Source: Sulfurimonadaceae bacterium (GTDB taxonomy: Bacteria; Campylobacterota; Campylobacteria; Campylobacterales; Sulfurimonadaceae). From it: a DNA stretch of 16,621 nucleotides. The DNA is taken from the NCBI GenBank assembly GCA_041548245.1, contig JBFESZ010000042.1, positions 1-16,621 on the forward strand. Reading direction: 5' to 3'. This document shows positions 1-16,621 of this stretch, in pieces. Positions within the stretch are counted from its first letter, which is position 1. Every line of letters begins with the position of its first letter. The notes under the pieces are model-generated. The model had not been told where the DNA came from. It did not search any database and saw only the letters and a program-made list of their open reading frames with translations. Both the position numbers and the translations under genes were made by a program.

Positions 1-385
1 CAACACTGTTACTCTGAATTTCAGTCAGTTTGTATCCCCTTACTGTGGCATTTTCTTTATACCATTTTCCATTTATCAGAGCAGACGAATTAAGTACTAT
101 TTGCAACGTCAAGGGCTCTTTGCTCATATCTTTCTTGAGAGCGACTTTTTTAGAATCACTTGAGACTTTTTTTGATGTAGAAGCTGAAGCGCCTCCCTTG
201 CCTTTGCCTTTACTTTCTGGTTTAACAATTATGAAAGGATTTTTCAGTGACGCTATGAATCCGCTGCTTACACCCTTTCTTTGTGGCTTGATTTCTTCAA
301 TCTTTTGATCAACCCAAGCCATATTGGCTTCAGCACAATAGAGAGAAGAGCTTAAAAAGATAATGCTTATAAGTTGTGTTTTCAT
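1..385 (-). CDS. Partial (3' end off-window) secreted MshK/CtsR/PilP-like type IV pilus or transformation system protein
   Basis: Not in the ORF track; translated by hand from ATG at 385-383, which overlaps the pilO stop (TGATG). The frame is open to position 1: MKTQLISIIFLSSSLYCAEANMAWVDQKIEEIKPQRKG...LKNPFIIV...(K/S/G-rich linker)...PLTLQIVLNSSALINGKWYKENATVRGYKLTEIQSNSV. It has a signal peptide, an NPF motif and a C-terminal 'ALINGKWY...V.GY.L..I...SV' beta domain typical of MshK/CtsR-like proteins. Confidence 0.75.
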   Translation of the reverse strand, partial: MKTQLISIIFLSSSLYCAEANMAWVDQKIEEIKPQRKGVSSGFIASLKNPFIIVKPESKGKGKGGASASTSKKVSSDSKKVALKKDMSKEPLTLQIVLNSSALINGKWYKENATVRGYKLTEIQSNSV

Positions 386-1011
386 CAGTATGTTATCCCC
401 CAAACAGAGATTTTCAATTCACTGTCAACAGTTTGAGTCGCGAATAGGTCGAGATTATGAATGTCGACGACCAAGAAGCTCTGCTCAAGCGAATTAATAA
501 AGTTCATTGTTCTATGAAAGTTTCCTGTTACCTTGACACCAATATCAAGAACATGGCCAAAAGTTTTTTTGTCATCTGAGAACTGATTAGACAAATAGGT
601 GAGCTGTACACCATGTTTTTTCGCATTCTCAGAAATTGAATCAATAAACTGACCCCAGGCCTGTTCATCATAATACAAGCTAGATATCTGCTCTATTTTA
701 TATTTGATGTATTCAGACTGATCTTTCAGAGTGACAAAATCTTGTTTTAATTTTATCGTTTGAGCCTTCAAAGATGCAATTTTACTTTCAGGATTCCATT
801 TAAGATAGTTGCTATGATCAGTGATCTTCTTTTGGATCTCAACTACCTCTTTTTGTGTCTTCTTAAATCCAAGTTCGGCACTATCCCAAAGGAACAGGTA
901 CGAAGCAGCGATAAAAGCAGCTGCCACCATGACATAGGTCATATATATTTCTTGCTGTTTTTTTTCTGCGAATGACTTGTCTATATCGCCTAAAATATCT
1001 TCTAAACTCAT
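385..1011 (-). CDS. pilO: PilO/GspM/MshJ-like type IV pilus alignment-complex protein
   Basis: 208 aa with a single N-terminal TM (IYMTYVMVAAAFIAASYLFLW) and a coiled coil. The C-terminal ferredoxin-like domain has 'FIDSISENAKKHGVQL' and 'VTGNFHRTMNFINSLEQSFLVVDIHNL', matching the PilO 'G.Y..+..F+..+E' pattern. Confidence 0.8.
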   Translation of the reverse strand: MSLEDILGDIDKSFAEKKQQEIYMTYVMVAAAFIAASYLFLWDSAELGFKKTQKEVVEIQKKITDHSNYLKWNPESKIASLKAQTIKLKQDFVTLKDQSEYIKYKIEQISSLYYDEQAWGQFIDSISENAKKHGVQLTYLSNQFSDDKKTFGHVLDIGVKVTGNFHRTMNFINSLEQSFLVVDIHNLDLFATQTVDSELKISVWGITY

Positions 1012-2543
1012 TTTAGCACCACCTTCAATACACTAGAGTATATTTTCTTTTCTTTGTCAAACTCGATTTTTTCGATGGTGAATCTGTACTTTTCAGCTTG
1101 TGTTTTCGTATACCATTCAATCAAATCAGTTATCCTTTTATCTTTACTTGACAAAAGATGCAATTCAAATTTCTTCTCTTTTGTTTTAGTATCTTCTGAA
1201 TAGTGCAGGTCCTTAAGTTTGACACTGTATTTGTTTAGGTCCTTTGTGAGATCAGAGATTCGTTTTGCCTTCATTGGATAGTTAACCTTGACATCATGTA
1301 TTTGTGTCAAGACATTCTTTTTCTCTTCCAAGGCTTTTATTTCATTGTCAACAAGTTTTTTGACCTTATTGACTTCAGCCGTATGGTGATTGATTTTGCT
1401 CTCTCTGTCTTTTCTTTTAATACTGAGTTCATTGAGCTCAGAAGTCAGTGCAGCTTTTTTAACAGACTCAATACCATCCAAGGTCCAATATACACCAGGA
1501 TAAATTAGCGCAACAACGGCAGCAGCAGCAGCTGTTAAGATTAATTGACCACTTGGGCGTTTTGCAAATGCAGGAGGGCGTGGAAAACGAGTGAAGTTAC
1601 AGTCATATCTGTCTTCTGCTTCTAACTGTGCCGTAAGGTGCATCAGTAAATGAAGTTGATCGATATACCACTCTTCAGTTTCAAAGCCATAGTTGAAATC
1701 AAAGTCACTTGAATCTAATCCGAGGTATGTTTGAGAATATTCATCCATACCAACAATGGCACCAACCTCAGAGCCGATATAGACTTTGTTGATCCTTTCC
1801 AGTTCAAAAGCACGTTTTGAATAGGTCATGACATCGTTAATATGTAAGAAAACCTCTCCGAAGAGTTTGATTAGAAACTGCTGGTTCTCGCTTTCACTGC
1901 CACGTAGTCCTTCTTCGGATAATAACTTTATGAATTCAGAAAGCTCTATCTGTTCGCCTAAAAGTTCGCAGTATCTTTCATGCATCTGTGTGAATGAATA
2001 TTTTAAAGACTTGGTGTAGAGGAATTCTCTGTCATCATAGAGTGTTAAGAAAGCATCATCCGATTGAAAATAGATAAAACAGTGTGTGCCACTATCTTCA
2101 ATAATCTCTTTTTTATAGAGACTTCTTAGTAAAAGAGGGGCCGGTATAATCTGATCAATATACTTGATCTGTTCTGTCACACCTGTAAATGCTTCTTCTA
2201 TGCTTAAGGGATCGACTACAAATACGTGATAGTTTTTGTTTCCCTCTTTGATTTCATCAGCAGATTCAACAAAGTTGATCTGATATTCAATAGCCATATC
2301 AAGACCAAGTTCTTCATAAATCTGACTTTCAATTGCATCAGCTATGTCATCTTCAGGAATATTTTGACTTACGGCTATTTGCGTCGTAATAAAATCCTGT
2401 GTCTTGAGATATGAGATAGCATACTGGTCTTTTAAATATTGAGGTTTCTCAGCAACTTTAATCTGAGTGGTCGTACCTGTATAATAAGTGTTATTATAAG
2501 GATTGGCAGATATTGTACTGGAGAAGGCTTGCTTCTGTTTCAT
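1008..2543 (-). CDS. PilM-PilN fusion (GspL/MshI-like) inner-membrane assembly protein
   Basis: 511 aa. An acidic cytoplasmic N-terminal region of about 325 aa has PilM/actin-like features ('IPEDDIADAIESQIYEELGLD..EYQINF', 'CFIYFQSDDAFLTLY..EFLYTKSL', 'INKVYIG'). This is followed by 'NFTRFPRP', one TM (LILTAAAAAVVALIYPGVYW), a coiled coil and a PilN-like periplasmic domain. The gene lies directly upstream of pilO with a 4-nt overlap. Confidence 0.65.
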   Translation of the reverse strand: MKQKQAFSSTISANPYNNTYYTGTTTQIKVAEKPQYLKDQYAISYLKTQDFITTQIAVSQNIPEDDIADAIESQIYEELGLDMAIEYQINFVESADEIKEGNKNYHVFVVDPLSIEEAFTGVTEQIKYIDQIIPAPLLLRSLYKKEIIEDSGTHCFIYFQSDDAFLTLYDDREFLYTKSLKYSFTQMHERYCELLGEQIELSEFIKLLSEEGLRGSESENQQFLIKLFGEVFLHINDVMTYSKRAFELERINKVYIGSEVGAIVGMDEYSQTYLGLDSSDFDFNYGFETEEWYIDQLHLLMHLTAQLEAEDRYDCNFTRFPRPPAFAKRPSGQLILTAAAAAVVALIYPGVYWTLDGIESVKKAALTSELNELSIKRKDRESKINHHTAEVNKVKKLVDNEIKALEEKKNVLTQIHDVKVNYPMKAKRISDLTKDLNKYSVKLKDLHYSEDTKTKEKKFELHLLSSKDKRITDLIEWYTKTQAEKYRFTIEKIEFDKEKKIYSSVLKVVLK

Positions 2544-3841
2544 TCGTTTATCCTAGCTACATAATTTAAAATCACCATGCCACAAAAAGCATCTTGTTTA
2601 TAAAACTCAGCTCTGAAGCGCGTCTGTTCACGATCAAGTGAAAAACGTTTTATTAATGATGACTCTGCAATTTTCATGCCCAATTCATTTCTGTACCGTG
2701 GGTCAGTAAAACCAATGACGTTCAACCGATAACCCTCTGGTGCATTAAAAACTATATCGGACACAATGTTGACTTCTGAAGGTAAATCGATGGATTTTAC
2801 TTTTCCATCGATAATAGCTTCAAAGGGACCTTCACACTTTTCAATTGGAAAGTGTGTCTTGCTCAAACGTGAAATCCGATTGTGCCCAACATACAAATCA
2901 ATAAACCCATTATCTTCTTTCGCCTCTCCTAGGGGATGGCTAAAGGATAACTCGTTCTTATTTGATTGTAGCGGAATAAAACTTAAATTTTTTCTTAAGT
3001 CATCCAAATTTAATGATATATTGTCATTTATTACTATATTTCCGTTATTTTTTGTAATTTTTTGTATGTTTTCCGAGTTGAGTTCAAAGTCACGTTGGTA
3101 GTCTATTCCCATTATCTGCATAAATGCTTCAATAGCACGTAGTTGATAATAGATCTTTTGATCCGTTGTTTTTAATTCTTTACTTGTTTCGATTGCGAAA
3201 GCAGCTTTGTTGTTGTTAATTGCATAATAGGTAAGAGAGTGCTGCATCTCATTCTTTTTCTTTTTTGTTTGCGTGTTACGGACATTGAAACTATGGTGGT
3301 TCTGCAACAGGTGCTGATTCAGTTTTTTACTCACTTTTTCTGCAATACAACCAAGGTCTTTATAACTGTTGTTGTTGTCAAGTGTAAGCTGGTCTATGAC
3401 ACATGTCTGACCCCATGCACCTGGATTAAAAATAGTGTTCTGATACTCTTGACGAAAAAAACCATGTCCGTCATGCAGGTTTAAAATGATGTCAACCTGT
3501 GGGTCTGTGATCAGTGTTTTGACTTCATTGATAATGCCGAGATCAGGGTCATCTTGCGATATCTTGGAGAATTTTCGATTTAAGTCACCGTTGATACTTC
3601 GTTTATATTGTAGGATACTCTCTTTATTGGTATTGGGAGTAACCCATAGATTCCCCGTCTGTATAGAATAATGTTTGGCAAGTATTGATGCGGCATAGTA
3701 TCCCCCCGGTTCATTTCCGTGAATACCGGCGAAGATTAAAAGCGTTGGCCCTTCTTGCTTTCCTTCAAGCTTATAGAGATCAAACTTTTTGTAGGCATGT
3801 AAAAAGGTCAAGAATATAACAAGGAGTAAAAAGGGTTTCAT
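2540..3841 (-). CDS. M99-family peptidoglycan D,L-carboxypeptidase (Csd4/Pgp1-like)
   Basis: 433 aa with a signal peptide. Zinc-carboxypeptidase motifs GIHGNEPGG, 'GDLNRKF', 'LNLHDG.GF', 'PGAWGQTCVIDQ' and 'AFAIETSK' are present. The C-terminal 'YRLNVIGF...FRAEFYK...FCGM' domains resemble Csd4/Pgp1. Confidence 0.9.
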   Translation of the reverse strand: MKPFLLLVIFLTFLHAYKKFDLYKLEGKQEGPTLLIFAGIHGNEPGGYYAASILAKHYSIQTGNLWVTPNTNKESILQYKRSINGDLNRKFSKISQDDPDLGIINEVKTLITDPQVDIILNLHDGHGFFRQEYQNTIFNPGAWGQTCVIDQLTLDNNNSYKDLGCIAEKVSKKLNQHLLQNHHSFNVRNTQTKKKKNEMQHSLTYYAINNNKAAFAIETSKELKTTDQKIYYQLRAIEAFMQIMGIDYQRDFELNSENIQKITKNNGNIVINDNISLNLDDLRKNLSFIPLQSNKNELSFSHPLGEAKEDNGFIDLYVGHNRISRLSKTHFPIEKCEGPFEAIIDGKVKSIDLPSEVNIVSDIVFNAPEGYRLNVIGFTDPRYRNELGMKIAESSLIKRFSLDREQTRFRAEFYKQDAFCGMVILNYVARINE

Positions 3842-4807
3842 CTATTTCTCGGCTAAAATAGTAAATCTAGAAGCATCCAGTTGAATATACAGCTCTTTTT
3901 CGCCACTAAAATGATAGCTTGCTGATTCATACTCTTCATGGAAACTTATCAAATAGATATTTTTTCTTCCTTGTATAGGATAGGGCAAGATGTTGATATC
4001 ACTAAAATGAATCTGCTTGTATTCATTCTTAGCAAAGACTCTTTTCTTATAGTTTGAAAACTTCTCTTTATCAAGACCGTCTAGACGCTTGAAATCTTTG
4101 TCGTAAAAGTTTAGATAAGCCTCAACATCACTCTCTTTCCATGCTTTTCGCCAGGAATAAAGTTGACTTAATAGAACAGAAAGGGTCTCTTTTTTTACTG
4201 ATGGAAAAGGCTCTGTGTCTATATAGACAAATGATTTTTTAAAGTCAATCTGTTTTTCTATAAATTTTAGATCTTTGTTACCAATAGCTATGCACCCTTT
4301 AGTGTAATCATCTCGTTTTTGATTAAGAGGCAAACCATGGACCCAGATTCCTGAACCATTTTTTCCTCTTATCTTATCAAAAGAGTTAGGATAAGAAGTA
4401 ACGAAGGCAAGCGGGCCGTAAAAAGGGTCTACGTGATCAAGTTTTTGAATGAGCTTATAGATGCCAATAGGTGTTTTAAGATCACCTTCTTTCTGTTTGT
4501 CTCCATCTACTTTTCCTATAAAGGCGGAAAAGTCATTGCTAAGAACAAATGAGTTATTACTGTCTTTGGTGTATAACTTCAAAGAAGTTTTATCTTTATT
4601 GCATGCCAATAGATGATTGATTCCCTCTAAATAGCCAAAACGTGTATCGATGTTTTCAAGTTTACTTTCCCAATAACGTTTAGATGCAAGTTCATTATCA
4701 AAAACTTTTTCAACAGCCTGTGTCCCTTCCTTCCGGTAGAGGTTTAGAAGTTCATCATTGGCATAAACAAAAGTTAGTAGCAGTATATGGATAAGAAAAT
4801 AACGCAT
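3842..4807 (-). CDS. YkuD-fold peptidoglycan L,D-carboxypeptidase (Csd6/Pgp2-like) with C-terminal NTF2-like domain
   Basis: 321 aa with a signal peptide. It has 'GDKQKEGDLKTPIGIY', 'YGPLAFVTSYPN' and the catalytic 'GSGIWVHG...TKGCIA' His/Cys motif. The C-terminal 'W.KAW..SD..AYLNFY' segment is NTF2-like. It follows era, as H. pylori csd6 does. Confidence 0.9.
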   Translation of the reverse strand: MRYFLIHILLLTFVYANDELLNLYRKEGTQAVEKVFDNELASKRYWESKLENIDTRFGYLEGINHLLACNKDKTSLKLYTKDSNNSFVLSNDFSAFIGKVDGDKQKEGDLKTPIGIYKLIQKLDHVDPFYGPLAFVTSYPNSFDKIRGKNGSGIWVHGLPLNQKRDDYTKGCIAIGNKDLKFIEKQIDFKKSFVYIDTEPFPSVKKETLSVLLSQLYSWRKAWKESDVEAYLNFYDKDFKRLDGLDKEKFSNYKKRVFAKNEYKQIHFSDINILPYPIQGRKNIYLISFHEEYESASYHFSGEKELYIQLDASRFTILAEK

Positions 4808-4814
4808 AAATCTC

Positions 4815-5747
4815 CTAAAACTTGTAACCTATATCTTCAAGAAACTTCTTGTCATTGGTCCAGCCTTTCTTAACGGATACAAATAGGTCTAAAAAGACCT
4901 TTTTACCGATTAGGTTTTCAATTTGCACACGAGCATCTTTCCCGATACGCTTGATTGCAGCACCGCCTTTTCCTATGATTATCCCTTTTTGGGTCTGTTT
5001 TTCTACGATGATAGTGGCACGAACTTTTTCAAGATTAGGCAGTTCTTCTACCTTATCAATCAGGACATCAGACTCATAAGGGATCTCGTCACTGATATTA
5101 TTGAAGATAGCTTCTCGGATAAACTCTCTATAAATATCACGAAGCATCTCAGTAGTCAGATCATCAGGATCGTATAGATAGGGAGACTCGGGAAGGTGCT
5201 TTGATATCTCGTCAAGTATTTGTTCAAATCCAATACCACCTTTGGTCACAGAGACAGGAATAACGCCTAAAAAATTATCTTGAAACCTCTGATACTCTTG
5301 GATTTTTTGTAGAATTTTTTCATTACTGACATGATCAATCTTACTTAAAAGTACTATATGTGGGCGTTTTGTCAGTTTTAGGAACTTTTCATAATCTTCG
5401 GTAGAGTCGGTGACGGGCGCAAGGAATAGCGTTAAATCACAATCTCCTATCGCTTTAAGTGCTTCTTCCATCATGAATTGATTAAGCATCTTCTCTTTTT
5501 CATGCAGACCAGGTGTATCCACAAAAATTATTTGGTTGTTTTTATGCATCACAATAGCATTGATACGTTTACGTGTAGCATTGGCCTTTTGGGAAACCAT
5601 TGAGATTTTTTCACCAAGCAGGGCATTCATCAGTGTACTTTTACCTGCGTTAGGACGCCCAACTATGGCGACAAAGCCACTTTTTGTGGCTTCTTTACTC
5701 AACTCATCTTTTACTTGCTCAGTGGAATCAGTTTTACTAGGGCTCAT
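4815..5747 (-). CDS. era: GTPase Era
   Basis: G1 GRPNAGKST, G3 DTPG, G4 SKID, and a C-terminal KH domain (QKGIIIGKGGAAIKRIG). SD AAGGA upstream. Confidence 0.98.
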   Translation of the reverse strand: MSPSKTDSTEQVKDELSKEATKSGFVAIVGRPNAGKSTLMNALLGEKISMVSQKANATRKRINAIVMHKNNQIIFVDTPGLHEKEKMLNQFMMEEALKAIGDCDLTLFLAPVTDSTEDYEKFLKLTKRPHIVLLSKIDHVSNEKILQKIQEYQRFQDNFLGVIPVSVTKGGIGFEQILDEISKHLPESPYLYDPDDLTTEMLRDIYREFIREAIFNNISDEIPYESDVLIDKVEELPNLEKVRATIIVEKQTQKGIIIGKGGAAIKRIGKDARVQIENLIGKKVFLDLFVSVKKGWTNDKKFLEDIGYKF

Positions 5748-5755
5748 GGCTATCC

Positions 5756-7084
5756 TTATAATATGTATCGGGCTATGTCTTCATCTTCGATGAGCATATC
5801 CAGTTTTTCATGCACAAGCTCTTTTGTGATGATAATCTTTTCACCGGCTTTTTCATCTGCATCAAAACTGATGTCCTCAATGACTTTTTCAATGACCGTA
5901 TGAAGACGTCTTGCTCCAATATCTTCTGTCTTTTCATTGGCGGTATGGGACAGTTTTGCTATAGCTTTGATCGCTTCATCATCAAAGCTAAGTTCAACGC
6001 CTTCAACTTTCAAAAGGGCCTCATGTTGACGAAGTAGAGAGTCTTTTGTTTGTGTCAAAATCTTGTAAAGTGCTTCTTCTGTCATAGGATTGAGTTCGAC
6101 TCTTAAAGGAAAGCGCCCTTGTAATTCAGGAATCAGATCGCTTGGCTTACTGACATGAAAAGCACCGGCGGCAATAAAGAGTATATGGTCAGTCTTTATT
6201 TGACCAAATTTAGTAGTGACATCACAACCCTCGACAATAGGTAGAAGGTCTCTTTGAACACCTTCCTTACTTGGATCACTCCGCCCGTCGTTCTTCGCAC
6301 CAATAGCGATTTTATCGATTTCATCCAAAAAGATGATTCCACCTGTTTCTGCACGCTTTAGGGCTTCTTTTTGAATGCTGTTCATGTCTAAGAGCTTATC
6401 ACCTGCTTCTGATTTGAGGATATGTTTTGCATCAAAGACACAGACCTCTTTTTTGAGTTCTTCTTTATTTAAACCAGAAAACATTTGAGAAAATGATTCT
6501 TGGATTTTTGCCATCTCCGGCGGCATGTTAGTGTCATTGAAGTCGATAGAGGTTCTTGGCATTTCAATTTCAATGATTTTTTCATCCATATCACCATTGA
6601 TAACACGCTCTCTCATTCTTGCACGGGAGCTCTTATACTCCTCTTTTTTTTCAGCACTGGCCATAAGAGGAAGTGGGGGTAGAAGCTTGTCAACAATCTT
6701 GTCAATCACATAGTTGCCAATTTGCTCAATGTTTTTTTCCTGATGCTCTTTCTTGACAATACCGATCGAAGTCATGACCAAGTCACGTATCATTGACTCG
6801 ACGTCCCGTCCGACAAAACCGACTTCAGTATATTTACTTGCTTCGACTTTGATAAAAGGAAGGTTCATCAACTTGGCGAGACGGCGTGCTATTTCTGTCT
6901 TGCCCACACCGGTAGAACCGATCATCAGTATGTTTTTCGGCATGACTTCGTCTTGAAGCTCTTCATCAAGCTGCATGCGTCGATATCGTGTACGAAGAGC
7001 AATCGCTATTGTTCTTTTAGCATCATCTTGGCCGATAACGTATTCATCTAAATAGGCAACGGTTTCTTTAGGCGTCATATTCAT
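5756..7084 (-). CDS. hslU: ATP-dependent protease ATPase subunit HslU
   Basis: Walker A GSTGVGKT, pore loop EVGFVG, Walker B IIFLDEIDK, 'ELQGRFPLRVEL', 'IGARRLHT' and C-terminal 'ARYIL'. Confidence 0.98.
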   Translation of the reverse strand: MNMTPKETVAYLDEYVIGQDDAKRTIAIALRTRYRRMQLDEELQDEVMPKNILMIGSTGVGKTEIARRLAKLMNLPFIKVEASKYTEVGFVGRDVESMIRDLVMTSIGIVKKEHQEKNIEQIGNYVIDKIVDKLLPPLPLMASAEKKEEYKSSRARMRERVINGDMDEKIIEIEMPRTSIDFNDTNMPPEMAKIQESFSQMFSGLNKEELKKEVCVFDAKHILKSEAGDKLLDMNSIQKEALKRAETGGIIFLDEIDKIAIGAKNDGRSDPSKEGVQRDLLPIVEGCDVTTKFGQIKTDHILFIAAGAFHVSKPSDLIPELQGRFPLRVELNPMTEEALYKILTQTKDSLLRQHEALLKVEGVELSFDDEAIKAIAKLSHTANEKTEDIGARRLHTVIEKVIEDISFDADEKAGEKIIITKELVHEKLDMLIEDEDIARYIL

Positions 7085-7620
7085 TAGTGTTCCAAGGATA
7101 GAAGTTTGATATTATTGTTGGTATAAATACACAGTTCTGAGGCAATCTGTAGAGACTCTTTTACCAAAGCCTCTTCATCCATCTGTGCATGACGTTTAAG
7201 GGCACGCGCCGCTGAAATAGCAAAATTACCGCCACTTCCAATCGATGCAATTTCACCATCTTCAGGTTCAACAACGTCTCCGTTACCGGTTAAAATATAG
7301 ATGTGCTCGCGGTTTAATACAATCATCATTGCTTCAAGACGGCGTAATACCTTATCTTTTCTCCATGCTTTGGAAAAATCGATAACAGCTTTGATAAGAT
7401 CGCCTTTACGTTCACCTAAAAAACCTTCAAACATATCAAAAAGATTAAAGGCATCTGCAGTGGAACCGGCAAACCCTGCAAGGATCTCTCCTTTGTATAG
7501 GGTTCGAATCTTGGTTGCATTGTTCTTTAAGACAGCATCACCAAAAGTGACTTGTCCATCTCCGCCGATCACGGCTTTGTTTTTACCCTTATAGGCGAGT
7601 ATGGTAGTTGCATCAAACAT
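7084..7620 (-). CDS. hslV: ATP-dependent protease peptidase subunit HslV
   Basis: N-terminal 'ATTIL', 'GDGQVT', '[10 protein letters not shown]' and 'IGSGG'. Its stop overlaps the hslU start (TAATG). Confidence 0.98.
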
Positions 7621-7633
7621 CTAGAGCCTTCTA

Positions 7634-8080
7634 TTATTCACTAACAATATCGATCTTCATCATCGCATGTAGTCCATGACCAAGTTTAAGATCGATCTCG
7701 TATTCACCAGGTTCTTTCATTGAGAGTTTGTGCACTATGTGTTTTTTGTCAATAAGAATATTGTGTTGTTCTTCAACAGCATGAGCAATTTCATCTTTAG
7801 TCACAGAACCGAATAGATGACCGGTTTCACCTACTTTTTTCTTGATAATTGTTGTCAATGTACTGAGTTGTTCTTTGATGGTTTTTAGATGAGCCAGTTC
7901 AGCTGCTTCATTTTCAGCTTTTTTCTTCTCTTCGGCTCTATGCTGGTTGATTACAGCGTTAGTTGCTGCTTTTGCAAAGCCTTTCCCAATCAAAAAGTTC
8001 TGACCATAACCGTCTTTTACTTCTTTAATTTCGCCCGCTTTGCCGAGGCCTTTGACATCTTTTGTTAATAATACTTTCAT
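7634..8080 (-). CDS. rplI: 50S ribosomal protein L9
   Basis: MKVLLTKDVKGLGKAGEIKEVKDGYGQNFLI and 'LFGSVT'. The second ATG (8080) is preferred over 8086 for SD spacing (AAAGAG) and the canonical N-terminus. Confidence 0.97.
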   Translation of the reverse strand: MKVLLTKDVKGLGKAGEIKEVKDGYGQNFLIGKGFAKAATNAVINQHRAEEKKKAENEAAELAHLKTIKEQLSTLTTIIKKKVGETGHLFGSVTKDEIAHAVEEQHNILIDKKHIVHKLSMKEPGEYEIDLKLGHGLHAMMKIDIVSE

Positions 8081-8114
8081 CTGCATTCTCTTTACTATAG
8101 TTAATAGGTAAACG

Positions 8115-8123
8115 ATTTTAGCA
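8115..8123 (-). promoter_or_regulatory. Extended -10 sigma70 promoter for the rplI operon
   Basis: Minus strand reads TGCTAAAAT (TGn-TAAAAT), about 35 nt upstream of the rplI ATG; typical Campylobacterota RpoD promoter. Confidence 0.7.
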
Positions 8124-8154
8124 GATTTGCTCTTAGATTACACCTAAAGGTTGC

Positions 8155-8883
8155 TTAGCGTACAACTTCTCCGTGATATCCGGAGATTCCATGTGCAAGA
8201 TTGATGACGTTTTTAAATTCCATATCTGAGAGAACGCGTTGGCAATGAGCACTTCGGCTTCCGACATGACAATAGACGACAATACTTTTGTTCTTATCCA
8301 GTTTAGCCTCATCTAGTGAAGCGAAGAAGCTGGTTGTTGGTACAAGTGCATTCGTCCCTTTAATATGACCCATACGATGCTCCATCCACTCTCTTACGTC
8401 GATGAGCTCAAAGTCAACCATACCTAAATCACGTGCTTCGATTAAAGAGATAAGTTCGTCTGAATCTATATCACTTTGAGAGAGCAGGGCTTCACACTCT
8501 GCTGTTGTAAGTCCACGTGAGTGTTCATGCGTGACGGCTTCCAATTCATCCTTTTGTGCCTTGGCCGCTGCATATTCCGGTGTACAAAAGATCTGGCAGT
8601 GACAAACCCCGTCATTTGGTATCTCATGCTCTATAGCAGGCTTACATGGACAGATGCGGTCTTCTTCTTTGTTACCTGTAACAAAGAAACAGGGACAATA
8701 ACGCTTGTCATAGATGAGCTTGTTACGTGTTAAGCCCATTTGAATACCTTCGTTGATAGCTGCGTCAGGATTATAGGCAAAACCAAACTGCTGAACAACT
8801 TTATCGGTGAATTTAACTGTTTTTTGTAGCTCTGCTTTAAATTCTGCTGATTCAGGATCGATTTTTTTCATTTCTGTGCTCAT
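8155..8883 (-). CDS. Ferredoxin:thioredoxin reductase catalytic-subunit-like domain fused to a rhodanese domain
   Basis: 242 aa. The N-domain has C63-P-C65, C78-P-C80 and C94-H-C96, the FTR [4Fe-4S]/disulfide signature, preceded by 'GL..NK..Y..RY'. The C-domain has 'LIDVRE..E...GHIKG' and 'IVVYC205HVGSRS', with 'NL..GI..Y' as in rhodaneses. SD AAAAGG. Confidence 0.88.
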   Translation of the reverse strand: MSTEMKKIDPESAEFKAELQKTVKFTDKVVQQFGFAYNPDAAINEGIQMGLTRNKLIYDKRYCPCFFVTGNKEEDRICPCKPAIEHEIPNDGVCHCQIFCTPEYAAAKAQKDELEAVTHEHSRGLTTAECEALLSQSDIDSDELISLIEARDLGMVDFELIDVREWMEHRMGHIKGTNALVPTTSFFASLDEAKLDKNKSIVVYCHVGSRSAHCQRVLSDMEFKNVINLAHGISGYHGEVVR

Positions 8884-8956
8884 GGAGAAAGACCTTTTGA
8901 TTATTTATTTTAAAATAGTACTTATTACTGGTTGAAAAGAAGTTATAAGTAAAGCA

Positions 8957-8984
8957 TAAGGGCAGCAATATTTAGGTGCCCTTA
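8957..8984 (-). terminator. Stem-loop downstream of argG, probable intrinsic terminator
   Basis: Perfect 8-bp inverted repeat TAAGGGCA-N12-TGCCCTTA about 25 nt after the argG stop. On the minus strand it is followed by only an imperfect U-rich tail (TGCTTTACTT). Confidence 0.55.
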
Positions 8985-9007
8985 AGATATGTGTCAGTGT
9001 AAGCAGT

Positions 9008-10243
9008 CTATTTGTTTCGTGCTTTACCTGCAATGATAAAACGAAGTGCATTAAGTTTGATAAAACCTTCTGCGTCTTTTTGGTTGTATACTTCATCTTC
9101 TTCAAAAGTCGAGTACTCTTCATTGAAAAGTGAGTCAACTGATTGACGCCCGACAACGATGACATTACCTTTATATAGTTTGAGACGGACAACACCGTTG
9201 ACAAACTCTTGAGATTTGTTAATAGAAGCTTGAAGCATCTCACGCTCAGGTGAGAACCAGAACCCATTATAGATGAGTTTGGCATAACGAGGCATCATTT
9301 CGTCTTTCAGGTGAGCCGCTTCTCTATCAAGGGTAATCGATTCGATAGCACGGTGTGCCTTGAGCATGATAGTTCCGCCCGGAGTTTCGTAACATCCGCG
9401 TGCTTTCATACCGACAAAACGGTTCTCAACGATATCAATACGCCCTATACCGTGTTTATTTCCAAGCTCATTAAGTGCCTTGAGCATTGTTGCCGGTGAA
9501 AGTTCTTCGCCATTGAGGGTAACCGGATCTCCATGGGCGTAACCGATTTCAATATATTCAGCTTCATCCGGTGCATTTTCAGGAGAGTTGGTCCATAACC
9601 ACATAGCATCTTCCGGCTCTGCATAAGGGTCCTCCAGGTGAAGACCTTCGTATGAGATATGTAGAAGGTTCGCATCCATTGAGTAAGGACTCGCCTTAGG
9701 ATTACCGTTTTCATCGAGGTGTTTCTTGTCAATAGCTATGCCATGTTCTTTAGCATAGGCAAGCAGTTTTTCTCTAGAGTTCAGATCCCACTCTCTCCAT
9801 GGAGCAATAATAGTCAATGTAGAATCTTGGCCAAGGTAGCCCATCTCAAAACGGACCTGATCATTACCTTTTCCTGTTGCTCCGTGAGCTACGCCATCAG
9901 CACCGGTAATTTTGGCAATTTCTGCCTGACGCTTTGCGATCAGTGGCCGTGCGATAGAAGTTCCTAAAAGATATTCACCTTCATAAATAGCATTGGCTCT
10001 AAACATAGGGAAAACAAAGTCTTTTACAAACTCTTCTCTAAGGTCATCAATAAAGATATTTTCAGGTTTAATGCCAAGTTCCAGTGCTTTTGCACGTGCA
10101 GGTTCAAGTTCTTCACCCTGCCCAAGATCAGCAGTAAAAGTAACAACCTCACACTTGTATTCATCTTGTAGCCATTTTAAAATTACACTTGTGTCTAGAC
10201 CGCCTGAATAGGCTAAAACAACTTTTTTTACTTCTTTTTTCAT
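9008..10243 (-). CDS. argG: Argininosuccinate synthase
   Basis: '[12 protein letters not shown]', '[10 protein letters not shown]', '[13 protein letters not shown]', 'YSMDANLLH' and '[10 protein letters not shown]'. Confidence 0.99.
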
Positions 10244-10276
10244 GAAATCCCTTTAGAGAGAGTAATTAATAGCGCG

Positions 10277-10284
10277 ATTCTACC
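10277..10284 (-). promoter_or_regulatory. Sigma70 -10 element for argG
   Basis: Minus strand GGTAGAAT with upstream T-rich tracts, about 33 nt before the ATG; SD AAAGGG. Confidence 0.55.
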
Positions 10285-10334
10285 TGAATTAAGATGATAA
10301 ATAGTTGAAAAAATGAAGGAGATGATTGAAAAGC

Positions 10335-10589
10335 CTAATGGCTCTGATCAAATGAAGTCTTGGCAGTGGAAGTTGTTTGCAAAAACTCTTTTTGTTTTTT
10401 TATCTTTAGTAAACTGGCTGCTGCGTGATCTTTTTTGAGCTTTAAAAGTTTATATGCCTCTTGCATTAGATGGGCAGCTTCTTGCATCTGTTCTAACGAG
10501 TTAAATTGAGGAAGTTGCTGAATGAGATTGTCAATTTTGTTTTCATCTTCTTCAATGATGGCAATTTTAAGGTTTTTAATCCATTGCAA
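10335..10589 (-). CDS. Small helical protein downstream of fliS; FliT-like flagellar chaperone candidate
   Basis: 84 aa with a TTG start overlapping the fliS 3' end; all-helical composition ('WIKNLKIAIIEEDENKI'). It occupies the fliT position in flaG-fliD-fliS operons. Confidence 0.6.
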   Translation of the reverse strand: MQWIKNLKIAIIEEDENKIDNLIQQLPQFNSLEQMQEAAHLMQEAYKLLKLKKDHAAASLLKIKKQKEFLQTTSTAKTSFDQSH

Positions 10590-10956
10590 TTTGAGTGCTC
10601 TCTCTCCATGCTTCGAGTAAACCTTTTATGACTCGATTAACATCATTAATAAGTGTAACGTCATTTTCAATATTCGCTTTAGAAAGAGTCTGTAATTGAT
10701 GAATATATAGGCCTTGTAAATAATTGCTTAAATCACCTTCAGCATCCATGTCAAGTGTATTAAGTAATTCAGTTAAAATTGCGCTAGAACGGTTGATCCA
10801 ATATGTTCGTTTTTCAATATCATTGAGTTCGATTGAACGCTTGGCTTGCATATTAAAGCGAAGAATACCCTCATATAGCATTTCAATTAATTTTTGTGGT
10901 GATTCAATACGAATATCATTTTGTGCATACGTATTATAAGCAAGTGAATTGTTCAT
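10576..10956 (-). CDS. fliS: Flagellin export chaperone FliS
   Basis: 'AYNTY', 'SPQKLIEMLYEGILRF', 'LD....G.LS.YL..LY' and 'LLEAWRE'. Start reassigned to ATG 10956 (SD GAGGA directly after the fliD stop). Confidence 0.96.
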   Translation of the reverse strand: MNNSLAYNTYAQNDIRIESPQKLIEMLYEGILRFNMQAKRSIELNDIEKRTYWINRSSAILTELLNTLDMDAEGDLSNYLQGLYIHQLQTLSKANIENDVTLINDVNRVIKGLLEAWRESTQIAMD

Positions 10957-10966
10957 CTTATTTTCC

Positions 10967-12364
10967 TCATTTTTTTGCATTGATGGCGGCTTCAATCTGA
11001 AGGCTCAATGCACTGAATTGTTGTTCAAGTCCACCTATGATACGATCATACGCGGCAAATCGTTGAAACATACTTTCATATCGTGCATCTAGCAGCGCTT
11101 GAGAACGAGTCTGTTCGTCTTGTAGATCTGAAATTTGCTTGTTAAGACTGTCTCCAAATGCCGTGAAGGTTCCATTGTAGCCAACTTGTTTGTCGAGGAA
11201 ATTATCCAAACGATTGAAAACACCATCGACTTGATTTCCATTTGCATCAGATGCGTATTTTAAAAACTCTTCTGCCGCAGAAGGATCTTCATTGAATTTT
11301 TCTTTGAAAACACTTTCATTAAAGACTAAAGTTCCATCCTGTGTCAAATCAAAGGCAGATTGTGTGATACCAGATGAGTTGACTGTAGAGAAAAAGCCGG
11401 CCAGAGAATTACCATTTCCATCAGAAGAGAAAAGAGCTCCTTTAATTTCTCTTGCAAGGGTTTTGAATGTGTTATCACCATTAAACACACCAACCGTACC
11501 TTTTTCCACATCTGATGTGAGAGAATTGTCTATCTCTTTCATTAATGTGTTATAGGCTGTGACAAAACTTTTCATCTCTTCAACGATCTTGTCACTGTTT
11601 TGAGAGATTGATATATTGCTTGTACCTGGTTCATTGAGCGTTAGCTTTATACCAGAAACAATATCATCAATACTATTAGAACTACGAATAAAATCGATTC
11701 CATTATATTTAAAGTGGGCGTCACTGCCTGCTTGTATTGGTGTTGCTTGTGTTAGGTTCTGTGCAAGAATACCTGAAGAGTCAGTTACACTAATTGTTTG
11801 ATCAGCACCCGTGTCTTGAGAGGTCAGAATAAGTCTGTAGTCTCCGTCTGCAACATTCAGAACCTGCGCTTTCATGTTGTCTCCCGCTTTATCGTTAATC
11901 ATTTGGGCAAGTTCTTCAAGCGTCGTAGTAGTAGTAACATCAAAATCAAAACTTGTTGTACCAACAGAAATTTGAATGGTTCCATCAGCGGTTGCCACAG
12001 ACGCAGTTTTTGAAGCAAAAGCATCGGACTCTTGTATCTCTTTTGTTGCTAGATCAGTGACCTCAATGGAGAAATTTTGAGCAGAAATACCAGACGAAAC
12101 AGTAACACTGGCAGCACTGCCTGTAACTGAAGTGGAACGATCAAGATATAGCAAGTCACTTCCTAGACTGCCCGTACTAGCACTTAATGATGACATTAAA
12201 GAACTGATTAAATTATATGCTTTGTTCTTTTGTGAAATTGAATCAATTTTGGCTTTAATAGGATCAATTTGTATCTTTTGATCATTTGCTTTAAGCTTTT
12301 CGATGGTATCAGCACTTAATGCGCCACTTGATCCAAGCCCTAATGAACTTAATGAACCCGCCAT
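10967..12364 (-). CDS. fliD: Flagellar filament cap protein FliD
   Basis: 'SSLGLGS', 'IEVTDLA', 'YRLILTSQDTGA', 'RSSNSIDDIVSGIKLTL', 'FVTAYNTL' and C-terminal 'RYESMFQRFAAYD'. Located between flaG and fliS. Confidence 0.96.
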   Translation of the reverse strand: MAGSLSSLGLGSSGALSADTIEKLKANDQKIQIDPIKAKIDSISQKNKAYNLISSLMSSLSASTGSLGSDLLYLDRSTSVTGSAASVTVSSGISAQNFSIEVTDLATKEIQESDAFASKTASVATADGTIQISVGTTSFDFDVTTTTTLEELAQMINDKAGDNMKAQVLNVADGDYRLILTSQDTGADQTISVTDSSGILAQNLTQATPIQAGSDAHFKYNGIDFIRSSNSIDDIVSGIKLTLNEPGTSNISISQNSDKIVEEMKSFVTAYNTLMKEIDNSLTSDVEKGTVGVFNGDNTFKTLAREIKGALFSSDGNGNSLAGFFSTVNSSGITQSAFDLTQDGTLVFNESVFKEKFNEDPSAAEEFLKYASDANGNQVDGVFNRLDNFLDKQVGYNGTFTAFGDSLNKQISDLQDEQTRSQALLDARYESMFQRFAAYDRIIGGLEQQFSALSLQIEAAINAKK

Positions 12365-12367
12365 AAC

Positions 12368-12739
12368 TTATCCTTTTTCGTCGAAAATAATACCCGTGAC
12401 TTCGTTCATCTTGGCAGTCAGAGTCGATGCCTGTTCGACCGGAAATCGACGAATCATATCTGAAGTCTTTGTATCGATCACAGAGACATAAAAGACTTCA
12501 CTACTATTGTCAAAACCAAAACGTAGAGATGTATTAAACGGATCTAACGCTTTGTTGAGTGAATCAATAAGCTCTCGCGCTTCTGCTTCGGATGTCACGG
12601 GTTTATTTTCATTATTATTTTGTTGACTTACATCAACCTGTGGTTTTACTTTTTGCACAGCTTCCTGTGCAGCCACACCTTTTTGTTCACTTTGTACTTG
12701 AGTACTTTGTTGTTTGGCAATATTATTAAAAATCTCCAT
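12368..12739 (-). CDS. flaG: Flagellar protein FlaG
   Basis: 'LNKALDPFNTSLRFGFD....YVSVID..T..+IRRFP.E' and C-terminal 'GIIFDEKG'; first gene of the fliD operon. Confidence 0.95.
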   Translation of the reverse strand: MEIFNNIAKQQSTQVQSEQKGVAAQEAVQKVKPQVDVSQQNNNENKPVTSEAEARELIDSLNKALDPFNTSLRFGFDNSSEVFYVSVIDTKTSDMIRRFPVEQASTLTAKMNEVTGIIFDEKG

Positions 12740-12771
12740 AATTCAGCCTTCTGTTAATAATCTTAGACATA

Positions 12772-12798
12772 GTATCGACAATAGTAAAAAATTATTTA
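12772..12798 (-). promoter_or_regulatory. Sigma28 (FliA) promoter of flaG-fliD-fliS
   Basis: Minus strand TAAA-N15-GTCGATAC versus consensus TAAA-N15-GCCGATAA; the spacing is exact. Confidence 0.9.
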
Positions 12799-12849
12799 GT
12801 ACAAGTGAGGATGATTTGACTATTTTCTTATAAAGCATTAAATGTTCCA

Positions 12850-12859
12850 TGGATACAAT
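12850..12859 (+). promoter_or_regulatory. Sigma70 -10 element for the MFS operon
   Basis: TGGATACAAT, followed by SD AAGAGG (12868-12873) and an in-frame GTG at 12878. Confidence 0.5.
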
Positions 12860-12877
12860 ACAGAAAAAAGAGGTTAT

Positions 12878-14071
12878 GTGCGGCACTATGTACAATTATT
12901 AAAAGATGAAGCAATACTACGCCGATTAAGCCTTATTCAACTTATCTCCTATTTTGGGGCATGGTTTTCCAATGTCGCTATTTATACACTGCTCGTTCAG
13001 TTGGATGTGTCCGCATTTTTGATTGCAACGGTTGCGGCTTTTCATTTTTTGCCAGGAGTGATACAAGCCCCTTTTACAGGGGTTCTGATTGACAAGGTAA
13101 ACCCAAAAACACTGATGTTGGTCTTAATCTTGCTGGAAGTGATTAGTACGCTTATGCTTTTATTGATAACTTCAGCAGAATGGATATGGCTTTTACTGTT
13201 GCTCATATTCATACGTATGGGTGCATCAAGTTTCTATTTTACAATAGAGATGTCTTTACTACCTAAATTGTTGAGCGGAAAATCTTTACAGTATGCCAAT
13301 GAGATTCACTCAATTATTTGGTCGTTGTCATATACATTGGGTATGGCTATCAGTGGTTTTTTAGTCTACCAACTCGGCATTGCGACAGCTTTTATCATGG
13401 ATGCCATTTTGTTCATTCTTGCTTTTTTTCTTTTAAACGGGATACGGATTGATATTCATATCGAGAATTCTCAAGGGAGCCTTTTGCATACTTTTAAAGA
13501 AGGGGTGTCCTATTTGAAAGAAAATAAAAAAATCATTCATCTTATGTTCATTCATGCTACAGTCGGTCTGACAGTCTTTGATGCCTTAGTGGCTTTGATG
13601 GCAAAAGAGTTCTATATTTCGATTGTTGCCGTGCCTTTAGCCTTGGGGATAATACATGCAATTCGTGCTGTTGCATTGGTTCTTGGCCCTATCATCTTAG
13701 GAAAATGGATCAATAGTACCCGTTTAGTCTATGTATTTTTGATACAGGGTCTAAGTATGATGGTTTGGGCTTTTGTCCTTGAAGACTTTTATCTTTCGAT
13801 CTTAGGTTCCTTTATGGCGGGTTTTGCAGCAACAACACTCTGGTCGTTTACTTATACTTTGATTCAAAAACATACACAAAAGCGTTATTATGGAAGAGTA
13901 GTGGCATATAATGATATGATATTCTTATCCGTTGGAGCATTGAGTTCCATGATGGTTGGGATATTGATTGATGCAGGTTGGCAAATATCCGGTGTCTTGT
14001 CTCTCTTGGCGGGAGGTTTTTTCCTGGCAGCGCTTTATCATAATTGGATACGAAAGGCATATCATGTTTAG
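12878..14071 (+). CDS. MFS transporter (DHA3/MFS_3-like)
   Basis: About 12 hydrophobic helices, 'QLISYFGAW', motif A-like 'GVLIDKVNPK', 'FKEGVSYLK' and 'YYGRV'. The GTG start at 12878 is preferred over ATG 12842 because of the SD and promoter position. Confidence 0.9.
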   Translation: MRHYVQLLKDEAILRRLSLIQLISYFGAWFSNVAIYTLLVQLDVSAFLIATVAAFHFLPGVIQAPFTGVLIDKVNPKTLMLVLILLEVISTLMLLLITSAEWIWLLLLLIFIRMGASSFYFTIEMSLLPKLLSGKSLQYANEIHSIIWSLSYTLGMAISGFLVYQLGIATAFIMDAILFILAFFLLNGIRIDIHIENSQGSLLHTFKEGVSYLKENKKIIHLMFIHATVGLTVFDALVALMAKEFYISIVAVPLALGIIHAIRAVALVLGPIILGKWINSTRLVYVFLIQGLSMMVWAFVLEDFYLSILGSFMAGFAATTLWSFTYTLIQKHTQKRYYGRVVAYNDMIFLSVGALSSMMVGILIDAGWQISGVLSLLAGGFFLAALYHNWIRKAYHV

Positions 14072-14321
14072 TTTAGCTATTTTAGGTGGCATTTTACTTA
14101 ATGCAGGTGCTTTTTTAATGTTTAGAGGTATGGCGTTTCAGGCCATAATCGTCTACCTTTTTGCGGATATCTGCTGGGTGGTTATGGCTTTACAAAAAGA
14201 TGACTATGTTGGAGCAGTTTTTATCACCAGCGGGATGATATTGGGATTTTTGGCTTATTTGAAAATGCGTTCAGGAAAGATGCGAAAAAGTCTAAATAAA
14301 CAAGATGATAAGAGCATATAA
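14064..14321 (+). CDS. Small membrane protein (85 aa, about 3 TM helices), function unknown
   Basis: ATG 14064 with SD AAAGG overlaps the MFS stop. MFSLAILGGILLNAGAFLMF...; three hydrophobic segments and a basic C-terminal tail. Confidence 0.75.
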   Translation: MFSLAILGGILLNAGAFLMFRGMAFQAIIVYLFADICWVVMALQKDDYVGAVFITSGMILGFLAYLKMRSGKMRKSLNKQDDKSI

Positions 14322-14359
14322 GAGGGTCGTTGATACTTAATCTGTAAATAGGAGTATGG

Positions 14360-15574
14360 ATGAGACAAGTCAGGTTGTCACGTGAGATAGGGGTCTTTTT
14401 ACTGCTCTTTTATGGGCTAGGGAATATCCTTGGAGCAGGGATTTACGTACTTATAGGAAAAGTTGCTGGAATCTCCGGTTATTTCACTGTTTTCTCGTTC
14501 TTTCTGGCCTGTATCATTGCTCTGTTTACCGCATTAAGTTATATGGAGCTGGCAGCACGTTATCCTGTAAGTGCGGGTGAAGCGGTCTATATACAAGAGG
14601 GCATAGGTTTTAAACCGCTTTCAGTCGGTTTTGGACTTTTGATTATGGCGGCAGGGCTTTTTTCCGCTGCAACAATTGCACACGGTTTCGCCGGATATCT
14701 TAGCCAGTTGGTACAAATTGACTCCAATATTGCCATTGTTGGTTTGATTATAGTCCTAGTAGTGATTTCAATCACCGGTATCAAAATAAGTGTGATGGCG
14801 GCATCGATTCTGACATTGGTAGAGATATTCGGATTGTTATTGATTATCTATCATGGTTTTGATGAGATAGTTTCTCCAAGTATCAGCTATGTATCATTTG
14901 TTCCACGTTTTGAGTACAGTGAGATATCCGTGATATTTCTAGGCGCATTTTTGGCTTTTTATGCCTTTATTGGATTTGAAGATATGGTCAATATAGCTGA
15001 AGAAGTCAAAGTGCCAAGCAGAACTTTTCCTATTGCCATCATCTCAGCCTTGAGCATCTCGACAATTTTGTATATTCTGATTGTTGTTGTTGCTTTGCAG
15101 ACACTGCCTTTAAGTGCATTACAAGAGTCTTCAGCCCCCTTTTCTGACATTTATAAAACTCTTACAGGCAAAGAACCTATTGTCATCTCAATGATAGGGG
15201 CTTTTGCCGTTATCAACGGTGCATTGATTCAGATTATCATGGGTTCACGAATTATATACGGTATGGCACTTAAAGGTTGGTTGCCTAAACGTCTGTCTGA
15301 TGTCTCATATATAACAAAGACACCAATTATAGCTACTGTCACGGCAGGTGTGATTACAATGACTTTTGCACTGTTTTTTGATATTGTCTCACTTGCAAGT
15401 TTCAGCAGTATGCTGACCTTGGTCATCTTTACGTTAATAAACCTCTCACTTATCCGAATCAAGCAAAAAAGACCAGATGTCCAAGGAGTCCTGAAGGTCC
15501 CATTATGGATGCCTTGGTGTGGTGTTGGATTAAATATACTTCTGGTAGGTATGACCCTGTTTGTTGAACGATAA
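14360..15574 (+). CDS. APC-family amino acid permease
   Basis: 'GNILGAGIY', 'YMELAARYP..AGE..Y', 'FYAFIGFE', 'AEEVK.P.R..P.AI' and 'SRIIYGMA..G.LP'. SD AGGAG. Confidence 0.93.
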   Translation: MRQVRLSREIGVFLLLFYGLGNILGAGIYVLIGKVAGISGYFTVFSFFLACIIALFTALSYMELAARYPVSAGEAVYIQEGIGFKPLSVGFGLLIMAAGLFSAATIAHGFAGYLSQLVQIDSNIAIVGLIIVLVVISITGIKISVMAASILTLVEIFGLLLIIYHGFDEIVSPSISYVSFVPRFEYSEISVIFLGAFLAFYAFIGFEDMVNIAEEVKVPSRTFPIAIISALSISTILYILIVVVALQTLPLSALQESSAPFSDIYKTLTGKEPIVISMIGAFAVINGALIQIIMGSRIIYGMALKGWLPKRLSDVSYITKTPIIATVTAGVITMTFALFFDIVSLASFSSMLTLVIFTLINLSLIRIKQKRPDVQGVLKVPLWMPWCGVGLNILLVGMTLFVER

Positions 15575-15594
15575 AAAATCACAAAAGGTTGGCT

Positions 15595-16209
15595 ATGAAC
15601 CAGAAAGATCTGATTGACTCATTGCTAATATGCGGCGTATTGAAAAGCCCACGATTGATCGAAGCCTTTGAAACAGTTGACAGAATAGATTTTGTACCAG
15701 AAGAGCTCAGGCATATGGCTTATGAGGATCATCCTTTGCCCATAGGCCTAGGACAGACCATTTCTCAGCCCTATACCGTGGCTTTTATGCTTGAGCTTTT
15801 AGAACCGAATTTAAATGATAGAGTATTGGATATCGGGTCAGGTTCAGGATGGACAACGGCTCTTTTGGCCTGTGTGAGCAAACATGTCGATGCCGTGGAA
15901 CGGATAGAGGAACTTGTTGTGTTCTCCAAGCAAAACCTTTCAAAGTACGCTTTTAAAAACATTAGTGTTCATCAGGCAAAGCAGACCTTGGGCCTGCAAG
16001 GTGAAACTTTTGACAAGATCTTAGTCTCGTGTGCTGCTGATGAGATTCCACAAGCATTATTAAGACAATTGAGTCCCGGAGGCATTATGGTAATCCCGGT
16101 TCTTAACAGTATTGTAAAAGTGGTCAAAAATGATAAAGGCTCATTAACGATGGAAGAATACCCTGGTTTTGTTTTTGTCCCTTTAATCACAGAAGATGGT
16201 TTGCCTTAG
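15595..16209 (+). CDS. pcm: Protein-L-isoaspartate O-methyltransferase
   Basis: 'VDRIDFVP', 'AYED.PLPIG.GQTISQP', SAM motif 'VLDIGSGSGW', 'QL.PGG.MV.PV' and 'FVPL'. ATG 15595 has SD AAAAGG 6 nt upstream. Confidence 0.95.
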   Translation: MNQKDLIDSLLICGVLKSPRLIEAFETVDRIDFVPEELRHMAYEDHPLPIGLGQTISQPYTVAFMLELLEPNLNDRVLDIGSGSGWTTALLACVSKHVDAVERIEELVVFSKQNLSKYAFKNISVHQAKQTLGLQGETFDKILVSCAADEIPQALLRQLSPGGIMVIPVLNSIVKVVKNDKGSLTMEEYPGFVFVPLITEDGLP

Positions 16210-16248
16210 TAACATAGAACTGATCGTGCATGCATATGGTTTAAATAG

Positions 16249-16256
16249 GCTATAAT
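16249..16256 (+). promoter_or_regulatory. Sigma70 -10 element, probably producing a leaderless transcript
   Basis: GCTATAAT ends 6 nt before the ATG at 16263, preceded by TTTAAA; no SD. Confidence 0.65.
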
Positions 16257-16262
16257 GCGATT

Positions 16263-16541
16263 ATGATTTATACATATAAAAATGAAGAATATGATTTGAG
16301 TAAGGTTACTCGTCTTTATCCGGCAGCAACCATCGCAGTCCCGGGTGGAGAAACGGCTCAAGTCTCTCTTGAATGGGCCGATCTGAAAAAAGATAAGATC
16401 GATATTGCTTATTTTGTCCTAGTGTTTGATTTTGATCCGGTAGGAGAAGTCCCGACAAATCGAAAAGAACTCAAATGCGATAGTAAAGAGGAACTTTTTT
16501 CGGTCATGCAAGAGGTAAATGTTTATTTTAGCAAGATATAG
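16263..16541 (+). CDS. Hypothetical soluble protein, 92 aa
   Basis: Clean ORF with its own promoter, acidic alpha/beta composition, no TM segment or signal peptide. Confidence 0.75.
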   Translation: MIYTYKNEEYDLSKVTRLYPAATIAVPGGETAQVSLEWADLKKDKIDIAYFVLVFDFDPVGEVPTNRKELKCDSKEELFSVMQEVNVYFSKI

Positions 16542-16621
16542 ACTTTGTGTATGAGATCTAACAGCTCACTTTCAAAGATCCTTTCGATCTCAATTCCTGC
16601 AGCTTTAAAAAATCTATTAGA
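16523..16621 (-). CDS. Possible 3' end of a convergent gene entering from the right edge
   Basis: Open frame from the window end, ...SNRFFKAAGIEIERIFESELLDLIHKVYILLK*, with TAA at 16525-16523. It is protein-like and loosely resembles class I methyltransferase C-termini, but only 32 codons are visible. Confidence 0.4.
   Translation of the reverse strand, partial: SNRFFKAAGIEIERIFESELLDLIHKVYILLK

Follow-up and report, generated by a model that had tools for sequence, protein, structure and literature searches.

The window analysed here is the whole 16,621-nucleotide stretch of contig JBFESZ010000042.1 (assembly GCA_041548245.1) from a Sulfurimonadaceae bacterium, and the gene of interest is a complete coding sequence on its minus strand (8155..8883, ATG start, 242 aa, protein P0001), as supported by the list of open reading frames (ORFs) and the translation. 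It encodes the catalytic domain of a ferredoxin:thioredoxin reductase (FTR) fused to a rhodanese domain. A preliminary description of this DNA, made from its letters alone, had placed both domains in one ORF, and this is borne out by two Pfam matches that exceed their cut-offs and lie far beyond chance. Both domains are also present in all of the best 120 database relatives of the window protein, and public databases already annotate the FTR-rhodanese architecture by its domain names. The neighbours of the gene share its strand, with argG (9008-10243) on the upstream side and rplI (7634-8086) on the downstream side. The 127-nt spacer towards argG has a folding z of -2.45, and the RNA fold of 8884-9010 contains a hairpin past the argG stop codon (8957..8984, minus strand) with the stem AAGGGCA/UGCCCUU followed by a U-rich stretch. 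The ORF map and the RNA fold agree with the setting described earlier, between argG and rplI with an intergenic hairpin. This hairpin is a possible argG terminator, in which case the fusion gene would have its own transcript. A consensus terminator scan gave no call for it, and a promoter and terminator scan of 7500-10500 returned two promoter-like sites, neither of them upstream of the fusion gene, and no terminators, which is fewer sites than in shuffled sequences. For 7634-10243, no RNA run was listed; the five runs listed all appear to be DNA metagenomes, one of which contains 0.88 of the sequence words.

The scan of the window's 19 larger ORFs found no gene for an FTR variable subunit, a thioredoxin, or a ferredoxin, and the motifs CxxCxxCxxxC[PG] and C[GP]PC are absent from all six of its frames, in line with the earlier remark that the window lacks such partner genes. 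The gene order argG-fusion-rplI-hslV is kept only inside the window's own family (loci L018, L020, and L032), of which a further locus (L031) retains rplI-hslV. Since the immediate neighbours vary elsewhere, there is no conserved operon around the fusion: across 17 other loci (L030 left out), 33 immediate neighbours were scanned, each of the 25 commonest families listed occurs three times at most, and no sulfur-metabolism gene was found as a conserved neighbour.

The N-terminal module (residues 18-118; 8530..8832, minus strand) belongs by profile to the FTR catalytic subunit family (Pfam PF02943, FeThRed_B), scoring 112 bits (E 1.8e-32; cut-off 22) over profile positions 1-105 of 106; a genome search returned the same coordinates. 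It carries the complete FTR cysteine set at the residue numbers first reported, namely C63-P-C65 (8689..8697), C78-P-C80 (8644..8652), and C94-H95-C96 with its FTR-type histidine (8596..8604), all on the minus strand. In the alignment with solved FTR catalytic chains from plants and Synechocystis (7bzk, 2pvg, and 1dj7), these three motifs fall column for column on CPC/CPC/CHC. Alignment to FTR predicts a cluster-ligand role for C63 and the role of the exposed redox-active cysteine for C65, and the cysteines of the second CPC motif also align with cluster ligands. The six-cysteine pattern CPC...CPC...C(H/Y)C extends to 4tpu and 7pwe in the alignment and is retained in 72/72 aligned fusions. The histidine of classical FTR (H95) is likewise found in 72/72 fusions, whereas 4tpu and 7pwe have the tyrosine (C-Y-C) of the ferredoxin:disulfide reductase (FDR) type. 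The window protein nevertheless shares with FDR the combination of an FTR-like module and a partner domain in one chain, without a variable subunit. A search of the host genome (95.95% complete) for FeThRed_A (PF02941) found none, with a positive result in the control, Synechococcus, and the window protein is thus not a classical heterodimeric FTR.

The C-terminal module (residues 147-237; 8173..8445, minus strand) matches the rhodanese profile (PF00581) with 53.8 bits against a cut-off of 22.2 (E 2.8e-14), and was recovered in the genome search as well. As originally described, its active-site loop C205-H-V-G-S-R210 (8254..8271, minus strand) is intact and is accompanied by Cys214. The length of this loop is linked to the activity class of rhodaneses, the six-residue CX4R form seen here being the sulfurtransferase type. 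All 12 NCBIfam matches, with FtrB double-selenoprotein, MoeZ, PspE, GlpE, and TrhO among the families, remain under their curated whole-protein cut-offs (for PspE and GlpE, 31.9 vs. 102 and 20.2 vs. 102, respectively).

The 72 aligned fusions span 44-92% identity to the window protein, and C63, C65, C78, C80, C94, H95, C96, C205, and R210 are invariant in all of them. G208 and S209 are each retained in 71. Conservation of C205 among the fusions had been set beforehand as a test of the proposed function, and the residue passed it. As judged from these positions, both modules are intact and strongly constrained. The preliminary description had also singled out "extra" cysteines, all of which are present; C100 is indeed conserved (71/72), yet it also occurs in the stand-alone FTR catalytic (FTRc) paralogues, and C130 (60/72) and C214 (59/72) are variable.

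Across the phylum Campylobacterota, a near-full-length fusion is encoded in 69 of 301 sampled genomes. These include all sampled genomes of three free-living families (f1, 23/23; f7, 15/15; f9, 2/2), and the fusion was found in none of the genomes sampled from the two largest families (0/90 and 0/124), which we infer to be the Helicobacteraceae and Campylobacteraceae. The fusion gene is real and strongly conserved in Campylobacterota that are free-living and associated with sulfur, and the rhodanese-fused branch occurs almost throughout Sulfurimonas, Sulfuricurvum, Sulfurospirillum, and related lineages. In many genomes it is the sole FTR-domain protein, for example in 13/13 genomes of genus g2, each with a single match.

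The FTR and rhodanese modules are coupled at the gene level not only in the fusions but also in other arrangements. In genus g54, all genomes (4/4) encode an FTRc and then a rhodanese in separate, adjacent genes 70-100 nt apart. The rhodanese of these split pairs belongs to the same subfamily as the window domain, to which it is 41-47% identical, and carries CRTG(S/H)RS at the active-site loop. The split pairs provide independent support for a functional pair. In family f5, an FTRc, a fusion, and an extra rhodanese form a cluster. DUF7897 (PF25448, HEFGH motif), which is also encoded in the f5 cluster, was considered as a partner and rejected, because it was not found in the window's own genome, nor in any genome of f1 (0/23), while 219/301 genomes across the phylum have it, all those of family f3 (124/124) among them.

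Beside the fusion, the host genome encodes a second, stand-alone FTRc that is 56% identical to the window FTR domain over 112 aa (tblastn). Ten of the 82 FTRc-positive genomes have the stand-alone form only (a genome with a frameshifted fusion, G043, is counted here and the split pair of G269 is not), and two further ones have a different FTR-like protein. Closely similar FTR domains thus occur without a rhodanese, and the reductase module clearly serves other substrates too. In a tree of the FTR domain (57 rows and 112 columns, too few columns to order events), most stand-alone forms fall into one clade nested among the fusions, and the label "fusion" requires four changes, at least two of which are forced by starred branches. 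The gene ppnK, located beside the stand-alone FTRc, is not conserved in the six other stand-alone loci examined.

The AlphaFold (AF2) model of the fusion consists of two confidently predicted domains (pLDDT 93) with no fixed relative orientation (pTM 0.63), joined by a linker whose pLDDT of about 78-81 is below that of both domains. Such a two-domain model with a loose linker would fit a mobile substrate-carrier domain. Cys205 is not confidently docked onto Cys65 in this model, and a complex prediction of the FTR part (residues 1-114) with a 4Fe-4S cluster against the rhodanese part (residues 126-242) gave ipSAE values of 0.01 and 0.01 and a mark of 0.32; run without controls, it is counted for neither side. 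Foldseek matched the model to single-domain rhodaneses with target-normalised TM scores of up to 0.86, the rhodanese-side matches including GlpE (1gmx), Sud (1qxn), the rhodanese domain of the NADH-dependent persulfide reductase Npsr (3nta, 4ocg, and 3icr), and Uba4 (6yub), and to 7pwe on the FTR side.

Among proteins with solved structures, FDR of Methanosarcina acetivorans (4TPU; E 2.5e-9, residues 18-108) is closest in sequence to the FTR domain. Like the fusion, FDR does without a variable subunit and combines, in one polypeptide, an FTR-like [4Fe-4S]/disulfide module with a redox partner domain. Its partner is a rubredoxin, an electron-input domain, whereas the rhodanese of the fusion is likely an acceptor. 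The second-best solved relative (7PWE; E 1.7e-7) is a glutaredoxin/FDR fusion from Desulfotalea psychrophila. Going by its structure entry, this protein also joins an FTR-like module and a presumed thiol/disulfide acceptor in one chain, but the acceptor is an N-terminal glutaredoxin instead of a C-terminal rhodanese. The earlier list of characterised relatives named FTR and FDR and omitted this solved fusion. Together, the rubredoxin and glutaredoxin fusions support the idea of an FTR-like module fused to its own redox partner. Similarity to the catalytic subunit of plant and cyanobacterial FTR (1DJ7, 2PU9, 7BZK) is weaker (E 1e-4 to 3e-3). These proteins share the Pfam family and the CPC...CPC...CHC set with the window protein but differ from it in forming a heterodimer with the variable subunit, in acting on free thioredoxin, and in having no fused domain.

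In the FTR-like [4Fe-4S] disulfide-reductase family, characterisation is limited, to our knowledge, to a few enzymes, namely plant-type FTR and two from methanogens. We found no paper in a literature search that describes or tests an FTR-rhodanese fusion, in keeping with the initial impression that the architecture had no biochemical characterisation, although classifications of the FTR-like family may already list the group. The family has reportedly been classified by Balsera in 2013 (Planta 237:619) and by Prakash in 2018 (JBC) and 2024 (Biochemistry). On the rhodanese side, GlpE and PspE share the single-domain fold and the six-residue loop with the fusion. Sulfide release from the GlpE persulfide is thioredoxin-dependent; these free-standing proteins rely on NADPH and thioredoxin, whereas the fusion carries its own reductase module. 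The functional analogue of the fusion would be Npsr with the CoADR-RHD proteins (Shewanella loihica 3NTA, Bacillus anthracis 3ICR, and Archaeoglobus fulgidus). Npsr consists of a CoA-disulfide reductase with a C-terminal rhodanese; a surface cysteine of this rhodanese takes up the sulfur first, and the enzyme reduces both persulfides and polysulfide to H2S (PMC7969121). Both proteins thus combine a disulfide-reductase module with a C-terminal rhodanese of about 100 aa, and their rhodanese domains are structurally similar. However, Npsr draws on NAD(P)H through an FAD/CoA pyridine-nucleotide disulfide oxidoreductase, while the module of the fusion is predicted to be of the [4Fe-4S] FTR type, for which ferredoxin is the expected donor. 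The domain N-terminal to the rhodanese is FeThRed_B and not an FAD/CoA oxidoreductase, and with no homology beyond the rhodanese domain, the fusion is not a member of the Npsr family and the likeness is one of analogy only.

Taken on sequence, model, and analogy, the fusion is best read as a single-polypeptide ferredoxin-dependent persulfide/sulfane-sulfur reductase that would yield sulfide, a reading whose chances of being right or wrong we regard as evenly balanced. The anatomy on which this idea had been founded is in place: the FTR centre and the C205/R210 loop are retained throughout the 72 fusions, the split pairs occur in every g54 genome, and Npsr offers a precedent. In such an enzyme, the C-terminal rhodanese would load Cys205 with sulfane sulfur, drawn from thiosulfate, from polysulfide, or from a persulfide of low molecular weight or on a protein, to form Cys205-S-SH. 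The N-terminal FTR-type module would receive two single electrons from reduced ferredoxin at a putative [4Fe-4S] cluster on C63/C78/C80/C94, beside the C65-C96 disulfide and with His95. The exposed thiolate of Cys65 could then attack the persulfide of the flexibly tethered rhodanese, and the second electron would resolve the cluster-stabilised one-electron intermediate known from FTR, releasing H2S and regenerating both cysteines. Such a reaction may keep cytoplasmic sulfane sulfur low, or supply sulfide, independently of NAD(P)H in ferredoxin-rich Campylobacterota that oxidise sulfur or are exposed to it. The host offers the setting needed for ferredoxin-driven sulfur reduction, as its genome encodes an ATP-citrate lyase, SoxZ, and six matches to 2-oxoacid:ferredoxin oxidoreductases above the Pfam cut-off. 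It also encodes a canonical trxA-trxB pair and three more thioredoxins, and thioredoxin systems are known to reduce persulfides, so a dedicated persulfide reductase is not obviously needed. Likewise, with an ATP sulfurylase and a sulfite-reductase-type protein present, assimilatory sulfide supply leaves no obvious gap.

The same residues would suit a different role of the rhodanese equally well. It could be a biosynthetic or trafficking sulfurtransferase whose sulfur goes to a thiocarboxylate carrier, a tRNA or cofactor pathway, or a similar acceptor, with a thiolated acceptor instead of free sulfide as the product. The FTR module would then merely service Cys205, its electrons resolving a Cys205-acceptor disulfide or acyl-disulfide or re-reducing an oxidised (sulfenic or disulfide) Cys205. 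The best rhodanese-side NCBIfam matches, to the C-terminal domains of MoeZ/MoeB-type adenylyltransferases/sulfurtransferases (NF005902, E 6e-13, residues 116-237 including the linker), and the presence of Uba4 among the Foldseek matches point in this direction, but the score of 48.4 bits is far under the curated cut-off of 647, and the 33 neighbours show no recurrent gene of the E1-like, MoaD/ThiS-like, or tRNA-modification kind. Moreover, the fusion-free families (0/214) presumably still make molybdenum cofactor and thiolated tRNA, which would put the fusion outside any universal biosynthetic route, and we consider this role unlikely. Reduction of another small oxidised substrate on the rhodanese cysteine is more doubtful by far. 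Candidates would be selenium (in perselenide delivery), arsenate, or thiosulfate as a pure electron sink. Other systems use proteins of the rhodanese fold for selenium and arsenate, and there are weak matches to seleno-variants (FtrB double-selenoprotein, 69.7 bits vs. a cut-off of 160; rhodanese-related selenoprotein, 26.3 bits, also below its cut-off). Yet every position has Cys and not Sec, the six-residue CX4R loop differs from the seven-residue phosphatase/arsenate-reductase type, and no selenium or arsenic genes occur among the 33 neighbours of related loci, making such a reductase very improbable.

The protein might also be an ordinary ferredoxin:thioredoxin (or glutaredoxin) reductase in which the rhodanese is accessory, either as a structural stand-in for the variable subunit or as a regulatory gate that senses sulfide or persulfide. 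The complete set of FTR motifs, with the FTR-type His where FDR has Tyr, agrees with this, as do the close similarity to the stand-alone FTRc of the same genome, the four encoded thioredoxins, the variable subunit not found in the genome, and the genomes in which the fusion is the sole FTR-domain protein. An accessory domain, however, would not need the Cys205/Arg210 loop that all fusions retain, and the split pairs keep FTRc together with the same rhodanese subfamily. The stand-alone FTRc does without a rhodanese domain, the genome already has trxA-trxB, and no thioredoxin recurs as a neighbour, so we regard an ordinary reductase as rather improbable.

If the fusion acts as a persulfide reductase, it may represent a new activity, a ferredoxin:persulfide (sulfane-sulfur) oxidoreductase that ties the low-potential ferredoxin pool to cytoplasmic sulfane-sulfur turnover. 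We put this forward tentatively, with the probability leaning slightly against it. The FTR [4Fe-4S]/disulfide centre would cleave the S-S bond of a persulfide on the tethered rhodanese, bypassing NAD(P)H, thioredoxin, and flavins in chemolithoautotrophic and other free-living Campylobacterota. This would extend the one-electron-to-two-electron chemistry of FTR from disulfides to persulfides and provide a ferredoxin-linked counterpart to the NADH enzyme Npsr. It would also name a conserved, unexplained gene in bacteria whose activity controls how sulfide is oxidised in oxygen-minimum zones, sediments, caves, and hydrothermal vents. Being near-universal in the Sulfurimonadaceae and several sister families, the enzyme would then belong to the core of sulfur homeostasis, so far unrecognised there, in the dominant bacteria of sulfidic redoxclines and vents.

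Finally, the linker between the two modules contains a conserved motif of its own. The stretch THEHSRG (residues 118-124), C100, and C130 are present at the positions originally assigned to them, and the alignment of the 72 fusions defines the motif as H119-E-H-S-R-G-L125 (8509..8529, minus strand; consensus HxHSRGL). The motif has no role in the persulfide-reductase model. Four divergent fusions (P0122, P0124, P0125, and P0127) and the family f5 fusion lack it, and among the 72 aligned fusions its residues are conserved in 66 (H119), 68 (H121), 66 (S122), 64 (R123), 68 (G124), and 67 (L125) sequences.

The gene at 8155-8883 (minus strand) encodes a protein of 242 codons with an ATG start, in which Pfam places the catalytic chain of ferredoxin:thioredoxin reductase (FTR; FeThRed_B, residues 18-118, E 1.8e-32, 112 bits against a cut-off of 22) in front of a rhodanese domain (residues 147-237, E 2.8e-14, 53.8 bits against a cut-off of 22.2). 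All residues that the preliminary description assigned to this fusion were recovered at their positions in the translation: C63-P-C65, C78-P-C80, C94-H95-C96 and C100 in the FTR domain, and T118-HEHSRG, C130, C205-HVGSR210 and C214 in the linker and rhodanese part. The three cysteine motifs correspond to the CPC/CPC/CHC columns of FTR catalytic chains with known structures from plants and Synechocystis (7bzk, 2pvg, 1dj7). Among solved structures, the two nearest relatives are 4tpu, the ferredoxin:disulfide reductase (FDR) of M. acetivorans (E 2.5e-9), and 7pwe (E 1.7e-7), each with C-Y-C as the last motif; the fusion is therefore FDR-like by overall sequence, with the FTR-type histidine retained. 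All 12 NCBIfam matches fall under the curated cut-offs, and thus no named equivalog is applicable.

Conservation was assessed in an alignment of 72 fusions sharing 44-92% identity with the window protein. C63, C65, C78, C80, C94, H95, C96, C205 and R210 are present in all 72, and C100, G208 and S209 in 71, although C100 is not specific to the fusion because stand-alone FTR catalytic proteins also have it. C130 (60/72) and C214 (59/72) are more variable, as is the linker motif H119-x-H121-S-R-G-L (window 8509-8529), which is retained in 64-68 of the 72 and missing in the most divergent fusions. With its two histidines, serine and arginine, this motif suggests a possible anion or metal site. By eye, no residue near the redox centre distinguishes the fusion from the stand-alone forms. 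Between the two CPC motifs (residues 66-77, window 8650-8690), the window protein and the fusions nearest to it have a loop about six residues shorter ('TGNKEEDR') than that of most other fusions ('GETxEExKxADNR').

The AlphaFold2 model built from the 72-row alignment has a mean pLDDT of 93 and a pTM of 0.63, and residues 110-130 form its sole lower-confidence internal stretch (block means 78-81). The model thus predicts two well-defined domains on a linker, whose relative orientation is not confidently fixed. Foldseek retrieved no solved chain spanning both domains. The rhodanese half matched GlpE, Sud, Alr3790 and the rhodanese domains of Npsr, CoADR-RHD and persulfide-dioxygenase fusions, and the FTR half matched FDR, FTR-thioredoxin complexes and 7pwe, by its entry title a glutaredoxin/ferredoxin-disulfide-reductase fusion from Desulfotalea psychrophila.

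The fusion gene lies between argG (9008-10243, minus) and rplI-hslV-hslU-era (7634 down to 4815, minus), with fliS, fliD and flaG farther upstream. RNA folding places a hairpin at 8957-8984, after the argG stop codon; a simple scan for terminators did not report it. Among the 19 larger ORFs of the window, there is no FTR variable subunit, thioredoxin or ferredoxin, and no ferredoxin-type or thioredoxin-type cysteine motif occurs in the six frames of the window, so that the genomic context reported in the preliminary description stands. A 126-aa ORF (8905-9285, minus) that overlaps the argG 3' end in another frame and extends into the intergenic region is almost certainly spurious. Elsewhere in the window (2540-4807, minus), a gene for a Peptidase_M99 protein (helical cell-shape carboxypeptidase) adjoins one for a YkuD L,D-transpeptidase/Cds6-C protein, a pairing of cell-shape genes that is typical of helical Campylobacterota.

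The host genome (2.16 Mb, 165 contigs, 95.95% complete) is that of a ferredoxin-rich, Sox-containing organism, with six above-cut-off matches to the 2-oxoacid:ferredoxin oxidoreductase N-terminal domain, ATP-citrate lyase and SoxZ. It also encodes ATP sulfurylase, a sulfite-reductase-type protein, a canonical trxA-trxB pair plus three more thioredoxins, and seven rhodanese matches; the FTR variable subunit (FeThRed_A) was not found in this 95.95% complete assembly. Named relatives assign the organism to Sulfurimonadaceae. A second, stand-alone FTR catalytic protein of 113 aa (contig C10:18627-18926, corresponding to L001:1501-1842, minus) shares 56% identity with the FTR domain of the fusion and has the full CPC/CPC/CHC set. 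It is located between ppnK/recN and aspS, a ppnK adjacency not kept at six other stand-alone loci.

Across families, gene neighbourhoods of the fusion are not conserved: the 25 commonest neighbour families listed recur at most three times (33 immediate neighbours, 17 loci), and the argG/rplI context is limited to the window's own family. Despite this, the FTR and rhodanese modules stay together at the gene level. In genus g54 (family f4), each of the four genomes sampled has a separate FTR catalytic gene and, 70-100 nt downstream on the same strand, a separate rhodanese gene (L141:392-760 and 830-1195, plus; L143:1572-1916 and 1127-1471, L144:1583-1927 and 1189-1644, and L145:1278-1625 and 861-1205, all minus). 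These rhodaneses (114-151 aa) belong to the fusion's subfamily, share 41-47% identity with the window's domain and carry the loop CRTG(S/H)RS. The pairs are the fusion in a naturally split form, and three of the four genomes have the fusion as well. In an f5 genome (G007, L119:6838-10632, plus), a head-to-tail series starts with an FTR catalytic protein of 115 aa and a 240-aa fusion that lacks the HxHSRGL motif, continues with two small ORFs of 97 and 107 aa that match no Pfam family and a stand-alone rhodanese of 111 aa, and ends with a 581-aa DUF7897 protein (L119:8887-10632) carrying an HEFGH motif. In a further genome (G274), the fusion is followed by a second rhodanese. DUF7897 (PF25448) is a protein of about 600 aa whose HEFGH motif resembles that of zinc peptidases, and it seems to be uncharacterised and almost confined to this phylum. 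It occurs in 219 of the 301 sampled Campylobacterota genomes, including 124/124 of family f3, and was not found in the window's genome or any of the 23 sampled from its family. In the FTR-domain tree, 17 of 18 stand-alone and the four split-pair forms make up a single supported clade (98/93) lying within the fusions; with its 112 columns, the tree cannot order events.

A protein search with the fusion yielded 1616 clusters at E <= 1e-5 out of 1824 word-indexed candidates, and all 120 matches listed contain both Pfam domains. Named sources among these are Sulfurimonas, Sulfuricurvum, Nitrosophilus and Campylobacterales MAGs. Clustering at 50% identity leaves only some eight representatives that are fusions or fusion fragments, two of these clusters having named members from Sulfurospirillum and uncultured Sulfurovum. 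Campylobacterota is the commonest phylum in all eight ESM Atlas clusters with both domains, and 558 relatives were recovered from species-representative genomes, of which the best 80 carry Campylobacterota-type names in 78 cases (only 'Pseudomonadota bacterium' and 'bacterium' in the other two). No fusion from another phylum occurs among the matches listed in these general homology searches. Within the phylum, 82/301 sampled genomes contain FeThRed_B and 69/301 a near-full-length fusion match. The fusion was found in all sampled members of the window's family f1 (23/23, in addition to the window's own genome), f7 (15/15) and f9 (2/2), in some of f4 (10/12), f12 (3/4), f5 (5/7), f11 (7/11), f8 (2/6) and f6 (1/3), and in none of f2 (0/90), f3 (0/124), f10, f13 and f14 (0/1 each). 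Family sizes and named relatives indicate that f2 and f3 are probably the host-associated Helicobacteraceae and Campylobacteraceae. In one genome (G043, L142:679-879 and 866-1393, plus), a frameshift breaks the fusion into an N-terminal part of 66 aa and a C-terminal part of 175 aa, which reflects either a pseudogene or a mistake in the assembly; the stand-alone FTR catalytic gene upstream of it is intact.

FTR chemistry uses two one-electron inputs from ferredoxin to cleave an S-S bond via a cluster-bound intermediate, and a rhodanese persulfide (Cys-S-SH) is an S-S bond of the kind cleaved by this chemistry. Npsr is a CoA-disulfide reductase to which a rhodanese was added at the C-terminus; a surface cysteine of this rhodanese accepts sulfane sulfur, which NADH then reduces to H2S (PMC7969121). 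Npsr is thus a precedent for a reductase with a C-terminal rhodanese, although its electrons come from NADH, whereas those of the fusion would come from ferredoxin. FTR-like modules are also joined to rubredoxin and glutaredoxin in other proteins, the partner here being rhodanese. On these grounds, we consider a ferredoxin-driven persulfide or sulfane-sulfur reductase, as proposed in the preliminary description, the best explanation of the fusion and give it an even chance. Cys205 would act as the sulfur carrier and Cys65 as the attacking thiol. The analysis establishes the domains, their tether, the invariant residues, the coupling of the modules at the gene level, the phyletic range and the ferredoxin-rich, Sox-containing host, and we infer a cluster, ferredoxin as the electron donor, a persulfide substrate, sulfide as the product, and sulfane-sulfur reduction as the physiological role. 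Against this reading stand the absence of a sulfur-gene neighbourhood around the fusion, the existence of closely similar FTR modules without rhodanese, the NADPH-thioredoxin system and assimilatory sulfate-reduction genes already present in the genome, and the lack of confident docking of the domains in the model, and it leaves the HxHSRGL motif without a role.

The FTR module might instead service a biosynthetic sulfurtransferase by resolving a Cys205-acceptor disulfide or repairing oxidised Cys205, with no release of sulfide; we regard this as unlikely. The MoeZ-like matches are weak and acceptor genes are not nearby. The FTR-type histidine, as well as the genomes in which the fusion is the sole FTR protein, would fit an ordinary ferredoxin:thioredoxin reductase with an accessory rhodanese, but the invariant catalytic rhodanese loop and the split pairs fit it poorly, making this quite improbable. 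That the rhodanese handles another substrate, e.g. selenium or arsenate, seems highly improbable. The rest of the probability is assigned to none of these readings.

The architecture is already present in public annotation by domain names, as relatives are annotated 'sulfurtransferase', 'FTR catalytic domain-containing protein' or 'FTR catalytic subunit/rhodanese-related sulfurtransferase'. Our literature search, outside which the papers likeliest to classify this branch lie, found no description or characterisation of an FTR-rhodanese fusion. A numbered 'FTR-like family' classification exists, judging from a reference title, and may list the rhodanese-fused group; we regard the fusion as a putative FTR-like/FDR-type reductase with rhodanese as its fused partner. 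A third FTR-like kind (215-225 aa, CPC...CCPC/LCPC...CHC; e.g. L120:3697-4374, plus, and L121:3235-3882, minus) has a C-terminal region of about 110 aa without a Pfam family. It is encoded in four sampled genomes (G254, G263, G075 and G165), in the last two of which it is the sole FTR-domain protein.
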